From the NCBI GenBank assembly GCA_951406725.2, contig OX597826.1, positions 6,324,001 to 6,388,000 of the forward strand: a stretch of 64,000 nucleotides of DNA, written 5' to 3'. A program made the translations under genes and the position numbers. Below the pieces are notes generated by a model. The model did not search any database, had not been told where the DNA came from, and saw only the letters and a program-made list of their open reading frames with translations. Origin of the DNA: Octopus vulgaris. Its lineage: Eukaryota. This document shows, piece by piece, positions 1 to 64,000 of this stretch. Numbering within the stretch: position 1 is the first letter of the stretch; every line of letters begins with the position of its first letter.

Positions 1-164
1 GACAAATGAGCTTTGGAAGAGGGGCCTTCAAAAACCACCAGATACATGGAAGAGCATTCTAGAAAATGAAGGAATATACATTTTAGACTAAAAAAGAATT
101 TGTTTATCTTAATTTTGAAAAGTGGAAGGAGTATTAAACCAAAACGCATTATTTGCGGGATGAC

Positions 165-208
<44 letters not shown>

Positions 209-597
209 ATGGGTTAGTTGTCCAAAACCTGCTAGAATCAAATTTTAAAATCTTCTCAGATATTATATTTGAAGTAATCTTAGGTTATGCCCGGCCAGTA
301 AGTTAACATTCGTTTCGTAACTATAAAGGCATTACCCAATGATAGGTGAACTCTCAGACGCGCTGGCCGGAGGCACATAACCTCTCTAATAAAGGCACAC
401 AGACACACACACTCACACACAGACACATATCCATACTCACACATAAGCATACACACACATAAACACAGGCAGGCAACTTAGTAATATCCTCCCTTTAGAT
501 GCATAAATGTATTTCGTCTATATTGTTAAAGTTTCGAAATAACAACCACAGTCGGACGCAGACACACAAGATACACATATATATCTATACACGTCTA

Positions 598-602
<5 letters not shown>

Positions 603-638
<36 letters not shown>

Positions 639-647
639 ATATATCTG

Positions 648-706
<59 letters not shown>

Positions 707-743
707 ATATATATATATCAATGTATCTGTATCTATCTATCTA

Positions 744-793
<50 letters not shown>

Positions 794-806
794 TACATGC
801 ATACAT

Positions 807-854
<48 letters not shown>

Positions 855-855
855 T
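603..855. repeat. Compound microsatellite (TA)n/(TATC)n/(CA)n
   Basis: Tandem repeats read directly; they account for ORF 499..861. Dozens of similar TA/CA/GA tracts elsewhere in the window are not listed individually. Confidence 0.95.
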
Positions 856-1510
856 CAGTAGTGCATTGATTCTTCTCCTTACTCTCTGACAGTCTATACA
901 TTTATTTATTTGAAATTATAAACAAAGATTGAACGATCATAAGAAATTTCTCGTAGAAAGTTCATGAATAACCGATTCTGCATGCGTCCACTTATGTATG
1001 AATATTAATTTAAGACCACAAAACTGACTAAGACATTTATTCAATACAAATTGAATTTTACAATAATGAATGGCTCATATAAAACCCGAAATTCATGGGG
1101 AAAATTGTGTAAGCTCTTTAGAAGTCGGCCTATAAAATAATTGCTTATCATAATTAAGTAGATATAGAACAGAAAACATCGGCAATCGTAAGGACTAGTA
1201 CAATATTAAAGCGATCGATATTGTCTATGAAGCTTGTTATTGTCTAACTCATTAATATGATGATCAGCAAAAGTAAGCGAGATAGATAGAGACGAAAACT
1301 ATTGGAAAAAGTGGCAGGAAACATGGCGTCAATGATATATATGTAATCGAACAATTTGCAGAGCTTATATATTGCAAGATATATTTAGGTTCGTACGTCA
1401 ATGTATGCTTATCTAACTATGAGTATCTTAATCTGTGGTGCAGATATACATACGTACATACATACACAGACAGACACATACAAACACACACACTCAGGCA
1501 AATGTATATA

Positions 1511-1541
<31 letters not shown>

Positions 1542-1574
1542 GAATATACATAAATATGTTTGTGTGTCTATATA

Positions 1575-1618
<44 letters not shown>

Positions 1619-1625
1619 CACACAT

Positions 1626-1664
<39 letters not shown>

Positions 1665-2014
1665 CATACATATACATACATATACATACATATATATATA
1701 TGTATATGTATATATATATATGTTTACGTGTCACTATTTTTATGTACGTATAAGTATATGTACACATGCATACACACAGCTATATGTATTTTTACGTGTG
1801 TGTGTGTCTTTGTCCAACTACTATCAGACTACTTGACAAACGATGTTGTTGTGTTTACGCCCCCGTAACTTAGCATTTCTTAATGCAATATGTAATGAAA
1901 TATTTTGCAAACCTCATATATTTTAGGAAATATTTTGGTCGTACGTATATGTATGTTTATATCTAACTCTGCGTATCGGTACTGCAAAGATACAAACTTA
2001 CGAACATACATACA

Positions 2015-2056
<42 letters not shown>

Positions 2057-2310
2057 GCGAGAAAGAAGCAACAAGAATGGATAGGTTTTTAGTACAATCG
2101 TTTCATACAAGGACAGGCTTTATTAAAAGTTGCAAGCCTGTCCTTGTATGAAACGATTGTACTAAAAACCTATCCATTCTTGTTGCTTCTTTCTCGCTTA
2201 TAATCACCCCACATTATTGTATTGTTAAAACAGTATAGTTTTTTTGGTGCATCTAAGTTAGGTACCATATTCAAGTAAATTCATTTAAATTAACTTGAAT
2301 CTTTATTGCT
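2057..2310 (+). mobile_element. Penelope-like pLTR fragment with 5' fold-back (perfect 64-bp inverted repeat)
   Basis: Arms 2057-2120 and 2134-2197 are exact reverse complements around a 13-nt spacer. 2146-2310 is homologous to the minus strand of 34655-34805 (GAAACGATyGTA, CTTGTTGCTT, TTATAATCACCCCAC, GGTGCATCTAA, GTACCAT, TTGAATCT). Lies between (TA)n tracts. Confidence 0.7.
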
Positions 2311-2313
2311 TTT

Positions 2314-2372
<59 letters not shown>

Positions 2373-2874
2373 GATAGCGGTACAACAACGCACCAATATT
2401 TACTGGAAATTGCAGACGATAATATACGACGCTATAGTAAAAGCTTCACTGTATATATATTCTGGCAAAGACGTTGGCGGGTGGCGGACATAAAGAAATT
2501 CATCTTGCCTGTAGGAAAACATTAAATAAATGGGTAACCCCATGTGGATAATATAGGATCTAGATTTCGAACTTTCCAAATTACGTTTGTTAACGTAAAT
2601 TTGATTAGCTCTGTTCGGTTACATTCATTTTGACAAAGTTTCAAATGTCGCTACACGAATGCCAGTATTACACGTCTTAACGCCTAGTCGTTAACAGACC
2701 GAGAACAGTGAAAATGTTTTCACAGCAAAACATATTAAATAGTGCAATGTATTAGTATTGCTTCCCTGTAAAACAAAACACCATTATGTTAAAGTATAAA
2801 TATAGGATATTGGTACAACAATTCACTACATTACATAGTTTTTATATATTTTTTCATATATTCTATATTGTGTT

Positions 2875-2906
2875 TGTCGAGCGGTTTCGCTTTGCTAATC
2901 ATGACA
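2875..2906 (-). ncRNA. Minimal type-I hammerhead ribozyme motif, A3:U8 core variant
   Basis: Minus strand reads TGTC-ATGATTA-GC aaa GC-GAAA-CCGC-TC-GACA: stem I TGTC/GACA, core AUGAUUA, 2-bp stem II, GAAA, UC cleavage site. A second copy is at 11678-11710. Confidence 0.6.
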
Positions 2907-3066
2907 TTGAAATGTTTGTAATTTTATATTTTCTTAAGAAAATTTTAGTCCATGGTGTATGAATATATGATTTATGATTATGAATAAATGATTTAACAAG
3001 TACAAAAATGTAAGGGTAGGTAATTGGTAATATTTACTCTTGAAAACAAGGGAAGTAATTGTTTAA

Positions 3067-3430
3067 AAACATTGCCCAAACGAGCTCAACAGTAGTTTCA
3101 GAACTCATCCAAGGCTCAGATCACAGGCCATACGTTCCCTACCAGTTCAGGATCACAACATATAAATATAATGCAGCACTATTTCTTTTCCTCAACTGAC
3201 TCTTCTGTTTAACAGGGTCCCGAAATAGATCAAAGAAGCAAAGGATCCCATCACATTTAAACAGAATCTGGTCAAATTTCGTCAAGGAAAACCAGATAAC
3301 CCACCTATACCTGAATACAACTCATTCAACAAGAACTGTCTACTCGAACAGAACATGATACCACAAGACTTGATTTAAAAAGGAGGTAGCTAATCCTATG
3401 AGGTCGTGCTCTTAAATTAAACAGTGCCTG
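3067..3430 (+). mobile_element. Degenerate 3' end of a CR1/L2-group LINE ORF2
   Basis: Manual translation across frameshifts gives KHCPNELNSSFRTHPRLRSQAI...LFNRVPK*IKEAKDPITFKQNLVKFRQGKPDNPPIPEYNSFNKNCLLE. This matches the LFN.LP..I......FK..LD.FL...PD.P..PGY C-terminal signature of invertebrate CR1-like elements. Confidence 0.7.
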
Positions 3431-3469
3431 ACCCAATCTATGATCGAACATATATAAGTTATATGTGTT

Positions 3470-3510
<41 letters not shown>

Positions 3511-3516
<6 letters not shown>

Positions 3517-3880
3517 GGGTATCTAAGAGATATCCCCATGCTAGAGGTAGCAGCCAAAATTTGATTCTAAAACGACATCAAATGTTCATACAGTAGAAGG
3601 AGAGAAGACAAAGAGACAAAATAAACTAGCCAAAGATAAAATATTGGATTATTGAATATTTGTTAATTTATTTTGCCTGTTTGTCTTGTGTCCTGGAGCT
3701 GTATGAACATATAATGTGGTTTTAGAGTCAAGATTTGGCTGCCATATCTAGCATGGTGGTATCACGTATATAGCGTTAATTATAATTTAATAATAATTAT
3801 TACCTATGAGGCTTTTATTCCCATGCAGGCCACCTGATATGATCGGTGTTTTAAATAACGATCTTATCCTTATTATATAA
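3511..3880. mobile_element. Old fold-back repeat (diverged inverted arms of about 125 bp), MITE or Penelope pLTR-derived
   Basis: 3511-3637 aligns without gaps to the reverse complement of ~3655-3781 at roughly 75-80% identity (AATTAA..CCATGCTAGA..GCAGCCAAA..TCTAAAAC..ATGTTCATACAG..CAAAATAAA). Non-repetitive sequence continues to ~3880. Flanked by (TA)n. Confidence 0.65.
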
Positions 3881-3891
3881 ATTTATATAGG

Positions 3892-3937
<46 letters not shown>

Positions 3938-4363
3938 TGTGTGTGTTTGTTTGTGTGTATGTCTGTGCCTGTCTGTGTGTATGTGTGTGTATCAAATCCA
4001 TGTCCATGTGCTTGCAAATCAAGGATTTTCAACAGCGCACTACTACGTGATAAGATTTAGCGGAGAAATTCCATTTCCCTTAAGGAAAAAGTTTGCATTT
4101 TTAGTACAAACTGTCCTGAAAATCGTGTATAACATATCTTGTAATCATGAAAAACCACAACAAACCTTGTAAAACACACAAACGAAACCTCTTTCAGCCA
4201 CTCTTTATTTCTTTTTTGTTTTCTTTCTTTATTTCTGTATTTATTTATTTATTTATTTATTTATCTCCATAGTCCCTATCTCTGTCCCCTCCCTCCCACA
4301 CATACACTCAAAGGTTGAAGCACATAATCTCTCTCTCTCTCACACACACACACACATACACAC

Positions 4364-4408
<45 letters not shown>

Positions 4409-4430
4409 TAAGATATAAAGGTTTTATGTC

Positions 4431-4486
<56 letters not shown>

Positions 4487-4563
4487 TGTGTGTGTGAGAG
4501 AGAGAGATAGATAAATAGATACAGATATAGATATATGTGTGTGTATATATATAATTATATATA

Positions 4564-4601
<38 letters not shown>

Positions 4602-6263
4602 TAGATATTGATATAGATAGATAGATATATGTTATAAACGTGCATACTATACACATTTGTTTACACTATGTCTTTGATTCTACAGGTTTGTATACATTTC
4701 TGTACAACGATGTATGTTACTGGCATTTCTCATATGCGAAACAAAATACGCAATATTTATTTTTCTCTTTGGAAGGTGCTCTTCATGACAGCTGCAATAA
4801 CACAACCTCAGTTTAATAGCAGTTCGTTTTTCACCATTGTTCTACAACGTTAAGATTTGAAAATCTAGAGCGTAAAATTTGGTTTTGTTCCATCTGAGTT
4901 CATATAATAAATGTTAGTGATATGTTGACGACAATAAATTCCATAATAGATAAGATTTGAAGTAAGAGACTAAATAAAATATTTTCTATTGTAAATAGCA
5001 ATTAATTAACAGAAATATTCTATTCATCTAAGTTCTCTGTTGGATTTATCAACGAATCAAAAGCAGTAAATATTTGGCATCTCTATTATCTTAAAGTAAT
5101 AATGATTTGTTAAATACAACAATATGGAATTGAACAGTAATAATTCAAATCTGGAAGAATGAACTGTCATAGAGATAATATCATTTTTTTTTATTGCAAA
5201 TCATAATTCTTTCAAAATATTTAGATTAAGATATTCTGATATAATAGGGGAATTATAACACACTTGCAGAAATAGAGGAAGAACATATTCATTGACTTGA
5301 GGCAAAATTTTTAATCCATCATTTGCGTAATCAAATTCTAGTATTTCAGTCATTATTATTATTCCATCGAATAATCATTTTATGATAAACCACCAATTTC
5401 ACAGATTTATATCGTTATTTATAAAAGGTGATATAAGACCACACATTTCTTCAGGGTTTTCTAATTTAAATTAATCTGATCGAATATGTAGCATCTTATA
5501 TCTAGTGCAGCCATGCTTTGAAATTTTCCAGCTGTGATCAAAACATCACTGTTCGCAGATATAATATCTACATCATTTAACGCGTGTTTCCTTATGAAGT
5601 AATCGGGTAATATTTGCTAGTAGTGGTTGGTGGTTATTATGTAGACATTTGAGCGTCGGATCAAAGTTGACCGTAGAAAATATATGCATCGAAGTGTGAA
5701 ATGAGATCCGAAACTAAAAGGCTTGATCTTTACATTTGTCGTGTATGTGTGTGGGTATTTGTCTCTTTCTGTGTGCACGTTTGTTTGTATGTGTATCTGT
5801 GTGTATGCGCTTGCGTGTGTGTGTGTGTGTTTTGAGATATTCTTACTGGCACTAACTTTGGTGAAAAATTACTTGTAAGAGAAAAATAGACAAAGGAATC
5901 ATCATTGTTCTTGCGGCATATTGAACGCTTCTACGTAATTATCTCATGCAACTGGTCGATGCTTTTCTCTGACTTATTTAAGACATTTTGAATTAAAATG
6001 AAGCTTCTTGATATTCCCTGAACAGAAACAGTTTATTGAATTATAAACCGATTTAATGTTTTCATATGCCATGCCCATGATATAACAACGATATATGCAG
6101 GCTACATAACTGTGAATATTATAAGTAATATTACAAATTGCAAAGATTATCTAACATCAACTTTGTAGGCTCAGCGAATAAATATTAGAGTTATTATAAT
6201 GCCTATGTTAAGGTTATTTTATCAAAATTATTTTGTTTGGATATAGTGTTGTGTTTCAATATT

Positions 6264-6680
6264 CTTTTCTACTCTAGGCATGAGGCCCGAAATTTTGGGG
6301 AGGGGGCAAGTCGATTAGATCGATCCAATAGGTAACTGGTACTTAATTTACCGACCTCGAAAGGATGAAAGGCAAAGTTGACCTCGGCAGAATTTGAACT
6401 AGAACGTAAAAACAGACGAGATACTTATTTCTTTACTACCCACAAGGGGCTAAACACAGAGAGGACAAACAAGGACAGACAAACGGACTAAGTCGATTAT
6501 ATCGACCCCAGTGCGTAACTGGTACTTAATTTATCGACCCCGAAAGGATGAAAGGCAAAGTCGACGTGACTTTGCCTTTCATCCTCTGTCGGCAAAATTT
6601 GAACTCAGAACGTAAAAACAGACGAAATACTGTTAAGCATTTCGCCCGGCATGCTAACATTACTGTCAGCTCGCCACCTT
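6264..6680 (-). mobile_element. tRNA-derived SINE (family B) with duplicated core and 17-bp TSD
   Basis: Minus strand starts AAGGTGGCGAGCTGACAG, has B-box-like GAGTTCAAATT, and carries the core TTTGCCTTTCATCCTTTCG..AAGTACCAG twice. TSD TGTTGTGTTTCAATATT at 6247-6263 and 6681-6697. Confidence 0.9.
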
Positions 6681-6707
6681 TGTTGTGTTTCAATATTAAT
6701 ACACACA

Positions 6708-7155
6708 AGGCCGTTGAGCTTGCATAATCTTTACTGCACGGGAAAAATGCCTATCGGAGTTATGCCCGTCTTTAGGTTCTGAGTTCAAATTCTGCCGAGA
6801 TCTACTTTGCCTTTTAATTTTCGGGGTAGATAAGATGAGTACCAGTTGATCAGTGGGGTTGATGTAATCGAGTTATCCCTTAGCCCGTAAAGGTTAGTCC
6901 TGTGCCAAAATATAAACCAATATTAAAAAATCAATCAAGGATGGCGAGCTGACAGAATCCCTACAGTGACGGTATAAATGCTTAGCTGCCTTTCTTCCGA
7001 ATTTACGTTCTGTGCTGAAATATTGCCGGGTCGAATTTCCTTTTCATGCTTTTCGGGTCACCAAAATACGTACCACTTCAGCACTGGTGTTGATATAATC
7101 AACTTACCAATCACCCGAAATTGCTGGCCTTATGCCAAAGTTTGAAACAAATATA
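6708..7155 (+). mobile_element. Two tandem diverged SINE family B copies (~6708-6920 and ~6938-7155)
   Basis: Each has the head AGG..G.GAGCT, GTTCTG(A/T)G and the G.TACCA...CA.TGG.GTTGAT.TAATC body, and ends in GCCAAA..T..AA.CAA. Confidence 0.8.
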
Positions 7156-8243
7156 AATACAAGGAACTATTTTCCCTTACAGATGGTGTCACAATTTTAT
7201 TATTGTTTCATGGGAAATGCGTATCTAACATGTCTAAAGATTTCGTAACACATTCTTTAATAGGGGAAAACTAATTATGCATTATCCTTTCTTAATATGT
7301 GTTTATAGCGGATTCGTGTAATCAGCGATATTTTATCTACAGATATGAAGTAGTCATATAACTTAATATTATTCAGCTAACCCAATGATATCCTTCTGTT
7401 ATTAATCAGGTTTATTTAAAGTATCATAATTCTTCATCCGAACACACCGAAACACTACTTCAGTCTACATATACATCTGGAACCTCAAATGTCATATTCC
7501 AAATCCGGTTATTATGTGAAGGGTTCTTGTGCGATAAGGACCAATTTATTAACGCGGTAAAATTTCCGGGATATTGTCGACGTAGTAGTCTGCTACGTTG
7601 AACAACTTAACAATATTGAAAATTACTGAAATTCAAATGATAATTGATAAACTATATCTATGGGCAATGATTATAAACGGATGAAGTCCAAATTATCATA
7701 CACCTTCGTGCTTTATATTCTTACACACTAGAATGTAACATATAAATTTAATCTATTACCTTTTAGAATTACTCAATAATATGTATTATTATAATGTTTC
7801 AACATTTTACTTCTCTTTATGCCTTCTTATTTATCCACCATTCTTATATTTCGTATTTGAAATGCTATTTCTTTATTGATATTTGCTCGTACCTATTTCC
7901 AATTCCTAAACAAACAAATAAATTATCCATAACTAGTAATGTTTATATGCATTGGTTTGCTCTGCTTAGAATATATCTCGACCACAATGCGCTATTGATA
8001 ATTTTTTTCAATGGTTCTCAAAATTTTCGTAAAAATATTTAGTTGTGTCGTCTTTTCAGTATTCGGCTGATCGTTATAAAGACATACAAAGCTGGGATTG
8101 AATTGTGATATTTATCCAACTATACTTACAGACTCACTCAACGTACACATATCCACGTACGTATACATACAATTATATTCATATACACATATGTTTATAA
8201 ATATATACACACACACACTCATATACATGTGTGTACATACATA

Positions 8244-8297
<54 letters not shown>

Positions 8298-9685
8298 TAT
8301 GTATGTATATATATATATATGAAGTAGAGAGAGAGTGAGAGGATGAGATAAAAATATATTACCCTGTCACTTTATTTCGTTTGATCTCACATGTATAATT
8401 ATAAATATGTTCGAGAGCACTATATAATCATATAACTATTTCCAAAGCATAACACAATTGATCATAAGTATTCAGCAATGTTAGTGAATCGAAAATGATT
8501 GATATAAAGTGATATTACCATAAGTGATTGAACATCATCCTGCAAATAACAATAGTTTCATTCTTTGATATATAACTAAAGTCTATCATTCCAAATACAG
8601 CTTACACTAGTTATCTTAATATACCATAGCTTTGACTAATGCCATCCATAGATAAATTGGCTACATCTCTAATTGTATAGTTATTTGTTGTCTGAGTTTT
8701 TGTTTATTCTTGTGTTCGTGTTCGTTAATGCATGTTCCTATATATATGTATTCGTTTAATGTATGGTTTCGTTCGACATTACACTGTGATAATATAATAA
8801 TGCTGCCGTAATTCTGTACATCGTAATTTCATTATATTCTCTTTAAAAATGTTGATTTATAACGAACTATCATTACAGGCCACAAGGGACTTAGGAAATT
8901 GGAGGAATATTGGGTGGGGGAATATAACACTTTTACTGCAATTCCTTGCGATATCAGACAAGAATGGTACTATCATCAATAGCAGCAAAAACAAAAACAA
9001 ATACATCATCAAATAAGTAAGGCCAAATTAAAACATGTTCTCCATAATGTTTCTACAATTAAAAAACATGAAAGTGTAAAGGGAGAATATTGATAATTTT
9101 TATTGCTTTGGATCTTCGATGTTTGCTGTCTCATATTTATTCCTTCGCATTTTTTTTCTTTCTATTATACTCATGTCATTCCTTTCTTTTAATATAGAAG
9201 CGTTTTGTGATAGCCTGTGTATTTTGTCTTTGATTCAATTTTATCGTACTGCATATTCTCATTTACATTATCAATTTTTATATAAACGCTTGGCGAAAAA
9301 AAAATATGTATATATAATTTTATATGTGCATTAAGTTAAGTATATTTGATGTCGATTTTTAAAATGTTTTCAAACTTTCCTCAACTATAACTAGTTTTCA
9401 AAGTTTTGTCAACAAATACAACAAACAACAAAAAGAATTAATAAAAATGATAATAATAACAACAACAACAACAATAACAACAATGATACTCTACATATGA
9501 TATTAACTGAAGAATCTTCATGAAAAAGTATTCAAATTATGAAAGAGTAAATATGCATATATTTATTTTTGCACCATCATTTTACTTCAAGCTCGTAAAA
9601 ATTTAATGAGAAACCAGCTGTTACGAATTCATAATGCTGTCGTTAAAATTCGACTGACTCGTTTAAATAAGTTGAAGGAAGGACT

Positions 9686-9695
9686 ATTATTATTA

Positions 9696-9730
<35 letters not shown>

Positions 9731-9751
9731 GTTATTATCGTTATTATTATA

Positions 9752-9789
<38 letters not shown>

Positions 9790-9815
9790 CATTATTATTA
9801 TTATTATTATTATTA

Positions 9816-9882
<67 letters not shown>

Positions 9883-9984
9883 CATCATCATCAATATTAT
9901 CTTTTATTACTGCTGTTATTATTGTTGTTCTTATTATTGTCATTATTATTATTGTTGTTGTTGTCGTTATTATTATTATTATCA

Positions 9985-10072
<88 letters not shown>

Positions 10073-10155
10073 CATCATCATCAATATTATCTTTTATTAC
10101 TGCTGTTATTATTGTTGTTCTTATTATTGTCATTATTATTATTGTTGTTGTTGTC

Positions 10156-10218
<63 letters not shown>
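9686..10218. repeat. (TTA)n microsatellite with a 190-bp-period internal duplication
   Basis: Direct reading. The interrupted block ATCATCATCATCAATATTATCTTTTATTACTGCTG...GTCGTT recurs at 9881 and 10071. Confidence 0.95.
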
Positions 10219-10221
<3 letters not shown>

Positions 10222-10773
10222 GTATTTACTTTAAAACCCTTTGATGTCTTATTAATAGTATGGGTTAGCTACTCTTTCACCTCACTTTGAATATGTAATT
10301 AGAATTGATGTTTTAAAATTATATACATTAATAAATTCTGTCAAAATTGAACGTCAGAGATATCTTATCGATTGATTTCAAATATTTTGTTAGTTTTGTG
10401 TGATCGGAACTTAAGTGTGTGTTTTACACAGATAGATACAGCAAGGTGATACAATTATTGTAGATCTTTATCTATGTTACATTGGTTTTTCTTAGTCATA
10501 TTTCAAAAATTTATAAGTGTGGAGATTTTTATTTTTTCTCTGTACTGATAACTATTCATACTTTACGAATAACGTTATGTTATTTTTTTAAATATATATA
10601 TACATACAATGTCACTTACCAATAATATATAAATTTAATCGCGTTGCTTTGCGTATGTAAACGCACAAAATCCTACGTACATACCAATATAGATATAAAT
10701 TCTCACACAAATATATACTTCCATATATCTACCTGTGTATGAATAATTATATATATATATATTTATATATATA

Positions 10774-10853
<80 letters not shown>

Positions 10854-11388
10854 TTATGAGTGCCCCCTTTGGATTATCACTAAAACTCCGGTTTGAACTG
10901 CAACTCAAAGTGTCATGTTTTGACTGAGTGACACAAGCGGCCATTGGTGGTTTTTGCATTTTCATTTTTACTTTACTATTTAGTTATGCAAATGCTAATA
11001 TGCATAACCAACTACGAAAGCTTAGATTCAACCTACCTCTATTTTTCATCTACCTCACAATAGATTTAATAAAATTTAAACCTAAATAAATTGTAAGACT
11101 TTCGAATCATTGAATATTTTCTTTTCCGGTTTCTCCCTCTATCTGTCGCTCTATTCTCCTCTCTGTGTATCTCTCTGCTTTATTCGTTCTGGTGATGTCT
11201 ACCCTTTGTAACGAGGTAAATACATAGTTACTTCAATATGATACACAGAAACAGCTGTAAACTCACTCTTACTCTCAACCTGATTAGCTAATTACATAAT
11301 GGTTTTGTAGCACCACACTTCTCATTCTTGTTTTTCCTCCATTTTCTTATCGTCTATATATACATTAAACTACAGTTTACCTTTTTAA

Positions 11389-11428
11389 TTACCTGCTGCC
11401 GTATACTTTATACGAAATACCATAGTAA
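11389..11428 (+). ncRNA. Degenerate minimal hammerhead-like motif
   Basis: TTAC-CTGCTGC-C-GTAT acttt ATAC-GAAA-TACCA-TA-GTAA. Stems I, II and III are all present, but the core has two A>C changes relative to CUGAUGA. Confidence 0.4.
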
Positions 11429-11492
11429 CTGAGGTAATTACCAGGAGTGCCTTTGGATACACCTATCCTTTAGAAGGTTTAAATCTCTCTAA

Positions 11493-11535
<43 letters not shown>

Positions 11536-11677
11536 GAGCATATATATAGTAACAGAAAAGCAGGAATTTTAATTAACTCCAAGTTGTTAGTTGTAATATA
11601 GATACGAAATTAAAGAAGGAAACTGCACACACTTTATATCGTTTTAATATAATTTTAAAGATATATTATATTGTGTT

Positions 11678-11710
11678 TGTCGACCGATTTCGCTTTCGGT
11701 AATCATGACA
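11678..11710 (-). ncRNA. Minimal type-I hammerhead motif, A3:U8 variant (copy 2)
   Basis: Minus strand reads TGTC-ATGATTA-CCGAAAGC-GAAA-TCGG-TC-GACA. It shares the flank TATATTGTGTTTGTC with 2864-2878. The two copies imply a palindromic helix III consensus ACCGGT. Confidence 0.55.
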
Positions 11711-11729
11711 TCAAACTTTATTTAAATAC

Positions 11730-11805
<76 letters not shown>

Positions 11806-11942
11806 GCACGTATATATACACATTTATATATTCAGCATGCATAAGGTATTTGAGGATACACCCTATTGGGGTCATTGCTGCATTTTGTGCTAACTCTCTA
11901 TAATATTTGTGTGTTTGTGTGGGAGGTGTTTGTGGATGTATG

Positions 11943-11976
<34 letters not shown>

Positions 11977-11990
11977 GGTGTATGTATATG

Positions 11991-12106
11991 CCACACCAAC
12001 TCACAAGTCTTTGGTTGGGAGGAGTGTATAGTAGAAGATTTGCCCAAGGTGCCACGCACTGGGACTGAACCCGAAACTATATGTTCGGAAGCAAACATCT
12101 TACCAC
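11991..12106 (-). mobile_element. SINE family A 5' fragment (diverged)
   Basis: TTGCCCAAGGTGCCACGCACTGGGACTGAACCCG matches the reverse complement of the family A head at 20380-20412. Confidence 0.8.
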
Positions 12107-12514
12107 TTTGTCGTCAGTAGCCTCACTGCCAGCAGCACACATTATATAGACGCTGATAAACTACGTGTGTAACACCAAATGAAGTAGTCGTCAGTATCAT
12201 TGGAAGAAATTGCTATCGAGAAACACGAAGTTCTTTGTGTAAGTATACTGTTCTTGTGTCATTATATTTGTAGATGCTTGCGGCTGTATACAATCCGCAT
12301 ATATGTAAATGTCTTTGCGTGCATGTATTTTAAAAACGATTGCTTTCAGGTGCTCTTTATCATTTCTGTTTGCCTATTTCATACACAGACTATTTCATTG
12401 ATGGGTGAAGGTCTGTTTGTCTGTCTGTTTGTCTGTATGTGTGTATGTATGTGTGTATGTATGTTTGTATGTGTATGTGTGTCCTTATAGATTTGTGTTT
12501 ACATATATAAGCAA

Positions 12515-12571
<57 letters not shown>

Positions 12572-12615
12572 GACAGGCAGACAACTAAACAGACAAACAA
12601 ATAGCTAGATCAATT

Positions 12616-12692
<77 letters not shown>

Positions 12693-12741
12693 GCAGATAG
12701 TTAGATAGATAGGCAGATAGATAGATAGAGAGAGAGAGAGA
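12616..12741. repeat. (GATA)n/(GA)n microsatellite
   Basis: Direct reading. Confidence 0.95.
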
Positions 12742-13261
12742 GGGAGGTTTAAAATTGTTTACTTTCGAGCGTAGTATTGCCGGTATGGTGGTTGTTTTTA
12801 CTGCCAATATATGTGAAACCGCCAAAATTTTGCTTTGATTGATGTCATTAGACAGGGACAGTAGGCTATATGTCTCAGTTTAATTACACTCCATCAGCTA
12901 TAGACAACCTTTCGTTGTTCATACCATACCAAGAACGGTGCTCTGATAAGTAAACAGGAACTAACAAATTTGTTGGCCAGTGGTAAGTTTTGTAAATCGG
13001 GCATTAATTAATTTATGGAGCTACTAATTTGTGATGATTAAAATAAAGCTATTTGCATTTATATTTAAGTCGTTTGTGTATACATAAACGTGCATAGGCA
13101 GCCGTTTGTTACTACGTCTATCTCGGAAGTAAAATTCTCTTAATAGACCGAGTATGTGAAGATATACCAAACAGCGCTATGAATGGCGTCAATGGTTTCA
13201 AATACATATTGGTTTACTATGATTTCCTGAAATATCTTAGAGACAATACGTACCCAGTATG

Positions 13262-13575
13262 GCCATAAGTCTGGCATTCCGTCGGTTATGGAAACGAGGT
13301 CTCCAGTTGATCCGATTAACGGAACAGCCTGCACGTGAAATTAACGTGCATGTGGCTGAGCTCTCCACATACATTAACTTACTTCTTAGGGAGATTAAGC
13401 GTGTCAGGTAGTGTGACAAGGCTGGCCCTTTAAAATACAGGTAATGCTTATTTTGCCAAATGAATGGACTGGAGATATAGTGTTTTGCTCAAGGACATAA
13501 CGCATCGCCGAGAATTGAACTCACGACCTTGCGATCGTGAGCCGAATACCCTAACCACTAAGCCATGTACCTTCA
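13262..13575 (-). mobile_element. tRNA-derived SINE (family C)
   Basis: Minus-strand head has A-box TGGCTTAGTGG and B-box GAGTTCAATTC, then TGTCCTTGAGCAAAACACT (a conserved SINE-core-like motif) and about 230 bp of body. Confidence 0.8.
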
Positions 13576-15697
13576 ATAGTATACGCCTACAAAGAAAATA
13601 TCAGCTGCACATATCATATTTCAAAGGATTTGGAATCCTTCTTGTAAAACCTGCTGGATGTTACATAATAATATTCTGTTGAATTTTTCTGATGAATTGG
13701 TACAACGCCAATAACGGTGTATGTAGTTCGTTTCCATCTTCAGCATATCCGTAGAAGTTACGTTTCTAATTATCAAACCGACATCACCTCTGTCCCCGTT
13801 TCATTTGTTTTATCATGTTAACATCTAAATCTTATTGTTGATTATAACAGGGATAAACATTTCCTTCTCAAAGAGATTATATTCTTATTTGTAAACTCTT
13901 CCTTATTGACATGAAAATTACTGTTCTCCTTATAATCTTTGTCCTTCGGTACGTATCACAATAACTTACGAACTCCTTAGCCAACAACAAAATTACAATA
14001 ATCTAGTATAGTAAAGGTTCATGGGTTAGCAAATACATTGTTCCCGACTTTAGCCCATTTATTCAAACCATGCATATCAGCCCCAAATACTCTATCCTCG
14101 TTCATGCTGAAAGTGGCCATATTCATACTATCTATATTCGTACTCTACTACATTCTACCAGATTCGTACTCTTCTACATTCTAAAAATAAATCACATCAT
14201 AAAAATCTTGAAGTGACCAGAAAATGCACGATGAATTCAAATCAATGTCCTTAATAAACATTACATTTCCGAGAGTAATCTGAATCCATCACAGTTAATT
14301 GCACTACAATCTTCTGTGGAGTTATAGTTGATGAATAATCGATCTTTACCTCAATATTGATTTTGGAACTCTCTCTCTCTCTCTCTCTCTTCAATTTATT
14401 ATTGAAGATGTCTTCTTTCCAAAGGAAGGTCATTAAAGCATTATGACTGACTGTTCCTTTCTGATCTTCAAATATCACCCAGTTACCTGAAACTCGGATT
14501 CCAAAAGACGTCGTTTGTCTTACGTCCACTTGGTACACTTTATTGCTACATTATTACGAAAAATGCAGTTTTACCTGTTAATTCTGAATATTAACAGTTA
14601 TTTGTTTCATGCTTTTGTATTGAACATTCCGAAATTTTCTGACGATGAAAAAATCTATAGAGCATTACAGAGCATTAAACGGTGATATTCTGTTATATAA
14701 ATGTTATCGCTTTATAGTATTTTATAATGATGTTCGATTGTCTTCCACTATTTTTTGCATTGTTATAGATATACTATCACTCGTTTTGTATAGAATAACC
14801 TCTAAATGGAGTCACTCTGTTATCTACCATATCTCCCGTTTAGATTTTTCCCATTAAAGTTATAGAATATTACTTTTGTTCATTTTATTCTAAGTATTTA
14901 TTGTATCTGTTCTTTCCTTATTATTACCAGGCTAACGATTCGTTGGTATCTTTACGGTTTCTTTTTAATAATATAAGTGCGCATGCTACATATTTTTTTT
15001 ACTATATTTTCTAAACTAATTCTATTAGTAATACTGTTCTTCCATTATTTCATATATATTTATCTAATCGCTTCTAAAATCTTATATGCTGTAACGTCTT
15101 TTTTTATATTCTACCTAATCTCTACATATGTAACAGCTATACTAAAAACACTAAAACAACGCCCACTTATTATAAATATTTTAAATTGTTATCAGATCTT
15201 GCTGATATTTATGCAGGGAAGATACTTTATTATTGAACAATAATAGTTTATGAGAGCTCCAATCTATTCTCGACAATAGAGCATCAACAAATCATACAAC
15301 GTACATTCTACTGGTTCTACACATTAAAAAACTCAACTGCTATACCAAAAACAAAGGAAGACACGATATACCAAACACAACGACAAACATATACTAAACA
15401 CAGGGCAAACACATTATACGTTACATTACGTATACTTTACACAACAAAAGAGATCTAAAATATATATTTCTTAGAAAAAATAATCTCTAGAAAAACTAAA
15501 AATAAATTAGGTATGATAGAAACAGAATTTTACATCCCATAACATAATGCTGCATAAACTTAAAAGGCCCACACATATACCTGTTTTTTTTTTTAGAGGA
15601 AAACCGCGTAAAATAGTAGAAGCATGAGGAAAATAACAATGATAATAACAGCAGTCATGAGGAGGGGAAGCGGAGAAGGATGATGATGATGATGATG

Positions 15698-15763
<66 letters not shown>

Positions 15764-16083
15764 TCATGCCCTGATGCAGTACCAAGCAGTGGCTCTCATG
15801 GGGTCTGATCTTAACTGATTGGAAGTGTTATCATGTACATTGTTTTGTCTTGTTATAAAAGATGGGCTACAGCAAATATTCTGCTCAATACCACAGATTT
15901 GCTTGTCAGTTGTTTGACCGTAACCAGTTGAGCATGTCCCTTAGTGGCTGATGATATGTGCTCATATGGCTGTGATGCATGTGCCTGGTGTACCCTTATC
16001 AGAGGGGTAGTCATGATGGGTATATTGGGCTCCGTATATTTTACCCCAGTGTCACTTTGATGGCATGCACTGCTCTCTCACTC
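15764..16083 (+). mobile_element. Retrotransposon 3' UTR-like repeat embedded in (AAT)n, possibly Dong/R4-like, internally deleted
   Basis: Flanked by (AAT)n on both sides and ends ...CTCTCACTC-(AAT)n. Homologous to 16487-16855 (GCTCTCATGG, GGAAGTGTTATCATGT, TGACCGTAACCA.TTGAGCATG). The clade call is inferred only from the TAA target. Confidence 0.6.
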
Positions 16084-16123
<40 letters not shown>

Positions 16124-16237
16124 GTAAGATGAGGAGGAGGGGGGGTTGATGATGATAATAATAAGAAGAAGAGAGGAAGAAAAAGAAGAGGAAGAAGAGG
16201 AGGAGGAGGAGGATGAAGGGGAGGGGAGGCGGAGAAG

Positions 16238-16292
16238 GAAGAAGAAGAAGAAGAAGAAGAAGAAGAAGAAGAAGAAGAAGAAGAAGAAGAAG

Positions 16293-16322
<30 letters not shown>
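16238..16322. repeat. (AAG)n microsatellite preceded by GAG/AAG low-complexity sequence
   Basis: Direct reading; it explains the poly-K/R/L ORFs. Confidence 0.95.
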
Positions 16323-16324
<2 letters not shown>

Positions 16325-16465
16325 TCCGTTCTACTATAGGCACAAGGCCTGAAATTGTGACAGACGGGCTAATCTATAACGTTTCCCCCAATGCCTAACT
16401 GGTACTTATTTCATCGACCCCGAAAGGATGAATTACAGAGTGGACCTTGGCAAAATTTGCACCCA
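16325..16465 (-). mobile_element. SINE family B 3' fragment
   Basis: Contains CTACTATAGGCACAAGGCCTGAAATT and AACTGGTACTTATTTCATCGACCCCGAAAGGATGAA, as in 6264-6400. Confidence 0.8.
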
Positions 16466-16486
16466 AACGCTCTCATTCAATAACAA

Positions 16487-16855
16487 GCACTAGCTCTCAT
16501 GGAAGTGTTATCATGTGTCTGTTTGTCTTGGTATAAAAAGATAGGCTACAGGAAATATTTGCTTGCCATTTGCCTGACCGTAACCATTTGAGCATGACCT
16601 CTGGTAGCTGACGCTATGTACATCTCTGATCACGAGCAGAATTAGTTGGGGTGATTCATAACCAAGTGTTGAGGGGAATTCTTATGGATTTGAATAATTC
16701 ACCTCTGGAAACAGATGTTCCTTTCAACTTCCTTAAACAACACTTATTCTGGGAACTTTTTAGCAAGATGGGCTACTCAACAGTGACGAAAATTTTAATA
16801 AGGCCCCCACCTGCGAGGTTATGCACTGTTTATATCGATATGAAATCACTATGTC
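16487..16855 (+). mobile_element. Second, older copy of the 15764-16083 repeat
   Basis: Shares the first ~130 bp with the 15764 copy, then continues into sequence absent from that copy. Confidence 0.65.
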
Positions 16856-17325
16856 CCTTTTATCTTTGCGAGGTCGGTGAAATAAGTACCAGTTGTGCAA
16901 CACGGTTAATGGGATCGTCTTGCTCCATTACCAAATTTTTAAGCCTTGTGACTAAATTTGAAACCTATCTTATACATTAGTAAAACATTTTAGGATAATT
17001 GAAATTTCCTTTAAAATGAAATTAGATATTTCTATATATGTAAAGCCTTCGGCAGCTATCTGATTAAACATGATGAAAATGTAAACATATCTACAGAAAT
17101 ATTAAAACCCATTATGTACATACTTATTCCTGGTTTATAAGGCAAAAGAAATGTATAAGGTTTGAACAAAAGTTTGTGGAAATTGGTTTCCAGAATCCAA
17201 TATTTCGCTTACCATTCTTGGGTTACCTTCAATTGTACCCGAAGATATTTTAAACAATACTTTACAAAATATTAAAGCAAATATTGGCTTGCCTTGAAGC
17301 ATAATCCCTCAATACATTGATGTCA

Positions 17326-17524
17326 GATTTTGGCGTAAGGCCAATAAGTTTGGAAAGGGGTTATGTCGATTAAATCTACCTCAGTCTTCAACTGGTATTT
17401 GTTTCATCGAATCAAAAAGGAGGACGAAATGGAAAGCCGACCCCGGAACTTGAATGTAAAGGCGGATGAAACGCAGCTAAACATTTTATCCGGAGTACTA
17501 ATTATTCTGCCGGATCGCCGCCTT
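17326..17524 (-). mobile_element. SINE family B (diverged)
   Basis: TTTTGGCGTAAGGCC...AACTGGTATT...GGATGAAACGCAGCTAA...CGCCGCCTT; colinear with 41840-42045. Confidence 0.8.
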
Positions 17525-18488
17525 ATTTCTTTGAATATGTTAACTCATTGTAAATACACCTTCATGATAACAACGTGCTATGTTTACAATATAAATAGGA
17601 AGAAGTCGCAATTGTTTAAGTGTTTTTGTTTTCTGCTTCGATGCTAGCATCCATTTTACGATTCTCTCTCCACCAATTTTCCCCCTGTATTGTTACCTCT
17701 CTCGCATCCTTTATAATAGTATAGTCATTGAGAATTTAATAAAATAAAGTGGCGTAGATTTTACAAAATCTTCTTGAAAATAAATCTTCAAAGCGAGTGG
17801 ATATTCTTTTGTTCAAAAGAAACGGAAAAAAAAAAACTAAAGCTAAACGCTAAGAAACAGCTTGCCAAAACTTCAAATAAGTTCTTTAGTTGCGATTATT
17901 TCCGATATACATCATCAGTAACAGTTGTACACACTTACATGATTTGACACTGGCATGGACTTAGAAAATGAACTCGGGGAAAATCTACACGCTTCATTGT
18001 CAGAAAAATATCGCACTTACTTAAGGAATAATAAACTTAACTAGGTTATGTGTGAGGGGCAAGATTTCGAATTCAATTCGTCTTTGACACCCACACAACT
18101 TACATAGAGGTAACCAGGTTTGAACATCGTAAAATAGCTTTTAAAAATCACAAGCACTATACAACAACCAAGTTTGTTGTCGTTGTTTCTGTTAATGATG
18201 CTGCATAAACTCAGCACGAATAACAATTTTCCCCGGTTAGCAACAAACATCCATTGATGAACGTTCAATATTTGCTTTCGATTATACAATAATTTTGTCG
18301 TTCGAAGATAAAATAAAAGATATATTTTTTGAATGCACTAAATAACACATCTTACCATGTTTATCAGGTTAGGCGACCACGTAGCAGTTGCACCTTTCCC
18401 TTTCTGGTTTGGGATGTTTCGTGGCCTTCATAGTATTTAGTGGCTAATAATATTTCACATTGACAGCTACTTCAGCGTTTGAATAAAC

Positions 18489-18491
<3 letters not shown>

Positions 18492-18572
<81 letters not shown>
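18492..18572. repeat. (CA)n microsatellite
   Basis: Direct reading. Confidence 0.97.
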
Positions 18573-18575
<3 letters not shown>

Positions 18576-18624
18576 CCATAGACCCACAAGTTTATTATCC
18601 TCTCTCCGTTTAATTTTCATATTC

Positions 18625-18659
18625 CTTTCTGTTGAAGAACGTAGGCTGGAAAAGTAAAG
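18625..18659 (+). ncRNA. Degenerate minimal hammerhead motif (CUGUUGA core) in pLTR 1
   Basis: CTTT-CTGTTGA-A-GAAC gtag GCTG-GAAAAGT-AAAG. The consensus with copy 2 approaches CTTT CTGTTGA A GAGC gtag GCTc GAAAC GTA AA(A)G. Confidence 0.4.
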
Positions 18660-20097
18660 AACTTTCTTACTTTCCCGAACGTCAAACTGATACACCTGTT
18701 TGTTGTTCACACACCTATCTTCGTCTTTCGTTTTTCTGTAAATTTCAACTATATATTATACGCTCACGTGGTCACCCTAGTTTTATCCTCCTTTAACCTC
18801 CTACACTTTGGACTTACTATCTGAACTTTCTGCACCTATCCTCATCTACATACCAGAACACCCCCAGATTACCACTGGATAAAAAATGCCTCAACATCTT
18901 TCTGTTTTTTCTCACTCCGTACGCTGTTACTATACCTTTCTCCTTTTCTTCTTTTCATCTTCCTTTCTTCTCCTTACCTCTCTTTTCTTTCTTGTTATTT
19001 TCCTCTCTTCGCGACTTTTGAACTTTTCGAACTTTCTTTCTCTGTATGTTATCACGTTGTCTCTTTCTCTCCATTTCTTTTTTTTTTCTTCTTCTTTCTC
19101 CTTTTTCCAGCATGCCCGATTACAAATCCTTTCTTCTTCACCTTCACCACCGCCTAAAACACGACCTTTCCATGTTTCCTTTCCGCTGCTTTCAACCCTC
19201 TATTAATCTTAACCTACTGAATTAAAAAAAAGCACGCTTGTCTAGTCATGTTTCCTTTCTCAGTCGCTGCCCCCCCCCCGTCCAGCACATCTCCAAAGGT
19301 TTTCGCCTCCATTTCCACACCAATTTCCACTCTTTTTCTGCCATCCTACCCATACGCCGTACTACATCATATCGCCTGATACGTGACACATTCCACACTG
19401 CGCCTCATAATCCATTCAATTCATTTTTCCACGAGATCCTAGCTCGCAGTAAACAACATAACCTCCACTCACTATTTAATTCTCCCCCACTCGATTCCAT
19501 TACACCCCCTTCCCCATCCCCATCGCTCCCCGATACACTCCCTCCTCATCTGACACCTACTTTCTCCCATCAATCCTAACCATTTTCTCTCTTCATTGAT
19601 AATACCCCTCCCTCACACATCACCCTTACCACACACCTCTACTTTACACCCACATCCGCATTCCAAACAGCAATGCCTACCTCCACACCCTACCTCCACA
19701 TACCGAAACCCCACACCCCACTACTTCTCGCTCAATCACACCACATCACATCACTCCACACACACTAGCACTGACCACTTCCCAGCACCACACGTCGTCA
19801 TCCGCACACCCACACACCGTCATCCGCACACCCACACACCATTATCCACACAACCACACGTTACAGACGCACACGGACATTATCCACACACGCACGACAA
19901 ATTCATTAGCCTGTATCACAGGCACTTACACATTCTCACGTACAAACACATAGGCCCATCTAGTTTGGGGCTTACCAATACTTTATTATTTCCCCTTCTT
20001 TCAACCTTTCCTGTGAAAACTTTTCTTTCCAACCAGCTGCCATTCTTGACAGCTAAATCTACATTTTTTTTCATTCTCTCTGTTTATATTATCTTAT

Positions 20098-20136
20098 TCC
20101 TTTCCGTAGAAGAGCGTAGTCTAGAAACGTAAAGGA
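20098..20136 (+). ncRNA. Degenerate minimal hammerhead motif in pLTR 2
   Basis: TCCTTT-CCGTAGA-A-GAGC gtag TCTA-GAAAC-GTA-AAGGA, with palindromic ACGT in helix III. Confidence 0.4.
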
Positions 20137-20328
20137 CTTTCTCACCCTCCCGAATATCAAACTAATACACCTTCTTCTTCATACACATATCTTCGTCTTT
20201 TATTTTTCTGTAAATGTCAACTAAGGGATCGTTTTCTGCGCCGAAGTACTTCAACGCGGTGCCCCACAATGGACGCAGTGCAGTAAGCGACACAAGAAAA
20301 TGATCAAGTATAAAAAATACGCATATAT

Positions 20329-20736
20329 AGACAGGAGTGGCGGTGTGGTACGTAGCTTGCTAACCAACCACATGGTTCCGGGTTCAGTCCCACTGCGTGG
20401 CATCTTGGGCAAGTGTCTTCTGCTATATCCCCGGGCCGACCAATGCCTTGTGTGTGGATTTGGTAGACGGAAACTGAAAGAAGCCTGTCGTATATATGTA
20501 TATATATATGTGTGTGTGTATATGTTTGTGTGTCTGGGTTTGTCCCCCTAGCATTGCTTGACAACCGATGCTGGTGTGTTTACGTCCCCGTCACATAGCG
20601 GTTCGGCAAAAGAGACCGATAGAATAAGTACTGGGCTTACAAAGAATAAGTCCCAGGGTCGATTTTCTCGACTAAAGGCGGTGCTCCAGCATGGCTGCAG
20701 TCAAATGACTGAAACAAGTAAAATAGTAAAAGAATA
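20329..20736 (+). mobile_element. Full-length tRNA-derived SINE (family A)
   Basis: A-box-like TGGCGGTGTGG, B-box-like GGTTCAGTCCC, a central (TA/TG)n linker, and a 3' module ending GAAACAAGTAAAATAGTAAAAGA. Nearly identical to the reverse complement of 28552-28959. Confidence 0.92.
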
Positions 20737-21152
20737 TATAGGCACTGCGAGCAATCTACAAATTCTATAAGGATTTTAATGACAGGATAAAATAAACAGA
20801 ATATGGAAAAGCACTACTTTCTTGCGGAATCATTTCAGTTCCAGTTTTTGATAATGTCGAGAATAATTCATATGATGCTTGGAATGTATATAAATGACGT
20901 TTGGAATCAAAGCTCATTGGAACTGATTATTTTCAATCTGAAACAAGACTTCTCAATAAATAATGCGTAATAATGACTCGTGTTACTGGAGAAAATCTAC
21001 ATATCATAGCTTGCTTTTAATTCAGATTCTTGCATGCATATTTATGTATATGCACATGTGTGTGTGTGTGTGTGTTTGTGCCTCTCTGTGTAAGCATATG
21101 TATATATATATGCATATATATATATATATATATATGCATATATATATATATA

Positions 21153-21210
<58 letters not shown>

Positions 21211-22290
21211 CATGAATGTGGACAGGTATATGTACATATGTGTGTACGTATACCTATTACGCATACGTACATCTGTACATGAGTGCGTGTGTGTTCCTAT
21301 GAGTTTCTTTGTGTTTGTGTAGGTGTATTCATGTGTTAGAAAGGATAGAAGTGATAACACAGAGCCACAGGTCGTTAACAATTTAAAAGAAAAACTATTA
21401 ATTTCCTATCTTAACATGTCACAAATTGCGTCCAATTTCAGAAGGCACTTAAACCAGTTCAATTTATTATATTTTTTTCACCTCTCTCTTCTTTTTCCAA
21501 AACCATCTTTGTTAGGAACTTTCATTTCCTTTTATATTCACTACTATTTCTCATCATTTTTTATTTGAGTGTGTGTGTTTGTTTTTCTGATTTTCTCACA
21601 TCAAAATATATTAACATTTCAAAAATTGTTATTTCACACAATTTCTAACAACTCATACTGTTATATATTCCAATTGCTGTCTAATTTCCGCAAGAATAGA
21701 ATTTCAATTGCAGTAGCATCTTGGATACTGAATCATTTCCTCAAAAGCTAAATTCCAGTGCTTCTTTCTAAATCAGTCATGCACGTTCCATGTGATGCCT
21801 TTCATTATATTTTGTATTTATTTTCTTAACATCACTTGGTAATATATGCAATCTTATCTCTCCTAAATAGATGCTTTCTAAACACAATATTTTAAACAAT
21901 AAATTGTAGCGTTACATCGCGAAAATCATTTAGAATGATTGAGGTGTATGTGATAAGAATCACATTGTTCAGTGTTGTGGAAAATTATGGTATACATTAG
22001 AGAATGTATTATAACACACTTGCAATAAAGACGTGCTATTCCGACAAAATTTTTAGTCGGTCAACGTCAGTGTCTTTGATATACAACATTGTTTCATTCA
22101 CAAAGAAGTAATATTATTCGTCACATTGAAAGAACCAAGTAAATATAATACAGAATAAGTAAGCAAAAGTTTAGAGTTTCGAAAGTCGAAAGCTTCAGTT
22201 CCTGTGTTTTGCTTTAATCATTAGGATCATTAATTATCGGTGACTCATTGAACTTTGGGGAGATATAATTAATTACGATTTTTTTTTTTT

Positions 22291-22472
22291 TACGGAGATG
22301 TACTTGCATAGCGAGTGGCTTGATCTGAGATCCTGTGCTGGAACGAAAACAATTGCAGCATGGAAGGTGTTTATAAGCCATTTAAGAAACACACAGAACC
22401 GTTAGATTCACTTCAACATTTAAATTTAATTTGTCAAAATATTTTCGTCTCTTTGAGACCGCGACCTGTTCA
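22291..22472 (-). mobile_element. 5'-truncated pLTR copy of the 22725 element, with an A-tail on the minus strand
   Basis: Colinear with 22725-22907 and preceded by a T13 run. Homology stops inside the hammerhead core (GACCTGTTCA|). Confidence 0.85.
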
Positions 22473-22864
22473 GTAACCGTTGAATCAGCAAATAATATTA
22501 CTCAATCGAAAGAGATATATGTATAATTTGATGGATAAAGAAGTTGTTAATGAGGTACTTAAAGTTTGACACTCAGATGATACAGTATTCTGATGGAGTC
22601 TTACAACGCACTATGTACGAGGAGGCATCGTTGAAGTTCAAATGGCATGGGTACTCCTCGAGAAACAGAATAAATCATGATAAAAAATGGGAGGAAAGCG
22701 TTAAAGCAAAACTCAGATAAGAATTACGGAGATGTACTCGCATAGCAAGTAATTTGATCTGAGATCGTGTGCTGAAACGAAAACAATTGCAGCGTGGAAG
22801 GTGTTTATAAGCCATTTAAGAAACACACAAAAGCCGTTCGATTCACTCCAACATTTAAGTTTAA

Positions 22865-22914
22865 TTTGTCAAAATATTTTCGTCGCTAAAATCCGCGACC
22901 TGTTCACTGACAAA
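22865..22914 (-). ncRNA. Minimal type-I hammerhead motif, G3:C8 core (minus-strand copy)
   Basis: Mirror image of 22968-23017 within the palindrome. Confidence 0.65.
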
Positions 22915-22967
22915 GTCCGTGCTGCATCTAAGAAAGTAACTGTTACTTTCTTAGATGCAGCACGGAC

Positions 22968-23017
22968 TTTGTCAGTGAACAGGTCGCGGATTTTAGCGAC
23001 GAAAATATTTTGACAAA
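22968..23017 (+). ncRNA. Minimal type-I hammerhead motif, G3:C8 core
   Basis: TTTGTCA-GTGAACA-G-GTCGC ggatttta GCGAC-GAA-AATATT-T-TGACAAA: 7-bp stem I, core GUGAACA, 5-bp stem II, palindromic helix III AAUAUU. Predicted cleavage after 23010. Confidence 0.65.
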
Positions 23018-23466
23018 TTAAACTTAAATGTTGGAGTGAATCGAACGGCTTTTGTGTGTTTCTTAAATGGCTTATAAACACCTTCCATTCTGCAATTGTC
23101 AGATAAGAATGTTCTCCCTTTAATCTGTTACATGAATAATACAGTTTCAGATTTCAAGTATTCTACGACCTAATACGGATGTCCCTTTTTTCATCTACAT
23201 GAAGCCTGCGCTTGTCTGACCCAGTCATGTATAAACTAGAGCTCTTTTGGATCACGCATTTTATATTATCTGGTGTGTTGCTGATTTTTATGCTTTAGAT
23301 ATGGTCTGTTAAAAATGTTAAAATGTGCAGACTTTGCATAGCCGTTAACGCTGGCAATTTCCGTAAATGTAATATACACGTATTTATGAGTGCCTATATG
23401 CGTGTAATTATACAGGTATAATTATGCATATAAATAAATATCTATCTATCTATCTATCTATCTATA

Positions 23467-23505
<39 letters not shown>

Positions 23506-23540
23506 ATATCTATCTATCTATCAATCTATCTATCTATCTA

Positions 23541-23591
<51 letters not shown>

Positions 23592-23717
23592 ATACATATA
23601 TACCACGAGAGAGAGAGAGAGAGAGACAGGGAGATAGATTGATGAATGCATATGCACACACACACACACACACACACAATATATATATATATATATATAT
23701 ATATTCAGTCATATTTT

Positions 23718-23762
<45 letters not shown>

Positions 23763-23982
23763 AGTAACACACATACATACATTTGCACATACTAATGTAC
23801 ATACATTTTCGCAACACATTTTGCCTTTCATCTCGCATGGATCGATAGATTTCTAGCTTTGTATTGGGATCGATGATATCTACAAATCCCCTCCGCTCTC
23901 CTCAAATGTTCCTGGTCGCGTGCCGAAATTAGAAACAATTATTATATTTATTTTTGTTGTTGATGTTGCTGTTTTGTGTTGC

Positions 23983-24106
<124 letters not shown>

Positions 24107-25807
24107 AGGATTATTATTTTCATTGTTATTATTATCATTTTCAACCTCGCCCTCCTCATCATCATTCTTATTATGAGAAAATATTAGATGTATAAGTGTA
24201 ATGCATAGTTCCGTTTCATCTTATTGTAATAAAATATAAGGCATAACAATTCGATATATCTTTATTTTGATCTACAGTTAATGATAAACACGAGAACTAA
24301 CCTTGTAATTATTCATGATAATCTGGAAGTTTTGACGATCATATCTTGATGGTTAATTCATATAATATCTAGTTCCTTTGTAATGAGTGTCTGTTCCCTC
24401 TCAACTATTCCTAATGCTGCTAATATAGTTTTCTGCTAAACCATGTAACCTTTTACTTCATAAAACACATGGATTCGCTTAGATTTCATTTACAGCAAAT
24501 AATGCTGAAAACAACATTGTCTAAAACTTAATATTGTTATCAGCAGTGCAATCAGTAAACTTTCACCTGTATTTCTCTTAGCAGATATTGAGTGATATTT
24601 TATAATGGCAACTAAAAGCAAGTTAAGAGATAGTTATATTAAAATCTTTGGAGTTTATTAAGATGAATCTATCCAAGAATGGTTGTAGAAATTTTTATAT
24701 CGCATTGCTAATCTTTAATGAAACTGCATTATCGATAATTACTCTCATATGCTTCTGCCTATTACCATGATGTTCAAATAATTGTGGTTGAAATTTCAGA
24801 TCCTGATTCAATCATTGAATACGCTACTCAAATTCAAATATTATAGTCAATAACAATGCTGTGATAAGATATTCTTTTCTTAAATTCTTTAATCGAAACG
24901 TCAGATCGAATATTATATTGGTTTAAAATTTTGGCGCATGGTCAGCAACATCGGTGGAGGGGATAATTCGATTAACTTTACCCAGTACTGAAGTGGTACT
25001 CATTTTAACGGTCCCGAAAGTTTCAGTCGACTTCGGCCTCAATAATTTTATTAGTTTATTTAGCTTATTCCTGTAAGATGAACAATTCAAATGACTCTGG
25101 ATTTAAACTGACAGAGTCTATAGCAGGAAAACTAACTAATGCCAAAGATAGATTCTTTACAGATGTTTCTATAAAATTTATCAATGATTTGCCGATAGAG
25201 TTTTAACGACTAAGGTGATCAGGATATTTTTATTTCAAAATATTACACATATTAACACTGCAACTGCATGTCATATATAATAAGTAATATTGCTGGGTAT
25301 ATACGCAGGACTCTCTGATCAATCTTCAGAAATAGGTACCCTTGACTGCACACATTTAAAATCATTGCGATTTACTGAGGGGCTGGTTTACACAAAGATT
25401 TCTCATGAAATATGAGACGGAAAAAAGTGCGCAGTAACGTAACCTTGTATGGACCACCATTTAGCATGATTTTTTCCTTTCTATTAAGGTAATATTTGTT
25501 CAACATGCAAATATACCGCATCCTCTTCAGTACAACAAACATCAATAGTAGGAGGCCCTGTATAAAGAAGTGACAGGAAGTACGGGGATGTAAAGGTGGG
25601 GGTGGAGTATGTATATGAAATGGAATCATTTGAAATGTAATTTGTTTCTGCACTTCAGTAATATAATTTGCCTAAACCCAACGCTAACATGCTTGTTTAC
25701 GCATACACGCATATACACTGACAGATATATGCATATATATGCAGACACAGGTGCGCACGCGCAAAGGTATACTGAAAATATAGTACGGGTATATAGTTAT
25801 GTATATA

Positions 25808-25856
<49 letters not shown>

Positions 25857-25919
25857 TGATATTGATGAAGTTACCATAGGTGCATATTCACATGAGTGCA
25901 ACCACGCTTCAGTTCGAGT

Positions 25920-25974
<55 letters not shown>

Positions 25975-28551
25975 TATATATATCTGTATGTACGTATATG
26001 TATATATACTTATATACGTATGTATGTATATGTATGTGCCTGTATATATGTGAGCCGACATGTATGACTGTGTGTATGCGTGCGAGTAATTGTATGCATG
26101 TGTGTGTGGGTGTGCGTGTTGTTATGAAATCTAGATTTCGTCATACCCATTGCAAAACATCCTCACCGGAGAATATTCATAGAAGAGGCATCATTGAGAT
26201 GATAATGCCGCAATCGCCTCTAATTTGACAAGATAGTTATAATAGACAGATGATATCAAGTGCAGTTCTTGAATGCATTTCCATATTCTTATGAATATCC
26301 ATTCATCATATATCCAATATAATTCTCAAGTCGATCAAGAATACATTCTAAAGATTATTTTCAAACAAAAAACTATCTACATAAAATAAAATAAAATAAA
26401 AATACAAAGAAAAAACCCGGGGAGGACTAGAAAAGAAACAATTCTTAGCAAAATATACAAATATATAATTCTATATTATGTATATTGAAATTTTATTTTT
26501 AACACTCCATTATCTCTATCCATTTCTTTGAAAATCCTATTTCATACTTATTATATAATTTTGCAATATTTGTCATTTTTTTTTATTTACTATTTCTTCT
26601 AATACATCTTATATATATTCATATATATGTATATTAATTATTTGTTCTTGTTCGTTATAATATTCTACTCAGATTCCTATTCTCATAAGCCACATTTTCT
26701 TTATTTGAAGAGGCTTTAATTGATACCACTTTGGATTTCCCTCTAACTTTTCTTCCTTTCAGTTAAAACTGATATCGTCTCTCAACTCTTAATTGATCAT
26801 TCATACGATGCATTCTCATATACTTGTACACAGAAATGCATACGCATATGTGTATTTCTGTGTATTCTGTAATGTCTGTTTGCGTGCATGCGTGTTCGTA
26901 TGTATGCTCATATACCAATACATCCATTCGCACACACACATATATATATATATGCATATACATTATGTATGTACGTATACATACACACACACTCATACAC
27001 ACACATACATACACATATGCATGCATTTATATATGTGAACGTGTCATCACTCATAGGAACACACGCGCTTATCTACACATGTACATAAGTGTATATTTTT
27101 CATCTATGCTATATATTTTACATATGAGTGTGTCTGTGTGCACACGCGCACGTGCAATATGTATGTACATGTGTATGTATTTATATTTTTTAAACTTTAA
27201 ATTACATATATATTCAAGATATTTGCGAGAAAATATAAGACATTTTTGTCGAAGAAATGGAGTTGTTTAAATGGATGACGTTTTATTCAATAAAAAATGC
27301 CTCAACATCTTAATTATACATACTGTATCGACAAAAGCTTGGTGAAACTTATGAAAAAAATCTGTTCATAATTAGTGCATCTTTGCTATTAGTCATATCT
27401 TCGTTGTTGTGGAGGCTGTCAATTCAACTCCTTCGAGATTTAAATTCTGAATTTAATAGTATGAATCTAAATGAATCAGTAATTAATATACACCCTAAGA
27501 CTGTTTCTGATAATTTACTATCTTGCAATTCTTTATGAAAATGTATTTATTCCACTAATACATTTCTGTATTTCTATATTCTGTATTTATTCATTTTTGT
27601 TCTACCCAAACCCAGCTCTGATCGCACAGATCTCTGTTCAAATTATTACCTAACATTATTTAGGCTATAGTATACCACAATTCGCCCAAAATAGAGCATT
27701 CATGCGATCTAGCTGTTTTCATACGAAAAGATTGTGATTTGCAGAAGAATTGACTTCAGTTTTGAACAGAAGATGCACATAGCTTATAAGTTCGTTTGCT
27801 TGCTTAAGCGTCGTATAAAGAACTGCTGTTTAGTAAAGAACGGATGTCATAGTATTACGTATCATTCCCATTATCACATTGTATTTTCCCCTTAAAATGG
27901 CTCTAATTGGTAATCCGAATTATATTTGCGCTATATTTAGCAACAGGAATAAAAAGATATGTTACCAAAGTCACGAACAGATGCGAACAATGTTCTTTTA
28001 TATCGATATATTGTAAACACACGTCTTAATATAAACGTTGTTTGCCGTAGTCATTTAATGGCTGAATGTTTATGACCTTCGTCTTCCAAAGAAATATTTC
28101 CATTTTGTAGTTACTTTATTTTGTTGCTTTCGTTTCATAAAATGAACAAAAAACGGGTAAAAGAATATGCAGAAACAATAGCAAGTGCCTAGCCTTCTAT
28201 TACTCAGTTGTGATAACGACAATAAAAATATACCGTAAACGCCCCGCTTGCGTGAGATAAACAATTTAGTTGTATATTAAGATATTCGTAATTATAATCC
28301 ATGATAATCACTAAATACCATGTCGTTCCTCTCGGATCAGCTGGATGACACAGAAAAATAGTTTGGTTCGTAGAAACATTACCAAAAGATCCAAATCTGT
28401 AAAGTAGTTTAGTCATTTTTCAACATTGAAACCAATGTATCAGGTTTCATACTTATTTTATGGTTGAATTTTATGATTGAAATTCTCTTTATATCTCTCA
28501 CTATGAATCTAGATACTAATTGTTATAGCGTTTTATATCCATTAGATGCAG

Positions 28552-28959
28552 CTCTTTTATACTCTTTTACTCTTTTACTTGTTTCAGTCATTTGACTGTG
28601 GCCATGCTGGAGCACCGCCTTTAGTCGAGCAAATCGACCCCGGGACTTATTCTTTGTAAGCCCAGTGCTTATTCTATCGGTCGCATTTGCCGAACCGCTA
28701 ATTTACGGAGACGTAAACACACCAGCATCGGTTGTCAAGCAATGCTAGGGGGACAAACACAGACACACAAACACATACATATATACATATATATATGACA
28801 GGCTTCTTTCAGTTTCCGTCTACCAAATCCACACACAAGGCATTGGTCGGCCCGGGGCTATAGCAGAAGACATTTACCCAAGATGCCACGCAGTGGGACT
28901 GAACCCGGAACTATGTGGTTGGTTAGCAAGCTACTTACCACACAGACACTCCTGCGCCT
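28552..28959 (-). mobile_element. Full-length SINE family A
   Basis: Reverse complement of 20329-20736, from AGGCGCAGGAGTG to the (GTAAAAGA)n tail. Confidence 0.92.
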
Positions 28960-30600
28960 ATATATTGTTTAGATTTTTCTTTGACTTAGTTTAGTGTTAG
29001 ATTTTATAGTTTATGATAGCACCCAGCCGTCTACATAATGTCTGTAGGTACCAGTATATCTCTACGTACCGATACTAGACCTATCACTTTGCTCTGACTG
29101 ACACTGAAGTTACAATGTCAGAATTTATACAGGTATATGATTGTAAATTGCTACCAACGACGGTATCTTTGTAGGTACCCATATACTTGTAAACATAAAT
29201 ACTGATAAGCTATAATCGCTAGAGACTGGATTTTCTATTTTAGACTGTCGCCCGACTTAAATTACTACTACTGCACCAATATAGATATGCAGTTCACTAT
29301 CAACAAAGCAATAACGCTTAGCACACATAATGATGATTTCTAATAGGAATACTTTCGTTGCAGCTGATAATTATTTATGTTATTGACCTCAAGAACATTG
29401 ATGTTATTTTCGCGAGGGTTGAGTGGGGAGTCTCTGGGCTTCTTGTTTCTATATTTTCAGTAATTTCCCACCACTTGTGATAAGTAAAGTCTGTCTTCGT
29501 TGCCAGACTAAACGGCAGCGCTTCCGACAGATTGTCGCTTCTGCATCCTGATCGCTGACTCCTGTAACTTCAAACTGTACTTCAAACTATAACCTGTAAA
29601 CAGTAGTTTCAAGCTCACACTCTCTTGTGTTCCCGTACCACACGTTTCTCCTACTCTCCATTACACATCCTTAACGTTCCTCGATTACGTTAATCCCTTA
29701 AATGTTCTATATTGCAACGGGTAAAGCATGTAAGCCTCATCTCTTAAACCAACAGACAAACTACCATATTTCCGTACCCAGGGCATTGCGAAATCCGACA
29801 TAGCTGTTTAGTTTTAGAGAATAACTATATGTTATAAAATCTATTGTTTCCTTGAGACCCCATTCCGCTAAAATTCTTCGTTGTTACTAGGCACTGATCA
29901 CCTATCGCGAAGTTGGCATAAACTCAGGAATATCTGCTATTGTAAATTGTTTATGGCATTCTTTATTACTCATTACATCTATTCTGTACTAGTTAAACAA
30001 TGATGGTGGAGACGACAACGAAGATGAGGAGGAGGAGGAGACGGAGAAGGAGGAAGATGACGACGACGACGATGAGGGCGAGGAAGAGGAAAATAAAAAA
30101 AGGATATATATTTAAAGTGTATAAACAAAAGAGGAAATCAAAACAACTGCCAATTTGAAATAGAGTGAAAGATGTCCCTTGGCCAATACATCGAAAGACT
30201 CGAAAAATATGATGTCAGCCAGAATCAAAGTCAATAACAGCTCGAAACCTGTGAAGCAAACAGTACAGCAAATGTATAATTTCAGGTGGACCAGACCAAT
30301 AAAAATGCAGAAATAGAGACACGTCAAAAGATGGTACATTCTATGAGGGAAATGTCGAACCTTCAACGTTCCAAACGTTGAGTAATGTTGTATACAGGTA
30401 CGAAATGATATATATGGAAGGCCTTGCTCACAGTCAAACTGGGCAACTATATTGATGAATGTCATCAATCTCTTAAATGTTTCAATGTCTAAAGGCTAAA
30501 TTTTAGGTTCCCATTTTCTATAATTTGATATATTCGGTACCGAAGATGCGACAGTATGTGTGTGAGTGTTATATATATATATACAGATATATAGATAGAC

Positions 30601-30649
<49 letters not shown>

Positions 30650-30860
30650 GATAGATAGATAGATAGCACAGAATAAGTAACTAGCTAAATTTGTCGTCTG
30701 CTAATAGTTTGGCATATGCTTATCATGTGTCTATGGCAGGTATGTATATTTCTTTCCTGAGCGTCCAATAATACTATATTTGTTCCACGTCCTCGCGTTG
30801 TTGTGTTTTTTGTTGTGTTTTCTTGTTTGGATTAACTTCATATATATATATATATATATA

Positions 30861-31312
30861 TAAGAAATATTGAATTTCTAAATCTCCCGTAGAGACCTGT
30901 ACGGTGGTGGAGCGATAGAATGGTTGTATACTGTCAATCTAACAAGAACGTGACAGTAGGGGGTACACCACCGTTGTATAGCCCTAGGAGGCATCGAAAT
31001 TCAATATTTCTTATTTTGATAATCAGTGAATAGACTTCACTGAGTTTACATATATACAGATACGAAGTCCACACAAATATCACCAGCCGACCGGTGTCTG
31101 CTACTCTAGGCCGATGAAGGACAATGATCCTGAAACACGGTGTCCCTAGATGCAGTTCTGGCGGTTGGGGGTGTTTCTATCCCCTTCGTATATGTATACA
31201 GGGAAAAAATGTGTCGAAGCTGTCAGGAGGCGTTCGATGCCTCCTAGGGCTATACAACGGTGTGTACCCCCTACTGTCACGTTCTTGTTAGATTGACAGT
31301 ATACAACCATTC

Positions 31313-31315
<3 letters not shown>
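30861..31315. mobile_element. Penelope-like pLTR with nested inverted repeats enclosing a hammerhead
   Basis: 30915-30998 and 31233-31315 are inverted with a single 1-nt indel. 30861-30878 and 30996-31013 form an exact 18-bp inverted pair. Inserted in (TA)n. Confidence 0.75.
31105..31150 (+). ncRNA. Minimal type-I hammerhead ribozyme motif (U4C change)
   Basis: TCTAGG-CCGATGA-AGGA caatga TCCT-GAAAC acggt GTC-CCTAGA. Stem I extends imperfectly outward (CTGC/GCAG and further, to ~31081/31173). Predicted cleavage after 31144. Confidence 0.75.
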
Positions 31316-31376
<61 letters not shown>

Positions 31377-31377
31377 C

Positions 31378-31420
<43 letters not shown>

Positions 31421-31578
31421 TATATATATACATATCTATACTTATATATATATATATACATATCTATACATATGTATGTTTGTGTATATATATTCACATA
31501 TATACACACTTAAAATCATATATATCATTTATCGTTAGGATATGAATGCATATATGTGTATGTTTGTATGTATTTACG

Positions 31579-31609
<31 letters not shown>

Positions 31610-31968
31610 GTATAACTATATTTGTGTGTATATATTTATATATGAATGTATATATATGTGTGCATGTGTGTGAGAGTGTGTGTTTGTGCATATCTATGCT
31701 CCTATGAGCTTATGTATGTGCCTGTGACTCTTTCGCCTCATGACTCTCTTACATATGTTCGCCATGAAACATAGTTACCGTGTATTTATCCGTAATGAAG
31801 TATATATTTTGCAGCCTAATCACATACAGACACCTAAATATATGTGCTTGTGTGTGCATGTGTGTGTGAGTGTGTGTGAGTGCGTGTGCGTGTGTCTCTG
31901 TCTGTCTGTGTGCGTGTGTTTATAAATACACATATCTTTATACACATGTACATAACACTGTGCATATA

Positions 31969-32007
<39 letters not shown>

Positions 32008-32739
32008 TTATGTGTATCCGTGTGTGTGTATGTGCGTGTATGTATATTAATATGTATGCATGTATGTATGTAAGAGTGTGCATAATTATGTGTACGTGTA
32101 TACAAATGTGTGACTTGATATTTATTACAGACTGTGTATTAAGATGTGTTAGCCAACGTGATGCCATATTTTTATAGTAAGTTTCCGGCCAGTCAAGTTT
32201 GCGAAACAGATTTTGATAGAGATTCAGTCATTCGTGATTTAATTTACTCCCCAATGCTTGCGAGTTCCTAAAATTGAATAGACTTAAGAGTTATAGATTC
32301 TATTCGGCAATAATTCCCATGTACATTTAAAATGTCCAACGTCTATTAAGCTGATAATTTTCATTGTTTGATATTCCAAATCTTTATAACGTAATTTTAC
32401 TAATATACTTTTGTTAAACAGCCAAAGTTTTGAAGCTCGCTTGAGAATAAATCAAACTGCGGAGTATATTTTAGTAGAGTAGAATATGATTTGAAAGACA
32501 AAATACGATGAAGTGAATTATAATTCGGCAGTAAACTGCGAATAAACTCTACAACTACATGGCTAAACATAAAGACCATAAATATATTCATATACACGCA
32601 GATTTAAAAACAAAAACACTCAGACACATAGCTGTGTGCGTTCGGTGTGTATATGCATAATTTACATACATACATACATATATATGTGTGTGTGTATGTG
32701 TATGTATATATGTATATATATACATATATATATATATGT

Positions 32740-32770
<31 letters not shown>

Positions 32771-33045
32771 CATGATATATATATGTGTGTGTGTGTGTGT
32801 GTGTAACTATGTGTGGCTATATATATATGTATGTGTGTATGTATGTATGTATGTATGTATGTATACCTGCATATAAATATGTGTCTGTATGTGTGTTTGT
32901 GTCTAAACATATATGTGTATATATTTGGATATGTAGGTGTTTGTGTCATCTGAGTTGATGTATACACATCATTATGAATCATATTTCACTTTTTCTGCTT
33001 TTTATTATTCTAAATATATATATGTGTGTGTGCGTTTGTATGTAT

Positions 33046-33094
<49 letters not shown>

Positions 33095-33288
33095 GTATGT
33101 ATATACATATGTATATATATGTGTATATATATATATGATATATATATATGTATGTGTGTATGTATATATGTATATATATATATGTATATATATACACATA
33201 TATGAGTATTTGTGTATATATAAATACATATTTATGATCATATACATATATCTATTATTACGTATGTGTGTATACATATATATATGAT

Positions 33289-33328
<40 letters not shown>

Positions 33329-34470
33329 TGTGTGTGTGAAAGGGAGAGAGAGAGAAAGAGAGAATGAGAGTGAGTGAGAGAGTATTGCACATAGATGTAT
33401 GTTTATTTTATATTTTGTGAGTTTTTGCCTGGTTTATATGCCGAATAGAATGAAATATATTACATAGAGACAAAACAAATATTGACATAACTTCTTAATT
33501 TCTAAATAATACGATATAGTTATTCTCTCGTATTTATTTTGATACCATGATGATGTATGAACGTTTTAACAGCTTAATCTTATTTATATGTTTCTATAAA
33601 CAAAATTTACATAACTTTCATAACATTTTATATAAAATATCAAATTGAAAATTTGACTTGCATTTTATTTTTAATTCTCTTCACAATTTTCGTATTCTAA
33701 TGGAAATATAACGTACAAAAACGTTATGCCGATACCGCGATAATATCACTATGATCTCTGTGTTGCACTGTTTGGGTTTGTATGTATGTTTAGTTTTCTG
33801 GCTTCTTTTCACGTGGAATTTTCTAACACTTGTGATCAATCATGTGCAAGTAATGATGAATATTTATTGCTTCATATAATATATGTTTTGTTAATATATA
33901 TTTTGTCAATAAAACTTGTTCTCATTTTAGTTACATCTCAAGGTTTACATAGACTACAATGTCGTCGAGATTAGCATTATCACGAGGAATGCGTGTCTTC
34001 ATGAACATATCTGTGTTTTGTGGGCATATGTACTTGCGTGTGCGCGTGCATATATGAATGCGTGTTTGTGTGTGTGTCTGTGTGTGTGTCGGTGTGTGTG
34101 TTCACATATATGCATATGATAGCTGCAAACGCGTGTCCGATGCCATCACTGGATCGAAAGTTCCACATTTACGAATGCTAAGACCAATTACTTTTGTGAT
34201 AGGTCTTACTGTTTTCAAGCGATGTCTGTGCCTAATGATTTTTTTACAATTGCGAACAGATTTGCACAAACCCAGTCCCATTCTCTCAACTTGGACAACA
34301 TAAAAGAAGAACTCGTCTGCATCTTTGAACATAGTCAGTATCACAGGTTTTCTCCCAGAGTTTCACTCTCCAAGACATATGTTTTGACAGCAACATAGGG
34401 ACATTACACTTCCACATGCATCTCATACATACACGCGGACATATACATATATGCATATACATATACATGT

Positions 34471-34508
<38 letters not shown>

Positions 34509-34568
34509 TGAAATGTTTTTATAAAATTATTTTACCATTATCTACCTTGACTTTTTCCATATATATAC

Positions 34569-34654
<86 letters not shown>

Positions 34655-34655
<1 letters not shown>

Positions 34656-35360
34656 TTCAGCAAAATTTAGATTCAAATGAACATGGTACTTAATTTAGAT
34701 GCACCCGAATTCTGTATGGTGTTATCCATAAAAATCCGTGGGGTGATTATAATCAAAATAAGCAACAAGAATTACTCCGGTAATTTGGTACGATCGTTTC
34801 GTACTACATCATTTTATTAAATGTTGTAAGTACTACAACAGTTTTAAAATGTTGAGCACTCATCAGCCAATTATAAAGGTTTTCCATTAATACAAAAAAT
34901 TTCATATCAAGTGGCAACATTATAGAGAAGGTAGATACACAGACAAAGATGTGAATTTAAATTTTAAGAACATTTGAGGTAGTGGAGCCCATCAAGTGAC
35001 TGACTAAGATTCAGTTGTTCCAGACTACTGTAAGGTTCTGAGAGGGAAGAACAAGTTATAGAAATGGGGTAAAGGGAATGTCATAGCTCCATATAAGGAA
35101 TTTATGTAGAAGGCAGCATTGTCACAACTAAATGCCAATTACTACTATTTGATAAATATATTCAGCGTAAGGAGAACTAGGTCAAAGTCAAATGGTCACA
35201 ATAACATTCACAGAGAATGCAGAGACCTTACAAACCCTATGCATACCAACACAACCGTTGGTCTATAAGTTCCAAGTACTTTGACACGTTAAATAAAGGA
35301 AAAAATATAAATCTAAAATTTATTCAAATTTGGAGAAAGAGACTATCACGAGAAAATCTT
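34655..35360 (-). mobile_element. Penelope-like element remnant (pLTR with hammerhead plus non-coding interior)
   Basis: The terminal ~150 bp is homologous to 2146-2310 and abuts (TA)n. The right-hand boundary is approximate. Confidence 0.55.
34785..34870 (-). ncRNA. Type-I hammerhead ribozyme with canonical core and long stem II
   Basis: Minus strand reads TTGG-CTGATGA-GTGCT...AGTAC-GAAAC gatc GTA-CCAA. Helix III is the palindrome ACGATCGT; stem II carries an internal partial duplication. Confidence 0.8.
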
Positions 35361-36419
35361 TATTATCTATCTCTTTTCAATTGTTCTTCCCTCTCTCTCT
35401 CTCTCTCTGTCTATATATATATATATATACATATATATATGTGTGTGTGTGTATGTGTGTGTGTATATGTGTATGTATATATATACGCAAATGCATATAC
35501 ACACATACATACACACAGACACACACATATATATGTATGTTTGTATTTATATTGTCTTCGCTGTATATATTTTTTCTATAATCAATGTTATTGCAGAAAT
35601 AATACAGTATACTTGTATGCATTTTTTAAAGACAGGGATGAATTATATAACCCATTCTGTCCTTAGTCTAAGCGAGAATAGTCTCCGTGTATCTCCTGCA
35701 CAACCAATCAGGAATTACACCAGCATAGTTTTACTTATGACATCATTTCTGTTTGCTTTATTTAACTTAACAGAAACTAATTTATATTTTGCTCTCTGTA
35801 ATTAAATACAAAAACTTGCTAGAACTATGAAGATTGTTAATGATTAAAATCCAAGGTAATTACCATACATTTCGATCAAACAATCTCTTACATGATTTCG
35901 ATTCTCTTTACACACCTATCCAACCAAGTAAATCTTAGTTAATTACTATGCCATTCACACGTCTGCCTATTATACTCACTCTGTTATGTAACGAACATTT
36001 TGTTGTTCACAAATCAATCTATTGAAGTTAATTAACAGATAAAACACGCAGGATTTCATATAACTGAGGTAGTTGAAATCAGCAGAGATGAAAAGCATGT
36101 GAACTGAACCTAGAGAAGTAAATAATCTCCAGCGTATTTAAATTTTTCTAATGCCAAGTTTAATACACAACAGAATCCAGGAAACTTGCCTCATGAGCGT
36201 ATGACTCGCGAAGGACGTTTGGTTCAGTTGATTCTTTAATAATGCAAAGTTATCCTAGTAGACATAAATATCTTATCATCACAACGAACATAATACAAGT
36301 GATCCACTTCTAAGCTTTGCGAACAGATTATTCAATCCATTATCGTATGAGCGTTGAATACTTTCTAATGAAATCTTTTGACATCATTTTTTAACTTCTT
36401 TCTTCTATGACGCTCCGTT

Positions 36420-36600
36420 CATGCTGGTACATTGACGTCAGGCGTTTAGTCGAACAAATCGAAATCAATATTTATTATTTAAAAAATATAGTACTTATAC
36501 TATTGGTTTCTTTCGCCGAACTACTAAGTTACAGGGAAGTAAAATAACCAGCACGGGTTGTCAAACGGTGGTAGTAAAAGAAAAACAAAAGCACATACAC
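36420..36600 (-). mobile_element. SINE family A 3' module (diverged)
   Basis: TTTAGTCGAACAAATCGA...GTACTTAT.CTAT..GCCGAAC..CTAAGTTAC...GGTTGTCAA; colinear with 28620-28770. Confidence 0.75.
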
Positions 36601-36624
36601 TCGTGTATATATATACATATATAT

Positions 36625-37010
36625 AGGCGCAGGAGTGGCTGTGTTGGAAGTAGCTTGCTAACCAACCACATTGTTCCGGGTTCAGTCCCACTGCGTGGCA
36701 CATTGGGCATCTGTCTTCTACTATAACCTCGGGCCGACCAAAGCCTTGTGAGTGGATTTGGTAGACAGAATCCAGTCGTATATATGTATTTATATATTTG
36801 TATGTGTGTGTATGTATTTCTGTGTCTGTGCTTGTCCCTCCAACATCGCTTGACAACCGATGCTGGTGTGTTTACATCCCCGTAGCTTAACGGTTCGGGA
36901 AAAAGTGACCGATAGGATAAGTACTAGGCTTACAAAGAATAAGCTCTGGAGTTGTTTTGCTCGATAAAGGCGGTGCTCCAAACTGTCCGCAGTCAGATAA
37001 AAGAAGAATA
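36625..37010 (+). mobile_element. SINE family A, near full length
   Basis: AGGCGCAGGAGTGGCTGTGT head, GGTTCAGTCCC B-box and the 3' module. Confidence 0.9.
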
Positions 37011-37029
37011 TACATATCAGAATTCTACA

Positions 37030-37155
37030 AAGATTCCATCTACGAAATTCATTTACAAGACATTACTGGCTTCGGAGCTATAATAAGTGACTCTTGTCCA
37101 AAGTTCCACGCATTGGATCTGAAACCAAATAAGATGGTTGCAAAGTGACCTTCAC
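37030..37155 (-). mobile_element. SINE family A head fragment (highly diverged)
   Basis: TTCCATCTACGAAATTCA...CCACGCATTGGATCTGAAACC, colinear with 28810-28930. Confidence 0.6.
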
Positions 37156-37783
37156 GAAATGCAAATATAATTCGTTAGTAACAAATTTAGTTTTAAAATA
37201 TATTGTGCTGTTTTTTTGTTCTTGTTTTTCACAAATTGTTATTGTTGATTATAAGCGGCTCGTATTTAAAAATATAACACCATTATAAATAATAGTTACG
37301 ATAAACACCAACTCCATTATAAAAAAATCGAACATTAGAAGTCGCTCGAATATACTTCACTATCTTAATGGTAGGTACTTTACTGATACCAACCAATACA
37401 TATATTACGTATTGAAACTATCGCAATTGAGCGCGAAAACATACAATTGAATTGAATTCAATGCACATTATATTAAAAGTGGCAATCAAGCGGGTATGAT
37501 GGAACCGATAACAAAAGAATTTAAACTCAAATTACTCATAAAACGGTTTATGATTAGCAGGTAAATTGCAGTCAGCACAGACCAGTCTGGCTTTATTGAC
37601 ACAATTTTATTTCCCATCCACATTCTGTCGACTTGATAGCATTACGCATCCTACTAGCTCTCCTATTCTAACTTCTTAAACTAACCCCTAGTCTGTTAAA
37701 AAATACCGCTATTAGCCACCAGATGTCTACTGCCCTCAATTTTGTCGCGCGCTTCTTCATGGATGTCCGCAATGAGACTACTA

Positions 37784-38349
37784 TTGGATAGTCCAGAAAG
37801 TTCGTGCCGAATTTTAAAGGAAAGAAAAAGGTCAATAAATACTTGCCATTACATTTTTAATCAATTAAATATGAACCATTTTGTTGCACATTGCGTCTCC
37901 ATCTTTCCTTTAATTTGAAAATACCCTCTTCCCAGAATTGCGGTGGTTTCATGGCAAAGAATTCATCAAGGTAATTTTTTACGTCATCCAAGGAATTGAA
38001 ATTTTTACCGCTAAGACTATTCTGCACAGACCTCAATAAGTGGAAATCCGAAGAAGCAATATCTGGTGAATATGGAGGGTGGAGTAACACATCCCAGCCG
38101 AGCTGCAGCAATTTTTGTCTGGTTCCCAAATCATTAGGTGCAGAAAACGAACTTTCTTATTTTCCATTTTAAAGGGTTACAGAATTAACACAGGTTATAG
38201 GAACATAAACCTTGTTCCACGAAAAGATAGCTTAAACTGTGCTCTAAATGGAGGTGTAGTCAAATCTTATTTTATGGACTCAACCATGTTCTAAAATAAG
38301 TCGCGAGATAAGCTACTATAAATCGGCACGAACTTTCCGGACAACCCAA
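37784..38349 (-). mobile_element. Internally deleted mariner transposon (566 bp)
   Basis: TIRs TTGGATAGTCCAGAAAGTTCGTGCCGA and (reverse complement) TTGGGTTGTCCGGAAAGTTCGTGCCGA, 3 mismatches in 27 bp. TA on both sides (37782-83, 38350-51). Confidence 0.95.
37857..38129 (-). pseudogene. Mariner transposase C-terminal fragment
   Basis: LGWDVLLHPPYSPDIASSDFHL carries the YSPDLAP(S)D motif, followed by FWEEGIFKLKERW...NGSY. The N-terminal two-thirds is deleted. Confidence 0.93.
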
Positions 38350-38919
38350 TATTTCGTACATGTCTGATATTATATTCCGACACAACAATCACAATATTCT
38401 ACTGACAATAGTTACTGCAATTCAGGGTAACTATAATTCCGTTGAAGAACGCTGAGAAAGCTATCTTATTCAACAGATTCAGCGGGTGAATATAAAACAT
38501 AATGACAATTACAGAAATGAGACATCATATTTGTAACTCACTCAACTAGAACGGTACACAGCTATTTCTGTACAGATATCGATGAATTGCCTCCAAATAT
38601 AGATATTGATACGTTCCAGAAAAATACCAATGATTTTGTATCTAATTATATATTGGGCAGTTTTACGCAGTATTTAATAATGATGCTGTCGATGTGTTTT
38701 TGCAAGTTATACGCTATTACCTTTGATAAAGAGAAAGGTAATACCAGATAAATTCTCTATGCAATAAATGCTACTTTCGAAATGAATGTGAGCTGGTTTA
38801 ACGAGGGAACGTGTGGATATATTTAAAGCAGATGTTCTGTAGGTGATATCTCACATTGTACAATGAGGACCAAATGTCACGCATCAAAATATTTAGGATT
38901 ATATCTATATTACTTTATT

Positions 38920-39055
38920 AGGTGATAGTTGGCAGAGTTGTTAGCAAAACGGATTAACGGTTTTTCTTCCGTCTTTACGTTTTCAGTTCAAATTCCACCA
39001 AGTTCAACTTTATCTTTCATCGTTTTGAGGCTCGATTAAATAAGTACCAGATGAT
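38920..39055 (+). mobile_element. SINE family B (diverged, partial)
   Basis: GTCTTTACGTTTTCAGTTCAAATTCC...CTTTCATC...TAAGTACCAG. Confidence 0.75.
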
Positions 39056-39445
39056 AATTCCGGAATCTACTGGACATGGAATTATTTTGTTCATACCTTT
39101 TGGCCCGGCTTGTACTTTAGTAGTAAATTTTCACCAAGACTGAATACAGACTCGTGAAGGACCAGAACAAATTGGAATGGTATAATGTTAAGACGCTATA
39201 ACCATACTCCTAAAACATAACCTCAAAACGTTTGTATGACAGAAATGTTGGTGACGAAACTGATTGAGTATAATTAATAATTAATTCAGTATACTTGTGG
39301 AAAGTGTCCCTATATCCAACACAAGCGAATAACAAGAGAGTTAGAAAACGCACATGGGTGTATGTGCGTGTAAGTGCATAAATAAATACACATATACCCA
39401 TGAATACCTACACATTTCTAAGTATGTACAGGTGTATGTATGTGT

Positions 39446-40477
39446 GTAGGTTGGTAGGTAGGTAGATATGTAGGTAGGTAGGTTGGTTGGTAGGTAAGTA
39501 GGTAGGCAGGTAGGTAGGTTGGTAGGTAGGTAAGTAGGTAGGTAGGTAGGTAGGTTGGTAGGTAGGTAGGTAGGTATGTATGTCGGTAGGTAGGTAGGTA
39601 GGTATGTATGTAGGTAGGTAGGTAGGTAGGTAAGAAGAAAAGGTAGGTAGGTAGGTAGGTAAGTAGGTAGGTAGGTAGTTAGGTAGGTTGGTAGGTAGGT
39701 AGGTAAGTAGGTAGGTAGGTAGGTTGGTAGGTAGGTAGGTATGTAGGTAGGTAGGTAGGTAGGTAGGTAGACGGTAGGTAGGTAGGTAGGTAGGTAGGTA
39801 GGTTGGTAGTTAGGTAGGTTGGTAGGTAGGTAGGTAGGTAAGTAGGACGGTAGGTAGGTATGTTGGTAGGCAGGTATGTAGATAGGACGGTAGGTAGGTT
39901 GGTAGGTAGGACGGTAGGTAGGTAGGTAGGTTGGTAGGTAGGTAGGTAGGTAGGTAGATAAGTAGGTAGGTAGGTAGGTAGGTTGGTAGGCAGGTAGGTT
40001 GGTAGATAGGTAGGTAGACGGTAGGTAGGTAGGTATGTAGGTAGGTAGATATGTTGGTAGGCAGGTAGGTACATAGGACGGTAGGTAAGTTGGTAGGTAG
40101 GTAGGACGGTAGGTAGGTAGGTAAGTAGGTAGGTAGGTAGGTGTAGGTAAGTAGGTATGTAGGTATGTAGGTAGGTAAGTAGGTAGGTAGGTAGGTAGGT
40201 TGGTATGTAGGTAGGTTGGTAGGTGGGTAGGTAGGTAGGTAGGACGGTAGGACGGTAGTAGGTAGGTAGGTAGGTATGTTGGAAGGAAGGTATGTAGATA
40301 GGACGGTAGGTAGGTTGGTAGGCAGGACGGCAGGCAGGCAGGCAGGTTGGTAGGTAGGTAGGCAGGCAGGCAAGCAGGCAAGCAGGCAGCCAGGCAGGCA
40401 GGCAGGCAGGCATGTAGGCAGGCAAGCAGGCAGGCAAGCAGGCAGGCAAGCAGGCAGGCAGGCAGGCAGGCAGGCAA

Positions 40478-40512
<35 letters not shown>

Positions 40513-40744
40513 ACGGCAGGCAGGCAGGCAGGCAGGCAGGTTGGCAGGCAGGCAGGCTGGTAGGCAGGCAGGCAGGCAAGCAGGACGGCAGGCAGGCAAG
40601 CAGGACGGCAGGCAGGCAGGCAGGCATGTTGGTAGGCAGGCAGGCAGACAGGACGGTAGGCAGGTTGGTAGTTAGGACGGCAGGCAGGCAGGCAGGTTGG
40701 CAGGCAGGCAGGCAGGCAAGCAGGCAGGCAAGCAGGCAGGCAAG

Positions 40745-40800
<56 letters not shown>

Positions 40801-40824
40801 TAGGCAGGCAAGCAGGCAGGCAAG

Positions 40825-40884
<60 letters not shown>

Positions 40885-41322
40885 TAGGTAGGTAGGTAGG
40901 TAGGTAGGTAGGACGGCAGGTAGGTAGGTAGGTAGGTAGGTTGGTAGGTAGGTAGGTTGGTAGGTAGGTAGGTAGGTAAGTAGGACGGTAGGTAGGTAAG
41001 TAGGACGGTAGGTAGGTAGGTAGGTATGTTGGTAGGCAGGTAGGTAGATAGGACGGTAGGTAGGTTGGTAGTTAGGACGGTAGGTAGGTAGGTAGGTTGG
41101 TAGGTAGGTAGGTAGGAATGTTGGTAGGCAGGTAGGTAGGTAGGACGGTAGGTAGGTTGGTGGGTAGGACGGTAGGTAGGTAAGTAGGACGGTAGGTAGG
41201 TAGGTAGGAATGTTGGTAGGTAGGTAGGTAGGTAGGACGGTAGGTAGGTTGGTAGGTAGGTAGGTAGGTAGGTAGGTAGGTAGGTAGGTAAGTATGTTGG
41301 TAGGCAGGTAAGTAGGTAGGAA
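39446..41322. repeat. 1.9-kb (GTAG)n/(GCAG)n tetranucleotide satellite with higher-order interruptions
   Basis: GTAG domains at 39446-40320 and 40884-41322 flank a GCAG domain at ~40322-40883. Recurrent interruptions are GACG, GTTG, GTAAG and ATGTTG. It explains the 428/337/306-aa ORFs. Confidence 0.97.
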
Positions 41323-41441
41323 CATATACTATGAATTTTGGGACGCGATAGAGTATTTACAAATTATTTATCCACTATTATATCTATATTAACGGCGATA
41401 TTAGAATATATATATATATATGTATTTATATATATATTTAT

Positions 41442-41508
<67 letters not shown>

Positions 41509-41624
41509 CATATTTTTTCGCAAATATGAAAAATTATTCCCTTTCCATTGGACGTCATCTATTTCGTAATGTCTATTTATTTATTTACATATCTACACTA
41601 AATTTATTTCCAGCTGCATTAAAT

Positions 41625-42045
41625 ATTGGTTTAAAATTTTGGCACAAACCCGGTAATTTAGTGGGAGGGGTGAGACGATTACATCAACCACAATGTTTAG
41701 TTAATATTTCTTATATCAATAGCGAATGGATGAAGGGCAATATTTGGACTCAGATTGCGAAGTCGGATGAAATGCCGCTTAGCATTTTCGCCCGGAGTTG
41801 TAACTGTTGTGCCTGCTCGCCGAAATAATAAATATTCGCTTCACATTTTGGCACAAGTCCAGGAATTTTGGAGGAGGTGGTAAGTCGATTAACATCGACC
41901 CCAGTGCTCCATTAGTACTAATTTTAATCGACCCCCAAATGATGAAAAGCAAAGTCGGCCCCGGCGGAATTTGAACTCAGAAAGTAAAGACGGATGAAAC
42001 GCAGCTAAGCATTTTGTCCGGTGTACTAACGATTCTGCCAACTCT
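41625..42045 (-). mobile_element. Two tandem SINE family B copies (~41625-41825 and ~41840-42045)
   Basis: Both begin ATTTTGGCACAA on the plus strand and contain GGATGAA.....AA, GAACTCAG/GGACTCAG and CGGATGAAA.GC.GCT.AGCATTTT. Confidence 0.85.
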
Positions 42046-42545
42046 ACAAGTCTTATGTATTAATTTTGAAATCAGACCTGAGTATAATCAGAAAGATCAA
42101 AGTTACCCGTAAGAAAGCATGAAGAAATACAAGAAATACAAGAACTTCTTTGCTACCTACCTACATAAATAACTACCTTTGTATTAACAGACGTTTAGCA
42201 GACAGTGAGGAATTTAAAGTTGATTAAAACTATCATTATGAATTAAAGCAATACACGTGATGAAGAGATAGCTTTGCTATCATAATTATTGTTTCTGTTA
42301 ATTCATAAAGAAATACCAGCCCCAGAGTGCCAAGTTTATATTTCCCTTGTACTGCTGTTAACAGACGCTCTGACCCAGTCCTAAAAATATATTTATTCTA
42401 ATTGGTAATCCGAACAGCTAGAATTTAAGGCAAAAAACTCGCAGAAATCACAAATACGCCACCTGCTCTAGCTTATGATAATGTTTATAGTGTTGAATCT
42501 ACTAGCATTTATGTAAAGAATATATATATATATATATATATACTA

Positions 42546-42620
<75 letters not shown>

Positions 42621-43078
42621 CTTGGCGTCTCTTGTGAGGAGAGATACACATAAATTCATAATGTATGCCTTTATAATTTATTTTGCAGCAGTCTAGAATT
42701 TTAGTGGTGTAGCTAGTATGAGAGATATAAATGTTCATCGCAACTTCAGTTATCAGAGAGCTAAATTCTTGCACAAACACATTCACTGCATATATAATAC
42801 GAAAATATGCTGAAAAAAAGAAACAAACGCGAAAACAGATATGCTAAACTGATCTAGAGATCTCCAATCTGTAATACTGTTCTTCCTTTTGGCTACGATG
42901 TTGTCTCGATAATATTGTACTGCAGATATATAAGAAATAATACATGAAAGAGATTGAGGATTAGTTAAATATGTATTTTTATTGTCTACTATGCTGTCAC
43001 TTTTCTTTACTCAGTCATATTCCTTTGAAGATTTCATGAATACATATGCTGTTCTTCATGTTGCTTTATCTATCTTCG

Positions 43079-43113
<35 letters not shown>

Positions 43114-43123
43114 CATACACCAC

Positions 43124-43187
<64 letters not shown>

Positions 43188-43926
43188 ATATATGTATATA
43201 TATATATGTGTATGCATATATGAAACGCAGTCTCATGCATTCACATACAGACGCATACACATAGAATCACATATATAAAATCAAAGAAAATTTTGGTAAG
43301 AACATATTTCTTCATGTGTTGAAATGATTTCCAAGATTTCAGATAGAACCATGTTAAAAACCGTATTTGATACCTTGCTGTTCATTATGAATAATGTATC
43401 CTTAAGTGCGGTACTGACTGGTTGATCATTAGCACCAAAATCATTTAGATTTTTAGATTTTTGTGGAAGGCTCACGCGATTAAATCGACCTCGTACTTCA
43501 CTGATATTCTTTGGTTTTCTTTTTTTAGTTTAGCAATCTCGTAATGGAATCGGCTTACGTTAACCTGTTTATACAGTGACTGTTTAGAATTCTTCAAACA
43601 TTAGAATTGGTAACATGAAAGAATATCAAAACATTTCCTTTTATTGGTCGTGTTGAATTTTCTCCAAACCGACACCTGGCACGCGCGGAAGTTTCGAACA
43701 AAAGTATTCTGTGATATAATCATAAAAATAGAAGCTAGTCATTGTGTCAGTCTTCCCTCTCAGACAGATGATTAATTTTGACTTACAAACCATTGGTATT
43801 AAAATTGGGTTGTTACATTATTGAAAGAATCGGCTTGTCACAAATAATGTGAAATCATTTATACCAAAATTTACGTTCGAAACTTTACGTACGCTATTGA
43901 ACGATATACATGCATGCCTGTATATA

Positions 43927-44744
43927 CGAGGTCTGATCAATAAGTATCCGAAATGTTGCCATAAAAACGACGCTAAAGCACGCAGATTGAAGCCGCTTAG
44001 CTAAGATTAGCCTTGAACTCTGCTGTGCATGCAGACTAAATCTTAGCGTTCTAGCACACTTTTCCTGTTTACAGCAGGGCTTGGAATTAACGTGTGTAAC
44101 GTGTGATCGTCGCAATGACTGTGACAGTATTCATGGTGATAATAGCTCAGATGCCTACACAATCTCTCAGAAAGCGTATGGAGAAGAGTATATGAGATGC
44201 ACACAAGTGTACGAGGGGTTCAAATGTGTCCAAGATGGCCGAAAAATGTCGATATTGACGAACATTTTCAGAGGAACGCAACCAGCATAACTCAGAAGAA
44301 CATCGCAGATGTGTGTGCAACTGTGCGGGGAAACCGTCGAATCCCCATCTGTGTGCTATCAGAGGATATGCAGATTAGTTACGGTTCAGTTCATTATCAC
44401 AGAAGATTTGGGTTTCAGTTGCATAAGATCTCCTTGATGGTGTCGAGAAAGATGAAACCTTTTTGAAAACTTTGCGTAGGTTTCTGAGCTAGTATCTCCA
44501 AGCATTTTGCAAAATTTGATGCAGATTCTCGGCTCAACTTTCTCCGTCATGGTTAATGCGACGATCAAACGTTACACTTATTACTTCCAAGTACAACTGT
44601 AAAAAGTTGATGTGAGTTAATCCATTAAAACTGAGTGTGCTTGCACAGCAGAGTTCAAGGTCAGACTGTGAAAAGCCGCGTGGCTCTGCGTGTTTTAACA
44701 TCGTTTCTGTTGCAATAGTCCGGATACTTATTGATCATACCACG
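43927..44744. mobile_element. Mariner remnant made of two convergent 5' halves
   Basis: Ends are TA-CGAGGTCTGATCAATAAGTATCCG and (reverse complement) TA-CGTGGTATGATCAATAAGTATCCG. The plus strand encodes DAYTISQKAYGEEYMRCTQVYEGFKCVQDGR; the minus strand encodes MTEKVEPRICIKFCKMLGDTSSETY. Both are mariner N-terminal HTH segments. Confidence 0.88.
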
Positions 44745-45512
44745 TATGTATATATACATATGGATATATGTATGTAATTTTGTATGAATACATGCATGTA
44801 TGCATGTATGCATGTATGCATGTATGTGTGTATCTATATATGTATCTATATCTATATCTGTGTCTGTGTGTGTCCATGTATGCATACATGCATACATATA
44901 TGTATATATACATGTATATATATGTATATAATATATGTGTGTGTGTGTTTTTGTGTGTATGGATGTATATAGAGTGTATTTGTGTGTGTGAGAGAGAGAG
45001 AAAGAGGGAGGCAGTGAGACAATGTAATGCGGAAGGTAGTAAGTAATTCAGTGAGAATTATATAAAAGATTTTTCAGAGTTGAAAATATGAACCCTGTAA
45101 TTATACCTGTAATTTGGCTTCTTTGTTCGTAAATATAGTGTAAGAAATCCGGATGCATGGAATATTTCAAAAACATCATGTAGAAAACAAATCTGTTGTT
45201 TATCGTTTTATCAAATTTTTTGAATAGATATAGTATTATACAGACAGTGTTAATAACACAGATTTTATATACGCTACCAATCAACAGACATTATATAACG
45301 ATAGCTACCTACTAACCTATGTTATATTAAATATTTTGGATATTTCATCGTGCAGAGCGTATGTCATAAACTCGGACGATTTTACCTACTTATACTGCGG
45401 GCCACCTTCGCAGAACTACTAAATTAATGGGACTTAAAAATAATAATCGGTTGTGAAGTGATCATGGGAACACACACAAGCATATGGATATGTGCAAAAA
45501 TACACACACACA

Positions 45513-45568
<56 letters not shown>

Positions 45569-45602
45569 CACATACGCACATTTGTGCTATGTGTGTGTTT
45601 TT

Positions 45603-45783
45603 ATACGACCGGCTTCATTATTTTTTTCCTTCTACGAAATCCATTCAAAATATTTTGTTGTGGACCGGACTTTATGGAGCAAACACTTACCTGATGAGTC
45701 GCGCAGTGGGACTGAACTGAAGAGCATAATCGTTGGGAAGTAAATTCCCCAGTCACACAGCGACTACAAATATACGCGCGCCT
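45603..45783 (-). mobile_element. SINE family A head (diverged)
   Basis: ATACGACCGGCTTC...CGCAGTGGGACTGAAC...CACACAGC, colinear with 28795-28955. Confidence 0.7.
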
Positions 45784-46959
45784 GTTAACGTGTACCATCG
45801 ACACGTTTACCCCACCGTTCTCTAATCACGGGTAACCTTTTCTACTTGTCTCCAGTTCGATCTCTGGCGTTTCAGTATTTCGCCTTTGCTGAAGGAATGT
45901 CCTCCTAACCTAGGTTTTGTTGTTTTTTTTCACTTGCCATCGATTCTTCTGTAACTTTGCTTATTTTAACACATTCTCAGCCTGCCGTCCATCTTTTGAC
46001 CTATCTATCACGGAATGCTGCGCAAGGAGTGAGCACGCCACTGGCAAAGTTGCGTGAGTTGTGGGACGTCACAAGTCAACAAACAGCACCAAGAACTCAG
46101 ACTCAGGGTTAAAGATGAACAAATTCTAAACCACATACTGCTCTTATGATAACACAAGATCGGATTTGAAACCTTATGAATGTATAAACATGGAGATGGG
46201 AGGTGGTGAAAAAACGTCTTATTCGTGACATTGAAACGAATATTGATGTGTTATCATGTTCTCCCAAAATGTAACGCATCATTAACCGTGGAAGATGTTT
46301 CGATAATTAATATTGACAAAAGATCCTGTTGCACATCACATAAGTTATGTCTTTTAAATGGCTATAAAACAACGCATCAGACACCTGAATAAACAAATCG
46401 CATCAACGATATCTAATATTAGTTCAGATGTATAACATTTTTTTCCTTTTCACAAACAATAAATTTGTTTGTTTACTATATACTGGAATCTATGCTATAA
46501 ATGAGCAAAAGACGAAAAATGGAAGATCATGGATGTTTAAATTGATGGATCATTTTTCTAATAAATGTAAAACAAATGTTTTATAACATACACACAAACA
46601 CACACAAATATTCAGGCTAAAAAAGGAAGTGGAGAGAACACAAGACGAAGCTTTGAAAACGTCGTTTTTTCTTTAATTATGAGTGGCTGCTGCAATTCCA
46701 GCGAAGTTGCAGGGTTGCGTTTTATTTTTATATCTTTATATCTTTCAAGGTGTTAAATATTAGTTGGTTGTTTACAACGTTATTAAATAGAAAGTTGTGA
46801 GTGCTATAGGAAGAGACATATAGTGATTGTTTAAAACAGTAGAATGTAATACCTTGCGAATGGAACTATTTTACGATCTCAAGTTAACCACCTATGGAGA
46901 TAAAAGCATTGCGATATTGCAATCCTTATTGGAACTTATATAATTTATCAATCTATATA

Positions 46960-47009
<50 letters not shown>

Positions 47010-47017
47010 CATATACG

Positions 47018-47061
<44 letters not shown>

Positions 47062-48984
47062 CACACACACATATATATATATATGTACATCCCCGACTAG
47101 GTAATAAATAAGGCGATTAAGAAGGAAGAAATAAACTGTCTCAAATAGTAATGTAAATATTTATATTTTTCGATGCTGTTGTGTAAAATCTGCAGCTACT
47201 TTTTGATCTCACCCCACCATACACACATCCACTTGGCATCGCATTTAATCACAGTTCGACAACACCATATCGTGCACGGGAACGTGGCCCCGTGTTCGTT
47301 GCTGATATTGTTAGTTTTTCCATGGGTAACTTCCTCTTGTTTGCTCAGCAGTCATGCATACCATGGTAAAATATTTGACGAGGCTATTAAAAATATTGGA
47401 CGGGAACCATTTTAACAGGAGTATAATCTAGTTGTATAAAATCATCAGTTCATAAGTTTTCCTTTTTTCTTATTTCAGCGAATACTCACGTCATGCTATG
47501 AGATTGTGACAATAATTCGATATTTAGGTCACAATAACAGTAATTCGAAAACTGTGTTTCAACGGATAAAAAAAATCATTTAGAGATATCGAGATTTAAA
47601 AGAACAAAAAGCTATTTAAATATTTAAATGTTCACCTACTTTACAAGACATAGAGGGGAAATCGTTGCTGAGATTGCACATGTAATGTAAGAAAATAAAA
47701 AATAAGAAGAACGGTAGGAAATTATAAGTCCTGTATTGAAAAATACATGTAGGTTTTAGAAAACAGCGCAAAAATAAATTGATGTATTTGTGAAAGAAAA
47801 GCTATAAACAGAAGTACTGATAACAGTTGCATACTTATAAAATTTCCTTTTTTATTGATCGTTAGTTTTTCTACAATTATAAATTTCAACATTTACTTGC
47901 ATTATTTCCTCATAACATTTCTTGGTTTTATCTTATTTATTGTTTGGGTGTTGACATTTAAATCCTAGAAAGATATATAAAAAACAGAAGAGTGATGTTT
48001 ACATTCAAAAATATATCAGAAACATTACTTCTAGAAATTGTCGACAAAAATTAACATAACAAAATCTGTAGAACAAAATTTATTAACCAGAGTAGATATA
48101 AAAATATATATAAAATTTACTATGCTAGATATTTCAATAAACTCAGACTAGTCAATTCTGAAATATAAAACAATGATTTCCCAAAATCAGTATTATTCAA
48201 AGACATTTATATTACATTACAGTTGAAAATAAATAATAAAAGTAAGTACTACATGTTGGTAGTAAAAATAAAGTAGTTCTACTTTCGAATATTTTTTTGC
48301 GCTTACCAAAAAAGATTCCGCTGTGATTTAAACTCCATGACACACACAGACAATCACAGAAGAAAGTAAGACGTAGAGCTAAAGGAAGCAATGTAAAATA
48401 TAGCAATGTTTACATTCCAAATAGTGTACATTGAGTGTAATCAATTCTGCCTATATTATAAGTCCATGTGTGATATTTTGCCACAAGTGCAGGTACGATA
48501 TTTTGCGTAAGACGTTATTAAATTGGATAACATTTCGATATTTGAAGTCGTAGTATTCCTAGTTGGTAATAATGGGTCTTTAAAGTAATTATTTTAAAAA
48601 TAGAAATAGGAAACAATTGAATCACATAATTGCAGTACAATATTGAAAATATAATGCGGTGTCACGTTCTTAAAGCCAAACCCAGCAAAATCTCCACAGT
48701 ATTATATTTTTAAAAGAAAAACTACAGAAATCAGTGCATTAATGAAGCTGCTATCCAGCAAAAATCAAAAGGATGTAAGGTTAAATTTCTTCTCTGAAGT
48801 GAAGTCTAAATAATTGGATATTATAATAATTTATGACAGGTATAAGCTTCGGTTTACAAATTAAGTAGAGGAGGGAGTTTTATTAAAATGTCAGCAAAGA
48901 ATATAATAGTGAAGCAATATGAATCATACCTACACGCGCACACACTCTCTCTCTCTCTCACGCACGCACGTAGATATATATATA

Positions 48985-49059
<75 letters not shown>

Positions 49060-49303
49060 TATATACATATATATATACATATGTGCACACATAACTATAT
49101 ATCTGCATATATGTTTATATATTACATATGCATATATGCGGCTATATACATACATATATACATATGCTGTACCGGAAATCTACTTTTGTTCTTAAACGTT
49201 TTTAAGATGCTAAAAACTACCTTACATACAGGGCTCAGGAAATATGGATATTAGAATGAAAACAACAAAAACTCTAAAATTTATATATACATGCATGTAT
49301 GTA

Positions 49304-49363
<60 letters not shown>

Positions 49364-49637
49364 AATATATGTATATATATATATACATATATATATATGA
49401 ATATATATATATATATATCCATCCATGTACTTGTGTGTGCGTGATGTTTTGTTTATCTGTGTGTGTGTGTGTGTGTGTTTGTGCGTGTGTATATGTATGT
49501 ATGTGCGTGTGCGTGTACGGTGCTTTATTCCGCTATTTAGGTCATCACTTCAGGGTTACTAAATCGATTTTTCTAACATGCTGCATGCCTACGCTTTCCC
49601 ATATATACAAATAATACATATGCATACATATATGTAC

Positions 49638-49687
<50 letters not shown>

Positions 49688-49691
49688 GTAC

Positions 49692-49738
<47 letters not shown>

Positions 49739-50411
49739 AACACACACAACCACTCCAGCACACACACAAACTCAGACTCATGTATATTTTTGTCTACGCA
49801 TGCATTTACATGTCTTTTATACTTTCAGATTTGTTCTGTTTTGTTTTTAGTGTACGAATTGTTGATAAAAACAATTTCTTTCTTACAATTACTTTTTACA
49901 TGTCACTTTTTTGTTTAGCATTACATTTGTTTTGGATTTTGTTAGAAAACATCAAAACATATTCAATATTTTATTGTACTATTAATCATTTATATTATGT
50001 CAATAAAACATACACCACATTTTTTTCATTCCGTACAACTAAAGATAATGGAAAAACAATATGATAAAAATTATCGATGATCAATAAGAGATACAAAAAC
50101 GAAACGGAAATATTACTGCGAATATGTAACAATACTATTTTATAAATTAGCTTCATTATGGATTTTCAGGTTATAAATTGGAACTTAGTAAGAGATGCGT
50201 GAAAAAATATCCTTGTACATAAAACATTCTGAACAATGAAGCATGATCTCTGTTCATTGATTGCAGGAAAAGAATGCTTGAGTAGTCCAGGTTGTAGTTT
50301 ATCATATTACCACCTGTCCTGTCGTTGGTTGTTTAGTATTTCTCGTCCGATGTTTCATTGTAACTCTAGGAAGAAGCATCGTCAAGCTGTTATATTTGGA
50401 ATATGCTAGAT

Positions 50412-50741
50412 CAGTGGTTCTCAACCATTTCTTAATCTATGGAAGCCTTTCATTGCTATGTTATCCTAGTTGACCCCATAGTCATTCTATGTTGAAAGAA
50501 TAGCTTTATAGATAATTATTTCGACGTTCCTATTTAGCTTTCGACACATTAACTTGTTTAGGGTGAACTACACCAGAGAAAGAAACCTAGCTATGTCTTG
50601 TAATAAATACATCTAAAGCAAAATGTTTCATAGACCCCATAAACTACTACTGTCGACCCAAATTATTATTTTGCTTGTGTGAACCCCTAAGATCTTATTA
50701 GGACCACAAGTGCTCATACTGACCACAATTGAGAACAATTG
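50412..50741. mobile_element. hAT-type (Charlie/MER5-like) MITE
   Basis: TIRs CAGTGGTTCTCAA and TTGAGAACAATTG; 8-bp TSD TGCTAGAT (50404-11) and CGCTAGAT (50742-49). Confidence 0.85.
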
Positions 50742-51262
50742 CGCTAGATGGAAATCAGATCCAGTATTTGCTCTGCTACAGTAATTTACCCAATAAATGA
50801 TGGCATTTAATAACTCCCTGGTTATATGTCGAACCATTCGTTGCCTAGTAATTAGATCCCAAGATTTATGCAGTTAGAATTTTTATCTTTCACCTTTCAT
50901 CTTTATTTGTTTCAGTCATTAGACTATGGCCATGCTGATTCACCGCCTGGAAGAATTTTACTCGCTACTCGCTTTCGTCAGTTTGCTAAATTTTCAATGA
51001 TACTGTGTGTTATGTGAGTATTTATCTCCCCTTATTTTAAGAAACGCTGGTACTATCTTGTACCCTTAATTATAAATACATTACGCAGGATATATTGTAG
51101 ACAATTCAAAATTATCCACGAATATATCAGTAGCCAGAACATGCAATCAAAAATTATTTCATAAAAGAAGAGAGCTTTTTTACGGTTGTCACTACTATTT
51201 CTAGGCAAGTAAATGTTTTGAGCCCTTTCCGTTATAATTGTGAATCTTTACAATCATTGCAC

Positions 51263-51321
<59 letters not shown>

Positions 51322-51878
51322 GTATATATATAACTGAGGTGTGTGTATGTATGTGTAAACTTGCAGGACTTTTGAATTGTGCAATTGATTTTCCCTAAAC
51401 TTTATGTTCCAGACACGGTGTCAGACTCTTAAAATGTTTCACATAATGAGTAATGTGGCCCTTGAGAGCAGAAAACAGACTTTCCTGGAACACGTATGAC
51501 TGTCCGCATGGTCAACGAATTGCTTCTGTTCCAAATGGAAGAAAGAGCTACTGAAATGATGTAAGTAGCCCGTATTAAATAGATGAACAGATGTAGACTT
51601 CAAAATGCCTTGTCTATGTGATAGCAATATCAGTCTGTTCCCGTAGTACTATGGGTAGCAATTTGTTGGAATAAAAACCGTTTGGGATGCACTATGTCTA
51701 ATATGAAAACATGCTAAAATACTGAGGAATTATTCAAATATTTTCTTTTATCTTCAGATATTGATTACAAACAAAAATATCGCGCGTACATTAACCTACT
51801 AACTTATTGTGTCTAAGACCAAACCACGTTAGTTAGAGACTACATCCTTATTGTGAACTTGCGTGCCCGGACGCTTCC

Positions 51879-52180
51879 TGCAGAATTGTTATCGTTTGGG
51901 AGCTGAGTTGTCCTCACATTGGTCGCACGCTCTTTATTTGTAGGTGTGCATGGTTGAGCCACGACTATTGATTCCCAACCACGTCAGCAACCCAAATTCG
52001 CGTGACTCAACCACGTTTCAGACCGTGTCCTTAATGTGACTCTGTGTATGCCGACGCTACATGCAGAATTGTTTTCGTTTGGGAGCTGAGCTGTCCACAT
52101 ATTGGTCACAAGTTTTTTACGCAAAGGAGTGCACTGTTGAACCACGAGTATTGATTCCAAACCGAAAATTCGCATGGCAG
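51879..52180. repeat. Diverged ~115-125-bp direct repeat (period ~183 bp) in a GC-richer island of probable TE origin
   Basis: TGCAGAATTGTT.TCGTTTGGGAGCTGAG.TGTCC..A.ATTGGTC...GTTGA.CCACGA.TATTGATTCC.AACC...AAATTCGC at 51879 and 52062. Confidence 0.8.
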
Positions 52181-52794
52181 ATTTGTTTCCAAGTGCTTCC
52201 TTGCCTATCCGCTTCCTTTACCACGTCATTGTTATCATGTAGTTTTCTCTCATGTGGAACTATTGAGCGCGCCCACATGGTTATTTTATCAAGTAGATGT
52301 AGTTCCTATGTCTGTTAATTGTTCAGCTTAGTAGCGGCCCCCCGCCAACGTGTATCCACTGAAAGCGTTTTGCTACGTCCGAAACTCACATACACCATCC
52401 AATTTTCTTTCACAAGGTTCGGGCCTTGATTCCTCCAAACAGAAGCATGACATGCCAGTTGAAATAACACTTGATTTGCTCCTCAGACGTTTTGTCCCCA
52501 ATGCTGCTGTTCCACGTATCACAGCTTTCAACTTAACTGTACCACATATACAAACTATGCCATTTAAATCCCGAGCGACGCCACTCCCATTTATATTTTT
52601 GCTCATTTGTTTCTATACAGTTGTATGTATTGGCACCCGTGTCTATGCAGTTACCAGATTTTTCCACTCGTTAATCTGTATCACTCGTACATGTGTGTGT
52701 ATTCATCCAATACAATTGAATAAATACACATAATTGAATGTTTACCGGCTGATGCCTCCCTGGCGATTTTATATCCTCTCCGTTTTCTTACCTG

Positions 52795-52911
<117 letters not shown>

Positions 52912-52957
52912 CATACATATATAGATCTGAATATGTAAATGTATGTATATATATGAT

Positions 52958-52991
<34 letters not shown>

Positions 52992-53022
52992 TCTGAATAT
53001 GTAAATGTATGTATATATATGT

Positions 53023-53069
<47 letters not shown>

Positions 53070-54339
53070 GTATATATATACATATATATATATATATATA
53101 AATATACATACATATGTGCATATATATGCGTATATATACATATATATGTACACCTATTTATATACGTATGTCTACACACACAAACATATATATGTGCGTG
53201 TGTGTGCGAGCGCGAGTTGTGTGCATCAGTGCATGTATATATATATGTGTTTGCGTGATTACTCACACACGCATATATGTATGTATGTATGTAATTATGC
53301 ATACATACTGAATTGGATAGACAGAGAGACAAAAATTTAAACTACATGGTTAGTTGTTGATGTACATATATGTGGCATTTATAGCATCTTATCTGATAAA
53401 AGATATGAAAAATATAATTATCTGAAAGGATATGATTTCTATGTATATATATTTCAGGTTAATACCATACAAACATTTCAATAAAGCTCCAAATTCGATA
53501 TTTTAATGTTATACTGGGATAAACTAACATTACAGTCTCAGCACATAGATTTGTATCCACCGACTCAAGTATAACATCAGTGGGTATGTTATTATACTAC
53601 TATTCAATACTGTTTTGAGTATGCCACTAATATTCCGTCTTTATTACGATCATTAATATGAGCCTGAAAAAGTATATGCTAAACACATTACGTTTGTAAA
53701 CATCGAAACAAAATGTGTCTTCATTAAACACAATTTTTACCACTTATATATACAACTTCTTGCATAATCACATAAATCTCTTACTCTAGTAATTAATGTC
53801 CGTCTTTAAAACGCGTACTCTTATGTAATTTTCGTCATGCTAGTCATAAATCTGTTTTCTTTTCTTGTAAGAAGCGTTATGCATCTTAATATTACCAGCT
53901 GCACAAGTGATTTAAAATTGTACAACGGTTCTTATTTAGATGAACAGGGATTTTAAAAACGTAATTGAAGTCTTTAGAAAATTCATACCAATGTTTGAAC
54001 GTCTTCAGGAATATGTTATGCGTAATGTTGTTATAAAGTTATATGATTACCATAATTAAAACGAAATACTTTTTAAATTCAAAACAATTTTCTTTTTTAA
54101 ATTTCCATGGAAAATGCGCTGGTAATTCTTAGCTATAGAGACTACTTAGGGTAGGCATTTGATCGCTAGCTATTTGATCTCTAATTCATTTCCAGTGCTC
54201 CGCAATATGAAAAGTAATGGGAAGCAAAGAGTTAGGAGATTGCAGTTGTGTGTTTGATAATAGACAAACAGTATTTTGACTTTTATTAAACCTAGGAAGG
54301 TTTAATAAAACTAGGAGGAGTCATTATAAAAACATACGC

Positions 54340-54720
54340 ATGATGCTTTCTGAGTTCATATCCCTCCGAAATCATCATTGCTTGACATCTCTCCTAGGCC
54401 ATTAAGAAGTAATTGGGACCTATTATATTGACTAACTCACATCATCTCAATATCATTGATTTTTGCCTAAACCAAAAGCTAGTCCTGCTTTTGTTACCAT
54501 ATGAGATTAAATCCAAACGAAGTTACCTTTGCCTTTCATCCAATCAGGTTCAATATAAAGATGTACCTTTGACTCACAGGTACTGATAGCATAGACTAAG
54601 CACCTTCTCTGCAAATTGTTGTACTCGTGCCTAAATGAGAAACATTCATGATTTAACATTTTTCGGGTCACCTTTCATTTTATTCCATCATAGTCGATAA
54701 CGTAAAGCTCCCAGCAAATG
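54340..54720 (+). mobile_element. Cluster of old SINE family B fragments
   Basis: TTCTGAGTTCATATCC, CCTTTGCCTTTCATCC, CCTTTCATTTTATTCC...GTCGATAA. Confidence 0.55.
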
Positions 54721-55250
54721 CTGGATTCAATGATTCCAAAGATTTCGCTTTCCTAAAAATTGTCGGTTTTGTGCAAAGATAAAAAAGGCATTGTTTCTAA
54801 TTGTCGAGGAGTCCTCTATTTCATCCATGTTGCCCAATTTCACATCCGATCGACATGTAATGGAGTTCTGTATTTTATCCACTAATCGTATTGAACATAT
54901 GGTATCATAATTATAAGCCGATGATTTGAAAGATGCGTTCCAGAGACGGGTAAAATGCTTTTTAAAATTTGTACCAGCAATCAAAACACTATGTTTGAAA
55001 ACCTACGCCCATCATTGATGATAAATGATGTAGCAGGGCGTACTGGAATCGATACATATCTCTCGCTTAGCATGGGTCACTATCTTTCTCATGCTTTCTT
55101 TATCTTTGTGGGCTCCAACGATTTCGAAGAGTCGGAAATAGATATTTCGTCCCGATAGTAGTTTTAGGACAACATCATAAGTTAAGTTTGCATTACAAAC
55201 TGAAACTACAGGATTATTCATGTATACACATATTACTATCTCTGTCTCTG

Positions 55251-55313
<63 letters not shown>

Positions 55314-55374
55314 TAATCTGTGTGTCTATCTAGCTGTATGTCTGGCTGGCTATCTATGTATCTATGTATCTATG

Positions 55375-56257
<883 letters not shown>

Positions 56258-56264
56258 ATATATA

Positions 56265-56297
<33 letters not shown>

Positions 56298-56374
56298 CTC
56301 TCTCTATCTATCTATCTGCCTGTCTATCTATTAATCTGTCTGTCTAGCTGTATGTCTGCCTGGCTATCTATGTG

Positions 56375-56451
<77 letters not shown>

Positions 56452-57200
56452 GAGTATGTGTAAAGGTTTGTATATATACATGTATTTGCGTAACTTATTG
56501 TATATATAAATCGTGCGTGTGTGTGTGTATTTTGTGTTAGGGTGTACACAGTCACACATATTTCTATACACGCGTATTCACTTATACATATACACGTATA
56601 CATATTTATATACAAAGCCTGTTTATGAAACAGGTCATGGCAATGTCAAATGTGAGTCAGAATATATTTACATTTGGTAGTTTGTGTGAACGTAGAGAAT
56701 GTTTCAAATACTTATATGCCATGATTGTGTTGGAAATACAGATAAACGCATCCCACTTGTGAGACACTACTAAGAAGCATGCTTTGTAATCCAAACAACG
56801 TGACTACTCATATCAATTTGCATGTTTACAGGTCTCCCGTTCGGTACTAATCAGGTAAATGCTTCCATAGGGGCAGTTATATCAACACTATTCAAACAAT
56901 GCTGACCACGGTAACATAACAACTGTAAAAAGGAACGCTATAAACAAACATGTTAAAACGTAGCCGTAGCTGTTGACATATGGTGGAGGTGGTGTGAGTG
57001 TACCATTTCAAATTACAATAGTCGGAAAGAGAGAATAGAATGAAAGAATGGTCGAATAATAGAACTGGTCACGGGGATTCCGCCTTTGTCTATATACAAC
57101 TGTATGCAAAGCATCGTGCGAGTGTATATCGAGCAATCTATGTGTGTATGTATGTATGTACGTAACTATGTAAGTATGTATGCATTTATCTATCTGTCTG

Positions 57201-57237
<37 letters not shown>

Positions 57238-57242
57238 ATTTA

Positions 57243-57503
<261 letters not shown>

Positions 57504-57715
57504 TATCTATATACCTATCTATCTGTCTATGAATCTACCTACCTGCTCTATCTTTTTTATCTGACTATCTATCTCGGTGTCTCTCTCTCTCTAAATGTAT
57601 TTTTGTGTGCGCACGTGTGTATGTGTGTGCGTGTGCGTGTGTCAGTGTATATTTACGTGTGGGTGCTGTTTTGTGTTTGTGTACCTGTATATTGTCCACG
57701 AATACACGTATGTAC

Positions 57716-57755
<40 letters not shown>

Positions 57756-58734
57756 GTATGTACTTGAAACCTTTGAGGATATATATATATATATGTGTGT
57801 GTGCGCGCGCGTGCACATACACACAAATAGATACACATACAAACATACATATATGTATAAACACCTACTGAATCGTTGTTTACGACGAAGAGGAAGATCA
57901 AAAAATCAATAAATGGTGCAGTGTGTAATGATATCTTTCCGACAGATGCTTTCTGACCTTACTTCAATCCATGAATGTTCGATCAATCAAGCGAACACAT
58001 TATTCTGTAATGCAAAATATGACTTCATCCAAGATGGCGGCGAGTTTTCAATGTACTATTCGTTAAAATATACGATGTGTAAATGCTGCAAGTTTGGTGG
58101 GGTATTTTGAAACAATAAACGATAGTTTTTGAAGGGAATATATTTCAATGTTTAATGTTTATGAGATTATTCGGCGATTAACTACCTTTTTATCTCAGTT
58201 TCCCGTTTGATATTCATGAAATTTCTTGAAATTTTTAGTGTCATATTATGGAAAGAATATGTTTATCTTTAGCAGGTAGATACCTAGATTAGACCTAGTA
58301 TTTAAATTCAGCATTCTGCGTAATTTTCTACCCAGTTTTACATTTCAGATGCGTTACCGTGTGAATCAGTTTTATATTCTTTGAATTCGCATGTCAATCT
58401 CCTTTGGTACATGGATATATATCAAGGTGTACAACCTGCATTTGATTTCAGCATTCGTTTTTTTTTCTTCTTTTTTTTTCTTTCTTATCATAGAAACGGT
58501 GATATCGTTTAGCTGGGTGTGCAGCTTTACTATTTTGCTTACCGACTCTGTTCACAGCCCTGCATTTATTATAGACTATTGGTTGTCTTTAGATACTTGT
58601 TAACGTATGTTAACTGTACGTCTAGTGATGTCCTTAATACGCATTATACATACATACACACACACATACACAAACACACACACACATGTATATACATAGG
58701 TAGACATATAGACAGTCAGAGACAGACAGACGGG

Positions 58735-58765
<31 letters not shown>

Positions 58766-59950
58766 GTTCGAAACGAAGAAGTATGTATTAATTTATGAAA
58801 TGTTTCAACAAGGTTTGTCTACACATTTTGAACATGATGCGACTGGAGAAATATAACCTAGTACATTTAATGCATGTATGTAATTTCAGTAAGGTGATTT
58901 AAAATGATACTATATGGGAGCCTTTCTATTTCGTGACAGTGTATGTTCTCTTTGATATGATAATTGATAATCATCAGCTGATGTTGTCTTCAATATATCA
59001 TGTGACATTCGGGTCCCAGCTGGAGCTCCAACTGATACGTTTGATTCTTCGATAGTTTCGCGGAGGTAGTGTTATATGCCAGTCTTTACTTTTAGTGTGA
59101 CATCTCGGAAAGGTACGTACTTTATGTTTACAATTACTGCTAATTTTGTTACGAAAATAGTTAAAAGTAATAATTTCTTATTAAATCCATCTCCATCACA
59201 TGCTTTTACTTCTTATAGCATACAATAAGTCCGTTGTCCCAAGACCTCTGGATAAAGTCGTCTGCCTTGCAGAGAAGCACACGAAAAGTAACATAACAGG
59301 CCTCCCGGAAAGAAAAGAAATTCACGACTCATTTATGGAAAGACGAAACAACAAGCAAACAGACACAAAATGAGGATTAGAATTATTTCACAAATCTAGA
59401 AATCTTTGCACAAAATGACCCTAAAATTCATATTTTAAATATCCCCAAAGCTCCCTTTCAGAAAGAATTGTAGCAGAATTTTCTTTACCATAGATTCTGC
59501 TTTCATGCCTGGCGATAGTCCTTAGATGTAGGCAAGGGGAAATTCTTCAGTAGCTCTACTTCACTGGAGAAATGAAGCAGAAGTTATGGCATTCAAAAAA
59601 CCAATTTTTTGGAGATTCCGTTCCTGGATTGGACTAGCAACTTATCCACTGATGGTCAAATATGATGGTAATGTCTACTTGATTTGTGGGACCGAAAGTA
59701 TAGAAGGAGCTTGATGAACAATAAACATTGGAGCAGCACATTTTAGTGAGGAAAAAACTAATGCATAACTGAAGCCAATATTCACCGAATCACATCTAGA
59801 ACGAGCAAAATAATTTACGCCAACCCTTTGTGTCGCCTTCGTAGATAATAAAAAAATTATTCAAATGCTGAAGTCTCAAGGGATACAGAAGTTGAGGTGC
59901 GATGCATGAAACTCGGCTACCTGGAAATATTTCATTTGTAATCATTCCAT

Positions 59951-60460
59951 TGAAAGAAGCCCGTCGTATATATTTATATATATATATGTGTGTGTGTGTA
60001 TATGTTTGTGTGCCTGTGTTTGTCCCCCTAGCATTGCTTGACAACCGATGCTGGTGTGTTTACGTCCCCGTCACTTAGCGGTTCGGCAAAAGATACCGAT
60101 AGAATAAGTACTGGACTTACAAAGAAAAAGTCCCGAGGTAGAGTTCCTCGATTATAGGCGGTGCTCCAGCATGGCCGCAGTCAAATGACTGAAACAAGTA
60201 AAAGAGTAAAAGAGTAAAGAGTAAAGGGTATATACGTGTGTGTGTGTGTGTTTGTGGGCCTGTGTTTGTCCCCCAACATCGCTTGACACCCGATGCTGGT
60301 GAGTTTACGTCCCCGTAACGTAGCGGGTCGGAAAAAGAGTTCGATAGAATAAGTACTAGGCTTACAAAGAATAAGACCTGGGGTACATTTGTTCGACTAA
60401 AGGCGATGCTCCAGCATGGCCACGCTCAAATTACTGAAATACATGAAAGAGTAAAAGAGT
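59951..60460 (+). mobile_element. SINE family A, 5'-truncated, followed by a second tandem 3' module
   Basis: 59951-60230 matches 20476-20736; 60236-60460 repeats the 3' module with a GTAAAAGA tail. Confidence 0.9.
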
Positions 60461-62509
60461 TAATGATAACTCTCAGATTTCATAATTTATCTGAACTTTT
60501 CAAATACCTACTTAAGCATCTTTATAAACAAGTATTTGTTATTTTATGTAAAAGATCTTTCTGAAGTACACCAGTTCATACTTTATTTAACCAACTATTT
60601 TACACTGAAGATATTCAAATTATTTTCTCTTAAAAGAAATAGTCCTTTTCCCTTTGATTTTCTTTCAAAGTGGTGCTCCGGCATGGTCGCTGTCAATCGA
60701 CTGAATCAAGTTAAAGAATAATATGTGTGCCACAGCATTTGGATTGTGCCCTGTAGATGCCGTTTTCTTCACCATTGTTCCTATCATATTTTATTTGTTT
60801 ATATTTTTATTAACGTTCCTCAATTGTAATAACTTTCTAAACCAAAGTTTATGGCGTTTCCGCTGCCGTATCTAAGCACTATAAAGCTGGTTATTCCATG
60901 GTTTGACATGTGGCAACTATATTCGCATATATGGAAAACACGACAGTGTGTAACGCTAACATTTGCATAGATAACAGTTTGAAACACTATCAGAAGGGCT
61001 CTAGCGTTCAGTCCGTCGTTCTCATCGCATTCAATTATTGTATTGCCGATTACTAACTGAAATGTCCATTCATGTCGTTTTTGTTGCATTCCCTCTTTTC
61101 ACGATTGGATGTATGTTTTCTTTTTTCCCCGTGAATACATAGCTTTTGCAATCATAGAAATGTAAAGGATTTGCATGTTTCATGTGTTATATATGTGAAG
61201 TTTTAGGAGAAATTAGGTTTCGTCAGCACTGACAATGGGGATTTCTTTTCTCTCATTCAGCTATTAACTTACCCTTTTTTTACTACGTTCGTCATTAAAT
61301 ATCTTGGCAGTTATTCTTTGGCTAGCTCGAATACAGTTACTTTGTCATGTACGGGTGGCTATTGGCTTTTTCTTTTTTCTCGTGGTATCTGTGATTTTTT
61401 TCACGTTGTTATTTCTTCTGAAATTTCTTCAAGTGTTACACGTTGCCGTGGTTATGCATCATCCACTGGACATTTATCTTCTTCGCAGCCTTCTAAATAT
61501 ATTATTTTCTATTGATTTCTCTTAATGTTGTCGTTGCATTTATTTTGTTTACGGTTTTACCCAGTTTTTGGTAAAATTGCTCCTTGTTATTGGCGATCAT
61601 TTTGTTCCCTTCAAACAACTGTTGCTGCTTTTGAAGAACAATGATTTGCTTTGGGAATCAGTAAAGATCTTTTTCTTTCGTCGTTTCTTTTTTTTTTGTT
61701 CATAAAGGGAACTTCTTTATTGTTATTATATACTTTTGCAGCAGTTCTTTCTGAATCTTTCCTTTTATTTATAGTTTTTTCCTTCTTGCTTTCAAGATTG
61801 ACGTGGTAATAATTTGTTTTGTCTTGCTTTATCTTTATTTGATAGATTTCCACAATGTTTATTTCAGGCTAGAAGTTCTTATCCGAAAGGTTTTCGGATA
61901 AGTATTCTGTTTCCACTGTGATTACTGGCAGTCACTTCACATCTCTCTCTCTCTCACAATGTGACCAGTTTGTATAGTTAGTTGCATTTCTTGTTATTTT
62001 TAGCTAGGTTGTGTTTCTTTTTGCTTTGTTCATCTAAAAGATTTTTAAATAATACTAATTTTTTAGTTAATAGCTGTTTTAAATTAATATCGTATAGTCA
62101 GTGGTTTTTCAGATGTAACTACGGATAATCATTTTATCGATTGCCAGGTTATTTGTAATAGTATATTCTGCATGCATCACGGCACACTTATGAATGAAGA
62201 GCGTGCTAGATCCAGTACAGCCCCCGTGAAAATGTTTTGCAACTGCCAGGTAGGTCTCTAAAATTAGACCACATTTGAATTCGGCTTCTAAATTTACGTG
62301 TTGAAACAATGAAGTAGCAACAAAAATGGTTCAATCGAAAATAGCTCTCCCTCCAAATATATGGACTTATAACTATATTGATAAATATTGTTATTATGTT
62401 TATTATATATATGAGAAATTATCTGAATAATTCGCTTGTTCTGCTTTTGCATGTTTGTTATTTAATGTGACAAAGTAGAGTCATATGTACATTTAATATG
62501 AGGTAGCGA

Positions 62510-63125
62510 AGGCGGCCAGCTGAAAGAAAGTTTAGCACGCCGGGCGAAATGCTTAGCTGTATTTCGTCAGTCTTTACGTTCTGAGTTCAAATTCCGCTGA
62601 GGTCGACTTTGTCTTTCATCCTTTCGGGGTCGAAAAATCTACGTACCATTTAAGCACTGGGGTCGATGTGATCGACTTAATCCCTTTGCTTGTCCTTGTT
62701 TGTCCCCTCAATGTTTAGCCCATTGTCGGCAATAAAGATATAAGACTCGTTAGCAAGTCGGGCGAAATGCGTAGCCGTATTTCATCTGCCGTTACGTTCT
62801 GAGTTCAAATTCCGCCGAGGTAGACTTTGCTTTTCATCATTTCGGGGTCGATGAATTAAAGACCAGTTACGCACTGGGGTCGATGTAATCGACTTAATCC
62901 GCTTGTCTGTCCTTTTTTGTACCTTCTTTGTTTAGCCCCTAGAGGGTAGTCAAGAAATAGGTATTTCGTCTGTCTTTACGTTCTGAGTCCGAATTCCGCC
63001 GGGGTCGCCTTCGTCTTTTATACTTTTGAGGTCGATTAAATTAAGTACCAGTTGCGTAGTGGGGTCGATTTAATCGACTGACCCCCTCACCCAAAATTTC
63101 GGGCGTTGTGCCAGGAGTGGAGAAA
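62510..63125 (+). mobile_element. SINE family B with triplicated core and 15-bp TSD
   Basis: Head AGGCGGCCAGCTG; core TTACGTTCTGAGT...GGGGTCGAT occurs three times. TSD AATATGAGGTAGCGA (62495-62509) and AATATGAGGCAGCGA (63126-63140). Confidence 0.9.
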
Positions 63126-63130
63126 AATAT

Positions 63131-63330
63131 GAGGCAGCGAGCTAAGTCGACGATCTGACAAAACCGTTAGCACGTCGGGCAAAATGCCTAGTGGCTTTCC
63201 TTCCAACCTTACGTTCTGAGTTCAAATGCTGCCGAGGTTGACTTTGCTTTTCATCCCTTCCTGGGTCGATCTATTCGAATTATTCCCGCCTCCAAAATTA
63301 CTGGCCATGAGCCAAAACTTGAAATATGAG
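63131..63330 (+). mobile_element. Older SINE family B copy whose head was the insertion target of the 62510 copy
   Basis: GAGGCAGCGAGCT...CGTTAGCACGTCGGGCAAAATGC...GTTCTGAGTTCAAAT...GACTTTGCTTTTCATCC. Confidence 0.85.
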
Positions 63331-64000
63331 AATATGATCGTCAATATGAACAGAGTACCACACATTATATCTGGTGCGGGTATAGTCGTTTGCATCAATC
63401 CTATTATTTCGGCCTAAGGATGATGGAAGTCACTGTGAACCCCAGTGGAATTTAAGCTTAAAAATATAAAGAGAAACTCGTAAAAGTCAAGCAGCTTAAC
63501 TCGGAAACTCAATCCATACCATCAAAGATATATTAAACGACCGCATAAAATTAATACACACACACACATACACACAAACAAACACATACATATGTAGGTA
63601 TGTATATGCGTATGTTTGTGTGTGTGCACGAGCGGGTGTGTGTGTTTAAATTTTTTTTCACGGCTTCCGACAACAAAATAGAAATTTTGACAGGGACGAG
63701 ATACTCTGGGGGAAAATACTTGTGCCTCAATTACATGAAATCGAACCTAGCAAAACATAGTTTCGAAACAATGTAAATCACTGCATACATCCAATATAAT
63801 TGGACAAATGGAAAAACTCGATGATAATTTCCTTGCAAAAGATAAAAGTTTTCTTTCTGGAGAAATTCCCAGACTTCTCAGGGAGAACCAGAATTGTTGA
63901 TCAATTCCACCGAATACCATCGTGTATGAACGAATACCGTCTAGGTCATCGCAACCTTTGTTGGTTTTGTTTGTTTGTTTGTTTGTTGTTGTTGATTTTT

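Follow-up and report, generated by a model that had tools for sequence, protein, structure and literature searches.

The interrupted GTAG array and its twin blocks

The window, the whole stretch of 64,000 nucleotides that was analysed (G000:C13:6324001-6388000, G000 being a 2.8-Gb assembly), contains a tetranucleotide array in which one contiguous tract is written in a GCAG state. Its features, all given for the plus strand, are the following:

39446-41320, plus strand: interrupted (GTAG)n array of 1.87 kb with about 470 units and internal higher-order duplications, as read from the sequence
40322-40884, plus strand: contiguous C tract (GCAG state), likely miscalled, equivalent to A>G on the C-rich minus strand
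40512-40716, plus strand: C copy of a 205-base duplicated block, from a gap-free alignment
40912-41116, plus strand: T copy of the same 205-base block at an offset of 400, from the same gap-free alignment
40288-40372, plus strand: a further higher-order copy that holds the tract's left boundary, with 8 C-for-T differences to 39872-39956
39872-39956, plus strand: T-state partner of the left-edge copy at an offset of 416, from alignment

A sequence-only reading of this DNA had described 40521-40710 and 40921-41110 as copies that differ in one direction only. Realignment reproduced the offset of 400 with zero gaps, and 34 of 190 positions differ, each being C in the left and T in the right copy. 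The reported dependence on the 3' neighbour was likewise recovered, with changes at 33 of 38 TpA, 1 of 6 TpT and 0 of 6 TpG sites, as were the alterations inside interruption units (GTAA>GCAA, GTAT>GCAT, ATAG>ACAG and one GTTG>GCTG). When the pair is extended to 205 bases, it shows 35 differences, all C versus T; T sites are changed at 35 of 51 positions and other sites at 0 of 154 (Fisher p 2e-27), and the one-way direction of 35:0 has a p of 6e-11. A second one-way pair lies at the tract's left edge, where 8 of 8 differences are C versus T. The one-way difference is thus true in the assembly, far beyond chance. It may also be that two alleles were joined in tandem to give the C and T copies.

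The C tract measures 523-563 bases (563 for 40322-40884) and sits 876 bases from the left flank and 436 from the right. Between 40322 and 40884 it contains 116 GCA and 9 GTA; counted against all T remaining, 115 GCA stand beside 24 T, so that about 83% of the adenosines on the C-rich strand are changed. The core of the higher-order duplication has three occurrences, all in this array. At 40276-40295, one higher-order copy reads GGAAGGAAGG and its sister copies read GGTAGGCAGG, which may be a further consensus error.

Polarity and repeat register

The direction proposed in the sequence-only reading, T>C, was borne out: the T state came first. GTAG runs are usually interrupted by GTTG (98 among the 100 matches listed of 259 places), and inside a GCAG run this unit occurs in the assembly at this locus only (2 matches); at 5 other loci GCAG runs contain GCTG, and ordinary GCAG runs are without GTTG. 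The remaining higher-order copies in the array are all in the T state. The reverse course, in which C is ancestral and the flanks were converted by CpA>TpA, had been listed as an alternative and is now barely credible. It would account for the unchanged CpG of the GACG interruption, as methylation protection would give, but the tract contains the GTTG typical of GTAG arrays, the copy cut by its edge has its nearest match in the T state, and its sister copies are in the T state as well.

The gap-free alignment also upholds the description of a base-level, single-strand change under which the interruption map is preserved, and with it the exclusion of slippage: run lengths and interruptions are kept, and bases are altered inside interruption units. 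Because slippage cannot preserve run lengths while altering interruptions, what remains is a base-specific process acting on one strand or a base-specific misreading. An ordinary compound microsatellite, in which the GCAG unit spread by slippage, is accordingly very improbable. Such arrays consist of the same two units, and (GTAG)5(GCAG)5 junctions are common in the assembly (30 and 20 places, 50 matches in all); yet they are short, their longest C stretch being 60 bases, and none has a T twin with the same interruption map. Here the map is preserved over 205 bases, which is not what slippage in a compound microsatellite yields, and ordinary GCAG runs have GCTG, never GTTG.

The resemblance to the sequence preference of ADAR fared less well. 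On the C-rich strand, adenosines with a 5' U are changed at 34 of 39 sites and those with A or C together at 1 of 12, an order that agrees with U>A>C>G; the tract is without any site having a 5' G. This pattern is indistinguishable from the register of the repeat. Only register position 2 changes, and the GTAA, GTAT, ATAG and TTAG interruptions retain their other letters. Since TpA always lies at unit position 2, the ADAR context and the repeat register coincide, and an enzyme cannot be named from the context alone.

Specificity for register position 2 would suit a mismatch-specific enzyme as well as it suits ADAR. A real tract might accordingly have arisen by repair or by a polymerase, either through T.G wobbles in out-of-register (CTGC)n annealing that were repaired to C:G or through an error-prone polymerase that inserted G opposite T. 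TpG, the context that T.G glycosylases favour, is never changed here, and 90% at one site class with error-free copying elsewhere would not be the work of polymerase eta or iota. With the evidence for artefact in the same assembly (below) added, we give this route only a slim chance, and real processes other than deamination are, even taken together, quite improbable.

Comparable tracts and telomere-type arrays

Of 20 regions that were fetched for their GTTG-interrupted runs of GTAG, L120 (G000:C3:176124500-176130500) alone has such a tract: 495-541 bases in the C state (2477-3017) in the middle of a GTAG array of 2.5 kb. The core of that tract is without any remaining T, and a noisy stretch follows it. 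The tract in the window is cleaner, with 205 bases free of indels and 6 of 7 TT sites kept. Where GAAG precedes it, GTTG survives at 0 of 5 places in the L120 tract, which show GCAG or GCG in its stead, versus 29 of 33 places in the flanks (p 2.5e-4). Since this loss requires T>A or a deletion, it lies beyond what a deaminase can do, and a caller locked onto the wrong unit could produce it.

More than 430 bases separate each of the two tracts from unique flanking DNA. Of the 4 arrays that measure at least 1.3 kb, 2 contain a long C stretch, this locus being one of them, versus 0 of 33 arrays below 1 kb, where the longest is 60 bases; these are pattern-selected loci from which two duplicate rows of this locus were dropped. 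The other long arrays, L115 (1.9 kb) and L121 (1.3 kb), have no C tract. No sibling tract was found in 75 fetched loci, some of them overlapping, and no twin pair at 18 loci with ATTG in ACAG runs. At 5 loci with long GCAG runs (from 100 matches listed of 508, overlapping) and 2 with GCAA, none of the runs is a central tract. In a search for paralogous one-way pairs, of the kind that the sequence-only reading had called for, 3 of 289 informative pairs in 364 kb scanned are one-way, and two of these are the pairs at this locus. The third was rejected as a false positive, namely a dispersed repeat whose tail is (TA)n in one copy and (TA)n(TG)n in the other.

Two of the fetched arrays deserve separate mention. 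A perfect, uninterrupted 1.13-kb run of 282 GCAG units (L164:1449-2580, on G000:C2 at about 57.626 Mb) may be a locked basecall. At L073:1304-1628, a short ACAG stretch lies in an ATAG array with its ATTG, ATTA and TTAG interruptions kept.

The start of C13, the chromosome that contains the window, consists of about 1,140 bases of (CCTGG)n followed by about 300 bases of (CCCTAA)n adjoining unique DNA (C13:1-1440). Its first 2 kb contain 210 CCTGG and 11 CCCTGG versus 29 CCCTAA-type tokens. Of the 18 contig ends that were fetched, no other carries a long telomere array. On C6, a telomere-type array contains 2,237 units, 370 of them of CCAG type, with many indels. Both arrays agree with the C tract in polarity and in context (A>G after T, C-rich strand), and both are uncorrected errors of the same class elsewhere in the assembly. 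As in CCCTAA>CCCTGG, the purine swap in the window runs in one direction on the C-rich strand.

The C6 array is about 14.5 kb long and lies in mid-chromosome (about 61.476-61.490 Mb; L183:2751-10000 and L184:1-7400). It switches from (CCCTAA)n to (TTAGGG)n at L183:5020, has CCAGG and CTAGG units mixed in, and ends at a gap of 100 N. A misjoin or a fold-back read is a possible origin of its position.

These patterns have a published counterpart. Tan et al. (2022; PMC9414165) report that (CCCTAA)n, when the C-rich strand is read by nanopore and only then, is called as (CCCTGG)n, an error described there as absent from HiFi reads. Table S1 of that paper includes CTAC/CTGC repeat pairs as current look-alikes among the 18 entries listed of 63 CTAC places: CCTACT/CCTGCT (r 0.997), AACTAC/AACTGC (0.996), ACTACG/ACTGCG (0.996), AGCTAC/AGCTGC (0.995) and ATCTAC/ATCTGC (0.994). 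The table covers 6-mer repeats, and the 4-mer pair (CTAC)n/(CTGC)n falls outside its range. The C tract and the telomere miscall have in common A>G after T on the C-rich strand and a block-wise swap to a unit of presumably similar current, and the telomere form itself occurs in this assembly; the cases differ in that ours is an interrupted 4-base microsatellite seen in a consensus, whereas the published one was seen in single reads. A further report (10.64898/2026.02.11.705409) describes strand-specific nanopore miscalls that persist into assemblies, with 44 and 14 cases.

Because the telomere of the same chromosome shows the published miscall pattern, the C tract is likely a sequencing error. 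We infer from its error patterns that the assembly is a nanopore consensus, and the tract is probably a strand-specific nanopore miscall, CTAC called as CTGC, that was left in it; the difference between the twin blocks is then likely absent from the animal's DNA. The sequence-only reading had mentioned a basecalling artefact among its alternatives, and the telomere-type arrays and L120 now lend this direct support from within the same assembly.

The course of events would be as follows. Underlying the tract would be interrupted (GTAG)n DNA that recently underwent an internal duplication, and reads of its C-rich strand would likely have been called CTGC in place of CTAC. A and G after T would yield nearly equal current in (CTAC)n, and the caller may lock onto the wrong unit and recover only beside some interruptions. 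In the tract, T is kept in 4 of 6 units directly after GTTG or GCTG versus 4 of 99 after plain units. For one block, about 0.5 kb long and far inside the array, the consensus step would then have followed the miscalled reads, and short reads with their anchor in flanking DNA would not have mended the error there. The default window of Racon is 500 bases. Consensus building in non-overlapping windows has been described as a general method (PMC5411768).

Read as a miscall, the tract means that strand-specific A>G errors in the long repeats of this assembly closely mimic an ADAR signature, so that accurate reads are needed before the assembly is scanned for editing that has passed into DNA. It would also extend this class of miscall from telomeres to (CTAC)n microsatellites.

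Possible adenosine deamination and independent contigs

There is a small chance that the C tract is real and is the heritable footprint of adenosine deamination on chromosomal DNA, by one of two routes. More than 100 GTAG units would then have become GCAG in one stroke with the interruption map intact, and a contig of an independent run (X4, below) would represent another allele, whose tract ends elsewhere.

The first route, which we hold to be improbable, acts in place: (GCAG)n RNA would pair in register with the C-rich DNA strand, ADAR would deaminate each dA facing C, and replication would fix A>G. This would explain why a single strand and a single tract are affected, with run lengths preserved and conversion near complete, and (GCAG)n donors are present in the assembly. 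Shiromoto et al. (2021; PMC7955049) report that in slipped telomeric hybrids ADAR1p110 edits the DNA strand where A is mismatched with C, and propose that replication would yield TCAGGG units. The identical base would be changed in their system (on the C-rich strand TA>TG, seen as TAG>CAG on the G-rich one), and the map would likewise stay; there, editing was shown in vitro and in cancer cells, whereas here the change is one in the letters of an assembly. Moreover, that report demonstrates editing of DNA in vitro and puts forward its fixation as a proposal. In the window, solely adenosines facing the variant C change, a rule that the L120 tract breaks with interruption changes impossible for a deaminase. 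Miscalls of the same polarity exist in the assembly, no transcript was found at the locus, and the route would need a hybrid with one mismatch in four across 0.5 kb, formed in the germ line.

The second route is that of the sequence-only reading, in which a (CUAC)n transcript, once hyper-edited, was copied back by reverse transcription or served as a repair template. In its favour are the restriction to A>G changes, clustered on one strand (35 of 35 and 8 of 8 differences), the ranking of 5' neighbours, with U ahead of A and C combined, which agrees with the preference of ADAR for U>A>C>G (PMC11276115, with neighbour preferences also given in PMC5625713), and reverse-transcriptase-like ORF fragments seen by inspection in the flanking 300 kb (40 listed of 376 ORFs). 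The nearest inverted (CTAC)n, within 364 kb scanned, is about 77 kb away and about 75 bases long. ADAR on perfect duplexes reaches roughly half of the adenosines, and the conversion of about 83% on the C-rich strand exceeds this. Dense one-strand A>G clusters in repeats are also the mark of RNA hyper-editing as described by Porath et al. (2017; PMC5625713); that, though, is a phenomenon of RNA for which an inverted partner was sought within 2 kb, and here none lies within about 77 kb. The route further requires extra steps, its context is confounded with the repeat register, and the evidence for artefact weighs against it. The edited transcript is therefore no longer the leading explanation, and we rate it as distinctly improbable.

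Runs of RNA type that bear the label of the best-matching run contain 0.02-0.05 of the locus words; such small shares, in RNA and metagenome runs alike, do not count as evidence. The masked strand skew around the locus is flat and shows no direction of transcription, and Pfam gave zero matches above the curated cut-off for the 150 of 172 filtered window ORFs that were searched. In the lack of a near inverted partner, of a gene and of a transcript, and with about 83% conversion, editing at A-C mismatches would fit better than editing of paired RNA. A literature search limited in its terms found no case of an inherited ADAR change in DNA. If true, the tract would be a natural germ-line case of the fixation so far only proposed for telomere repeats; the chemistry of RNA editing would have altered inherited chromosomal DNA, a new route for converting one satellite unit into another.

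Independent sequencing runs bear on whether the C state exists. Five runs contain at least half of the sampled words, all of them as contigs. The best run has a word share of 0.62, and the flanks alone account for 0.55 of the distinct words, so that these shares are uninformative on the C words. Four runs (of 24 listed) were aligned to 40580-40700, and records at least 99% like the C copy numbered 0 of 266 in X1, 0 of 388 in X2, 0 of 257 in X5 and 0 of 451 in X4. The comparison covered about 80% of X1 and about 76% of X5, and contigs drop variants, so that a missing C contig in X1, X2 and X5 does not amount to absence. Several pieces carry the exact difference counts of the T-type unit at 41102, and none carries the count of the T copy itself (both among 32 pieces listed of 1,368).

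One record across the four runs, in X4, is 95-99% like the C copy. Record 22 of X4 (200 letters, depth 30.7) aligns as two pieces; 13 letters differ over 40610-40692, and 0 over 40614-40688. Two stretches compete for it:

40614-40688, plus strand: 75 bases with 0 differences to X4 record 22, doubtful as proof of the C state
41013-41220, plus strand: T-state stretch that fits X4 record 22 in length (208 minus 8 = 200), in the joint letters and at both ends

Taken literally, the record would make 75 bases of the C copy real DNA, which would favour deamination in place; we find this doubtful. The record continues with letters and a unit that are found after the T copy, unlike the C copy, and its final letter is left unaligned where the reference has C, as expected if the contig has T. 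Its right end lies one base before the column at which two T-type copies diverge, and its first 31-mer ends at the column at which GTAG- and GTAT-type T copies diverge, although in the assembly these copies already differ at 2 of the 30 letters before that column. As length, both ends and neighbour fit the T copy, the record was dropped as proof of a real C copy. Assigning it to the T copy requires that the 0 of the second piece be an uncounted value. The independent contigs appear to lean to the T state.

Several other features were observed in the window. At 18700-20100 the plus strand is C-rich and G-poor (GC skew -0.52), with short repeats of 13 and 22 bases. Overlapping frames on opposite strands at 22753-23153 encode the same peptide, which points to a long palindrome. 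On the minus strand, 37860-38156 encodes a fragment without a Pfam match that has the motif HPPYSPD, which we take to be that of a mariner-type transposase. Three (TATC)n arrays at 55253-57570 stand beside repeated element ends with AATAAA that resemble retroelement tails, and the arrays at 55.3 and 56.3 kb have in common an interrupted segment with TCTG units. At 59983-60460, a 245-base unit of a dispersed repeat forms a tandem pair.
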